A stretch of 64,000 nucleotides of DNA. It comes from Haliotis rubra (lineage: Eukaryota). The stretch lies in the NCBI RefSeq assembly GCF_003918875.1, contig NW_025765163.1, forward strand, positions 62,001-126,000, written 5' to 3'. The notes under the pieces were generated by a model. That model had not been told where the DNA came from, ran no database searches, and saw only the letters and a program-made list of their open reading frames with translations. This document shows, in pieces, positions 1-64,000 of this stretch; position 1 is the first letter of the stretch, and every line of letters begins with the position of its first letter. A program made the position numbers and the translations under genes.

Positions 1-913
1 CGTCCATTCAGATGTTACTGGTGAGTTCAAGTCTCATACAGTTGGATACAAACGTTGATGTAGTTTTGAAAACGATGTGGTACCTCTGTTGTGAATTATG
101 ATGTGTATAAGCTCGCGACGACCTGGGGCTCCTTTCACGAAGCAACCTTTACTAAGGTTAACCTGAACTCCCATTCTTTAACATTGCACTAAGGTTACCA
201 TAGTGACTTACGATCACCTTAGTGCTTTGTGAAAGGAGCCCATGGTCCCGATTTCTCGAAACAAACTTAAGTCTGACTTTTGACTTAAGTTCGAGTTTCT
301 ACTCAAATTTGAGAAAACACATTTCCCAGAATGAACTGAAATCGATATTAAACACAAACATAGTAGACAATTTGAGTTTGGTGAATAGAATACTTTAGTT
401 TTGGGGCTTTTTTATTTTAAAAATGCAGTTAAAACTTCAGCTGTTTCAAAAGGTCAAACTCAGTTTGAAATCTGAGCAAAGACTTAAGTTTGTTTCGAGA
501 AATCGGGGCCAGGTAAGTAGGTATACGTTTGTCACGTATCTAGACTATCAACGTGATATGGTAAAAAACTGTGTAGTTGTATACACCAGTAGCTGTAAAG
601 CGACCTTGTCGTGCAGGCTGACACAGATATTAACTGTCAACGTGATCCCAATTCTCGGGGAGACTACCCCACAGGCTTGTATCACGTGTCACCTCTGCGT
701 GTCTGGTGTTAAGATCCGTCCATGTGTAAACACCACAGTGAATACGCTAGATGCAAACACGAGAAAGATGAATCAGTTTGGGAATTCCAAGGATGGAGTG
801 ACGCGAAAAAGATTTCAAATGCACATCACTCTGTTTTTTTTGTCTCAAATGCGTTGTATATTTTGTCTATGTATATACGTATCGTGGGATTGTTCAGCAT
901 TGCTAACTATTAA
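1..913 (+). CDS. Probable 3' end of an upstream cluster member: exon end 1-20 (..VHSDVT G, phase-1 donor) plus candidate terminal exon 714-913 with a hydrophobic C-terminus
   Basis: Donor actg|gtgagt at 20/21 ends like the EGF exons of D (DVT G) and E/F (PAT G). A phase-1 reading from the AG at 712-713 is open to TAA 913 and ends VFFVSNALYILSMYIRIVGLFSIANY. The acceptor is weak and the upstream exon lies outside the window. Confidence 0.35.
126..241. mobile_element. Short MITE (PIF/Harbinger-like termini)
   Basis: Terminal inverted repeats gggctcctttcacgaagca ... tgctttgtgaaaggagccc; non-coding interior. The superfamily call is inferred from the termini. Confidence 0.65.
244..510. mobile_element. 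MITE abutting the previous one
   Basis: About 31-bp TIRs ggtcccgatttctcgaaacaaacttaagtct ... agacttaagtttgtttcgagaaatcggggcc. Confidence 0.7.
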
Positions 914-2311
914 CAGTCTTTGGAGTAGATTAATGCGATAATATTGTCTCTGTTGAATTGGGATGCTACTGATTTTATTTAGATTGCGTGAGTAAGATGT
1001 AATAGATGGCAAGTGTGCAGCAAGTGTTTTGACGTCGAACACAGATAATATGTTGTCACATGTATATGTCTCATTTAAAGCTCACTTAAATACCACGTTG
1101 TGCAAAGAGCGCTAAAACAGATCGCCTGTACCTTCTCAGCCATGCCCATACATATTGTATTCTATATCGTCACAACAGTCCTTCATTGTTTGCGCCTACA
1201 CTGGCACATGCGTATGTCCACGGTGATTGGCAGGTGCACAACCAGGATATAGATAATTGAGCGAGTGATCTCACTCATATCTACTGCAACGTATATAACT
1301 GATGTAATCTTCTATTTATACTTACCATACCTTCGCCAAGGTACACACTAGTGATTTAGTTGTCGGGTGTTCACTTAGGCTGTCGGTTGTTTCACCTCGT
1401 CGCAGGTGAAGTATCCAGGTTTGCTGAAACCCAGCCTACTATCAGGTGCTAACGGCTCCTGGTCCAGGGCAGAGAAGACATTTTACTGTACGTATATTCT
1501 CCATTAGTTAGTACACGGGCTTTGTTAGTGACTTGTATATTGTTTGAGATATTACATATATGGCATTTGATATGGTAAAATATCACCTGAGTATGTGACA
1601 CTGGACGACTACCATAATACGGACTGTTCTCGGCTAAGTCGGGCTTTCCAGATGGTTATTTGGCTAGGATCTGATGGTCATAATTCAGATCCTTTGTCTT
1701 TTAGCACCATTAACTCGCCTTTTAACTAAGATGAGGACACTGGTGATCAGTTATGTTTTGCTGGCATATCCTTTTGAATTTGTTACCAATAAAGATGAAT
1801 CAGTTCGGGGGTTCGAAGGCTGGAGTGCCGCGAGAAAGATTTCTTCCCCTTTTACGATTTCGTACGTTGAAATGTGGGTGACGAGTCGGGACTTTTAGTG
1901 CTAGCCAACTGAGATACCACACCGCTGTGTAGCATGTCAGAGAGGATTTCTACTTATACACCTATATACATGTTCTGCGAGCCGACCAGTCTTCTTTTCA
2001 TCCCCTGAATATTGAGCGTTAGGCAAGGTAACAACAATTACCTTTCAAAGTATTTTGGTATAACGCTGTCCACCCACTTTCTGCTCTCATAAAGGAGGAA
2101 ACTTGTTATATTCAGGCTACAGAAAATATGATTAGATCCGTCAAATTTGTAATCAAAATTTCCACAGTTGATATCATTGAGCGTTGCATATATCACGGAT
2201 ACCCATTTATGTCCTACCGCTTCCTTTCTCGAAATAACATGTCAACGTCATTACCTTGTGTTGTTTCAGAACCAAGGATTCTTCAGGTCAAATGAAATCT
2301 AAGAAACCACC

Positions 2312-4888
2312 ATGACAAGGCACCCATTCATGACAGTTAAAAATTTGGTGAGTTAGAATAATTGTAACATTTCAGTGTTAATCATACACAACAAAACCAG
2401 AAGGGTCTATGCATAAAGTTTAAAAGTGTCTATAGTTTTATTCCTCAAGTCTGTGTTTCCTTTCAGTGTTTGATGCTGCCAGGAATAGCAGCAGGAATAG
2501 CAGCAGTGTCAGGTGAGAGTATGCGTTATCATGCATCTTAGAACCACCCTGCACATTCTTGCCTTCTTGTATACTCAATTAAATTAATAACGTGACACTT
2601 TTTAAATTGAATCCCACAATGAAAGTAAGGTGTATTTTATCATGACAATAGATGTGTATCCTGCTGCTATCATCCAGGTAACAAGACAGATGATGGAAAG
2701 TGGATTGCAGTCCTCCAGCGAAACCTTTTACACTCTAACTCTTTGATTAAGGTTGCACTTTGGAGTTTTCCTACTTGTCTGTGTACATGAATCCCAACAC
2801 ACGGGCGATCGCTAAGTTGATCACGTGACCGTTGATCGTTCCGCTTCACGCTTTTTTCACTCTTCAGGATCACATGTCGGTCGCAAAGGCCATGTTTAAA
2901 CAGCTTACATTCCATTGTGGTGTGAATTACTCACTCACAATTACCAATAATATTGGAGTTAGGTTTCTGATCTTATTTCATTGAATTTCACTTGTTGCAG
3001 TATTATAGCATTTCATGTACCTCCACGATAATGATGTCGCTGTTTACAACAGCCAGGTGACTGCATAGATGATTGCATTGGTAGTTGAGAGGCGAGATGA
3101 CAGTGTTGTCAGTAAAGATATTCACTTGGTATTCCTCAGTAAATTAGAAAATATAACATAAATTAACAAGGTATTAGTATCGATCAAGATAAATGTTTTA
3201 TTTGTTAATTGATGTTACCATTGCAGGTGCCGCCGAGGTTGACAGTCCCCAATGTGCTCGGTGGGATCGTGGTCTGTGTGTTGAATGTTACTACGGATGG
3301 TTTGGGCATCGGTGTCAGAGACAATGTGACAGACACTGCTGGCACACCGGGTGTTATAAACATACTGGGATCTGTGAACAATGTGTGCCTGGTAAACACG
3401 GCAGAGACTGTAACACTGACTGTCCTGACAACTGTAGACGGGATAGAGATGGGAGGGTGAACTGTGATCGGGAAGGAGGGGGATGCCTGGAGGGGTGTAG
3501 GGAGGGCTGGTGGGGGGACACGTGTAACAACCCATGTAATGTTAACTGTAAGACAGGGGCATGTCATCAAACATCAGGTCATTGTATCGGCGACTGTACA
3601 CGTGGGTGGCACGGACTGGCTTGTGACAAACGGTGTTCAGCTGGTTGTCGGGGCAACATATGCAGATGTGTTACAGGGGTATGTACGCATGGATGCGAGA
3701 GAGGCTGGTTTGGTGAAAAATGTACAGAGCGAAAACAACAAAGAGAATGCAGTTTCACGTGTAGAAGCCGTGAGTGTGATATGAATGGGAGGTGTTTAAA
3801 AGGATGCAAAAATGGATTCAGAGGCAGCACGTGTATCGAGCGATGTCCAGACAACTGCCACATTTGTGAACAAGACACGACGTCATGCACGACATGTGAA
3901 CGTGGATGGCAGGGACGTCTCTGTACCAACAGAAGTATCGCCCGTCACCATCCGCACAAAGGTCATCCAACATTCGAAGTGCTTGGCTCCCCGTCTGAAC
4001 CAACAGGTATGTATATCAACACTGACAATTATGGTAAGCAACGAGTCTTACCCAACTGAATGTTTTAGGGCCTAACTGATAACCACCTGAATCTATAAAT
4101 ATATTGTACTTTGAGGTGAGATGAGGTGAGGTGAGGTGAGGTGGGGTGAAATGGGGTTTACGTCGCACTGAAGAATATTTCGCTCATATGATGACGTGCA
4201 TGCGTGTGTATGTGTGGCTGCTTGTACTAGCCCAGACTTAAGCTGGTTTTATAGTGCTAGCTCACTGAGATACAATGCCGCAGTTAAGCATGAATACCCC
4301 ACTCAGACACATTATGGACTCCGAGTCGATCAGTCGTTGTTGCACCCATTAATGGCAAGTACCATATTTTAACGTCTTTTGGTATGACGCGGTCGGGGAT
4401 CGAACCCACGACCTTCCGCTCTCCGGGCGTACGCTCTAAACACTACACCACGGAGGCGGTTTATTGTACCTTGAAGGACCATTGGGCATTAAAGTAGTTC
4501 AGCTAAGATCTATATCCCGGTAATCAGAATTCAATATATCAATGATGTATGTGGATTTAACATAGAAATGACAACCAAACACTACGAATAATCCTTTGCT
4601 TGTTGAAGATTCGGATCCACTCTCTTTCTTTCAGGTGGTGCTACCGGCAGGGACAGTGGCAGCATATTGCTTCTGTTGGTGGCTGTGATCATCAGTGCCA
4701 TGTGCCAGACAGACCTTTCATGGTATTCCAATGAACTGTTCCGAATACAAGACACTTCACTGTCTACCTTACAGAAGTTACGGACTCAAGTAAAACGGTC
4801 CTGCATGCAGATTGCATGTCATGAGTATTCACTAGGTCAAGCGTTTGTAAATTGGCGGTTCCAAAGGCCGTCAATATCAGATCGTTAG
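2312..4888 (+). CDS. Gene A: multiple EGF-like domain protein (MEGF10/SCARF-like), about 371 aa; exons 2312-2347, 2467-2512, 3227-4006, 4635-4888
   Basis: Split signal peptide MTRHPFMTVKNL|CLMLPGIAAGIAAVS. A 780-nt exon of CxxGW(F/W)GxxC repeats follows. Last exon GGATGRDSGSILLLLVAVIISAMC... All junctions are GT-AG with phases 0,1,1, total 1116 nt in frame. The last exon is least certain. Confidence 0.85.
4113..4460 (-). mobile_element. tRNA-derived SINE (family 2, Meta-domain-like body, (CACCT)n tail)
   Basis: Minus strand begins ccgcctccgtggtgtagtg...ggttcgatcc (A/B boxes), then gtcataccaaaagacgttaaaatatggtac. Related copies at about 48007-48195 and 48494-48743; tail fragment at about 58310-58363. 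Confidence 0.8.
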
Positions 4889-5391
4889 TCCAGTGCATAA
4901 CGACATGTAAAAGATTGTTTTTACTTGATGATTCATGACGAAATTATGTTTTAATATCTTTCGTTAATTTCTAATTTTGTAACAATCCCGGCACGGAAAT
5001 AGCACTTGTTCAAGCATTGTAGAGCGTGCAAAATGGAAGTAACGACAATAGACGTCTTTGCCATTGTCGTTTACAATCATTGTATCAGTAAAACATAAAA
5101 CCTCCACCCTCAATTGTGCTGAATATACATGGGAACACAGGCATTGGTGTTCGGATTTTCGGCCTTAATGTGAAAAAGTTATTCAAATGTGCATTTTTTA
5201 ACTTAACTGTATTAATTGTTCTTGGTGCCAATTTGTCCGATTGATTTTCTTTTTTTCGCAATTTTGTAAATATATGTAGAATTATGTGGTGTCAGAATAT
5301 GTTAGTGGCATTCTTGACACTAAATGTTTAGACGGTTTGAAATAAAAAGGTATTATTTAAAACACAATATAGTTGGTTGTATTTGAAATTG

Positions 5392-5592
5392 ACCAGGCTT
5401 AGCCGTTATGCCAGTCATGGCTCCTTTAGGCACAGGATCTATTGCATGTGTCTATGGCCTCGCAGGAATCACGGTGACAATGGCTACCAGACCTGGCCGT
5501 TATGCCAGTCATGGCTCCTTTAGGCACAGGATCCATTCCATGTGTCTATGGCCTCGCAGGAATCACGCTGACAATGGCTACCAGACTTGGCT
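5392..5592. repeat. 94-bp tandem duplication (about 2 copies)
   Basis: gccgttatgccagtcatggctcctttaggcacaggatc... recurs at a 94-nt offset (ATGs at 5408 and 5502). Confidence 0.85.
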
Positions 5593-7590
5593 GTCATGAC
5601 AGTCTATTACAGCGCCATCATGTCCAGAGTTGGGACCCTTACTTCAGACAGAAATCTGCCCTCCTGGGTTGGACTGTGAGCGCCATGCTCGAGTTCAGCA
5701 CAGTGTTACAGCCTAAATCCTGCGTCAGATAGGACTTTCTGACATACAATTTTAATGAAGTTGTGTTTGAGCAGTTTGAAAGTTTGAACGGTTAAGTGAT
5801 TCATCCATATTACTAATTTGAAACGACAGTACTAAGGAATAGTATACTATTCACAATTTGCTAAGGATCAAACAGATTCAACAGAAAACTATGATGTGGG
5901 GTCAAATTTGATTTAAATATCTAAGCTTATTGTATGCATGGATCCTATGTTTCAGTATGTCAGTATTCCATCTCGTGGATCCCATATCTGCTATTGACAG
6001 GTGTTGTTTAGTTGTCAATGACTCGTTCCATGATATGCAAAATGGTTGATTGGCGCCATGGGAACAATTTTTTATGGTTACTCATGTATCAAGGTTAGAT
6101 TAAAGTGGTTGTTTGCCTAAAGAGGTGTTGCCATATTATTATTTTTCCAGTTTTAAATGGATACAATTTCAAATAATAAATCTACGTTTAAGTAAAGTTG
6201 TGATTTTTGTGATCCTTATTGAAGTGTGAGTAGTATATATTACTCAGTTTTGACTATCCCCAGAAACAGATTCCATTGGTGTAAAGAGTAAAATGGCTGT
6301 GAACATCATATAACTCGACCACTGAAAATCAATGATGACAATAAATAGTGATCGGCAATAAGCGGTAACTTTTACATTCCCCTTCTCCAATGTCCTAACT
6401 CGTTGCAAGTCTTGTAGACGAGTTTCTGTTGTAAGTTTAATGCTGATAGTTACAAGATGAAGCGAGGGGTTCTTGATACATGAGATCAGGAGATCAGTAG
6501 GAGGTCCACTGTAATTCTTCACTGGTTACACATGCCTTGTGAATATCTCGATGTCTGATTATGAAACTGATGCAGTTGATATTAATTTGGGCGAAAGTAT
6601 AGGTCAATTTCGTTACTCGTTAAATGCTACCGCTAAAGCCTCATCACACAGAAAATCTACTATTTGTAACTGTGTTGACACTGACACAGACGGACACTCA
6701 CTCGTGCTTAACATTCAGATACGGTATCGCAAGATTCAAATATTACACAATGTAGACCGTAGAGTATAACCCACTGCACAGATGAAAGGTTTAATCTATC
6801 AGTGATAGCTGACTTACCGTTGAGAAGCTTGCATGTCACGAGATGCAAATGAAGTACATACAACTTGTCTGGTACATATACCCTTCATCTTTATTTGTTT
6901 GCTGATTACAATCACACTAAGCTCCGCACTCCACAAGCATATCCAATATGGACACAATCTAGTCTAGAGAGAATTTAATATTAGATAATATTAACAACGG
7001 TCGACGTCGTCACGGTCGGATGGCACCATGTACAATGTCGGCGAGCCTGATGACCCCATCCTGAGCATTATCTGTTGATTCAGCACATGTTGTTACAGTC
7101 GATGCTAGTGAGTGGCTATATAACCACATGCCTCATATAAACTCTATCCTAACACAATCTGAAAATGTCAGATTATACAAACAATTAAAGCCAAGCTGTG
7201 ACTCTACTTGGTGGTGTTACGCATCTTGTGGAGGATATGGCTATAGGGAACACTTCATGACCGTTGAAAGGAAAGCGATACAAATAAACACATGACAGCT
7301 CACATCTGTCGGAAACAACATAATGTATGTTTTGTTTTATCACGAAACATCAATAATCATGCATGTAAATATTGATTCGTTTCTTTCCGTGTCTGTGTTC
7401 TCCGATCCTAAATGAGGACTTTTTTGATAATATTCATTATAGATTCAGTCTTCATATACATGTCAGGTGCATCAATCATAGAGGTTACTTGATACGTAGT
7501 TTGTGGTGTGTGGATAAGTCTAATATACGTCAGCACAAACCTGGCGAAAAGCAAAATCAAAGTGCAGAAAGGTCCATCAGGTTGTGTGAA

Positions 7591-7800
7591 ACTAATCAAC
7601 ATATACAAACATTACAATATATACAAGCTGCATATGTTCAAGTATTCATTATTCTCTAGAAATGTACTCAATACAGTGTTTAGTAAGAAACCGATACTAA
7701 TCAACATATACAAACATTACAATATATACAAGCTGCATATGTTCAAGTATTCATTATTCTCTAGAAATGTACTCAATACAGTGTTTAGTAAGAAACCGAT
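7591..7800. repeat. 105-bp tandem duplication
   Basis: actaatcaacatatacaaacattac...gtaagaaaccgat at 7591 and 7696. Confidence 0.9.
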
Positions 7801-8145
7801 ACACAGAAACCAGCCTCTTCCGCATTCTGAAAACATTGAGTCAGTCCAGCTAATAGTTGTTTATTTGGGGATGCACTATCAATATCACACACACGTCGGC
7901 GGGAACGTCAGGTCTTCACGGGTCCCGGCACGACAGGCAGTAACGTCTACACGGGTACGAGTTGTCTTTACTTCTTGACACATATATACCGAGACGTAAG
8001 TATAGCTGAAAATATGAAGCTATCGTGGAACCTTCTAAACTTCAGTAACTCGATATTACGATATTCCACCTATTAATGGCCTTCTATCAGTATGTATGTT
8101 GCTATGGATACATCATGTGGTCTATCGATATGGACTTGACCTGGA

Positions 8146-8377
8146 AACCCGTCAATATCCGGCTAGAACTGGTCATCAGTAACCCATGCTTGTTTTAAAA
8201 GGCGACTAACGGAATCGGGTGGTCAGGCTCGTTAACACATGTCATCGTATACCAATTGCGTAGATCGATGCTCATACTGTTGATCACTGGATTGTCTGGT
8301 CCAGACTCGAATATTTATTTACAGTCCGCCGCCATATAGCTGGAATATTACTGAGTGCAGCGTTAAACAACAAACCA
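8146..8377 (+). mobile_element. Short retroposon (family 1) with target-site duplication
   Basis: Matches the 21666 copy; flanked by the direct repeat acttgacctgga. Confidence 0.8.
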
Positions 8378-8553
8378 ACTTGACCTGGACACTGATATTA
8401 GACAGGCAGGGCATACACAGCGTTATCGGACCACCTGGTGTCAGAGCATTCAGTTTACAGTTATTCACAATGTTGGCTAAATAACTTTGGTTAATCAGCA
8501 AATGTATAATAATTAAGGACATATGTTTATTATCTTTTTTCAGTTGGGGCAAC

Positions 8554-10992
8554 ATGGTGTTGACTTGGATTCTGTTGATCTGTGTATCATTTAAAGTGGG
8601 GAGTAATGGTAGGTATACATGTACATATTACTTATATACACATTTGCAGATGGTTTCTTTTTTAACGCTGACACATTCATATAATTAATTGGCACGCTAT
8701 GTACAAACAGATTTGAGCAAATTCAGATTCTACATAAGAAATGAAAACTACTTGCTTGAACCATTGTTGTTTCAGGGGCTGTTGATGATATTTGCCATCA
8801 TATTCAAAGCTGTTGTTTGGATGAGGACAAACTCTGTCAAACTGACATATCGTCAGATATATGCAAAGTCAACTGCGGTAAATATCATGACTGTTCCTCA
8901 AATCACGTTCGACTTTCGAGAGTGGGGACTGAATGTCAAAACTATTGTACAACTGACCTTGAAAAATGCAATGTCGAATGTATGACTGGTTATTACGGTA
9001 GCAAATGCCATTTTGGGTGCAGTGATAGATGTGTCCAGCGAAAGTGCCACAAAGATAATGGCACTTGCAACTTTGGATGCAAGAGAGGCAGCTTTGGACA
9101 GACATGTGGTTCCACATGTAACCCTAACTGCAAGGATAGAACATGTCACAGGGGTAACGGAAGCTGCCTTCGTGGGTGTTCAGCTGGCTATTACGGTGCA
9201 GATTGTCTAAATAAATGTCCAACATCATGTCGGTATCGAGTCTGCGATGTGGAGAATGGGGACTGTCTTTTCGGATGCACTGAGGGGTTCTATGGGTCTG
9301 ACTGTCCACATTCTTGCCCAGACGATTGCTCTCTGTGTCATCCTGAAACTGGAAAATGCATCTTTGGTAGGTAAACCTCTGTAATATCTTTGGTAGGGAA
9401 ACCTCTGTAACATCTTTGGCAGGTAAACCTCTGTAACATTTTTGGCAGGTAAACCTCTGTAACATCTTTTGTAGGGAAACCTCTGGTAGAGAAACCCCTG
9501 TAACATCTTTTGGTAGTGAAACCTCTGTAATATCTTTGGTAGGGAAACATCTGTAACATGTTTGGTAAGGAAACCTCTGTTATATCTTTGGTAGGAAACA
9601 TCTGTTATATCTTTGGTAGGGAAACATCTGTAACATCTTTGGTAAGGAAACCTCTTTAGCATCTTTGGTTGGTAAACGTCTGTAACATCTTTGGTGGGGA
9701 AACCTCTGCAACATCTTTTGTAATAGGAATATATCATGGAATCAATCAGCACTTTGTGATTGATGATCAAACATCGTACCTTGTGTTTAATTCGCGAAGT
9801 CCCATTGTTGATTAAAGGTTCTGCATACACTTGTGGATAATGACAATAGCTCAATGTTTACTTCTGTTTTGTTTAAGAACACATTCCCGTGATCGAGGGT
9901 ATGTCTTGCACCACGAAGATGCTCGTTGTCTTTTGGGGGTCGGCAGGGGCATTCCTCCTCCTTGCTGGAGCGGCAGTGTGCATGTACAGGTAACTATTGC
10001 TTTATGCAGCATTTGCATTTGTCATGAAATCAGTTGGATCACTGTGTGATCATACCCTTCAATACCTCATTTAGATATTATTTACCATTCTATCACTGTA
10101 CTGATCCGAATTCCATTAAGATGAAATGTATTGTTTTTCCTACTCGTGACTTGAGACCTTCCGCTCAACCACAGTCAGTCCTGTTTAACTTATGCTATGT
10201 ATCAATCTAACCGTACGATTGCAATATATTGTAATGAGCTGATGTCCAAAATCTTATTATATTAGTTTAAAAAATGAACAGGTTGTCAGTCCGTCTTGGT
10301 ATATTTAGCATAACATAATATATTTTGTGTTTATTCACCACAGGAGTCAAGCTTGTAGTTTCAGTCTCAAGAAAAAGAAGAAAGGATTAGACACGCTGTT
10401 CATAGATGATAGAGCGCCAATGGACATTCCGAATAAATCCAGCCAGGACACCAGATCCAGCCACTATGAAGAAATCCTGTGTAGTGATGCAGACAGTCAC
10501 TTTCAGCATATCAGTAAAAGTACAGGCAGTATAAACCTGAGGACCTTGATCAGCACCATGAAGTACCCCAACCAATGCAGCAACTCCAAGCGTAAACGCA
10601 CCAGGGCCGATGCCGGGAGGAACGCTACGTCCCTGGTATCATCTGTACACACGCTCAACAATATTCCCTCGTTCTGGGTAGGATCGGAGACGGATGTTAA
10701 TGAAATGTCGGAACATCCTAATAAGGAGGAAGAACCTCTTGAAAAATCCCATCAAGCTTCCCAGAGGGAAGTCGTACGGTTTTCTGATGCCCTGGGTGGT
10801 GATGAAGCAGAAGGTTTGGATACATCATTGAAAGGAACGGAGGGAGAAAGCAAGTCAGAGTGTGACGATGTGTCAAGTGAGGACCATGGCAAGAGAGTCT
10901 ACATCTCCGCTATTTTCAATAAAAAGGATGACGCTACGATGGTCCATGTCCCATGTGATGGAATATATCCGGGACTGAAAAAGACAGACTAA
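8554..10992 (+). CDS. Gene B: type I membrane multi-EGF receptor with Tyr-motif tail, about 468 aa; exons 8554-8608, 8776-9366, 9878-9989, 10344-10992
   Basis: Signal MVLTWILLICVSFKVGSN. Cys-rich/EGF-like exon. TM MLVVFWGSAGAFLLLAGAAVCMY followed by a KKKKK basic patch. Tail carries SHYEEI, VYISAIF and IYPGL. Phases 1,1,2; 1407 nt in frame. Confidence 0.9.
9360..9720. repeat. About 26-bp minisatellite (atctttggtagggaaacctctgtaac), about 14 copies, starting inside the gene B exon-intron junction
   Basis: The unit recurs at 9360, 9386, 9412 and onward. The first unit contains the donor tttg|gtaggt. Confidence 0.95.
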
Positions 10993-12139
10993 ACTGCCCA
11001 GTTTACTTTCTAAAATATTTTATAGTGTACAGCTTGCAGATATTTGTGCTAAAGATGATTGCAACCCTCAAATCTCATTTCCTACCCCGAAGTATTTATG
11101 TTGATGAGTTATACAGCCGTTTCATCATGAAAATAATTATTATATTCGGAACGTTCCGACATGAGATGATCCCGTTGTGTTCCGTCAGGTTTCGCCTCTG
11201 TACCTATACCTTTCCAGTGATGCTTCTAAGCATCACAATTGTCACTTTTTTAATGCCATGTTCCTCTATCGTCTTACGATGGATGTTCAGTGTATATTCA
11301 GCCAGCTTTATTTTGATGTCGCTCAGATGATCCGCGATGATGCCATTAACGTTTTCTAAATAATATCTGCAATAGTTATGAACGTGATAACCACACGAGA
11401 AACTTGTACATGTTTGTATATGTGGTGCTTGAAGTTAGTTATAACTACATGTAAATTATTCAGCTGCGTCTGTATGGAATGTATACATATAAACATTGCA
11501 TTTGTGTTTCCATTGTTAGCATTTATGATACTTTTTATGTTCTAAATGCTATCTTACATTAATAAAATTCTTGTAAACTAGATATTTACGTTATAGTTAT
11601 GTTTGGACTTGGTAATGGTTTTTGAATTTATAACTAAAGCTGTTGTAGTAAATGTTTATTTTTTTTGACGAGTAACGATCATGCAATATATATATTTACT
11701 TCCTTTCACTATTTGTGTGGTTTCATTTTCGCTGCACGCATTAATCTGTTTGTACGTTTCAGGACATTATTTCAAGTGACATATCTACTTTTGTTTTCGG
11801 TAGTTTCTGTATAAATAAGTCAAACGAGAGGAGGAATTAAAAAGTACACCTCAGACAGGACATAGTAAATCAGTTTTGAATTCTTAAAGATTGTAAGCAC
11901 GTGTATGAGTGTAGTGCCCGACTATAGAGATGTTGGCATGTAGCTGGGAGGACAGCAGTGCGCCCAATAAAGGTCATTCTAGTAGGTTAACTGTTAGTCT
12001 CATATCTGCATATATATTGTCGTGAGGTTGGCAAAGACATGGTGGCCATCGTAGCAGTAGATACGTTCATCTCTGCCACCTGAAAACTGTATAAACCCAG
12101 TGTGTGGTGAGCAGACATTACAGTCTTAATGAAACGAAG

Positions 12140-12318
12140 GTGAGTGAGTGAGTGAGTGAGAGTGACTTTAGTTTTACGTCACACGCAGCAATAGTCCAGC
12201 TATATGGCGGCGGTCTGAAAATAATCGAGTCTGGACCAGACGATCCAGTCATCAACAGCATAAGCATCGATTAGTGAAGATTAGTGAAGATCAGTTCTAA
12301 CCCGGATCTTCACGGGTA
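12140..12318 (-). mobile_element. Family-1 retroposon, internally deleted
   Basis: (GAGT)n tail and ...ggatcttcacgggta head; tgaaacgaa direct repeat on both flanks. Confidence 0.75.
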
Positions 12319-12830
12319 CTGAAACGAAAGACAGAAAACACGGATTAATAGGCAATAGCGAAAGCCAGTTGATGAGCGCCATTTGTTTCCGTTTCTATAC
12401 ACGTATACCTAATGGTACAAAGTGTTTGGTGTGATCTGCATCTGTGTTGAATTGATTTCCCGTGTCCGATGTGTTAAACGTGACGTGTGTGTACGTGACC
12501 GGAGAGAAAATATCTCCTTCCCTGAATGTGGAAGTAAGCTACATGGTTTAATTATATGCTTTAAGCATGCCGACTGTTGAACTCGCGAATACAAGGGACA
12601 AATCCTATTCCACATCCATAAGATATCTCAATGGTGCGATTTCAAGCTGTATGGTGACTGTGTGATTATGAATGACTGTCAGATAGTGATGATACCAGGG
12701 GTAGACGTCTCATGCAGCCTATGGGTACCCGTCAGAATCACATTAACAGAACAGCAACAAATTGGGAATATGTGGTACACGTCGGAATAGAGTATGAATA
12801 CTCAATGGCATTTAAAACGTGGCCAAATCT

Positions 12831-13030
12831 GAGTAAGTGTGTTTAGTTTTACGCCGCACTCCGCAATATTCCAGCTATATGGCGGCGGTCTGTAAATAGT
12901 CGAGTCTGGACCAGACAATCCAGTGATCAACAGCATGAGCATCGATCTGCGCAATTGGGATAGGAAGACATGTGTCAACCAAGTCGGCGAGCCTGACCAC
13001 CCGAAGGTGCCTCCCGACAACCCGATCCTC
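12831..13030 (-). mobile_element. Family-1 retroposon, 5'-truncated
   Basis: High identity to the 21666-21940 body in reverse orientation. Confidence 0.8.
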
Positions 13031-13222
13031 TTACGTTATCAAACATGCATTGTCGACTTAGTTTATAGACTTTTCTCGCCAGGACTCGATTATATACAGG
13101 TCACCGTGAAATAGTTAGAACTGCATACCAACTATTTCGTGATCGCTTCCAAAATTCTCTCTGACACACTGAGTTTTAAACGTGCAACGAACGTGAGTCC
13201 AACCGCCACGAAAAGGGGACGA

Positions 13223-14795
13223 TACCCTATCCCTTGTGTAGGACTGACACCATACCCTAACCTTGTATGACTGACACCATACCCTATCCCTTGTAGGACT
13301 GACACCATACCCTATCCCTTGTATGACTGACACCATACCCTATCCCTTGTAGGACTGACACCATACCCTATCCCTTGTATGACTGACACCATACCCTATC
13401 CCACATAGGACTGACACTATACCCTATCCCTTGTAGGACTGACACCATACCCTATCCCTTGTAGGACTGACATCATGCCCTATCCCTTGTAGGACTGACA
13501 CCATACCCTATCCCTTGTAGGACTGACACTATACCCTATCCCTTGTAGGACTGACACCATACCCTATCCCTTGTAGGACTGACACCATACCCTATCCCTT
13601 GTAGGACTGACATCATGCCCTATCCCTTGTAGAACTGACACCATACCCTATCCCTTGTAGGACTGACACCATACCCTATCCCTTGTAGGACTGACACCAT
13701 ACCCTATCCCTTGTAGGACTGACACCATACCCTATCCCTTGTAGGACTGACACTATACCCTATCCCTTGTAGGACTGACACCATACCCTATCCCTTGTAT
13801 GACTGACACCATACCCTATCCCACATAGGACTGACACTATACCCTATCCCTTGTAGGACTGACACCATACCCTATCCCTTGTAGGACTGACACCATACCC
13901 TATCCCCTGACACCATACCCTATCCCACATAGGACTGACACTATACCCTATCCCTTGTAGGACTGACACCATACCCTATCCCTTGTAGGACTGACATCAT
14001 GCCCTATCCCTTGTAGGACTGACACCATACCCTATCCCTTGTAGGACTGACACCATACCCTATCCCTTGTAGGACTGACACCATACCCTATCCCTTGTAG
14101 GACTGACACCATACCCTATCCCTTGTAGGACTGACACCATGCCCTATCCCTTGTAGGACTGACACCATACCCTATCCCTTGTAGGACTGACACCATACCC
14201 TATCCCTTGTAGGACTGACACCATACCCTATCCCTTGTAGGATTGACACCAAACCCTATCCCTTGTAGGACTGACACCATACCCTATCCCTTGTAGGACT
14301 GACACCATACCCTATCCCTTGTAGGACTGACACCATACCCTATCCCTTGTAGGACTGACATCACCCTATCCCTTGTAGGACTGACACTTGTAGGACTGAC
14401 GCTATACCCTATCCCTTGTAGGACTGACACCATACCCTATCCCTTGTAGGACTGACACCATACCCTATCCCTTGTAGGACTGACATCATGCCCTATCCCT
14501 TGTAGAACTGACACCATACCCTATCCCTTGTAGGACTGACACCATACCCTATCCCTTGTAGGACTGACACCATACCCTATCCCTTGTAGGATTGACAACA
14601 AACCCTATCCCTTGTAGGACTGACACTATACCCTATCCCTTGTAGGACTGACACCATACCCTATCCCTTGTAGGACTGACACCATACCCTATCCCTTGTA
14701 GGACTGACACCAAACCCTATCCCTTGTAGGACTGACACCAAACCCTATCCCTTGTAGGACTGACACCATACCCTATCCCTTGTAGGACTGACACC
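13223..14795. repeat. 28-bp minisatellite (taggactgacaccataccctatcccttg)n, about 55 copies
   Basis: Head-to-tail units with no spacers; recurrent variants (catcatgccc, cactataccc, cccacatagg, caccaaaccc). Confidence 0.97.
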
Positions 14796-14889
14796 AGGGC
14801 TATAAGTACCGTGTCCTTCATTGGCAAATGTTGACCTTCCGGGCAGAGTGACAGTATTACTAACATAGGTGATGTGAACACACTGAAGA

Positions 14890-15045
14890 GTGAGTGAGTA
14901 AGGTTTTACGCCGCTTTTTATTCCAGCAATATCACGGCGGGGGACACCAGAAATGGGCTTCACACGTTGTACCCATGTGGGGAATCGAACCCGGGTCTTC
15001 GGCGTGACGAGCGAACGCTTTAACCATTAGGCTACCTCACCGCCC
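14890..15045 (-). mobile_element. Short tRNA-derived SINE (family 3), 14-bp TSD
   Basis: Minus strand gggcggtgaggtagcctaatggttaaagcg...gggttcgattcc; (ACTC)n tail; TSD gaacacactgaaga at 14876-14889 and 15046-15059. Confidence 0.9.
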
Positions 15046-15434
15046 GAACACACTGAAGAACGACATGGCACTGACGCCACCAGTGTCCCGACCCTTGGCC
15101 ATGTACGGTGGCACTGAAGTCCCAACAAGAAGGATCAAGGTAATGATAGACGCCTTGAGATTTATGAAGAGTTACAGTGTTCCTCAGAGACGTATTTGGG
15201 GAACTATTTACCGACATTGATTGGGAAACAAATTGTGTTGTTCCATATACCTATGATGCCAGACGTGATAATTACCACAGGTCACTGACCAATCAGAGTT
15301 GAGTAAATTCATGGTGAAATGGTACGATGCTGAGCATAGGTTCCGCCACTGAATGAACCGAGGTTATGATCACAACTATGACGTCACGGTTGCTTTAAAC
15401 CAATTGCCTTAACTCACATAGGCATTCAGTCTAA

Positions 15435-17248
15435 AATACAAAACATATCGTGTATTTATTCACTTGATGACACTCAAAGAACTCGGTCATTGGACTGATT
15501 CGATGCAACCTGTTTGCTTCTATTTTCGTGCCTAAAGATGATACTTTCAGTTCTACGAAAAAATGTATGTATTTATTACCCCTGCATATCTGTATGTCTG
15601 TATGTCTGTAGGTATGCATGCATGTATGGTCATGGTTTCAAATCCTATAGTGCGGTATGTGTTGTGGAAGGAGTTATGAAAGGCTCTGGTCAAAGCAGAC
15701 CTGCACTGCAGAAATTTTGAGGGTCTACAAGAAGCGTCGTCCAAATCCTGCGCTTTTTGAATACTTGAAAAAAATGTTTTGACAGTAAAGTGGCTAAACA
15801 ACATTTCCTTTCAAGATGCGAAAAAGGTTGTTTCTAGCCGTTCACCTCCTTCAGCACAAACCTATGCCGATTTTAATGGATAAGTATTTCAATGTCATTT
15901 TTAAGAGAAAAAGAGTTGTTAGATAAATTTTCATTAAAGCTGTGTAGATTGATACATGTTTTATGATTGGTAGTTTAAATTAACAACTGATATTGTTAGT
16001 GGCTGTACAGTATCTCCGAAGTCCCAAAACAGTTTAGGTAAATTTAAACATACTACTATTTTTATGCCAGTATATATGTTACTTTAATTCATGGCCTGAC
16101 TGTTAACAGCTGAAGGGATGTTGTGAATCCAGCTTGGGTCCATGCAGGTAGCAATTATACAGTAAGTCCCTATGGTCACAAGTATGATGATCTACCGTCA
16201 GTTGTAGGCAATCTATAGTCTGATGTTATATTGTATATATATATAGTTAAAATGTTTTAGATTTAATTACTATTAAATTTACATGTGTGAGAATCTAGCT
16301 GTTTTACTGTCCTTCGTTGGCATGATGTCATCATTTATACTGGGACTCTCTATTATCGCGGCACGCGGAAACATCGGGAAAGCAGAAACACTACGCCCCG
16401 CATCGGCTGTTTACATATGCAAATTACATAAAATACATTCATCGCTCTTGAAAAAGTCATTTATTTCATTGGAATGTTATGTTTGATCGGAGAAATATTA
16501 AAGCATTCATCTTTTCAGTAAGTTCTAGAACATTTTGAAACTAGTATGATCCCAACTGCCCTTACATCTAGCATGAATCAAAACTTACTTCATCAAAAGC
16601 AATCCTGCGACAACTATAAGGTCATTTGCATATTTTCTGTGCTAAAAATATAACAGGAAGTGACGTATTTTGTAACTTTACTCTGCACAGGGCAGCAACT
16701 TGTATGGTAAGTTTTAAGCCGGAAAAACAATATTTTGTAACGTTATTGTTACCTTGTATCCAAATGAATAGAAGTTTCTGATGTTTGGGTTAAAAGCATG
16801 ATGATATTACTAATGTGAATGAAATTCCTAAATATTTTTTAATGATCAAACTATTTAGATTTGTTACTTGTCTTAGTAAACGTTTCATGGTGTCATCTGC
16901 TTGTACTGCGTGCCATAGTAAGAAAATAGCAATACCGCGATAATAGAGAGTTGCTTCAATTTCCGGGTCAAACGAGACAATCGGAATTGCCGCAATGGTA
17001 TTAAACGAGTTGCGACCATGTGTCACATTATTTGTGACAGAAATGAAGATTAAACATCAGTCAACTGAAAATATATTTAAAAGGCTTAATGTCAGTAGCC
17101 GTTCATAATCCCGATGGCGACAACATTAACTACCGCGATAATAGAGGGTCCCATGATACTTTCAATTACTATAAATCTATGACTTGATTCAGTCACGATA
17201 TGGCTGAAATACTGTCGATGTGCCTTAAAATAAAACCCCACTCACTCA
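15435..17248 (+). mobile_element. Internally deleted I-clade (Nimb-like) LINE relic: ORF1 fragments joined to the 3' UTR, interrupted by a TIR element
   Basis: About 15690-15870 translates HCRNFEGLQEASSKSCAF*ILEKNVLTVKWLNNISFQDAKKVV...TYA, a degenerate gag-knuckle C-terminus. About 15900-16330 and 17160-17248 match the LINE 3' UTR and tail at 28560-29098. Confidence 0.65.
16341..17153. mobile_element. Non-autonomous TIR element nested in the LINE relic
   Basis: TIR tgggactctctattatcgcgg ... ccgcgataatagagggtccca, with an extra internal TIR copy at about 16933-16951. LINE similarity resumes after it. Confidence 0.7.
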
Positions 17249-18611
17249 TAAGGCAAGTGAGTGTTCATAATTGTCTTTGTTCATCCAGCAGAAAATGGGT
17301 ACCCGATGGGATAAGTCATGTGACTACAACTTTCTAGCACCTACCAGGCAGCTTGGGTTAACCGGGGTAATAATGTGTTAGCGTCAAGAGCATGCTTACG
17401 AGCGTGGATATAAATATGCAGCATATGCGCCTGGCGATATTTCCTGACATCACGGTGTCACTTACCACTGGGGAGCACTGGTTTCAGGACCAGTCACAAG
17501 CACTGACCTCATGTTTGTACATGATTCATAAACATTCATCAGCATGGCGAAAATGAAACTAAATATATGACTTAATATAACTACCAATGCAAGGCACACG
17601 CTCTGACGACTATTTCCAGACATGAGAAACTGTACTCTCCCCAAAAAGAAACGCATGTGTATTTTCACGAATGTGATCTGCTAACACTAAAGTGAGATAA
17701 CACGTGTAATTCTGGATCAGTTGCAGCCAGAATACACAGTATTGAAGATCAAATGTCTGTTAACACTCCCTCTGGAGATCAATGATCGGAACCATGTGAA
17801 TCCTTAGGATTTCGTCTCTGTACCGAATAGCGGCTAAATTGCCCTGAAACGCACAAAGTGAAATTTCTGCGTGTAGTATATGTCGCCCCACATCAGACAC
17901 CGCCATAGCAGTCAACCTGGGTACCACAATTCTGTGCCTTCGAACGTAAACGTACATTAAAATTTCGGAAGATAACAAGCTAGCTAGACATACGTTTTAT
18001 ATTAAGATCCTAATCCCCGGCCCATGACCTACTAAATTAAATAAGACAAATTGAACTATAGAAATTCTAGTAAAACTAAAGCGAATGCGGACAAGTATCT
18101 TTCGAAACAGAACATTATATGTGATCAAATAATTTATGAATTATTTACAGTGGAAAATTGTTTCCTTTCAAAGCATGAGGTAATGAAAACGACAGATCAG
18201 GCAAACTTGGAGAAGGTAGGATGTGTGTTATAACATGGACCGAAAAGAATCATATGATACTTGTTTAACATCGAAGTCCTAACACTGAGTGTGTTTATAT
18301 AGATGTAAGATTCCTCAACATCTTGAGCCATGTGTTGTCCTATGTAGTGGTTATGTCTACTTGCAAGTTATTGTGTAAGTGTTTTGTATCCACTTTAACA
18401 GGAGCTTGATTGGGATTCCGTGGATCTGTGTATTTGTTTTTCCACGAGATGAAAATATACGTCAGCATTTACATGTCACTCTATTTCAAGTGGAAAATAT
18501 CGACGTTATACTCCAGTCACACTGAAAAGTATTGTTGTCACTTATGAATAACGTTTATATCTTCTCAACTATCCAGATGCATTACATTACTTTGATTTTG
18601 TTTAAGGAGCC

Positions 18612-21223
18612 ATGAATGACAGCGGGAATAGTCGGACACAGACACAGTCGCCTGTCCAGAATATCACAGTTGTCCCTCAACACGTTTCAGGTAGGGATGT
18701 TAGGAACGTCACTTAAACAGTGACTAAATGAGTATGGTTTTACGCCGCTTTGAGCAACATTCAAGCAATAGTGAGTGATTGAGTTTAGTTTTACGCCGCA
18801 CTCAGAAATATTCCAGCTATATGGCGGCGATCTATAAATAATCGAGTCTGGACTACACTAGATAATCCAGTGACCAACAGCATGAGCACGCAATTGGGAT
18901 ACGATGACACATGTCAACTAAGTCAGCAATCCTGACCACCCGATCCCTTTAGTCGCCTCTTACAGGTTACTGAAGATCAATTCTGATCCGTATCTTCACG
19001 GGTATTCCAGCAATATCACGGCGAGGGACTCGAAGAAGTGGGTTCACACATTGTACCCAAGTGGAGAATCGTACCGGAACTCAGGCAGCACGGGCGAATG
19101 CTTTGACCACCAGGCTACCCCACCGATCAACGTGAACTGAATTGTTTTAGCAATAGGTTGAAGCGGCGCCGTAAGTGCTGCTGGATATGACTATTATGGT
19201 ACCAAATGTCAGTGTAGTGTGAATGTGAAGTCACTTAATTAGGTCCACACATGTATTGACACTTCTACTGGTGGACTTTGGCTTTGCTTGGCAACTTGTT
19301 GTAGCTTGGCCACGGCTCTTTTGAGTCCGCTGCTCCATTGTCAGCAGACGAGTTCCTCCAGCTCCATGTCCAGCTCCTAGAAGTCTCACTCCAGACGTCT
19401 TTTCAGCAGACCTGGGTGCACTTTAGGAGAAGGGAACTGTCGTGGATCCTTCGGGATCATCCAATCCTCTACGCAAAAGACGAAGCTAAGGCGGCGTTGT
19501 TGGAGCAGGTGGACGAGCAGGGAGAGGAGAACGTCAATGTTGGGACTTTGTCATGACATCTTATTCCGACGGCGCGATTCAGCATGCGCATGTGTAACGA
19601 TGACGTCCTTTCCTTGTTTGTAGGGCAAGCCTCTCTGTCGCACAGCAATTTCCTGACAACGCCCAAAGTGTTGGTCACATTGACTCTTGTTTTTATTATT
19701 ATAGGATATTTATGTAGCGCACATATCCACACAACTAATACATGCTCAAGGCACCGGTATTTTCCACCTTGATCATTGGATGTCAATCTCACCGGCACAT
19801 CGTGGAGCATACAACTCTTGCCCATCCTTACGAGGTAAACATTCACAGCTGGGTGGACCGGGACACATAGCCACAGTACTTTGTCCCAAGTTGCTGTACA
19901 CGCAAGTGCTGTACACGCAACTAGGTGTTTGCACGTATACATGTGGCCACCATCTGGTCATATACCAACGGATTCGTGGGTTCTTTTGAATTTTTAGTAC
20001 ACGGGGTTGTGTACTGTATACTAGGGGTTGTGTACTGTACACTAGGGGTTGTGTACTGTACACTATGGGTTGTGTACTGTACACCAGGGGTTGTGTACTG
20101 TACACTAGGGGTGTGACAACACTGAAACAGCCGGCACACAAAGTTGACTCCAAGGTTTTTTACACCCGGTCACAGGTGGGCTCGTTCCCGACACGTCAAG
20201 CTGGCTGGATCAGAAGCCTGGCGCCTTAGACGGCTCGCCCATCATGCCCCACACTGACGGAACACTGACGAGGGCGATGAACGCTCTGCCGGTCCGCTTG
20301 TTGAATTAAAGAACAGGTTGTCCTTGACGGTGGAGCCGTGGTTTTGCGTGACTATTCGCTGAATCAGTTTTGGTATGTTTCAGAAGCCACACATTCCTGC
20401 ACAGCAGAGATACTCGCCGTGTTTTGGGGGTCTGCTGCAGTGTTCCTCCTACTTGCAGGAGCTGCGGTTATCATGTACAGGTAAGTTGGACCAATGTACA
20501 GTACCACTGTATGAAGATTCAATTCACATTCTAATCTTAGTCATTTGTAGTCACGTTCCTTCCCATGGATTATAACGTACTGAATATATGTTTACAGGTA
20601 TGTGTGTATCTTATACTAACCATGAACATTATTGTTCTAACAGAAATGGAATGTTTTCTTCCGCTGGGAAAAAGAAGAAAAGGGGATTAGATACACTGTT
20701 CGTACTCGAAGACACGCCAGCTCCTATACAACCTCCGGCCCGTCAGGAGTGGAGGTTAAGCACCTATGCTGACGTCATGAGTACTGACACCGCCAGTCAC
20801 TACCGTCGTATCAGCAGAAGTATGGGCAGTATCAACTTCAGACGGTTTAACGGCACCATGAAGGGTTCAACCTTGTACAATACTACAAGAAGCAAAATGA
20901 ACACACAAGCCGCTGTGGACATTACTATTTCAGTGGCGCCCCCAGACTTTAAAATATATAAACAGTCATCATATTGGTTAGGTACGGAGACGGATTTTGA
21001 TGACGTGTACGAATGTTTGCCAAAGAAAAGGGCAACACCTAGCAGATACCATGGAGGTCTGCGGCAAGATATTGTTCCGGAACCAGACGAAGAGGATGCA
21101 CCCTCAGAGGAACCACAAGGAGCCACTGGGATTCAACCTCAAAGGGAGACAAGGCATGTGCCGAGCAAATTTCTTTACATCTCCCCTGTGTTTAACGCTG
21201 GAAATGAACAATCAAACATATGA
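18612..21223 (+). CDS. Gene C: EGF-less single-pass membrane adaptor-like paralogue of gene B, about 251 aa; exons 18612-18690, 20384-20480, 20644-21223
   Basis: gccATG MNDSGNSRTQTQSPVQNITVVPQHVS|EATHSCTAEILAVFWGSAAVFLLLAGAAVIMYR|NGMFSSAGKKKKRGLDTLF... TM and tail blocks are clearly homologous to B; 756 nt in frame. TM and tail exons are solid; the first exon is less certain. Confidence 0.75.
18728..19126 (-). mobile_element. Family-3 tRNA-SINE with a family-1 retroposon (18771-19003) inserted in it
   Basis: The outer element matches 14890-15045; the inner one is flanked by the duplication attc(a/c)agcaata. Confidence 0.8.
19690..20250 (-). mobile_element. tRNA-derived SINE (family 4, CORE-like centre, (ATA)n tail) with an internal 21-bp tandem expansion at about 20000-20110
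   Basis: Minus strand ggggcatgatgggcgagccgtctaaggcgc..., central cttgggacaaagtact...gtccacccagctgtgaatg, tail gcgctacataaatatcctataataata. Second copy at about 37796-38280. Confidence 0.75.
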
Positions 21224-21665
21224 GAACACTCTGATGAATATAATTCCTTAATTGAGGACATAAGAACAGTGTATGGAACTGTCTGTAGTCACTGTGTATA
21301 AATGTCTTCATTTGTCAGCGTGATATTTATTGTGCATATGCTCTCTTAATTTGTTGTTTAATGCCGCACTCAGCAGTATTCAAGCTCTGTGATAGTGAGC
21401 TGTAAATAATCTTGTCTAGATTATACAAGCCAGTGATTGATATGATAGGCTTCGATTCATGTAACCAAGACATGCATGAGGCGTGTCTGATCACCCGAAC
21501 CCGATCTGAATGGGAAACGAATGTCATTTCGAGTGGCTATTTACTATTTACCAATTCAAACCTATGAGGGTATGTTGAATTATATGTTGGCAACCTGTCT
21601 GCCCTCGTGGGTGGATGTAGGCATACAAAATGTCAATATACCTCATGTATGTTCAGATCCATATT

Positions 21666-21940
21666 GACCCGTGAAGATCCGGGATAGAACAGGTCTTCAG
21701 CAACCCATGTGCTTGCCATAAAAGGCGACTATGCTTGTCGTAAGAGGCGACTAACGGGATCGGGTGGTCAGGCACGCTGACTTGGTTGACACATGTCATC
21801 GGTTCCCAATTGCGCAGATCGATGCTCATGCTGTTGATCACTGGATTGTCTGGTCCAGACTCGATTATTTACAGACGGCCGCCATATAGCTGGGATATTG
21901 CGGAGTGCGGCGTAAAACTAAAACTCACTCACTCACTCAC
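21666..21940 (+). mobile_element. Full-length family-1 retroposon, 13-bp TSD, (ACTC)n tail
   Basis: TSD tcagatccatatt at 21653-21665 and 21941-21953. Other copies at about 21340-21510, 25420-25636, 35490-35720, 40890-41120, 48363-48481, 51074-51286, 51431-51575 and 56700-56760. Confidence 0.9.
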
Positions 21941-22750
21941 TCAGATCCATATTAATATGATCGTGTAATTAGAATAATCATGTAATAATATACTTTAATA
22001 TATATTGTTGGATGTACGTCGGTAGGAATCAGACTATGTTTGGCATGATTTCACATTTCTTTAGATATCAACATAACCCCCTTTCTGTTGTAGAGAGGCT
22101 ACACTGTTTCACATTAAACCTAATTCCAATGTCAATATTCCATGGATGGTTAACGTCTTTTGCTCATCACTGTATATGTTGCTGATACGATAAGAGTATT
22201 TTTATGAACAAGATGAACAAATGGGTGCGTTGAATGAGTCCAACCATTTCAATAACTGCATTTACACCTCTGTTCATGCGGACATATGTTCAACACATAT
22301 TACGTTTCCATTATGTCATAATCATAACAAAACTATAATTATTATACAATACTATTAGCCTATGGTAGCTAACATGTACACGTCTTAGTCTCTTCCATTA
22401 AAGTTTCAGTACCTACTATGACTTACGTGTTCGTCAGTGCCACGTTTAATTTCGACTTCATGAACGCACCAGTTAACAAGATACCTACCAACTGAGTGAG
22501 AATCAGCAATACGTGAGTTAAGACCAATCCTCACACTAGTTTACTTGTGAGACCTGCACAGACCTCCGCTGCCTGGGATTCACCTACCACACAAAGCTAT
22601 GTATACAGCATGTGATCTAACGGCATACTGAAACTGGCCTGACTTTACACTGGCATGTACCATTTAAAATTACAAAAGGAAGCTACGTGTATGGCAGGTT
22701 CAGGATTTACTTCGCGTGACCAACGAACCGCTAAAATGATTCTCCCACAT

Positions 22751-23057
22751 NNNNNNNNNNNNNNNNNNNNNNNNNNNNNNNNNNNNNNNNNNNNNNNNNN
22801 NNNNNNNNNNNNNNNNNNNNNNNNNNNNNNNNNNNNNNNNNNNNNNNNNNNNNNNNNNNNNNNNNNNNNNNNNNNNNNNNNNNNNNNNNNNNNNNNNNNN
22901 NNNNNNNNNNNNNNNNNNNNNNNNNNNNNNNNNNNNNNNNNNNNNNNNNNNNNNNNNNNNNNNNNNNNNNNNNNNNNNNNNNNNNNNNNNNNNNNNNNNN
23001 NNNNNNNNNNNNNNNNNNNNNNNNNNNNNNNNNNNNNNNNNNNNNNNNNNNNNNNNN
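22751..23057. other. Assembly gap
   Basis: N run. Other gaps at 36230-36437, 51287-51430 and 62378-63235. Confidence 1.
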
Positions 23058-23428
23058 CGCTAGTTTCAACATACCACAGTACTATGGACATGGGTAAATA
23101 TATCCTCAAAAGCAGGCAGAAGGTTTCAAATGAAAACGAATGTAACGAAACCAATTGTTGAATACTAATCCTCTCAGATACACACATCCTATTTACGTTC
23201 CCGGATAATGATTTATTTGTTATACAGGCACCCGGATGTTTTGAGAAAATACATAATTCAATTTGTTCACTTGTTGTTAGGTTCTCGTTCATAACTCCGA
23301 TGTACAGTGTATGTCTGTAAGTCTACGGTTCCTTGTACACATGTGTTCTGTAGTTTAACAACAAAAACAAAGATTAATGCCATGTATATGATGTTCCAAC
23401 AATGAGCTCAGTATCACATTCCCTTCAA

Positions 23429-23991
23429 CAGCCGGTACTCCATATCAATCACTTAACATACGGGATAACGGGGTATTGCTCATAACCAGAGCGTGCATGT
23501 CAGCCGGTACTCCGTCTCAGTGACTTAACATACGGGATAACGGGGTATTGTTCATAACCAGAGCGTGCATGTCAGCCGGTACTCCGTCTCAGTGACTTAA
23601 CATACGGGATAACGGGGTATTGTTCATAACCAGAGCGTGCATGTCAGCCGGTACTCCGTCTCAGTGACTTAATATACGGGATAAGGGGTATTGCTCATAA
23701 CCAGAGCGTGCATGTCAGCCGGTACTCAGTGACTTAACAGCGGGATAACGGGGTATCGTTCATAACCAGAGCGTGCATGTCAGCCGGTACTCCGTCTCAG
23801 TGACTTAACATACGGGATAACGGGGTATTGCTCATAACCAGAGCGTGCATGTCAGCCGGTACTCCGTCTCAGTGACTTAACATACGGGATAACGGGGTAT
23901 CGTTCATAACCAGAGCGTGCATGTCAGCCGGTACTCCATCTCAGTGACTTAACATACGGGATAACGGGGTATTGTTCATAACCAGAGTGTG
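23429..23991. repeat. 72-bp minisatellite, about 8 copies
   Basis: cagccggtactccgtctcagtgacttaacatacgggataacggggtattg(c/t)tcataaccagagcgtgcatgt at 23429, 23501, 23573 and onward. Confidence 0.95.
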
Positions 23992-25312
23992 CTAGTATCA
24001 TCCCCAGCCTTTTTCCTTTATCTATTCAGTTTTATCTGTTCATGATATCAATAAAATTTTAATATTGGATATATGTAATGCACTGAATCAAACGCTGATG
24101 CAGGCTACATTATCATCATCCCCGAGATCAATGGATTTGTATGCACTAGAACTTCACCCTCAGCTTTCTGTGAAACTGCCTCATGAGGCGCTTGAACGTT
24201 TACATCCACATTACCATCTCATCCTACCGGGTACCCATTCAAAGCTGTGGCCACATGGGCACATGTCGAACAAAACTATTTGCCTAACATGTGTTTCAGC
24301 ATGAGGCAAGTCCGAATCATCACAGACACACCGACGCCCACCACCCCATATTAAGCGCTAGTCGCTATATGGCTGAAATAATGCCGATGCGACAGAAACA
24401 TATAACTCACTCACCAATATAAGTGAACAGCACTGCCAGGACCAGGCTCCACATCCCAAGTGCCAAACAAGTGATATAAAACAATGGGTAACCAGGAAGT
24501 ATTTTTATGTGCAATAGCCGCCAGGTAACAGTGTCCTATGACATTCAATATAGTCCATGTTGTCCAACAGTCAGTACGTCTGGAACATTGCCAGTATGTC
24601 ACCAGCTCAGTTCACTCCTCAAGATAACATACGATTGTACCTTGTTCTTATACTTTATTAACGCTGGTAGATCAGGTACGCCGGTGTGCTGCAAATAAAC
24701 TGCACAAAACACAAACATAGGTCGTCCCTGACAAACTATGCAGATCAGGAACATGCACAGATAAGTAAGTTTCGTCTTCACCGAGAACGGTGGAACACTT
24801 CTCATACAGGCGCCATGATACGAAAGCACACAATAACGATCACTAGACGGAGCAGGACAGTGCACATTAGTGACAACTGCTACAAAGGACTGCTGAGACA
24901 CGGTGGTAGATATGTACACCTACCCACACAGATACTGATCTAATTTTAAACATGATCACATCTACCTACATTACACCACTAGCAATGGCCGACGCGAGAC
25001 CTGCACGATAGACAACATCTTGTGTGTAAGTTTACAGTATACTAATGGACAACTTGCTAAGTATCAAACACATTAAGAACGGTATTTACTGTATCAGTAC
25101 GATGGTTTTACCTCCTCATAATTACCATCATCATCATTAAACAGTGGCTTCACTTCTATGGAGCCGGCATTTTCTGCTCCCGGGAAACCTGGAGATGTTA
25201 TGTGAGTACCATGTGGACTATCGGAAAATAAGTAAATGCACGTGTGTATATTGAACGGGTAATATTTTGATATAATTTGTATTCTATATTATTTGTTTCT
25301 TTTTCAGATGTC

Positions 25313-27383
25313 ATGATGGGGTCATGGTGGGTGCACATACTTATTCTGGTGAGCAAAATATTATTTGGTTGTTCTTGTCATTTGTAGTTTATCTTAAGAT
25401 ATACATGTAGATATACGTGGGAGTTTGTTTTTGTTGCTTAACGCCGAACATAGCAATAAATCAGCAATATGATGTCTGTCAGTGAATAATCGATCCGACA
25501 ATCCAGTGATTAACATTAAGAGCATCGTTTAACGCAACGGGAATACGATGACATATATCAGTATATATGGACTATGACTGCATCCCATTGTTGTACAGTT
25601 GTTGAAGACCAGTTGTAACCCGGATCTTCATGGGGGTGTTGGAGGTCAGATGGCGTATTTGTTTGTCTTCCTATCTGTCGCCATGTTTTACTCCGATAGT
25701 TATCACATCATGGCTTTATTTCTTCAGATTAAACAATCGTATATGTGATTTTTTCAGAGCACCGGACTGATATTCGGAACTATTTCACAAACAAGTGAGT
25801 GTAACGTCATTTACAATCTCATGTGCTGTCTTCACTATCATTCACAATGAAGCCTTCATAAACGTTGTTGAGCAATGAACATTTATATGTTGTTTCATTA
25901 AAAGTAAGTGGTATCTGCACATGTGTTATTACAGGTGGTTCCTGCAACGAGAGATGTTCCTACTGTCTTGGAACAAAGTGTCGGGAATGTCTCTACGGCT
26001 GGTATGGACGAGACTGTAATGACAAATGCAGTGAGTATTGCTGGCATGGTGGATGTGAGAGGATAACAGGACGTTGTTATCAGTGTGTTCCTGGAAGACA
26101 CTCAGGTGACTGTACCCAACTCTGCTCTCATCACTGCAGTGAGAATAGCAACGGACAGGTCAACTGTGACATAACGACTGGAAACTGTTTGGAGGATTGC
26201 GTGGAAGGAAGGTGGGGTCCACGATGCCAGTATAGATGTCCAGACAACTGCAAAGAAGACCTTTGCTACAAAGAGGATGGAGGGTGTCTGAGAGGCTGCG
26301 TTGATGGATTTCATGGTTCCATGTGTAAAGATCAGTGCTCCGAAGGTTGTTTGAACTCCACATGCCAATGGTTCACTGGCAAATGTACACATGGATGTAA
26401 GAACGGTTACCTTGGCTCCACGTGTTTGTACCCAATGGCCAGACACTGCCTCAACCAGGCTTACTATGCCGAACACCATACCGTGGCGTGTACTGATGGG
26501 TGTGACGATGGTTACACTTCAGAAACATGTAACGAAACATGTAACACTGGGTGTCTTAAATGTCACCAGTATTCAAAGACATGTTTGTCATGTATCTCCG
26601 GATTGTATGGCGACAAATGCCAAATCGAATGCAGTATGACATGCAATGAGTTGAACTGTGACATGTCAGGTGGATGTGACAAAGGGTGTACCCCGGGTTT
26701 CCGCGGTGTATATTGTAATGACACCTGTCCATACAACTGTTTGTCATGTAGTCAGCATACCGAGACGTGTACAGATTGTAAGGTGGGATATACTGGCCCT
26801 GAGTGTACGGAGGTGGACACATACAACGCGCTGGACGTCACAGGTAATGTTGCTACATGTATATACTGAAACATAAACTGGTAATAAACCACAGGAATGA
26901 GGCCGACATAAATGTGACTAATAGCAATATTTTTTTAACCCAAAAAGCCAGATATGCATTAATATTGTTGATGTATTCGGAGAGTATGGTGGGTTCACAG
27001 CATGAATTACCTGACAGTGTGTAATTTCGTCCAGATTAACGCATATCCATAGCATAAACTAATCGTTGTTTTAGAGTAACACCATTTGCAAACACCTCTA
27101 ACCTGCGTCCGGTTTAATGAGGTTTAACTTTTTCATGCCCTTTCGTAACATGCCTTTTTCAGTATTACTAAGCAATACATTAAATGTCATGAATAGTCAC
27201 ATGTTCTTGATAGTACTCACACCATGTGAAAATCGCACATTGCTCTCCACAACAGTTGAAATGTATGTTCACGTTCAGTCAGTGCCTGTTGCTTTTTCAG
27301 ACACAGTGTCACACAACGAGGCCTGCATCTTGCTAACACTAATAATGTGTACCGTAGCGCTCATCAGACATCCCGGTATATAA
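25313..27383 (+). CDS. Gene D: multi-EGF protein with GPI-signal-like C-terminus, about 354 aa; exons 25313-25348, 25758-25794, 25935-26843, 27301-27383
   Basis: Signal MMGSWWVHILIL|STGLIFGTISQT. 909-nt EGF exon. Terminal exon DTVSHNEACILLTLIMCTVALIRHPGI*. Phases 0,1,1; 1065 nt in frame. Confidence 0.88.
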
Positions 27384-27479
27384 TGGAACCTTGAACCACC
27401 ATCTTAGAGGTTACTATCAGCCATGTCGATGTGGACAGAGCGATTCCTTTTTGGACTTTTCATCTTCAGGGAGTAGGTT

Positions 27480-29098
27480 TCTGTAGTTTCTAAGTCAAAA
27501 ACTAATTGTATATACTTCTGTAGAAAATATAAACCGCAAATGAGGATCTGTATTAAAACAAATCTTCACTAATTCCACTTCTTGGAATACGTACTAAACC
27601 TTTTCTTTCTGCTGCCGGCATTGAGCTGGAAAATATAGCTCCTTCCCGTCTTCCTTCTTCTCCTCCTTGGCAATTGGTTAGGCCACACGTTGACCTAACG
27701 TTAACCACATTTAATAAATGAGAAATTAATTAATTACAATATAAACAAGAATTTAATCAATTAAAAACATAAATATAATACATACAAATCCGTATTTACA
27801 GATGGGTCCAAGGATGGTGGCGCGGTTGCTTGTGCCACTGTCATTGGATCCAGAACAATATCTTCTCGATTGCCTGATAATAGTTCTATTTATTAACAGC
27901 CTTAAAATATATTAATATACACCTTAAAGTTAAACAATACATCATATTTTCAGACTCTCATTTTTGCCTTTAGGCTCTTAAAAATCTTTCTTTCAAACAT
28001 CCACTTTTAACTGAAATTATTGAATTATGCCATGATCTTGCTACTGGCCAATAATACATCGTCTTCTGTTGGTTACCCAGCCACGTTGGCATTTCTGGGA
28101 ACATAATGGCTGATCCTGCTGCCAAGGCAGCACTCATCAAATCTGTGACATCACTTCTCATTCCATACTCTGATTACAAAGCTAGCATTAGAACCTTACA
28201 TCCTTGATCTGATGCAGAAGAAGTGGGACACCCAGGTAGGTATCAATAAATTACATGCAATAAAACCCTATATCGGTTACACCTACTTGGGTTGTCAGTC
28301 CAGATTTGAAGAGGTCATCATGTGATGATGTCGCATTGGCCATACTAGATATACTCACGAATATTTATTGAAAGGCGAAGATCATCCGTTTTGTATCCCT
28401 TGTGATGAGAGGATCACGGTCAAGCATGTCTTGCTTGACTGCATTGACTATTCCATCACAAGGGATACTATTTAAAATCACGAACTATGAAGGATCTGTT
28501 TAATAATATAAGTTCTCATTTGATTATTGCATTTTTAAAAGAATTAGATTTGTTGAATGATTTGTAAATAGATAAATATGTTTGGAAGTTTATATTAGTA
28601 ACTTCGATTGTGAGTGGCTGTATCCTCAAAGGGCGTTAAAGTACTGTAAAATTATTGTCCTCCTGAGAGGATACGTAAGTCCCAAAACATTCAAAGTAAA
28701 TTAAAACTTTCCACGTTTTTAATCGTAGAATACGTGTCTTTTTAATGTAATGATGTCCTAAATTGCTAACGGCTGAAGGGATGGTGTAAATCCAACTAGG
28801 GTCCATGCAGGAAACAAATGTACTGTAAGTCCCCATGGTCCCTAGTATGGTGATCTACCTTCAGTTGTTGGCAATATATAGCCTGTTTTTATATTGTATT
28901 GTCATCTATAGTTAAACTGTTTTAGATCTTATTGCTAGTTTTAAGTTCGAACATGTGATAATCTAGTTATTTTACTGTCATTCGGTGACATGTTTTTACA
29001 ATTTATCATTAATTACTATGTATAAAATTAATTGTTCTCGTCATGATATGGCTGAAATATTGCCGATGTGACGATAAATTTTAACTCACTCACTCACT
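27480..29098 (+). mobile_element. Degenerate 3' part of an I-clade (Nimb-like) non-LTR retrotransposon: post-RT region, RNase H, 3' UTR, (ACTC)n tail
   Basis: Translates FSKSKTNCIYFC, PSSPPWQL, IYTDGSK-like (RIFTDGSK/..YTDGSKDGGAVAC), IVFCWLPSHVGISGNIMADPAAKAA and RCRIGHTRYTHEYLL with stops and frameshifts. Ends gccgatgtgacgataaattttaactcactcact. Confidence 0.9.
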
Positions 29099-29111
29099 AA
29101 CTCTAAGATAC

Positions 29112-30017
29112 TGTGGTGAGCCAGATAAAGGTATCTGTGTAGTTGGTTCTTTATCATGATTGTTGCAGTGTTTAACTTACATTGTCGTTGTGCGATTTTA
29201 AAATGTGTATTTATGAGATTCTGCTCATGGACAGCTTCCTATTGCATACTGTGATATACTCTAGTTTACAGCTGCAACTCGTTTAACTGCGTTATCCTCT
29301 GTAGAATACAGCTGTCCGACACATTTACTATGATGTACTGAGTACAGTACAGCTGCCATACAATGTACTGTGGTATATTCTAGTTTACAGCTGCCACACA
29401 ATGCTGTCCGACATATTTACTGTGATGTACTACAACTGCCTCACAATGAATGATACTCTGCTGAATGACCACTTGATGGATGAAATGATCTTATAATTGT
29501 CAGGGACAATATGCTGGACCTGGATACATTATAACATTCTGTCATAGCAACGGATTCAGGACAACTGTTGTACAAATAATTCCAAAGACCAAAAACCATG
29601 TATGACTTAATTGCAACTACTTATATGACGTTAACCTCCGTTCGTAATCCTCACCACCACTGTATTCCTGACTTGTCAGCCAGCCCTTGCTACATTGTCA
29701 TTTTCATCAACCTTAGTTGGCCACACCTTTGGCCGTGTTTGCCATCACATCATTGTCTCTTTATCTGTCCATTGTTGTTTCTTCGTCTGTACATTGTTCC
29801 TTTTGAATATCTGTTTATGTTTCCACCTATTCCGACTGCCTGTGTAAGGACGACCATGAGCAGGATGTGCCACTGGTAGGAAACTGTAGGTTGAGCTGGA
29901 ACCACCCACTGCTGTATTTGTGTGTTGCTTCTATAGCCAATAAAGAGGTTTGTATTTCCTCGTCTATCTCATCATCTTATTTTGTTGCTCTAGTTTGTAT
30001 TTTCCGGCTTACACACA
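29112..30017 (+). mobile_element. Putative solo LTR
   Basis: TG...CA ends with short inverted termini (tgtggtgagcc / ggcttacacaca) and AATAAA about 75 nt from the end. Its 3' part is repeated at 36097-36228. No clear TSD. Confidence 0.45.
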
Positions 30018-30966
30018 ACCAATCTGTGTTAACCAAACTATTTTTCTTTAGACATATATGACTTCATGGAGTAAGTTGAAAATGCTGGTGTAACAGACAG
30101 GGAGATGCAATGTAACATACATCAGATTGTAAGTTCTTCCTTCGATGTATCAACCAAAAAGCTGCTTGCATGTCCGCGATTTTGATATGGTTTCTTTCAT
30201 ATTCATATCAAACATTACACTGAAAGCTAACTTTAGAATTAGACGTATTCTTCACTAGATGAGTTAGAGCATGTTGGAACAATGCATGTATGCAATAGCT
30301 CCCCGTCTGAAAGGCTCTAGGCGTAAACATCCATAATTCATGTTGAACATAGATATTTCGTCTATTAGATCCAAGGTTCATTTGACAGGCCTTTAAGTAC
30401 CCTACAGCCTAGTCCAAGCATGTCCTTACTGAATTTGTTAGCATTAATATCATTTGATTAGAACAGATGTCATTGCTTCATCTGATTAACATAGTGTACA
30501 AGCTTTGATAGCACATATTCCTGACAGTCGGACCCATGATAACGATTATATGCATTGTAATGTATATTTACAACACTCAAAGTATACGATCAGTACAACA
30601 TGATGACACAGAGGTGTAAGACCAAACAGGTGCGAGATGCAACCTGCAGCCTTGCCAGACGTCTACTGTCTGCGTCAATTTGCAACTGCGTGTCATTGTT
30701 TAATGGTCAAAACTGCTTTAAACCACACTCACTAACACTGATGGTTATGGTGTAAAATATGAACGTGGCGACCAATAGAAAATTAAAGGATCAGCTGTAA
30801 TGGTGATTTAATGTATATGTGAATGGTGTATATGAAAGTCGTCACAGACTGTTGAATTGGTACAGGTTTGAGAAGCAAATGTCAACACTCAAATGGGGTC
30901 ACATAAATGAAAGTCAAACCCTGCTACACAAACCTACTACGAAGTTAAATTTCTGGAGAGCAGATA

Positions 30967-32369
30967 AACTAGGCGTCATTGATAAAGGTCAATTGATACA
31001 TAACACACAAGTTTCTCAGAAATAATAGAACTGAGAGTGTCACCACAATGTTTAATATGTTGACAAACGTGACACATCGATATCGTGACATACACATAAA
31101 CAGCACTACCAAACATCAGTTGAATAGACTAACCTAACAAAATGAACATGACAAACATGAAGCACTCGGACAATCAATATCTTGTGTACCTCCTCGCACG
31201 TCCAAGACACGGGTACATCTTGTTCTCATGCTCCTGAACTCATCAAGTTCATAAAGAAAGCTTGTGGAATCGTATTCCATTCCTCTACTTCAGCTCTGCG
31301 GAGTCCTGGGAGATCCACTGGTGCTGGGTGACGTGTGTACACATGTCAACTGAGGTCATCCCAGGCATGCTCAATTGGGTATAGGTCTGGCGAGCATGCT
31401 GGCCACTCCATCCGCTCTACACCCTGCTGCCTAAGGAATTCCGTGACAATCCTGGCCCTATGAGGCCAGGATGGTACTGCTATAGGAGCCAGAATCTCGT
31501 CCCGATAACGCTCTCCGGAAAGATTACCGTCGACCACGTGCCGTGGAGTACGTCCAATAGGAGTTATCCCTGCCCAAACCTTAACCGAATCCCCGCCAAA
31601 TCGGTTATGCGTGGCCACAGTTGCATTTTTGATTCGCTCTCCATTGAACTGAATCTGTGAAGAGCACACGAGACCATTGACGTTGATTCCAGCGACCATG
31701 ATGTGTACTTCATCTCAAACGCTCCTGCCTGTGACGTAGTGTTTGGCGAACTGCAGGACGCCTACAGCGGAGTCCGGTTGCCTTCAAACGTCGACGAACG
31801 GTACCCTGTATGTCTTACATATCTGTCTGAAGATCTGCTGCGTTAAGGAATCTGTTACGTAACGCAGTGTTAATCTTGTGCCTATCATCTCGGACTGCAG
31901 TGACTCGGGGCGACCTGGTCAACGTGCATATTCCACGGATCCAATGGCTTGAAAGCTCTGCCACAGTCTACCAATAGCACTCTGACTCACATTAAAGCGG
32001 ACAGCAACCTGCAGCTGAGTTTGACCAGATTCCAAAAGGCCTATAGCCTGACCCCTTTCAGCACGTGACAAAAACGTCTCGTTTTAGCTGCGATTTCAAA
32101 CAGGTACCTGAACAATGAACGACATTGAAAAAGCATCAATGCATGTGTATTGTCCTCCACTTTACATGGATAGAGCGATGTACACGTGCAAATCATTGAC
32201 ATTAAGTGGCAGGTGGACTTCCATATTGAAAATTTGAAACGTTAAAGAACGTAATAATGACATTTCAACGGCCTGATTTGTTTTTCCATACTGTTAAGAA
32301 AGTTTGTAAAAACAACCTTTAAGAAACAGTGTTACCAATAGCTTGACTCTTCATTAATGACGCCGAGTA
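30967..32369 (-). mobile_element. Degenerate Tc1/mariner transposon, about 1.4 kb, TA-flanked
   Basis: Minus-strand transposase remnants: HTH region (AIGLLESGQTQLQVAVRFNVSQSAIGRLW...PGRPRVT) and DDE region (GGDSVKVWAGI, PHRARIVTEFL...MEWPACSPDLYPIEHAWD). Imperfect TIRs act(a/c)ggcgtcatt(g/a)at. The paralogous site at about 36966-36971 is empty. Confidence 0.9.
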
Positions 32370-32821
32370 TATGAAGAAAAGTAAATCAGCTGCACAGGGT
32401 CGGCAATAGTGAAGTGTCGTACCCAGAAGAGGTGGATCGACATTCCCTTAATAGCCCCGGTGTTAAAAATATACATAACATGAAAGCAAACACCGGTGCA
32501 GCGTCATACAAATACTGTCTTGGCCTTCCCAAGGTCAACAGTCATGGCTCTTATCATTATAGTTGTTGGAACGTTTCCAACTTTTACATCAGAGTTAGAT
32601 ACTGATTTCAATATGACAAAAGAACGAGCAGGCAAAGGTATATGTGCGGCGCATACTTACAGTGGCGTGACCAATGTAGACAACGTATGATCTTTATTTA
32701 TACACACAAGCGACGTTAGACAGCGGATTGAAGTACATACCTCTAGTGAACAGACATTGCACACGATACTTTGCAAACCATTTCATTCCGTAGAAACGTC
32801 GATTGTGGTTTTTCAGACGTC

Positions 32822-34852
32822 ATGACGGAGCAATGGTGCTTTGTTGCCGCAATGGTAAGAAAAATTGATTGATTTACATTGATATTTCACTACAACCAAT
32901 ATATCAACAAAAGCACTCTGTGATTCTGTCCCAGGATTCTGGTTAGAATATATGTTTCCGAGTATAGTTCTGATATATCATATTATATGCAGATGTTTTA
33001 ACACTAATGTGACTCTTATGTTCACATAATAATGTATAGTTATGCATTTTTCATTCCAGTGTTTCAGTTTTGTGTTTGGATTTACTTTGGAACATGGAAG
33101 TAAGTATAACTTCAATGTATGGGTCATGCAATTGCTGCAAGGAAAGGTTGTACCTCATGATAACATGCAAGACATACTCCTTCGACATACTTGCATTTCG
33201 TAACGAAATGTAGTAACGTGTTCACTTGTTTTGTTGTACTGTGTGCTTGTACTCGGGACAAATAACACGGGAGTAGGTCAGTTTAAGGTGAAGGTCACAT
33301 CTGCAGCACCTCAGCTGTATAGCGAGGGACACAACACGTAACTATATTCTGCGTATAAGTGTCGCTCTATCTGAGATTTACTCTGGGCCATTGGTTCGTT
33401 GTGGAGTGGTATGTGCACTTTGTGCTGCCTGTGGACCGCCACAATAATTGACTGTTCCCAAAAAACAGAGAACGATCTGGGGAAAAGGTGCACACTTTTA
33501 TCAAAGGCATATATGTATATGCATATGTATTACAGGTGGCTCATGCAACGAGAGATGTTTATACTGCCAGGGAACAAAGTGTCGGGAATGTCTCTACGGC
33601 TGGTATGGACGACACTGTAATGACAAATGCAGTGAGTATTGCTGGCATGGTGGATGTGAGAGGATAACAGGACGTTGTCACCAGTGTGTTCCTGGAAGAC
33701 ACTCAGGTGATTGTACCCAACTCTGCTCTCATCACTGCAGGGAGAATAGCAACGGACAGGTCAACTGTGACATAACGACTGGAAACTGTTTGGAGGATTG
33801 CGTGGAAGGAAGGTGGGGTCCACGATGCCAGTATAGATGTCCTGCCAACTGCAAAGAAAATCTTTGCTACAAAGAGGATGGAGTGTGTCTGAGAGGCTGC
33901 GTTGATAGATTTCATGGCTTCATGTGTAAAAGTCAGTGTTCAGAAAGTTGTTGGAACTCCACATGCCAATGGTTAAATGGGAAATGTACACATGGATGTA
34001 AAACAGGTTATACTGGCTCAAAATGTTCCAATCCACGCACAAGACACTGTATGGATCCTGAATCCTATTTCATAGACGACCAGACATTGGTGTGTGAAGG
34101 TGGATGTAAGCCTGGTTGGACCGCGGCACACTGTGGAGACACTTGCACGGAGAGGTGTGAGATATGTCACCAGTTTGACAAAACATGCCAGCAGTGTCAG
34201 CCCGGATTTTATGGAGTAGCATGTCAACTTGAATGTGGCATGAACTGCAATCAAACACACTGTGACATGTCAGGTCGATGTGACAAAGGCTGTATGGGTG
34301 GCTTCCGCGGGGAATATTGCAACGAAACCTGTCCGTTCAACTGTTTAACGTGCAGTCAATGGCAAAATACATGTACACTCTGTAAACAAGGCTATACCGG
34401 TGACCAGTGCCTTGAGACCACCATTCCTGAAGTTGACCCCGCTACAGGTACCTCCCTATTGATCATCAAGTCATGATAAAAGACATCATATATTCTTTGG
34501 TTTAATATCCATGTGATCTGTGCCACAAATAGTACATATACTGTGCATTAACAACTTATATGTTTACTTCATCACATTGACAAGACCAATGCGATTATGT
34601 CGATGTCATTTGACACCATTTAGATCACAGGTACATTGTGCTATGAAATGAAATGAAATCTGACATGAATAAGGTTATATTTATTGATGGTTCGTGATAT
34701 GTTTTAAATATAAATGGCCAGACTGTTGGTACCAATATCGACACTGCTAACTGATACTTTGGGTTGTTGTTTCAGACGAGGGCGTGCACACACAGCCGAA
34801 CATCCAGACAGTACTGCTCCTTGTTTCTGTAGCTCGTATTATCAAAACCTGA
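32822..34852 (+). CDS. Gene E: multi-EGF protein with GPI-signal-like C-terminus, about 353 aa; exons 32822-32854, 33060-33099, 33536-34447, 34776-34852
   Basis: Signal MTEQWCFVAAM|CFSFVFGFTLEHG. 912-nt EGF exon. Terminal exon DEGVHTQPNIQTVLLLVSVARIIKT*. 1062 nt in frame; AATAAA near 35323. Confidence 0.9.
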
Positions 34853-37473
34853 AACATATAAGAACTTGTGTGATGTAGTGTTCAGGATAGTGCTTATCAG
34901 GGCGATCCCCAGGTATGAAACTCAGGGCAGCTCGAAGATGTTGTCGGAACTACCTCTCTCACCGGACAACAGTGTGGAACCAAGACTGTGAACACTGTGG
35001 ACAGGAAGTAGGAGTTCCACCCTTAACTACTGCGCTTCGTATTGGAGGAGACGACAGAGCTTTCTGGTTCTTGTAAACAAAAATCCAAGAGAGCTGATAT
35101 TGGCTTCACAACGGATGACATCGCTTGTTTCACTCTTAGGCCCGCCTGGTGGTCATCACGTCGTATTCCCGGGTTCCATTCTACGCATGTGAAGTCCATT
35201 TTGTTGTGCCCCGTGGTCATATTTCTGGAAAACTAAAAGGAGCGGCGCAAAAATGTATTCACTTACGTTAACTAAACTATGTACTAGTTTAAAGTCATAT
35301 GGAATTTCGTGTTACGATATCGAATAAAATATCTGTAACTATGAATTCAAGCTGATTATGTTCAATGCGAAAAGTCACGTATACATACTATGATAAAGTG
35401 AATATATAACTGACATTTGCAATATTAACACACATTGTTTAATTCAGCAACTTTAGCAAGTAACAACACACCTCTCTGTTTGGGTACTTTGTTAGTTTAA
35501 CGCCGCAATCTGCAATATCCCAGCTATATCACGGTGCTCTGTCAATAAGCGACATTCTGGACCAGACAACCATGTGACTGATTCCTTAGGAGTCGATATT
35601 TGCAACAGGGATACAATCATATGCATGTAGGAAGTCATCGAAATGGACCACCCGATCCCGTTAGTCACCCCTTAAGACAAACATGGGTTGCTTAAGACCA
35701 AATTCGCACCCGCATCTTTGGTCAGTAACACAGGAATACGAAACAGTTGTGTAGGAATGATAAAACGTTGTTACAACTGTGTTTCTTAGCGATTGTGAAA
35801 AGAACTAATGTAATGTCAAATGTCACTCAGTGTACAATACTGCCAAAAGATATCAACTGTTGTGGCTGCTGATGTTGAAATATGTGAGAGCTGCATCATT
35901 CACTGATGAGAGCTGCATCATTCACACAGACACACATCAGAAGGTCGCTGGTTCGATTCCCGGCCGCTGCATGCAAAACTACGGTAGTTGTTGTTACCGA
36001 GCCTGGTGCATTAAGGGGCTAAAACTGAGTGGGATATCCCAGACGGATACCACAGTAAAACATGCATTAGTCCAGACACATACTCATGCACGGACGTCTG
36101 TACATTGTTCCTGTACATTGTGTATTTGCTTATCATGTATTGTATAGCCAATAAAGAAGTTTGTATTTCCTCGTCTTTCACTTCATCTTATTTTGTTGTT
36201 CTAGATTGTATTTTCCGGCTTACACACAANNNNNNNNNNNNNNNNNNNNNNNNNNNNNNNNNNNNNNNNNNNNNNNNNNNNNNNNNNNNNNNNNNNNNNN
36301 NNNNNNNNNNNNNNNNNNNNNNNNNNNNNNNNNNNNNNNNNNNNNNNNNNNNNNNNNNNNNNNNNNNNNNNNNNNNNNNNNNNNNNNNNNNNNNNNNNNN
36401 NNNNNNNNNNNNNNNNNNNNNNNNNNNNNNNNNNNNNGTGTGTGTATTTGCGTGTGCGTGTGTGTATGTAGTGTTATGATGTGTGCATGCGTCTTTGTGC
36501 ATGCGTGGGTGTGAATATGTGTGTGTGAGTGTTTTAGATCCTGGGTCCATTTGTCGGGTCTTTGAAACAGCATAGTCCAAACATGTCCTTGATGACACAG
36601 AGGTGTAAGGCCCAATAGGTGCGAGATGCGACCTGTAGCCTCGCTAGACTTCTACTGTCGGTGTCAGTTTGCAACTGCTTGTCATTGAGTAATGGTCAAA
36701 ACTGCATTAAACCACACTCACTTACACTGGTGGTGATGGTGTGAAATATAAACATAAAAATTTGAACATGGCGACCAATATAGGAAATTAAGAGATCAGC
36801 TGTAATGGTGATTTAATGTATATGTGAATAATGTATATGGAAGTCGTCGCAGACAGTTGAATTGGTACAGATTTGAGGACTGTCAACACTCTAATGGGGT
36901 CTCATTAATAAAAGCCAAAACCTGCTACACAAAACTACAACGAAGTTAATTTTCTGGAGAGCAAATAACTATTAACAAAAGTAAATCGGGTGCACAGGCT
37001 CGGCAATAGTGAATTGCCGTACCAAGACGAGGTGGACCGATGTTCACTGGATTGTCAGCTCAGGGTTAGTTATTTACAGGCCGTCGATATACATAGCCCC
37101 GCTGTTAAATGTAACATGAAGGTGAACTCCGTTGCAACGGGATACGAATATAGTCCTGGCCTTCAGAGTCAACACTCGTGACTCTTATCATTATAGTTGT
37201 TGGAACGTTTCCAACTTTTACATAAGAGTTAGATACTGATTCGAATATACCTTTTGACCAAGTGTGGTAGACACTTACAGCGGTGCGATCAATGTAGACA
37301 ACGTATGATCTATATTTATACATGATTTTGGGCACAGTAGAGGCATTAGTCAGCGGATTGCAGTACATACCTCTAATGAGGAGCCATTGTGATACTTTTC
37401 AAACTGATTCAAACGTCTTTTTGTGTCTGTATCTTACATCATAACATCTGATTGTGTGTTTTTTTCTGACGTC

Positions 37474-40033
37474 ATGACGGAGCAATGGTGCTTTGTTGTT
37501 ACAATGGTAAGAAAAATGAATTTAATCACTACAACCAATATAACAACAAAAACACACTGTGATTCTGTCCCCGGATTCTGGTTAGAATATATGTTTCCGG
37601 GTATAGTTCTGATATATCATATTATATGCAGATGTTTTAACACTAATGTGACTCTTATGTTTACATAATAATGTATATTTATGCATTTTTCATTCCAGTG
37701 TTTCAGTTTTGTGTCTGGATTTACTTTGGAACATGGAAGTAAGTATAGCTTCAATGGTCATACGATTGCTGCAAGTAAAAGTTGTACCTCATGATTATTA
37801 TTATGCTATCATTAATAAAGCGGCGATATCCAGCTCAGCTGCTCAAAGGTGCTTTGTTTTCCCTCGATCACTGGATGTCAATGTCAACGACACGTCGTAT
37901 TATCAATCTCAACTCCCTGGGCGCACCGTGTTAGTGTGGCTTTCAAATCCTTACGAGGTACCCATTCAGAGCAGGATGGACTGGGACACATAGTCACAGT
38001 ACTTTGTCAAGTTTACTGCACGTTGCTGTACCCGCAACTAGTTGTTTGCACGTATTCATGTGGCCACCATCTGGTCATATACCAACAGATTCGTGGGTTT
38101 CTTTTAAGTGCACGGGGTTGAGTACTATACACTAGGAGGATTGTGACAACACTGAAAGAGTCTGAACACAAAGTTGACTCCAAGGTTTGTACACCCGGTA
38201 ACAGATTGGCTCGATCCCGTCACCTCAAGCTCGCTGGATCACTAGCCTGGCGCCTTAGCCAGTTCGCCCACCATGCCCCCATAATAACAAGCAAGACATA
38301 CGTCTTCGACATACTTGCATTTCGTAATGAAATGTAGAAACGGTTTTGATTATTTTGTTGTAATGTGGTTGTACTCGGAACAGATAACACGCTAAGGGAG
38401 TGAGTCAGTTTAACGTTAAGGTCACATCTGCAGCACCCAGCCGTATAGCGAGGGACACAATACGTAATAGTATGACTCTATAATGTATGTTTGCAGTATT
38501 GTAATCAACAACTACATTCCGCGTATTAGTATCGCTCTATCTTAGATTTACTTATCCACCGGAGCCATGGGTTCATAGTGGAGTGGTATGTGCAAAGAGT
38601 AAGTTGTTTACTCGTACTCTATGTGCTGTCTGTGGACCACAATAATTGACTGTTCCCAAAAAACAGAGACCGATTGGGGAAAAGGTGCACACTTTTACAA
38701 AAGGCATATATGTATATGCATATGTATTACAGGTGGTTCCTGCAACGAGAGATGTTCCTACTGTCTTGGAACAAAGTGTCGGGAATGTCACTACGGCTGG
38801 TATGGACGACACTGTAATGACAAATGCAGTGAGTATTGCTGGCATGGTGGATGTGAGAGGATAACAGGACGTTGTCACCAGTGTGTTCCTGGAAGACACT
38901 CAGGTGACTGTACCCAACTCTGCTCTCATCACTGCAGGGAGAATAGCAACGGACAGGTCAACTGTGACATAACGACTGGAAACTGTTTGGAGGATTGCGT
39001 GGAAGGAAGGTGGGGTCCACGATGCCAGTATAGATGTCCAGCCAACTGCAAAGTAGAACTTTGCTACAAAGAGGATGGAGGGTGTCTGAGAGGCTGCGTT
39101 GATAGATTTCATGGTTCCATGTGTAAAGATCAGTGCTCCGAAGGTTGTTTGAACTCCACATGCCAATGGTTCACTGCCAAATGTACACATGGATGTAAAA
39201 CAGGTTATACTGGCTCAAAATGTTCCAATCCACGCACAAGACACTGTATGGATCCTGAATCCTATTACATAGACGAACAGTCATTGGTGTGTGAAGGTGG
39301 ATGTAAGCCTGGTTGGACCGCGGCACACTGTGAAGACACTTGCCGGGAGAGGTGTGAGACATGTCACCAGTTTGACAAAACATGCCAGCAGTGTCAGCCC
39401 GGTTTTTATGGAGAAGCATGTCAACTTGAATGTGGCATGAACTGCAATCAAACACACTGTGACATGTCAGGTCGATGTGACAAAGGCTGTATGGGTGGCT
39501 TCCGCGGGGAATATTGCAACGAAACCTGTCCGTTCAACTGTTTAACGTGCAGTCAATGGCAAAGTACATGTACATTCTGTAAACAAGGCTATACCGGTGA
39601 CCAGTGCCTTGAGACCACCATTCCTGAAGTTGACCCCGCTACAGGTACTTTTCCTATTGATCATCAGTCATGATAAAAGGCATTATATATTCTTTGGTTT
39701 AGCAGTCATGTGGCCTGTCCCACAAATGTAACGTATACTATGCATTAACAACTTATATGTTTACTTCATCACATTGACAAGACCAGTTAGATTATGTCTA
39801 TGTAATTTGATACCACTGACTTTTTAGATCACAGGTTCAATGTGCTATGAAATGAAGTGAAATCTGAGATAAATAAGGTTTGATATCTTTGACATATAAA
39901 TGGCCAGACTAACCAACATCGATACTGCTAACTGATACTTTTGGTTGTTGTTTCAGACGAGGGCGTGCACATACTGCCGAACATCCAGACAGCTTTGCTC
40001 CTTGTTTCTGTAGCTCGTATTATCAAAACCTGA
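37474..40033 (+). CDS. Gene F: tandem duplicate of E, about 353 aa; exons 37474-37506, 37699-37738, 38733-39644, 39957-40033
   Basis: Same exon lengths as E. Terminal exon DEGVHILPNIQTALLLVSVARIIKT*. The acceptor before the ATG exon reads ttttctg instead of ttttcag. Confidence 0.88.
37796..38280 (-). mobile_element. Family-4 SINE inserted in a gene F intron (absent from E)
   Basis: Homologous to 19690-20250. E has the uninterrupted site tacctcatgataacatgcaagacatac at about 33151-33177. Confidence 0.8.
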
Positions 40034-41180
40034 AACATTAGAACTTGTGTGCTTTGGAGTTCAGAATAGTACTTATCAGGGCGATCCTCAAGTATGAAAC
40101 TCAGGGCAGCTAGAAGACATTGTCGGAATTACCTCTCTCACCGGAGAATAGTGTGGAACCAAGACTGTGAACATTGTGGACAGGAAGTTGGAGTTCCACC
40201 CTTAACTGCTGCGCTTCGTATTGGAGCAGACGACAGAGTTTCCTGGTTCTTGTAAATGGAAACCCAAGACAATGAAATGCAAAGCAATGACAATGAAATG
40301 ACAATGACAATACAATTCAACTGACAATACAAGTAAAATTGCAAACAAATAGAAGTGACACAAGTGATGCCATCCGTTGTGAAGCCAATATCAGCTTGTG
40401 TCACTCTGCAAATTTCGTTGTATTGAACTCTCTTTAACACTGAATTAATTTTTGAATTAATAAAGTTAATGATTTGACCGATAGGGCAGCCTAGTGGTCA
40501 TCACGTCGTATTCCCGGGTTCCATTCTACGCATGTGAAGTTCTGTTGTGCCCCGTGGTAATATTTCTAGAAAACTAAAAAGAGCGGCGCAAAAATGTATT
40601 CACTTACAAACGTTAACTTAACTATGTACTAGTTTAAAGTCATATGGAATTTCGTGTTGCGATATCGAATAAAATATCTGTACCAATGAAAAAATGTTTA
40701 ATTCTCAATTCCAGCTGATTATGTTCAATGCAGCTCCAACACGTAATATGATAAAGCGAATATATAACTGGCATTTACATTATTGACACACATTGTTTAG
40801 TTAATTCTTGCTTTGTCAAATGCGTAAAAACAAATTCAGCAACCTTAGCAAGTGACAACCCATCTCTGTTTGGGTATTTTTTTCTTGTAGTTGTTGCTTA
40901 AAGTCGTAATCAGCAATATCCCAGATATATCACAGCAATATTATTATATATAAGCGACATTCTGGACCAAACAACCATGTGACTGACCCCTTGAGCGTGG
41001 ATATTTGCAACTGAGATACAATGATATGCTTGTAACAAGTCATCTAGATCGACCACCCGATCCCGTTAGTCACCTCTTAAGACAAACACGGGTTGCTGAA
41101 GACCAATTCGCACCCGCATCTTTGGTCAGTAACACATGAATACAAAACAGTTGTGTAGGAATGATAAACGTTGCTACAAC

Positions 41181-41430
41181 GGGTCTAGGACAATTGCCAA
41201 ACATTACAAGTTGATCAAAGTCAGAATATCAAACTACCCCAAAACATTTACTTTTTCAACATCTAAAGTTGTGTTTATTGACAACCTGCATTCATTTTTT
41301 CAAATATAATTACATACAATTCTGGGTGGCAATTGTCCTCACTATTATAGTGAAAATAACTGGGAGGCAATTGTTCTAGGTAGCAATTGTCCTAGGTGCC
41401 AGTTGTCCGGGTGGCAAATGTCCTACTCCC
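41181..41430. mobile_element. 250-bp MITE with 8-bp TSD and subterminal ggcaattgtcct repeats
   Basis: TIR gggtctaggacaattgcca / tggcaaatgtcctactccc; flanks gctacaac and gttagaac. Empty site gttacaac in the E copy at about 35770. Confidence 0.8.
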
Positions 41431-42327
41431 GTTAGAACTATGTTTCTTAGCGATTGTGAAAATACCTAATGTAATGACGTCTGCCAAATGTGAACTGCAC
41501 AGACATCAGAAACACATCACCAGTGTACAATACTGTGAAAAGATCAACAGATGTCGCTGCTGATGTTGAACTATGTGAGAGCTGCACCATTCACTGATGA
41601 TACTGACGAGACACACAGACACACATCGGAAGATTGGTGGTTCGATTCCTGGCCGCTGCAAACAAAACTACGGTAGTTGTTGTTACCGTGCCTGGCGCTG
41701 GCATTAGGGGCTAAAACTGAGTGGGGTATCCAAGCGCGATACCACAGTAAGACATGCATTAGTTCAGACATACTCATGCACGGACGCACTGACACAGGGA
41801 TACAGAGTAAATGGAATGTTTCAATGGGGCTTTATAATTATTACTTTCAAATAGTACTTTTTAATCGGGGTTTTTGGAAGTTTTAAAGTAAGGTTATTGA
41901 TCGCGATGGACACACGGCATACACTCAACTCTTATGGACTCGGTGTTCTAAATTGGACGTGTCGTTTACCACGCATTGTTTACATTCATTTACACTATTA
42001 ATTCAATACTTCCCTAATGCAAGTATTTCCCTCTTCCACACAAAAGTTTCTACTTATAACAGTGAGGCAGCTTTACGGGTAGGATAAACATGCCGTGAGT
42101 ATAGTTAATTTCATAAAGAATACATTGTTTAAATCAAATGTAAACGGAAACATGACATATATTTCATTTCAAATTTATGTTTTAAGTCATCAACTGTTTG
42201 GACATTATACCGGAAGAATTTCCCCGTTGACTGTAGTCTGAGGTTAAAGTACATTTTTTCACATGTGTCTGTCGGTCATTTACAGTTACACGTGAATTTT
42301 GTAGCTGGAGAAGTCCTTCTCATAGAC

Positions 42328-44578
42328 ATGTGGAATGTTTACAGCGGACCGACTTTTCTGATACTCCTCATCAGTGGATATATCGGTGGTAAGTGAAGGG
42401 GTTGCAACATTCGTGTTGAAGATTTAGAAGTTTATAAGCGATCGGGTATACATTTGAAACTGATTGTAACCCATTCATTCAAATTGATACAAGACCACAA
42501 AAAGTAAATTGTTTCCAGAAAATGGGCTTGTTTACAGTCATTCTCGATTGTAATCAGTAGGCCAAATGTGAGGTCTTTGCAACTGTAACCAGTTTTACTG
42601 AAGTTGTATGACTTTTTAATTACAGAGGCCTCTGATGAATGTAGTTATGTACAGCGGTGTAAAGACGAGGTCTGTGATGGAGCTGGCTGCACAAAGGGCT
42701 GCAAGGATGGTTACTACGGCCCCAGTGTAGATATAACTGCACTGGTAACTGCATGAACAATCGCTGCAATGAGTCTGCATTTGGTGGAGCATCTTGTATA
42801 GATGGATGCAAAGACGGCTTTTGGGGTGAGAAATGCACCTCTAAGTGTCCCCACGTTTGTAAGCGATGCAACAATGACGCTTCATGCAGCGAATGTGACG
42901 GCTTCCATTACGGACCCATGTGTACGGCAGACTGCAGGGGAACATGTTCTGTGTCTGGTTGCCACAGCAACGGGACATGCAGGCAAGGCAATCACACGAT
43001 GTCTCCATGTGGCTCTAACTGCATCTTCTGTAACGTCTCCAGTGGCATCTGCACGCGCTGCAGAAGAACCTACGCTGGGGAGAAATGCGACGTATATTGC
43101 GGAAACTGTGCCGGAAGTTGTTCTGTTGATGGATGTTTAGAAGGATGCTCACCAGGTCACCGGGGACCGTACTGTGAAGATAGCTGCAGCGAAAGGTGTT
43201 CTGGGAATATCTGTGATCAGGAATCCGGGGAATGTTTGAAAGGGTGTCACAATGGATATCACGATCCCGATTGTTCCAAAATATGCCCAAGTCGTTGTAT
43301 ACGGGATATCTGTCATCAACGTTCAGGACAATGCAAACACGGCTGCCAGAATGGACATTACGGACCCTCGTGTAAACGGATTTGTGAAAACTGTTTTGAT
43401 GAGACATGCAATCGCAGCACCGGCCGATGTGTGTACGGATGCAGTGACGGGAGGTATGGGCTGGACTGTAACCAAGAATGCAGCCAGCTGTGTCAGTCTG
43501 GGAGATGCCGGAGGGAAGATGGGGCGTGTTTGATAGGGGACGGCATCAGTAAGTTCATTTGTGTATATTATTGTAATAATTGTGCTTGTATTAACATATT
43601 ATCAGGGAATGTAATAGACAACTGTAGATGACAAAATGAAAGTATCCAGGACACACAGATGATGAACGCTGTATGTTTCTACGTTTCTCCCCAATTAGCA
43701 ACCGCGACATGTCATCATCTTCTACTCGTATTTTCGTAAATGTAGGTTTCAATTTCAGATTTAAATTCAAAAACGAGATCTAACTATAGGTTTTCCTTTT
43801 GCAGATTCTACCCCAAAACCATCCTTGGGAAAAGAAGCAGTCCGTACCAATGTGTATTTAATACTCGCCTCAGTGGGGATATTCTTGCTATGTGTAGTGG
43901 CAGCGGGGATACTGATGATAAGGTACATGATAATAGGAGTGGACAACACTATGAGAAGATGATTTCCACTTTGTTAATGACCTGTTATTAAACAATACTA
44001 TTATCAAATGGAAAAAGTTCGCAAATGATTCTGATAAAAGCATTGATCGTCTCTATTGTAACAATTCCGTGTTTGTCAAGTGGGGACCTAACGGAACACT
44101 TTACTGTTATTCCTATTGCAACAGGTTCTGCCGATCTCCCTGTCTGACGAGACTGAACAGGACCAATCCTCCACCGTCAAGAGGATCACTACCAGGCCCC
44201 CCACCTCTACAGCCCAGCAGCAACATGTACAGTGTAATATACGAAGACCAAATGGACTCAAGTGCCCAGTCCCTGAGAAGTAACACCTTAACTCGGCCTG
44301 CCCTTGTGCTTCCCATGTCGAACATTGTGTCCCCGTCTAAAGACGAGCCAGAGGAGTGCGTGTTCTCAACCCCTGGGGAGGTTCTCCAAATACCCTCGTC
44401 TTCTGACAAACCGGCATCGGAATATCCTGAACAACCCAACCTCTGTGCGTCTCCAGAACCTGACAGTTCCACCTACGAAAGTCTCTCTAGTGGGCCCCAC
44501 AGCCCACACAAACAGAGAACTGTTCCTCGTTCCTATATCACTCCGGTCTCTGATGACCATCAACCTCAGCTGTCATAA
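42328..44578 (+). CDS. Gene G: type I membrane multi-EGF receptor with Pro/Ser-rich Tyr-motif tail; exons 42328-42388, 42626-43548, 43805-43922, 44125-44578; one -1 frameshift at about 42720-42723 (assembly error or null allele)
   Basis: Signal MWNVYSGPTFLILLISGYIG. The EGF exon reads through if one C is added (ggc ccc [c]ag tgt = GPQC). TM VYLILASVGIFLLCVVAAGILMI. Tail carries NMYSVI, STYESL and SYITPV. Confidence 0.85.
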
Positions 44579-46688
44579 AACTGTGTTATTGAGAAATGTC
44601 CAAGCTAAATCACCACTACCCGTAAATGACAGTGTCAAGAGCAGAGATATCAGTGACTTTATTATGAGCAACGGCTCTCACTTTGTACTTGTCTTCTGCC
44701 GACCACATGGCTGATTTTGACATACAGTGTCAACACATGAGCAACAAGTAGTCGATAGATCATTTTTATAAGTTTTATATTTTACAAATAGTGATAATTT
44801 AATCAATAGGCAAGCTTATCTAATGTGAAGTGAAATTGGAAACCGGAACTGACTTCCTTGATGATTTTGATGTAAATAACTTTACATTATAAATGAAACA
44901 CATTTGTGAAGAATCTTTCAACTTCAGTGGGGAATAAGTAGAGTGAGGTTTAACACTGCTTGAATCAGTGGTCCAGTTAAATAACCGCGTGTCAGTTTAA
45001 TATAAGAGGTAAGGTCTGGAGCATGTCAGTCTCAGACGTGTACCACTTTGGTCTGCTCTAGAAAGCAGTATTTGTACCCACGATCTTGGGTTTCTGAGGT
45101 GAATAAGGGACGCAACTCTGCAGCGCCTCAAACACAAGGGCAAGACCCTACTCGTTCCCCCAAAGTAATTATGGAAGGTATGGTAGACTATCATTTTGAA
45201 CATAGTTACTGAATCATCTCTCTTCCCTGGAAGTTCTACAAAAAGCTGGCTTCTTTCCTGAACTAGACTTACCAATATGCACCATAATGTCAACCTTAAA
45301 CAATCTGTTTTTCTCCGAGTATTTCATTTTTCCTGATGGTGTCAGACAGGTTGAATACCTTTCCCCCCTCCATCGTTTTATGAATATATGCTGCACTTTA
45401 ACCCGCAGATTCATAAAACTATTTGGAAATAGAACTGGATCGAAATGGAAGATTGATACACGATGAATATACTGTCCAAAAATGGAACTAAAGCCATGTA
45501 TAGTCTGCTTAAGTCCTCAAGTATCTGATACATTACAGCATATCTGACACATATATATTTATGTATCAGACAACTGCTGGCATTTTTAAACCCATCGGTG
45601 TGTTCAACACAACGGCTTTTCTCAATCACCATTTTCATCACAAATGCGAACTAAGGAGTATTTACATGATCTGCCTTTGTTTCAAAATACCCATTTCTTT
45701 CTGGATCTTTCATTTAATCCTGTATAAAGAACTACCATGTGTTAATTACCTCTTGGAACAGACATATTTAATCACCAGAAAAACCATCGAGGGTAACTTT
45801 TAAATGAGATGATTTCGTTTGAAAGTGAAACTCTCCTAAGGCAACGATATGTTCTCCTTTAATAGCAAATATGTTAAGTGTTAAACTTTTGACTACCAGT
45901 GTTAGACAATTGACAAACCCTAATTATGTAAATAATCCAGTTAGCAGAAACAATGTGACTTTATTTTATTTTCACGACTGTTGAGTTGCAACGGTTTTGT
46001 ACATAATGGAAATTGTATATTTTAACAACATGATGTTTGTAGAATACGTGAGTAAACTTAAGGTTGGTTTCAGGAAACTGTCCATGCGATAGTTGACGTT
46101 CATCATCATTATCAGCACCATCACCATCATTATTATCATTGCAGTTATGATAAGTTTGTATGAAACCGAAATAAAAACAATGTTTAATAAAAACAACACA
46201 TAAAGATTTCCGCAAATATCGCCATATGTACATATCGCCTAATAAGGAACAAGGAGACGGTCTCTCAGGTCTCTCCAGTTCACCCTTTCATACACACAAG
46301 TAAACAGGTAAAACACTTCCTTGTCTTGGCGACAACATATGCAGTGTTGTATTCAGCCCCTACTTGTTCCCGGGGAATGACACATTATTCACCCCAACAG
46401 TGATATGGAAAGCATGCACCCTGAACCCTCACAGTGTACAGAATACTGTCACTTGCTGAGCTCTTATCACGTAGCCACATGACCTAGCTATGTACATTAA
46501 TCACGTATACAGTGCATGCCATGGTGTCGGGTAACTTCACTTGACTTCGTGCCCTTAGTACTGACTGTTAAGAGAAACAGATATAGAATGATGGTATGGT
46601 ATGGACAGTACAAACTACACCTTCAATGAAAATTAGTATTATGATACTAGTCTTTTAATGCTAGTCTTTTAATTGTTTAGTCGATGCA

Positions 46689-46916
46689 GACCCGTGAAGA
46701 TCCGTATTATATTGGCCTTCAGTAACGCTTGTCGTAAGAGGCGTCTACCGGGATCTGGTGGTCAGGCCCGTTGACTTGGTTGACACATGTTATCATATCC
46801 CAATTGCGTAGATCGATGCTCATGCTGTTGATCTCTGGATCGTCTGGTACAGACTCGATTATTAACAGACATATAGCTGGAAAATGGCTGAATGCGGCGT
46901 AAAACTCACTCACTCA
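46689..46916 (+). mobile_element. Family-1 retroposon with 12-bp TSD
   Basis: TSD ttagtcgat(g/a)ca. The 160 bp upstream plus the element head are duplicated at 48198-48481. Confidence 0.85.
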
Positions 46917-47041
46917 TTAGTCGATACAATAAGGCGTTAAAAGATGGGACATGTTGATACCCAGCCTGGCAAATGGCACAAACTGCACTGGATGGTACAA
47001 GGAGCGGTTGGCTGTGTGAATTAGTGTGAAGTATGATAAAA

Positions 47042-47045
<4 letters not shown>

Positions 47046-47095
<50 letters not shown>
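47046..47095. repeat. (CT)n microsatellite
   Basis: Seen directly. (GAGT)n also occurs at about 49073-49108. Confidence 0.95.
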
Positions 47096-47108
<13 letters not shown>

Positions 47109-50100
47109 AATCTGGTAACGGTTAGGGTTAGATAACCATTGAAGCAAATCGTCAGGTTTAGCAGTCTAACATGGAATGATTGAAAAAGGAACAAGTATGT
47201 TAACAACAAAATGCCCTTGACTGCAACAAAATATTTAAGAATAATGTTTCTATTTCCTTAGAAATTGTCTTGTTGTTGTTGATCAAATGTTTCCTAACTA
47301 TAAATCACACAGTCCACGATGCAGCTGCATAACACCATGCCACATCATATCTGTATCTCATCTCATGAGATGTGACGAACAGTATTAGCGAGATAAATGA
47401 ATTACACGCTACTTTTACCAATACGATCCTGCGTTGTATCAGCGTGTTATCACCATGATGCGCGGAGACTGACATAACTGTATCATGTAATGCATAGGGC
47501 TAGCGATGAATAGATAAATACGTCAGTGAACCTGCTATCACGATCCGATAAATGAGGTCACATACTTTCAATCTCCTTATATGGATTATTTTTTTTCTTG
47601 TTGAATAAACTGTTGACTAACGCTCCGGATAAGTTTTGAGTTGGCTATACCGAGGTGTGGGTGGACTTGTGTAGGCAAACGCTACTGCAACTTACTTGAC
47701 GTTATGTATATGTCTCCATTTGCGAAATATAAATTACTTCACTGACAAATTTTAACATAAGTAATTAATCCAAATACATGATTTATCAATCTCTTTACAC
47801 TTTAATCATATAAAAGATGAGAAAGAGACATGTACCAGACTTATGGTATTGTATCTGAAAGAGCTACATAGTTTTTCAAATGGAAAACAGCTTGATATGT
47901 TATGTAATATCCTGTCTTGTGAAGGTTGATATGATATGTCCTCCTATAATATATTGGTTGATATGATTTGTGCTCCTTTTGCATATTATAGGGGGCTACA
48001 AATTAAGGAGGTGAGGTAAGGTGAAATGGGATTTAACGTCGCATTTAAAATTTGTTTCGCTCAAATGAGGACGTGTGACTAGCCCAGACTTAACTGGTTT
48101 TATAGTGCTAGCTCACTGAGCTGCCGCAGTTAAGCATGAATACCCCACTCAAGACACATTATACTCCGGACCAACAAGTACCATATTTTCACGTCTGGGT
48201 AACTTCACTTGACTTTGTGCACTTAGTACTGCTAAGAGAAACACCTATAGACTAGCATAGAGTGATGGTATGGTATGGACAGTACAAACAACACCTTGAA
48301 TGAAAATCAGCATTATAATGCTATTCTGTTAATACTAGAATTTGAATTGTTTAGTCGATACAGACCCGTGAAGATCCAGGTTAGAATTGATCTTCAGCAA
48401 CCCATGTCGTAAGAGGCGACTAACAGGATCGGGTGGTCAGGCTCGCTGACTTGGTTGACACATGTCATCGTATCCCAATTGCCACAAATTAAGGAGGTGA
48501 GGTGAGGTGAGGTGAAATGGGGTTTAACGTCGCATTTAAAATTCTTTCGCTCATATGACGGTCGACGTGCATGCATGTGTGTGTGTGGCTGCATGTACTA
48601 GCCCAGATTTAACGTAAGCATGACCAACACTCCGGACCAACAAGTACCATATTTTAACGTCTTTTGGTATGACGCGACCGAGGATCGAAAGCGTGACCTC
48701 CCGCTCTCCGGGCGGACGCTCTAACCACTAGAGCACGGAGGCTTCCAAAAAATGAAGGGATTATCAAGATTGTTACACATGGCAATGGTACACATGCCAA
48801 TAGAGAATAAAGTTACATATATTAGGGCTAATGTTTTGTGTATCTTTATCATTTAACTGTTAATGAACTGATGGTATCCAACTTGAAATGGATAAAACCT
48901 TGTACATGTAATTTGTAAGCTAGTGAAAGCAAAACTGTTTAACGACCCGTCCTCTTGAGTGGTGCTTTCATTAGTAGAGTGTATTTATCTTGCACCCAGT
49001 ACACAGCGACTAAAGGGGAGTAACTCCTCAACTTAAACGTTACATACTGGAGAAGCCAACAAGAACACTCCTGAGTGAGTGAGTGAGTGAGTGAGTGAGT
49101 GAGTGAGTGTGGTTTAATCGATGCTTCCAACACCATGTCATTTAATGACTAGCTTAATACGATGTACAACATGCTCATTGACCATTTCGCCATATTATGT
49201 AACATTCTTTACATTCTTATCATGCATAATCTGTATACCGAAATGTAACTGAGCAGTTTACCTTTGCGACATTCGCATTTGTAAATAGTTGGAAAGTTTC
49301 AAGCCCCTTAAGTATTAAGTAAGAGAGAACTTTTAAGTTCAGTCTAAGTTCAGATATGAAAAATATTTTCCACTTGACACGGAAATTTTGTTGAAGACAC
49401 AGACCATGATATCTTGACTGCACACAAATTTCAATAAGTCTCGTAATACTATTTTCCTTTCACAGGTTTCCATACCAACACTGCAACAATGGGGCTAAGG
49501 CTGACGTACTGTTTTGGTATCTACTTCAGCTCATCGGACGAGTCGAATATTTTCGTTGATCCTATCAACTTATCTTTGCAGTAGGTGTAGACATATGTTA
49601 GGTAAACCTTTGTTCTAATAACCTGGTGACGGCGAATAGCCCACACTGCACGAAATAGTGCATTTCCATGTGTTCCCGCGTGTTTGGAATTTGTTGGATT
49701 CTATGCCCATAGGCGACATAACCTATGTAAAATGATATGGGCATGTGCAGCTATATCTTTATGTGTGAGATGTTTGGAATGTTTGGTCATTTAATCAAGT
49801 ATTTCCATTTATTTATAATGGTTCTTGAACATAACGGAATGAGTGAATTTAATGCGATGCGTTTTATACAAGTCTGAAATTAATGGAAATATAAAAGACT
49901 ATTTTTGGCTGTTTCAATAGGCTTTGAAAGTGATGGAAATTACAGGAGAATTGACACATATTACAAACTTGACGAAATGGCATTGGGAATATTTGTCTGT
50001 CATATAATATCTCTTGAGTTCAAGACATTTGAAATATATTGGGCATAGCGTAATATTATTGGCAGTGTTTGAGTACATTGTATCCTGATATCAAACCCCA

Positions 50101-64000: not shown

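What the first reader, a model, noticed from the sequence alone, without database searches (positions are those of the whole stretch)
18607..21223. Gene C: EGF-less transmembrane adaptor derived from receptor B
Seen: no EGF exon and no gap between 11 kb and 20.4 kb, yet intact B-like TM and tail exons. They are preceded by an 84-nt exon with gccATG, two N-glycosylation sequons (NDS, NIT) and no signal peptide. A juxtamembrane Cys (SCT) is shared with B, and the tail has 8 Tyr. Established: a short ectodomain, TM helix and multi-Tyr tail is the layout of transmembrane adaptors such as LAT, PAG and SIT. Inference: an independently evolved type III adaptor for the adjacent tail-less EGF proteins. 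Alternatively, 18607-18690 is a stalk exon giving B a second TM/tail cassette, which is in frame from the 9366 donor.
Basis: partly seen in the sequence, partly recalled or inferred. Interest (0 to 1): 0.85.

Follow-up and report, generated by a model that had tools for sequence, protein, structure and literature searches.

The report
Abalone receptor paralogue without its ectodomain
Gene C is a real, conserved abalone gene, missing from the Haliotis rubra annotation, that arose as a full copy of the neighbouring multi-EGF receptor and then lost its EGF ectodomain, keeping a short stalk, the membrane helix and a tyrosine-rich tail; its proposed adaptor function is untested.

Summary
The window is Haliotis rubra scaffold QXJH01001243.1 (0 mismatches). 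The three exons exist as described: stalk 18607-18690, TM 20384-20480, tail 20644-21223. They splice to a 251-aa ORF. Orthologues are RefSeq 'uncharacterized proteins' in H. asinina (251 aa), H. rufescens (LOC124111908) and H. cracherodii. H. rubra has no gene model here.

C is under purifying selection: dN/dS is 0.38-0.47, the rubra branch shows 11 non-synonymous to 16 synonymous changes, and all indels are multiples of 3.

- **EGF relic.** C's first intron holds a decayed EGF pseudo-exon (about 19180-19290), shared by three species.
- **Dead signal-peptide exon.** It lies at 18400-18456 (ATG to AGG, donor GT to AT). H. rufescens still uses this exon.

The stalk exon is the 5' end of the ancestral EGF exon, cut short by a new donor. 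So C is an old whole-gene duplicate of B (PEAR1/MEGF10-like) that lost its ectodomain. It is not a second cassette of B.

Type III topology fits H. rubra and H. asinina only. Service as an adaptor for D/E/F is unsupported. A B-C pairing (Lys versus Glu at the TM entry, shared Cys) is a better but untested lead. Transcription in H. rubra is unverified.

The parts
18400..18456 (+). Dead signal-peptide exon of C. It is homologous to exon 1 of H. rufescens C and to B's signal-peptide exon. The start codon is AGG here and the former donor GT is AT (18457-8).
   Evidence: alignment A2. This frame has no in-frame ATG after the preceding stop.
18607..18690 (+). Stalk exon, 84 nt, phase 1-1, with the ATG at 18612. 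It is homologous to the first ~140 nt of B's large EGF exon and uses the same acceptor (GAMND versus GAVDD). A new donor ends it.
   Evidence: alignment A4. The H. asinina exon is also 84 nt. The H. rufescens exon is 54 nt and uses a different donor.
18770..19130 (.). Dispersed SINE-like repeat inserted in intron 1. It is absent at this site in H. rufescens.
   Evidence: this stretch matches several unrelated places in L001; related dispersed-repeat copies match at several other window positions.
19180..19290 (+). Decayed EGF pseudo-exon relic, about one EGF repeat, with an in-frame stop and a 1-nt deletion. It is orthologous to relics in H. asinina and H. rufescens.
   Evidence: alignment A3. 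The H. rufescens relic matches B's EGF repeats at E 3e-10 and has two stops. All three C relics share a 6-nt deletion relative to B.
20003..20112 (.). 21-bp tandem repeat, 5.2 copies, in intron 1
20384..20480 (+). TM exon, 97 nt. It encodes the juxtamembrane Cys (SCTAE) and the TM helix. It aligns end to end with B's TM exon (9878-9989), differing by indels that net 15 nt.
20644..21223 (+). Tail exon, 193 codons plus the stop. It has 8 Tyr, including the ITAM-like YADV-x8-YRRI.
   Evidence: Tail pN 0.10 versus pS 0.22 against H. asinina.
8554..10992 (+). Parent-type gene B (LOC124266273, 468 aa, PEAR1-like). Its exons are signal peptide 8554-8611, EGF 8776-9366, TM 9878-9989 and tail 10344-10992.

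Best explanation
C is a genuine protein-coding gene, restricted to Haliotis as far as the searched libraries show.

**Origin (shown).**
- C began as a complete tandem duplicate of a PEAR1/MEGF10-like multi-EGF receptor, the B type. That type has a signal-peptide exon, one large EGF exon, a TM exon and a tail exon.
- Before H. rufescens split from the H. rubra and H. asinina lineage, a donor site arose a few dozen nucleotides into the large EGF exon.
- The rest of that exon then decayed into intron.
- What remained was a short Ser/Thr-rich stalk, the juxtamembrane Cys, the TM helix and the Tyr-rich tail.
- In the rubra/asinina lineage the signal-peptide exon then died. A Val codon in the stalk exon became the ATG now at 18612.
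- The predicted H. rubra product therefore has no cleavable signal.

**Inferred from sequence rules.**
- The protein should insert N-out and C-in through its TM, by the positive-inside rule.

**Inferred mechanism, not shown.**
- C is an ectodomain-less membrane signalling or modulating subunit of the B-type receptor pathway.
- It would dimerise through the conserved extracellular Cys and the B-like TM, either with itself or with B. B has Lys where C has Glu at the TM entry.
- After Src-type phosphorylation it would present an ITAM-like YxxV-x8-YxxI, plus five further conserved Tyr, to SH2 proteins. Draper's ITAM does this for Shark/Syk.
For: **Identity of the window.** It is H. rubra QXJH01001243.1.

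**Orthologues.** They have the same architecture: H. asinina XP_067678730 (251 aa, 78% identity), H. rufescens LOC124111908 isoforms X1 and X2, and a partial H. cracherodii model. The loci are syntenic, in the order B, C, D.

**Selection.**
- dN/dS is 0.38 (95% CI 0.24-0.58), 0.40 and 0.47. None of 2000 bootstraps reached 1.
- The rubra branch has 11 non-synonymous to 16 synonymous changes.
- Exon length differences are all multiples of 3.
- The chance that the tail ORF stays open at 20-40% neutral substitution is 0.011 to 0.0005.

**Origin from a whole B-like gene.**
- The signal peptide of H. rufescens C resembles that of H. rufescens B.
- A signal-peptide relic lies in the window.
- The stalk exon is collinear with the 5' end of B's EGF exon, including the acceptor.
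- The EGF relic is shared by three species.
- The TM is 76% and the tail 31% identical to B's.

**No substitute signal peptide.** No other signal-peptide-like exon lies between 11 and 18.6 kb.

**Topology.** One TM helix, with flank charges -2 and +6.

**Pairing lead.** Both B and C keep the Cys. B has CTTK in three species and C has CTAE in three species.

**Draper precedent.** ITAM signalling by Draper is described in PMC6219719.
Against: - No transcript evidence was available for H. rubra. The RefSeq annotation of this scaffold calls no gene here, and no H. rubra protein with a C-like tail is in the 5.8-billion-protein collection.
- The 5' end of the H. rubra transcript is unknown. The 7-nt first coding exon of the H. 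asinina model is not conserved in H. rubra.
- The first ITAM-like motif ends in Val, not Leu or Ile, and there is no NPxY.
- The Glu lies at the TM boundary rather than in the core.
- In H. asinina, B carries an in-frame stop in its tail and is not called as a gene. C can therefore persist where B may be impaired.
- The AlphaFold model was uninformative (pLDDT 38.7).
- All functional statements rest on analogy.
Confidence: 0.7

Rival explanations
1. C is a type III transmembrane adaptor that supplies a signalling tail to the adjacent tail-less EGF proteins D/E/F.
For: C has a short ectodomain, a TM helix and 8 Tyr. It lies next to D/E/F. D ends in a short hydrophobic C-terminal exon with a 5-residue tail.
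Against: - D's hydrophobic segment has no charged residue and no similarity to C's TM. No matching exon was found for E or F.
- C's TM and Cys match B, not D/E/F.
- The H. rufescens orthologue has a signal peptide, so type III topology is not a family trait.
- No co-variation or expression data exist.
Confidence: 0.1
2. 18607-21223 is a second, mutually exclusive stalk/TM/tail cassette of the B transcription unit, spliced from the 9366 donor or from B's signal-peptide donor at 8611.
For: Both B donors are phase 1 and the 18607 acceptor is phase 1, so either junction is in frame. C has no working first coding exon of its own in H. rubra.
Against: - C carries remnants of its own signal-peptide and EGF exons, so it was a whole gene.
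- In H. rufescens, C has its own translated signal-peptide exon and is a separate locus from B.
- In H. asinina, C is also modelled separately.
- B has its own stop and an AATAAA at 11561, where conservation with H. asinina ends.
- No product of about 464 aa with a C tail was found.
Confidence: 0.07
3. In H. rubra, C is a silent or dying gene remnant. It lost its signal peptide and promoter-proximal exon, and it looks intact only because the decay is recent.
For: The signal-peptide exon is dead. No gene model exists in the H. rubra annotation. Repeats have inserted into intron 1.
Against: - The rubra-specific branch shows 11 non-synonymous to 16 synonymous changes, roughly omega 0.25. That is stronger constraint than on the asinina branch, which has 31 to 17.
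- The signal-peptide loss and the new ATG are shared with H. asinina, so they are old, yet the ORF and all splice sites remain intact.
- The ATG context gccATGa is good.
Confidence: 0.12

Closest known systems
PEAR1 / MEGF10 / Draper / CED-1 multi-EGF engulfment receptors. NCBI names the H. rufescens orthologue of gene B 'PEAR1-like'.
   Same: C descends from such a gene, as shown by the exon-by-exon homology to B. It keeps a single TM and a Tyr-rich tail with an ITAM-like pair, as in Draper (PMC6219719).
   Different: C has no EGF repeats, only a decayed relic in an intron. It has no EMI domain and no NPxY. Its tail has no detectable relatives outside Haliotis: only 3 representatives matched among 1.84 billion proteins.
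Disulphide-linked ITAM signalling chains: DAP12/TYROBP, FcR-gamma, CD3-zeta
   Same: C has a very short ectodomain with a membrane-proximal Cys, an acidic residue at the TM entry and an ITAM-like tail. The H. rufescens form is type I with a signal peptide.
   Different: There is no sequence homology. The tail is about 190 residues rather than about 40-110. The acidic residue lies at the TM boundary, not in the core. The first motif is YxxV. C is born from its own receptor family. No partner has been shown.
Transmembrane adaptor proteins LAT, PAG/Cbp, NTAL, LIME, SIT, TRIM
   Same: The layout is the same: a short ectodomain, one TM and many Tyr. In H. rubra and H. asinina there is no signal peptide. 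SIT and TRIM are also disulphide-linked through extracellular Cys (from my own knowledge).
   Different: C has no cytosolic CxxC palmitoylation motif and no YxN Grb2 motifs. There is no homology. The H. rufescens orthologue has a signal peptide.

Membership tests
MEGF10/PEAR1/Draper-type multi-EGF receptors | Several EGF-like repeats in the ectodomain | tested here: not met
   No EGF hit falls in any C exon. Only a decayed one-repeat relic, with a stop and a frameshift, lies in intron 1.
MEGF10/PEAR1/Draper-type multi-EGF receptors | Descent from a family member (homology of the remaining parts) | tested here: met
   The signal-peptide relic, the stalk exon with its acceptor, the EGF relic, the TM (76%) and the tail (31%, E 4e-21) are all collinear with B. 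NCBI names the H. rufescens orthologue of B PEAR1-like.
MEGF10/PEAR1/Draper-type multi-EGF receptors | EMI domain at the N-terminus | tested here: not met
   Pfam finds no family in B (P0006) or in C.
MEGF10/PEAR1/Draper-type multi-EGF receptors | Cytoplasmic ITAM and/or NPxY | tested here: inconclusive
   YADV-x8-YRRI is conserved in three or four species. The first motif ends in Val, and there is no NPxY.
Transmembrane adaptor proteins (LAT/PAG/NTAL/LIME/SIT/TRIM) | Short ectodomain, single TM, no signal peptide (type III) | tested here: inconclusive
   By sequence this is met in H. rubra and H. asinina. It is not met in H. rufescens, which has a signal peptide. Topology was not testable.
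Transmembrane adaptor proteins (LAT/PAG/NTAL/LIME/SIT/TRIM) | Cytosolic juxtamembrane Cys (CxxC) for palmitoylation | tested here: not met
   The only Cys residues are Cys32, which is extracellular, and Cys183.
Transmembrane adaptor proteins (LAT/PAG/NTAL/LIME/SIT/TRIM) | Sequence homology to a member | tested here: not met
   The exhaustive profile-free search finds only Haliotis B and C proteins. Pfam finds nothing.
ITAM signalling chains (DAP12, FcR-gamma, CD3-zeta) | Membrane-proximal extracellular Cys forming disulphide dimers | not testable with these tools
   The Cys is present and invariant in B and C of all species. Disulphide formation needs non-reducing gels.
ITAM signalling chains (DAP12, FcR-gamma, CD3-zeta) | Acidic TM residue pairing with a basic TM residue of a partner receptor | tested here: inconclusive
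   C has Glu and B has Lys at the same TM-entry position in three species each. The position is at the boundary, not the core, and pairing is untested.
ITAM signalling chains (DAP12, FcR-gamma, CD3-zeta) | Canonical ITAM, YxxL/I-x6-8-YxxL/I | tested here: inconclusive
   The motif is YADV-x8-YRRI. The spacing is canonical, but the first +3 residue is Val.

The most novel reading that the evidence does not exclude
C is an invertebrate, independently evolved counterpart of DAP12 and FcR-gamma. It would be an ITAM-bearing signalling chain born from its own receptor gene by ectodomain loss. It would pair with receptor B through the shared juxtamembrane Cys and complementary Lys/Glu charges at the TM entry. 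That pairing would restore the second ITAM tyrosine that B has replaced by Phe. This would be a concrete example of how receptor-adaptor pairs can originate. The lineage would also have switched from signal-peptide to signal-anchor insertion.
Probability: 0.15. Interest if true: 0.75.

Novelty: new variant of a known kind. Interest (0 to 1): 0.42.

Why it matters
- **Annotation.** It adds an unannotated, selectively constrained gene to the H. rubra genome.
- **A traceable route of gene birth.** It documents, exon by exon, how a signalling-tail-only membrane protein arises from a full receptor. A cryptic donor truncates the ectodomain exon, the remainder decays in the intron, and later the signal peptide is lost and the start codon moves.
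- **Possible wider relevance.** The origin of short ITAM adaptor chains is an open question. If C pairs with B, it would be a tractable natural example. It would also bear on haemocyte recognition and engulfment signalling in a farmed mollusc.
- **Limit.** Without expression and interaction data, it remains an interesting but ordinary case of domain loss in an expanded gene family.

Tried and rejected
- **Pfam.** The scan of B, C, D and A gave nothing useful: only a sub-threshold DUF4605 hit on the TM and a sub-threshold teneurin-EGF hit on A.
- **PDB sequence search.** The search with B found no hits.
- **AlphaFold2.** The model of the H. asinina orthologue, built on a 7-row alignment, had pLDDT 38.7 and showed only the TM helix. 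It says nothing about order or disorder in the tail.
- **Signal-peptide search by tblastn.** Searching the window with the H. rufescens signal peptide found nothing significant. The relic was found only by reading frames and aligning DNA.
- **Signal-peptide search by exon scan.** A scan of 11-18.6 kb for any ATG plus hydrophobic core plus phase-1 donor found none.
- **Transcript evidence.** The one Logan contig (DRR299178, L003) still contains the intron, so it does not prove splicing.
- **Look-up failure.** P0002 is not on record for locus look-up. Isoform X1 was used instead.
- **H. asinina first exon.** The 7-nt first coding exon is not conserved in H. rubra, so it cannot locate the H. rubra 5' end.
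- **Literature.** Searches found nothing on this gene or on EGF-less MEGF/PEAR1 paralogues in molluscs.
- **GC skew at 12-16 kb.** I considered a minus-strand gene as the cause. It is a 28-bp minisatellite.
Full report
**What the window is.**

The window is a stretch of Haliotis rubra scaffold QXJH01001243.1 (GCA_003918875.1). Locus L004, fetched through gene B's protein, matches the window at all 20,992 overlapping bases.

The window holds a tandem cluster of multi-EGF genes, all found by tblastn.
- A: EGF exon at 3193-4059.
- B: 8554-10992.
- D, E and F: EGF exons at about 25.9, 33.5 and 38.7 kb.
- Further members at about 42.7, 53.5 and 59.4-60.4 kb; the last is on the minus strand.

B is RefSeq LOC124266273 (468 aa). 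NCBI names its H. rufescens orthologue 'platelet endothelial aggregation receptor 1-like'.

**Check of the observation.**

The three exons are there with good splice sites.

| Exon | Coordinates | Length | Notes |
|---|---|---|---|
| Stalk | 18607-18690 | 84 nt | Phase 1-1, ATG at 18612 |
| TM | 20384-20480 | 97 nt | Donor GT at 20481-2 |
| Tail | 20644-21223 | 580 nt | Stop at 21221-3 |

- The spliced ORF is 251 aa.
- It has NDS and NIT sequons and no N-terminal hydrophobic stretch.
- It has one TM helix at residues 36-58, with a -2 N flank and a +6 C flank.
- Cys32 lies in SCTAE, and the tail has eight Tyr.
- No N run and no intact EGF exon lies between B and the TM exon.
- C's TM is 76% and its tail 31% identical to B's (E 4e-21).
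- The 9366 donor is in frame with 18607.

**C is a conserved gene.**

A search of 5.8 billion proteins found three relatives in the searched length range.
- H. asinina XP_067678730: 251 aa, 78% identity, full length.
- H. rufescens LOC124111908: isoform X2 is 271 aa and X1 is 301 aa. A partial H. cracherodii model sits in the same cluster.
- A Logan contig of an H. rufescens-like species.

An exhaustive HMMER pass over 1.84 billion representatives with the tail exon found only these C proteins and H. rufescens B. On the databases searched, the tail appears restricted to Haliotis.

The H. asinina and H. rufescens loci are syntenic, in the order B, C, D-like.

Selection tests all point to constraint.
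- Codon alignments give dN/dS of 0.38 (rubra-asinina, 95% CI 0.24-0.58), 0.40 (rubra-rufescens) and 0.47 (asinina-rufescens). None of 2000 bootstraps reached 1.
- With H. rufescens as outgroup, the rubra branch carries 11 non-synonymous and 16 synonymous changes. The asinina branch carries 31 and 17. The H. rubra copy is therefore at least as constrained as the others.
- All exon length differences are multiples of three: 84 versus 54, 97 versus 103, and 580, 568, 583 and 601.
- A 192-codon ORF would stay open under 20-40% neutral substitution with probability 0.011 to 0.0005.

**How C arose.**

Four observations show that C was once a complete B-like gene.

1. **Signal peptide.** H. rufescens C starts with a signal peptide, MDLIWIMYFCLTLVLAQ. 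It resembles that of H. rufescens B, MDLTWILLIYSSL.
2. **Dead signal-peptide exon.** The window keeps the homologue of that exon at 18400-18456. The ATG is AGG here (AGA in H. asinina). The donor GT is AT. The frame has no ATG after the preceding stop.
3. **Stalk exon.** Its acceptor and first codons align with the acceptor and first codons of B's large EGF exon (GAMND versus GAVDD). Collinearity continues to the donor. The stalk exon is therefore the 5' end of the ancestral EGF exon, cut short by a new donor.
   - H. rufescens uses a different donor 30 nt upstream, giving a 54-nt exon. That is again in frame.
4. **EGF relic.** Downstream in the intron, all three species keep a relic of one EGF repeat.
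   - In H. rufescens it is L002:10493-10645. It matches B's repeats at E 3e-10 and carries two in-frame stops.
   - In the window it lies at about 19180-19290. It has a stop and a 1-nt deletion shared with H. asinina.
   - All three relics share a 6-nt deletion relative to B.

The ectodomain loss therefore predates the split of these lineages.

In H. rubra a dispersed SINE-like repeat (about 18770-19130) and a 21-bp tandem repeat (20003-20112) have also entered this intron.

**Signal peptide and topology.**

H. rubra and H. asinina share both the loss of the signal-peptide start codon and an ATG in the stalk exon. H. rufescens has GTG (Val) at that position.

A scan of 11-18.6 kb for any ATG plus hydrophobic core plus phase-1 donor found no substitute signal-peptide exon. 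B's own exon would pass the scan's thresholds.

The short, net-negative N-terminus and the KKKKR cluster after the TM predict N-out, C-in insertion. This is inference from the positive-inside rule.

The trait is lineage-specific, because the H. rufescens orthologue is a conventional type I protein.

The 5' end of the H. rubra transcript is unknown. The H. asinina model's 7-nt first coding exon (ATGGATG|gt) is not conserved in H. rubra.

**Is C part of B?**

The evidence against it is as follows.
- C carries its own signal-peptide and EGF remnants.
- H. rufescens C has its own translated first exon and is a separate locus from B.
- B ends in its own stop, with an AATAAA at 11561. Conservation with H. 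asinina stops at about 11530.
- A search that would have admitted a chimera of about 464 aa found none.

**Likely function.**

Nothing here is shown experimentally.

Blocks conserved between the B and C tails are KKKK(R/K)GLDTLF, the Y..(V/I)-x8-(Y/F)..I pair, GSIN(F/L)R, W(L/V)G(T/S)E and YIS.(V/I)FN.
- C has YADV-x8-YRRI in all species.
- B has YEEI-x8-FQHI. Its second Tyr is Phe, in agreement with scan note s1-333118.
- Seven of C's eight tail Tyr are invariant among the H. rubra, H. asinina and H. rufescens copies.

Draper, a family member, signals through an ITAM that Src42A phosphorylates and that the Syk-type kinase Shark binds. The same paper replaced Draper's ectodomain with an artificial FRB/FKBP ligand pair in a synthetic receptor (PMC6219719).

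C keeps B's juxtamembrane Cys and a near-identical TM. At the TM entry B has Lys (CTTK, three species) where C has Glu (CTAE, three species).

The most economical hypothesis is this: C is an ectodomain-less signalling or modulating subunit that homodimerises, or pairs with B. It resembles DAP12 and FcR-gamma more than LAT and PAG, because it has no cytosolic palmitoylation Cys.

Pairing with D/E/F has no support.
- D ends in a short hydrophobic exon (27299-27383) without charge and without similarity to C.
- No counterpart of that exon was found for E or F.

One caution for the B-C idea: H. asinina B has an in-frame TGA in its tail (L001:3264) and is not called as a gene there, yet C persists.

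**Weak points.**
- There is no transcript evidence for H. rubra.
- The RefSeq annotation of this scaffold has no model at C.
- The Logan contig is unspliced.
- Pfam, the PDB search and AlphaFold added nothing.

**Verdict.**

C is an independent, conserved, EGF-less derivative of a B-type receptor, and it is unannotated in H. rubra. Its role as an adaptor, and above all as an adaptor for D/E/F, is unproven. It is a new variant of a known kind and of moderate interest.

Noticed in passing
window 13222-14796: A 28-bp minisatellite of about 56 copies. It accounts for the negative GC skew at 12-16 kb. No gene lies there.
   Followed up: yes
window 27299-27383: Gene D has a short last exon after the donor at about 26843. 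It encodes a 16-residue hydrophobic C-terminus followed by RHPGI, which could be a TM with a 5-residue tail or a GPI signal. No similar exon was found downstream of E or F.
   Followed up: partly
L001:3264-3266 (H. asinina B tail): An in-frame TGA replaces the conserved Trp of the FWVGSE block in H. asinina B. The sequence after it is still well conserved, and no gene is called for B in that locus. This could be a recent nonsense allele, a pseudogene or an assembly error.
   Followed up: partly
window 18577-18615: If the stalk exon were read through from upstream instead of being spliced, a 12-codon upstream ORF would end in a TGA that overlaps C's ATG (ATGA). Two other upstream ATGs, at 18473 and 18544, open ORFs of 24 and 23 codons.
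   Followed up: no
window 31346-31699 (-) and 17760-17978 (-): The 31346-31699 ORF looks like a Tc1/mariner-type transposase remnant: it scores DDE_3 at E 6e-5, below the gathering score. The 17760-17978 ORF shares the RYRDEIL motif but has no Pfam hit.
   Followed up: partly
L002:10367-10420 versus window 18607-18690: The stalk exon uses different donor sites in H. rufescens (54 nt) and in H. rubra and H. asinina (84 nt). Each lineage lacks the GT that the other uses, and both keep phase 1.
   Followed up: yes
window 18150-18260: A block upstream of the dead signal-peptide exon is highly conserved between H. rubra and H. asinina. It contains two donor-like sites (GAG|GTAATG and AAG|GTAGGA). 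It is a candidate non-coding first exon or promoter of C.
   Followed up: no

What the first reader, a model, noticed from the sequence alone, without database searches (positions are those of the whole stretch)
20765..20812. ITAM-like tandem intact in C but Tyr-to-Phe disabled in B
Seen: C has YADV-x8-YRRI; the aligned B sequence (10465-10512) is YEEI-x8-FQHI. Established: ITAM is YxxL/I-x6-8-YxxL/I, ITIM is S/I/V/LxYxxI/V/L, and pYEEI is the optimal Src SH2 ligand. C's first half ends in V, so the ITAM match is imperfect, and each half also fits the ITIM consensus. Inference: B and C recruit different SH2 effectors, possibly an activating/inhibitory pair.
Basis: partly seen in the sequence, partly recalled or inferred. 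Interest (0 to 1): 0.7.

Follow-up and report, generated by a model that had tools for sequence, protein, structure and literature searches.

The report
Abalone receptor tails: tandem-tyrosine motif
Two neighbouring abalone genes (an EGF-repeat receptor and a short adaptor-like copy without the EGF region) share a cytoplasmic tail in which the copy has two tyrosines spaced like an immune-receptor ITAM and the receptor has Tyr then Phe; the difference is real and fixed across the genus, but the motif fails the strict ITAM rule and no signalling role is shown.

Summary
Window 20765-20812 encodes YADVMSTDTASHYRRI and 10465-10512 encodes YEEILCSDADSHFQHI. Both lie in frame in the last exon, about 40 residues after a transmembrane exon.

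The window is abalone (Haliotis). B is a roughly 460-aa receptor with EGF-like repeats, whose H. rufescens orthologue NCBI names PEAR1-like. C is a roughly 220-aa transmembrane protein without EGF repeats (orthologue models 251-301 aa).

All five C-type sequences keep both tyrosines, and all five B-type sequences keep Tyr then Phe.

- The strict ITAM rule is not met. The +3 residue of the first half is V in four C-type sequences and G in one.
- "Disabled in B" assumes a direction of change that cannot be set. The tail family was found only in Haliotis, so there is no outgroup.
- The Y/F position sits in a block conserved in both paralogues, and in C it is followed by RR (an RRxS pattern).
- Conservation is tail-wide. 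Seven of eight C tyrosines are invariant and dN/dS is about 0.4.
- C has no ligand-binding ectodomain, so a classical activating/inhibitory receptor pair does not fit.

The first motif also differs in a fixed way (YEEI in B, YA[D/E]V in C), so different SH2 partners remain plausible but untested. Other first-stage notes on this same window (s1-333072, s1-333179) cover gene C and the shared tail blocks; nothing was found on other DNA.

The parts
20765..20812 (+). Gene C tandem motif YADV-x8-YRRI (tail residues 41-56)
   Evidence: Both Tyr are conserved in 5 of 5 C-type sequences.
10465..10512 (+). Gene B aligned stretch YEEI-x8-FQHI
   Evidence: Conserved as YEEI..FQHI in 5 of 5 B-type sequences.
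20644..21223 (+). Gene C last exon: cytoplasmic tail, stop codon included
   Evidence: The acceptor is aacag|A and the join to the TM exon is phase-compatible. It is 61-78% identical to Haliotis C orthologues. dN/dS is 0.41 and 0.39.
20384..20480 (+). Gene C transmembrane exon (..EATHSCTAEILAVFWGSAAVFLLLAGAAVIMY)
   Evidence: dN/dS against the B exon is 0.09 at dS 1.56.
18612..18690 (+). Gene C first coding exon (MNDSGNSRTQTQSPVQNITVVPQHVS), a short ectodomain with no EGF repeats
   Evidence: It matches the N-terminus of H. asinina XP_067678730 (P0001). The same ATG is present in H. asinina.
10344..10992 (+). Gene B last exon: cytoplasmic tail, stop codon included
   Evidence: It is 67% identical to the tail of H. 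rufescens PEAR1-like XP_046327750 (P0006).
9878..9989 (+). Gene B transmembrane exon (EHIPVIEGMSCTTKMLVVFWGSAGAFLLLAGAAVCMY)
8766..9366 (+). Gene B exon of EGF-like repeats (34 Cys); the 5' boundary is approximate
8554..8604 (+). Gene B signal-peptide exon (MVLTWILLICVSFKVGS); the 3' boundary is approximate
   Evidence: weak tblastn match to the N-terminus of P0006. A counterpart is present in H. asinina.

Best explanation
B and C are tandem paralogues known only from Haliotis. They share a strongly constrained transmembrane helix and a cytoplasmic tail predicted with low confidence, which fits disorder, built from short conserved blocks. B keeps an ectodomain of EGF-like repeats and is the receptor. 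C has lost it and is a short-ectodomain transmembrane adaptor-like protein.

Shown: the membrane-proximal tyrosine is invariant in all ten sequences. I infer that it is the likeliest phosphorylation-dependent docking site. Its +1 to +3 residues are fixed differently in the two paralogues: YEEI in B (the Src-family SH2 optimum) and YA[D/E]V in C (closer to Csk- or SHP-type YxxV sites). I infer that the two tails select different SH2 partners already at this first site.

The second position, twelve residues on, is an aromatic inside a block shared by both paralogues: H-[Y/F]-x-x-[I/V]-S-[K/R]-S-x-G-S-I-N-[F/L]-R. It is Phe in every B and Tyr in every C. The block itself does not depend on tyrosine phosphorylation, because B maintains it with Phe under purifying selection.

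In C the Tyr may add a second phosphotyrosine with ITAM-like spacing. That would make C a non-canonical ITAM-like adaptor. It remains a candidate, not a demonstrated ITAM.
For: -
- Orthologues were found in H. asinina, H. rufescens, H. cracherodii and two Logan contigs, with Y/Y in all C and Y/F in all B.
- Across all ten sequences the first Tyr, the His before the second aromatic and S.S.GSIN.R are invariant.
- Both tails are under purifying selection: dN/dS is 0.41 for C, 0.50 for B, and 0.39 for C at dS 0.56.
- AlphaFold2 predicts only the TM helix, with tail pLDDT about 30. That is consistent with a disordered carrier of linear motifs.
- No Pfam or PDB relative was found.
- ITAM-Syk signalling has been shown experimentally in a mollusc (oyster CgIgR-CgSyk, PMC6994640).
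- In the EGF-repeat engulfment receptor Draper, Y-to-F changes in the ITAM abolish Shark binding (PMC6219719).
- PAG shows that short-ectodomain adaptors with several YxxV/L/I sites and ITAM-like pairs exist (PMC2213442).
- The statement that pYEEI is the Src SH2 optimum is established knowledge, not tested here.
Against: - There is no phosphorylation, binding or expression evidence. No RNA run holding the locus was found.
- The motif window is not unusually conserved: 11 of 16 columns are invariant, and 66 of 186 windows do as well or better.
- Seven of eight Tyr in C are invariant, so conservation of these two is not specific.
- The basic RR at +1 and +2 of the second Tyr is a poor context for acidophilic Src- or Syk-type kinases (from general knowledge). 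Together with the following Ser it forms an RRxS basophilic Ser-kinase pattern.
- In one species the first motif reads YADG, so the +3 hydrophobic residue is not strictly required.
- All sequences come from one genus at modest divergence.
Confidence: 0.45

Rival explanations
1. True ITAM, which is the core of the reader's reading. The C tandem YA[D/E]V-x8-YRR[I/V] is phosphorylated on both tyrosines and recruits a Syk/Shark-type tandem-SH2 kinase. B, with Phe at the second site, cannot do this.
For: - The spacing of 8 is within the ITAM range, and both Tyr are conserved in 5 of 5 C-type sequences.
- The loose pattern is found in only 1.5% of shuffles.
- Draper, an EGF-repeat receptor, uses an ITAM with relaxed spacing, and Y-to-F kills Shark binding (PMC6219719).
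- ITAM-Syk signalling exists in molluscs (PMC6994640).
Against: - The +3 residue of the first half is never L or I: it is V in four and G in one. The second half has V in three of five.
- There is no conserved acidic residue upstream.
- RR follows the second Tyr.
- The second-site block is equally conserved in B with Phe.
- The same loose pattern arises by chance in non-coding ORFs of this window.
Confidence: 0.25
2. Classical activating/inhibitory paired receptors. B and C sense the same ligand and send opposite signals, one through an ITAM and the other through an ITIM.
For: - They are tandem paralogues with fixed differences in their tyrosine motifs.
- The first half of each fits the loose ITIM pattern S-x-Y-x-x-[I/V] in most sequences.
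Against: - C has no EGF ectodomain. It has only about 35 poorly conserved residues and a single Cys, so it cannot be a ligand-matched partner.
- Both tails are long and share most of their blocks.
- The ITIM -2 residue of the second half is not conserved: S, C, C, C, Y.
Confidence: 0.07
3. Receptor plus signalling chain. C is a disulfide-linked partner chain of B or of other receptors in the cluster, in the manner of DAP12, FcR-gamma or CD3-zeta. The tandem tyrosines of C carry the signal for a B-C complex.
For: - The juxtamembrane Cys is conserved in both. B ectodomains have an odd number of Cys (35) and C has exactly one.
- The residue at the outer TM edge is K in all B (CTTK) and E in all C (CTAE).
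- The TM exon is under very strong constraint between the paralogues, with dN/dS 0.09 at saturated dS and unalignable intron flanks, so this is not gene conversion.
- The helix is rich in small-xxx-small patterns.
Against: - The charged residues lie at the membrane edge, not inside the helix as in DAP12-type pairs.
- There is no co-expression or interaction data.
- B has a full tail of its own, unlike receptors that rely on adaptor chains.
- The H. asinina B copy carries an in-frame stop in its tail while C is intact.
Confidence: 0.18
4. No tyrosine-based function. The pattern is a chance arrangement of residues in a conserved tail, and both aromatics serve non-phospho roles such as packing or docking, or lie within a Ser-phosphorylation block.
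For: - Y and F are the most conservative exchange, and B keeps F across the genus.
- Conservation is tail-wide.
- The chance background for the pattern is not negligible.
- The RRxS and SxSxGS context suggests Ser phosphorylation.
Against: - The first Tyr is invariant in all ten sequences. In B it sits in the textbook Src SH2 ligand YEEI in 5 of 5.
- Tyr residues are kept more often than average columns in C: 7 of 8 against 52% of all columns.
Confidence: 0.2

Closest known systems
Draper / CED-1 / MEGF10 / PEAR1 engulfment and adhesion receptors
   Same: B is a single-pass receptor with many Cys-rich EGF-like repeats (CxxGxxGxxC spacing). Its tail carries tyrosine motifs. NCBI names the H. 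rufescens orthologue PEAR1-like. Draper signals through a relaxed ITAM plus Src42A and Shark (PMC6219719).
   Different: There is no NPxY in the B or C tail. The tail has no detectable similarity to any protein outside Haliotis. No Pfam EGF or EMI model is matched by B or its orthologue. B has Tyr then Phe, not an ITAM.
ITAM signalling chains (DAP12, FcR-gamma, CD3-zeta, Ig-alpha/beta)
   Same: C has a very short ectodomain with one Cys next to the membrane and an acidic residue at the TM edge. It has two tyrosines 12 residues apart.
   Different: The motif is not YxxL/I in the first half. The C tail is about 190 residues long with six further tyrosines. The acidic residue is at the helix edge, not in its core. 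C is derived from its neighbouring receptor rather than being an unrelated chain, and there is no sequence homology to these chains.
Transmembrane adaptor proteins (PAG/Cbp, LAT, SIT, LIME)
   Same: These have a short ectodomain without a ligand-binding domain and a long tail, presumably disordered, with multiple YxxV/L/I sites. PAG has ITAM-like pairs and a Csk-binding tyrosine (PMC2213442). C also carries a conserved YxN site (LYNT) of the Grb2 type.
   Different: C has no juxtamembrane CxxC palmitoylation motif. There is no homology, so this is analogy only. The C partners are unknown.
Oyster CgIgR ITAM receptor
   Same: It is a molluscan membrane receptor whose cytoplasmic tandem-tyrosine motif recruits Syk (PMC6994640).
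   Different: CgIgR has a classical D/ExxYxxL-x(6-12)-YxxL motif and Ig domains. The abalone motif is non-canonical and untested.

Membership tests
Canonical ITAM (YxxL/I-x6-8(12)-YxxL/I) | Two tyrosines with 6-8 (up to 12) residues between the halves | tested here: met
   C has 8 residues between YADV and YRRI. The spacing is the same in all five C-type sequences.
Canonical ITAM (YxxL/I-x6-8(12)-YxxL/I) | L or I at +3 of both tyrosines | tested here: not met
   The first half has V in four sequences and G in one, never L or I. The second half has I in two and V in three.
Canonical ITAM (YxxL/I-x6-8(12)-YxxL/I) | Located in the cytoplasmic tail of a membrane protein | tested here: met
   A TM exon is followed by a basic KKKKR run, and the motif lies 41-56 residues into the tail exon.
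Canonical ITAM (YxxL/I-x6-8(12)-YxxL/I) | Dual phosphorylation and binding of a tandem-SH2 kinase (Syk, ZAP-70 or Shark) | not testable with these tools
   This needs phosphopeptide binding or cell assays.
ITIM ([S/I/V/L]xYxx[I/V/L]) | Consensus residues at -2 and +3, conserved in orthologues | tested here: inconclusive
   C first half: -2 is S in four of five (N in H. cracherodii) and +3 is V in four of five. C second half: -2 is S only in the window species (C, C, C, Y elsewhere). B first half: S-H-Y-E-E-I in four sequences and A-Y-Y-E-E-I in H. asinina.
MEGF10/Draper/PEAR1 receptor family (gene B) | N-terminal EMI domain plus multiple EGF or laminin-type EGF repeats recognised by family models | tested here: inconclusive
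   The region has 34 Cys with CxxGxxGxxC spacing, and NCBI's name is PEAR1-like. No Pfam model matched the B exon at E up to 1 or its H. rufescens orthologue at E up to 0.1.
MEGF10/Draper/PEAR1 receptor family (gene B) | NPxY (PTB-binding) motif in the tail | tested here: not met
   There is no NPxY in the B or C tail sequences printed.
DAP12/FcR-gamma-type signalling chains (gene C) | Short ectodomain with a Cys for disulfide dimerisation | tested here: met
   There is a single Cys in the C ectodomain, four residues before the hydrophobic core, in all orthologues. This is a sequence feature only; no disulfide has been shown.
DAP12/FcR-gamma-type signalling chains (gene C) | Acidic residue within the TM helix that pairs with a basic residue of the receptor | tested here: inconclusive
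   There is E in all C and K in all B at the same position, but it lies at the outer edge of the helix (CTAE|IL versus CTTK|ML).
DAP12/FcR-gamma-type signalling chains (gene C) | Sequence homology to the family | tested here: not met
   A profile search of 1.84 billion representatives returned only Haliotis B and C types plus two spurious retroelement repeats. Pfam gave only a sub-threshold DUF4605 hit over the TM helix.

The most novel reading that the evidence does not exclude
C is an independently evolved ITAM-like signalling chain. It arose from its own receptor (B) by tandem duplication and loss of the EGF exon. It pairs with B, or with neighbouring EGF receptors, through the conserved juxtamembrane Cys, the K/E charge pair at the helix edge and the strongly constrained TM helix. 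On this reading the ligand-binding chain carries a single Src-type YEEI site and the adaptor chain carries the tandem tyrosines. This would be a molluscan analogue of receptor/DAP12 or BCR/Ig-alpha-beta architecture, with its evolutionary origin still visible in the genome.
Probability: 0.13. Interest if true: 0.7.

Novelty: new variant of a known kind. Interest (0 to 1): 0.35.

Why it matters
Tyrosine-motif signalling (ITAM, ITIM, transmembrane adaptors) is well mapped in vertebrates and in Drosophila Draper, but it is barely charted in molluscs, whose genomes hold very large expansions of EGF-repeat receptors. This locus offers a clean natural experiment. Two paralogues share the same helix and tail scaffold and differ, consistently across a genus, at exactly the residues that set SH2 specificity: YEEI versus YA[D/E]V, and Phe versus Tyr. 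If the tyrosines are used, the pair shows how an adaptor-like chain can be born from a receptor. It would also give abalone immunology or cell-clearance studies a concrete handle. If they are not used, the locus is a useful caution that ITAM-like patterns in conserved tails arise easily.

Tried and rejected
- Read laying on 18500-21400 with runs of three coded organisms showed orthologous DNA contigs: 20290-21379 with 32 differences, and 20369-21384 with 83. All runs were DNA contigs, so there is no splice or expression evidence. No RNA holder was found.
- The word search with the B tail ORF found nothing. This is expected, because full-length B proteins (about 468 aa) fall outside the length band for a 221-aa query. 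The profile search then recovered them.
- P0007 and P0008 from the profile search are retroelement proteins. A repeated FAYWQGTDSDIEDLV stretch mimics SYWLGTETDFDDVY. I rejected them as unrelated.
- A strict ITAM pattern at 29329 (YDVL-x6-YNVL) looked as if it might be the tail of gene D. It lies in a low-complexity ORF with no counterpart in H. asinina or elsewhere in the window, so I took it as chance.
- Pfam, the PDB sequence search and AlphaFold2 gave no domain or fold for the tail.
- The tail of gene G (44069-44578) cannot serve as an outgroup. It shares only the C-terminal YI[S/T]P[V] motif.
- Literature searches for abalone PEAR1-like receptors or abalone Syk found nothing specific.
- Joined (spliced) B or C models of the window were not searched. 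Exons were searched by reference, and database orthologues were used for full-length work.
Full report
**What is at the coordinates.** Both lie in long ORFs, 20588-21223 and 10327-10992. These two ORFs are homologous to each other and to nothing else in the window (tblastn E about 1e-20, roughly 30% identity).

**Gene context.** The window is eukaryotic and carries a tandem cluster of genes with large Cys-rich exons of EGF-like repeats. A hydrophobicity scan found one transmembrane exon upstream of each tail.
- In B the exon is 9878-9989 and encodes ..EGMSCTTKMLVVFWGSAGAFLLLAGAAVCMY.
- In C it is 20384-20480 and encodes ..THSCTAEILAVFWGSAAVFLLLAGAAVIMY.
- Both end in AG|GT donors. The codon is completed by the first base of the tail exon, which follows a cag/acag acceptor.
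- Each tail opens with R....KKKKxGLDTLF, a basic stop-transfer run.

The motif is therefore cytoplasmic, 41-56 residues into the tail exon.

**Organism and orthologues.** A word search with the C tail ORF returned three proteins:
- H. asinina XP_067678730 (251 aa, 78% identical)
- H. rufescens LOC124111908 (271 aa, 65%)
- a Logan ORF from run DRR299178

Cluster look-up added a 301-aa H. rufescens isoform and an H. cracherodii protein. These are short proteins consisting of a brief N-terminus, the TM helix and the tail, with no EGF repeats. The window has the matching first coding exon at 18612-18690, which fits the H. asinina N-terminus. This confirms the neighbouring first-stage note (s1-333072) that C lacks EGF repeats.

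The B tail ORF found nothing in the word search, because full-length relatives are too long for that tool's length band. A profile of the B and C tails was searched against 1.84 billion representatives and found only five proteins:
- two C types
- H. rufescens 'platelet endothelial aggregation receptor 1-like' XP_046327750 (468 aa, the B orthologue)
- two retroelement proteins whose repeat mimics one block by chance

Cluster members added H. cracherodii B and a Logan fragment. The syntenic H. asinina locus (L001) holds B, C and D in the same order. Its B tail reads YEEI-x8-FQHI but carries an in-frame stop at the Trp of SFWVGSE, and no gene is called there. Its signal, EGF and TM exons look intact.

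**Conservation of the motif.**

| Paralogue | Species or source | Sequence |
|---|---|---|
| C | window | YADV-x8-YRRI |
| C | H. asinina | YAEV-x8-YRRI |
| C | H. rufescens | YADV-x8-YRRV |
| C | H. cracherodii | YADV-x8-YRRV |
| C | DRR299178 | YADG-x8-YRRV |
| B | window, H. asinina, H. rufescens, H. cracherodii, Logan | YEEI-x8-FQHI in all five |

The Y/F difference predates the split between the lineage of the window species and H. asinina and the North Pacific species.

Three points limit how much this conservation means.
- Across all ten sequences the invariant columns are the first Tyr, the His just before the second aromatic, and S.S.GSIN.R just after it. The second site is therefore part of a block that B maintains with Phe.
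- Within C, 7 of 8 tyrosines are invariant, against 52% of all columns. The 16-residue motif window has 11 invariant columns, and 66 of 186 windows do as well or better. The motif is conserved but not exceptionally so.
- Both tails evolve under moderate purifying selection. dN/dS is 0.41 for C and 0.50 for B against H. asinina, and 0.39 for C at dS 0.56 against DRR299178.

**Chance.** The loose pattern Yxx[LIV]-x6-8-Yxx[LIV] occurs in 1.5% of shuffles of the C tail, and the strict ITAM is absent. In 23,554 aa of stop-to-stop segments of this window, most of them non-coding, the loose pattern appears five more times (at four other places). One of these is a strict ITAM-like YDVL-x6-YNVL at 29329, in a low-complexity ORF with no counterpart elsewhere. 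With about eight receptor tails in the cluster, the pattern by itself is not significant.

**ITAM and ITIM membership.**
- The spacing and cytoplasmic location fit an ITAM.
- The L/I rule at +3 fails for the first half in every species. It holds for the second half in only two of five.
- There is no conserved acidic residue upstream.
- The ITIM -2 residue of the second half (S) is specific to the window species.
- The second Tyr is followed by RR. With the next Ser this gives RRxS, a basophilic Ser-kinase pattern. From general knowledge this is a poor context for acidophilic Src or Syk kinases.
- The first half differs between paralogues in a fixed way. YEEI in B is the Src SH2 optimum by established knowledge. 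YA[D/E]V in C is nearer to the YxxV sites of adaptors such as PAG (PMC2213442).

'B and C recruit different SH2 effectors' is therefore plausible, but it does not hinge on the second tyrosine.

**'Disabled in B' and 'activating/inhibitory pair'.** The polarity of the Y/F change cannot be set. The tail family was found only in Haliotis, and the tail of gene G shares only a C-terminal YI[S/T]P motif. A classical paired-receptor reading needs two ligand-matched ectodomains. C has about 35 poorly conserved extracellular residues.

**Other anatomy that bears on mechanism.**
- AlphaFold2 on H. asinina C, with the eight-sequence alignment, predicts only the TM helix. Tail pLDDT is about 30, which is consistent with disorder, although the alignment is shallow.
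- B ectodomains have 35 Cys, which is 34 in the EGF region plus one next to the membrane. C has that single Cys only.
- Two residues after that Cys, at the outer edge of the helix, every B has K and every C has E.
- The TM exon is 78% identical between B and C while the tails are about 30% identical. dN/dS is 0.09 at dS 1.56, and the intron flanks do not align. This is long-term selection, not gene conversion.

These features suggest specific helix-helix and disulfide interactions. They motivate the receptor-plus-signalling-chain reading, which I rate at about 0.15-0.2.

**Comparison with known systems.**
- Draper (CED-1/MEGF10 family) signals through YxxI/L-x6-12-YxxI/L, Src42A and Shark, and Y-to-F abolishes Shark binding (PMC6219719).
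- Oyster CgIgR shows ITAM-Syk signalling in a mollusc (PMC6994640).
- PAG is a short-ectodomain adaptor with many YxxV/L/I sites and ITAM-like pairs (PMC2213442).

The abalone pair works most like a receptor (B) plus a transmembrane adaptor (C). It is not a demonstrable member of any of these families. There is no NPxY, no Pfam or PDB match, no canonical ITAM and no homology outside the genus.

**Verdict.** My best reading, at confidence 0.45, has three parts:
- The invariant first tyrosine is the main candidate phospho-switch, with paralogue-specific SH2 selectivity.
- The second site is a paralogue-fixed Y/F inside a shared, non-pTyr-dependent block.
- In C that site may add a second phosphotyrosine with ITAM-like geometry.

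A true Syk-type ITAM is rated about 0.25, no tyrosine function about 0.2, and a classical activating/inhibitory pair below 0.1.

**Constraints observed.**
- Read laying was given 2,901 letters.
- No N run was filled.

Noticed in passing
window 9904-9984 and 20395-20475: The TM exon of B and C is far more conserved than the tails: 78% against about 30% amino-acid identity, with dN/dS 0.09 at dS 1.56 and unalignable intron flanks. A juxtamembrane Cys is conserved in both. The residue at the outer helix edge is K in every B and E in every C. B ectodomains have an odd Cys count (35) and C has a single Cys.
   Followed up: partly
L001:3264-3266 (H. asinina, syntenic B tail): There is an in-frame stop at the Trp codon of the conserved SFWVGSE block, and no gene is called for B in that assembly. 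dN/dS after the stop is 0.90 against 0.29 before it. It could be a truncated allele, an early pseudogene or an assembly error.
   Followed up: partly
window 20801-20821: The second motif of C reads HYRRISRS, an RRxS (PKA-type) pattern conserved in all C orthologues (YRRISRS or YRRVSRS). B has HFQHISKS.
   Followed up: no
window 10900, 21176, 44534: A C-terminal motif Y-I-[S/T]-[P/A]-[V/I] is shared by the tails of B (RVYISAIFN), C (FLYISPVFN) and gene G (RSYITPVSDD). Otherwise the G tail is unrelated. It may be a docking site common to the cluster.
   Followed up: no
window 20876-20887: C has a YxN (Grb2-type) site, STLYNT, that is invariant in all five C-type sequences. The window B has KYPNQ nearby, but that Tyr is His in H. 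rufescens and H. cracherodii.
   Followed up: no
window 18694-19178, 19664-20245, 21313-21400: Highly repeated elements lie in the introns and flank of C. Contig depth sums run to 1e5-1e7 in all four runs. Related ORF fragments (..GLSGPDSIIYRPPPYSW..AECGVKL) recur at 12802-13020, 21786-21968 and 51242-51595, so this is probably a SINE-like family.
   Followed up: no
window 9225-9854: A minisatellite sits in the B intron between the EGF and TM exons. It reads as a long repetitive minus-strand ORF (..RFPYQRCYRGFPTKDVTDV..). The H. asinina counterpart is also repetitive.
   Followed up: no
window 25865-26869, 33448-34476, 38621-39673: There are three near-identical EGF exons (genes D, E and F). 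Only one counterpart is seen in the H. asinina stretch fetched, which suggests recent local duplication in the window species' lineage.
   Followed up: no
window 29329-29370: A strict ITAM-like pattern, YDVL-x6-YNVL, lies in a low-complexity and apparently non-coding ORF. It is a useful example of a chance match.
   Followed up: yes
L002:824-1417 (Logan DRR299178): In this C orthologue the first motif reads YADG, with Gly in place of Val at +3, and the residue at -2 of the second Tyr is Tyr (AYHY). It rests on a single contig, so polymorphism or error cannot be excluded.
   Followed up: no
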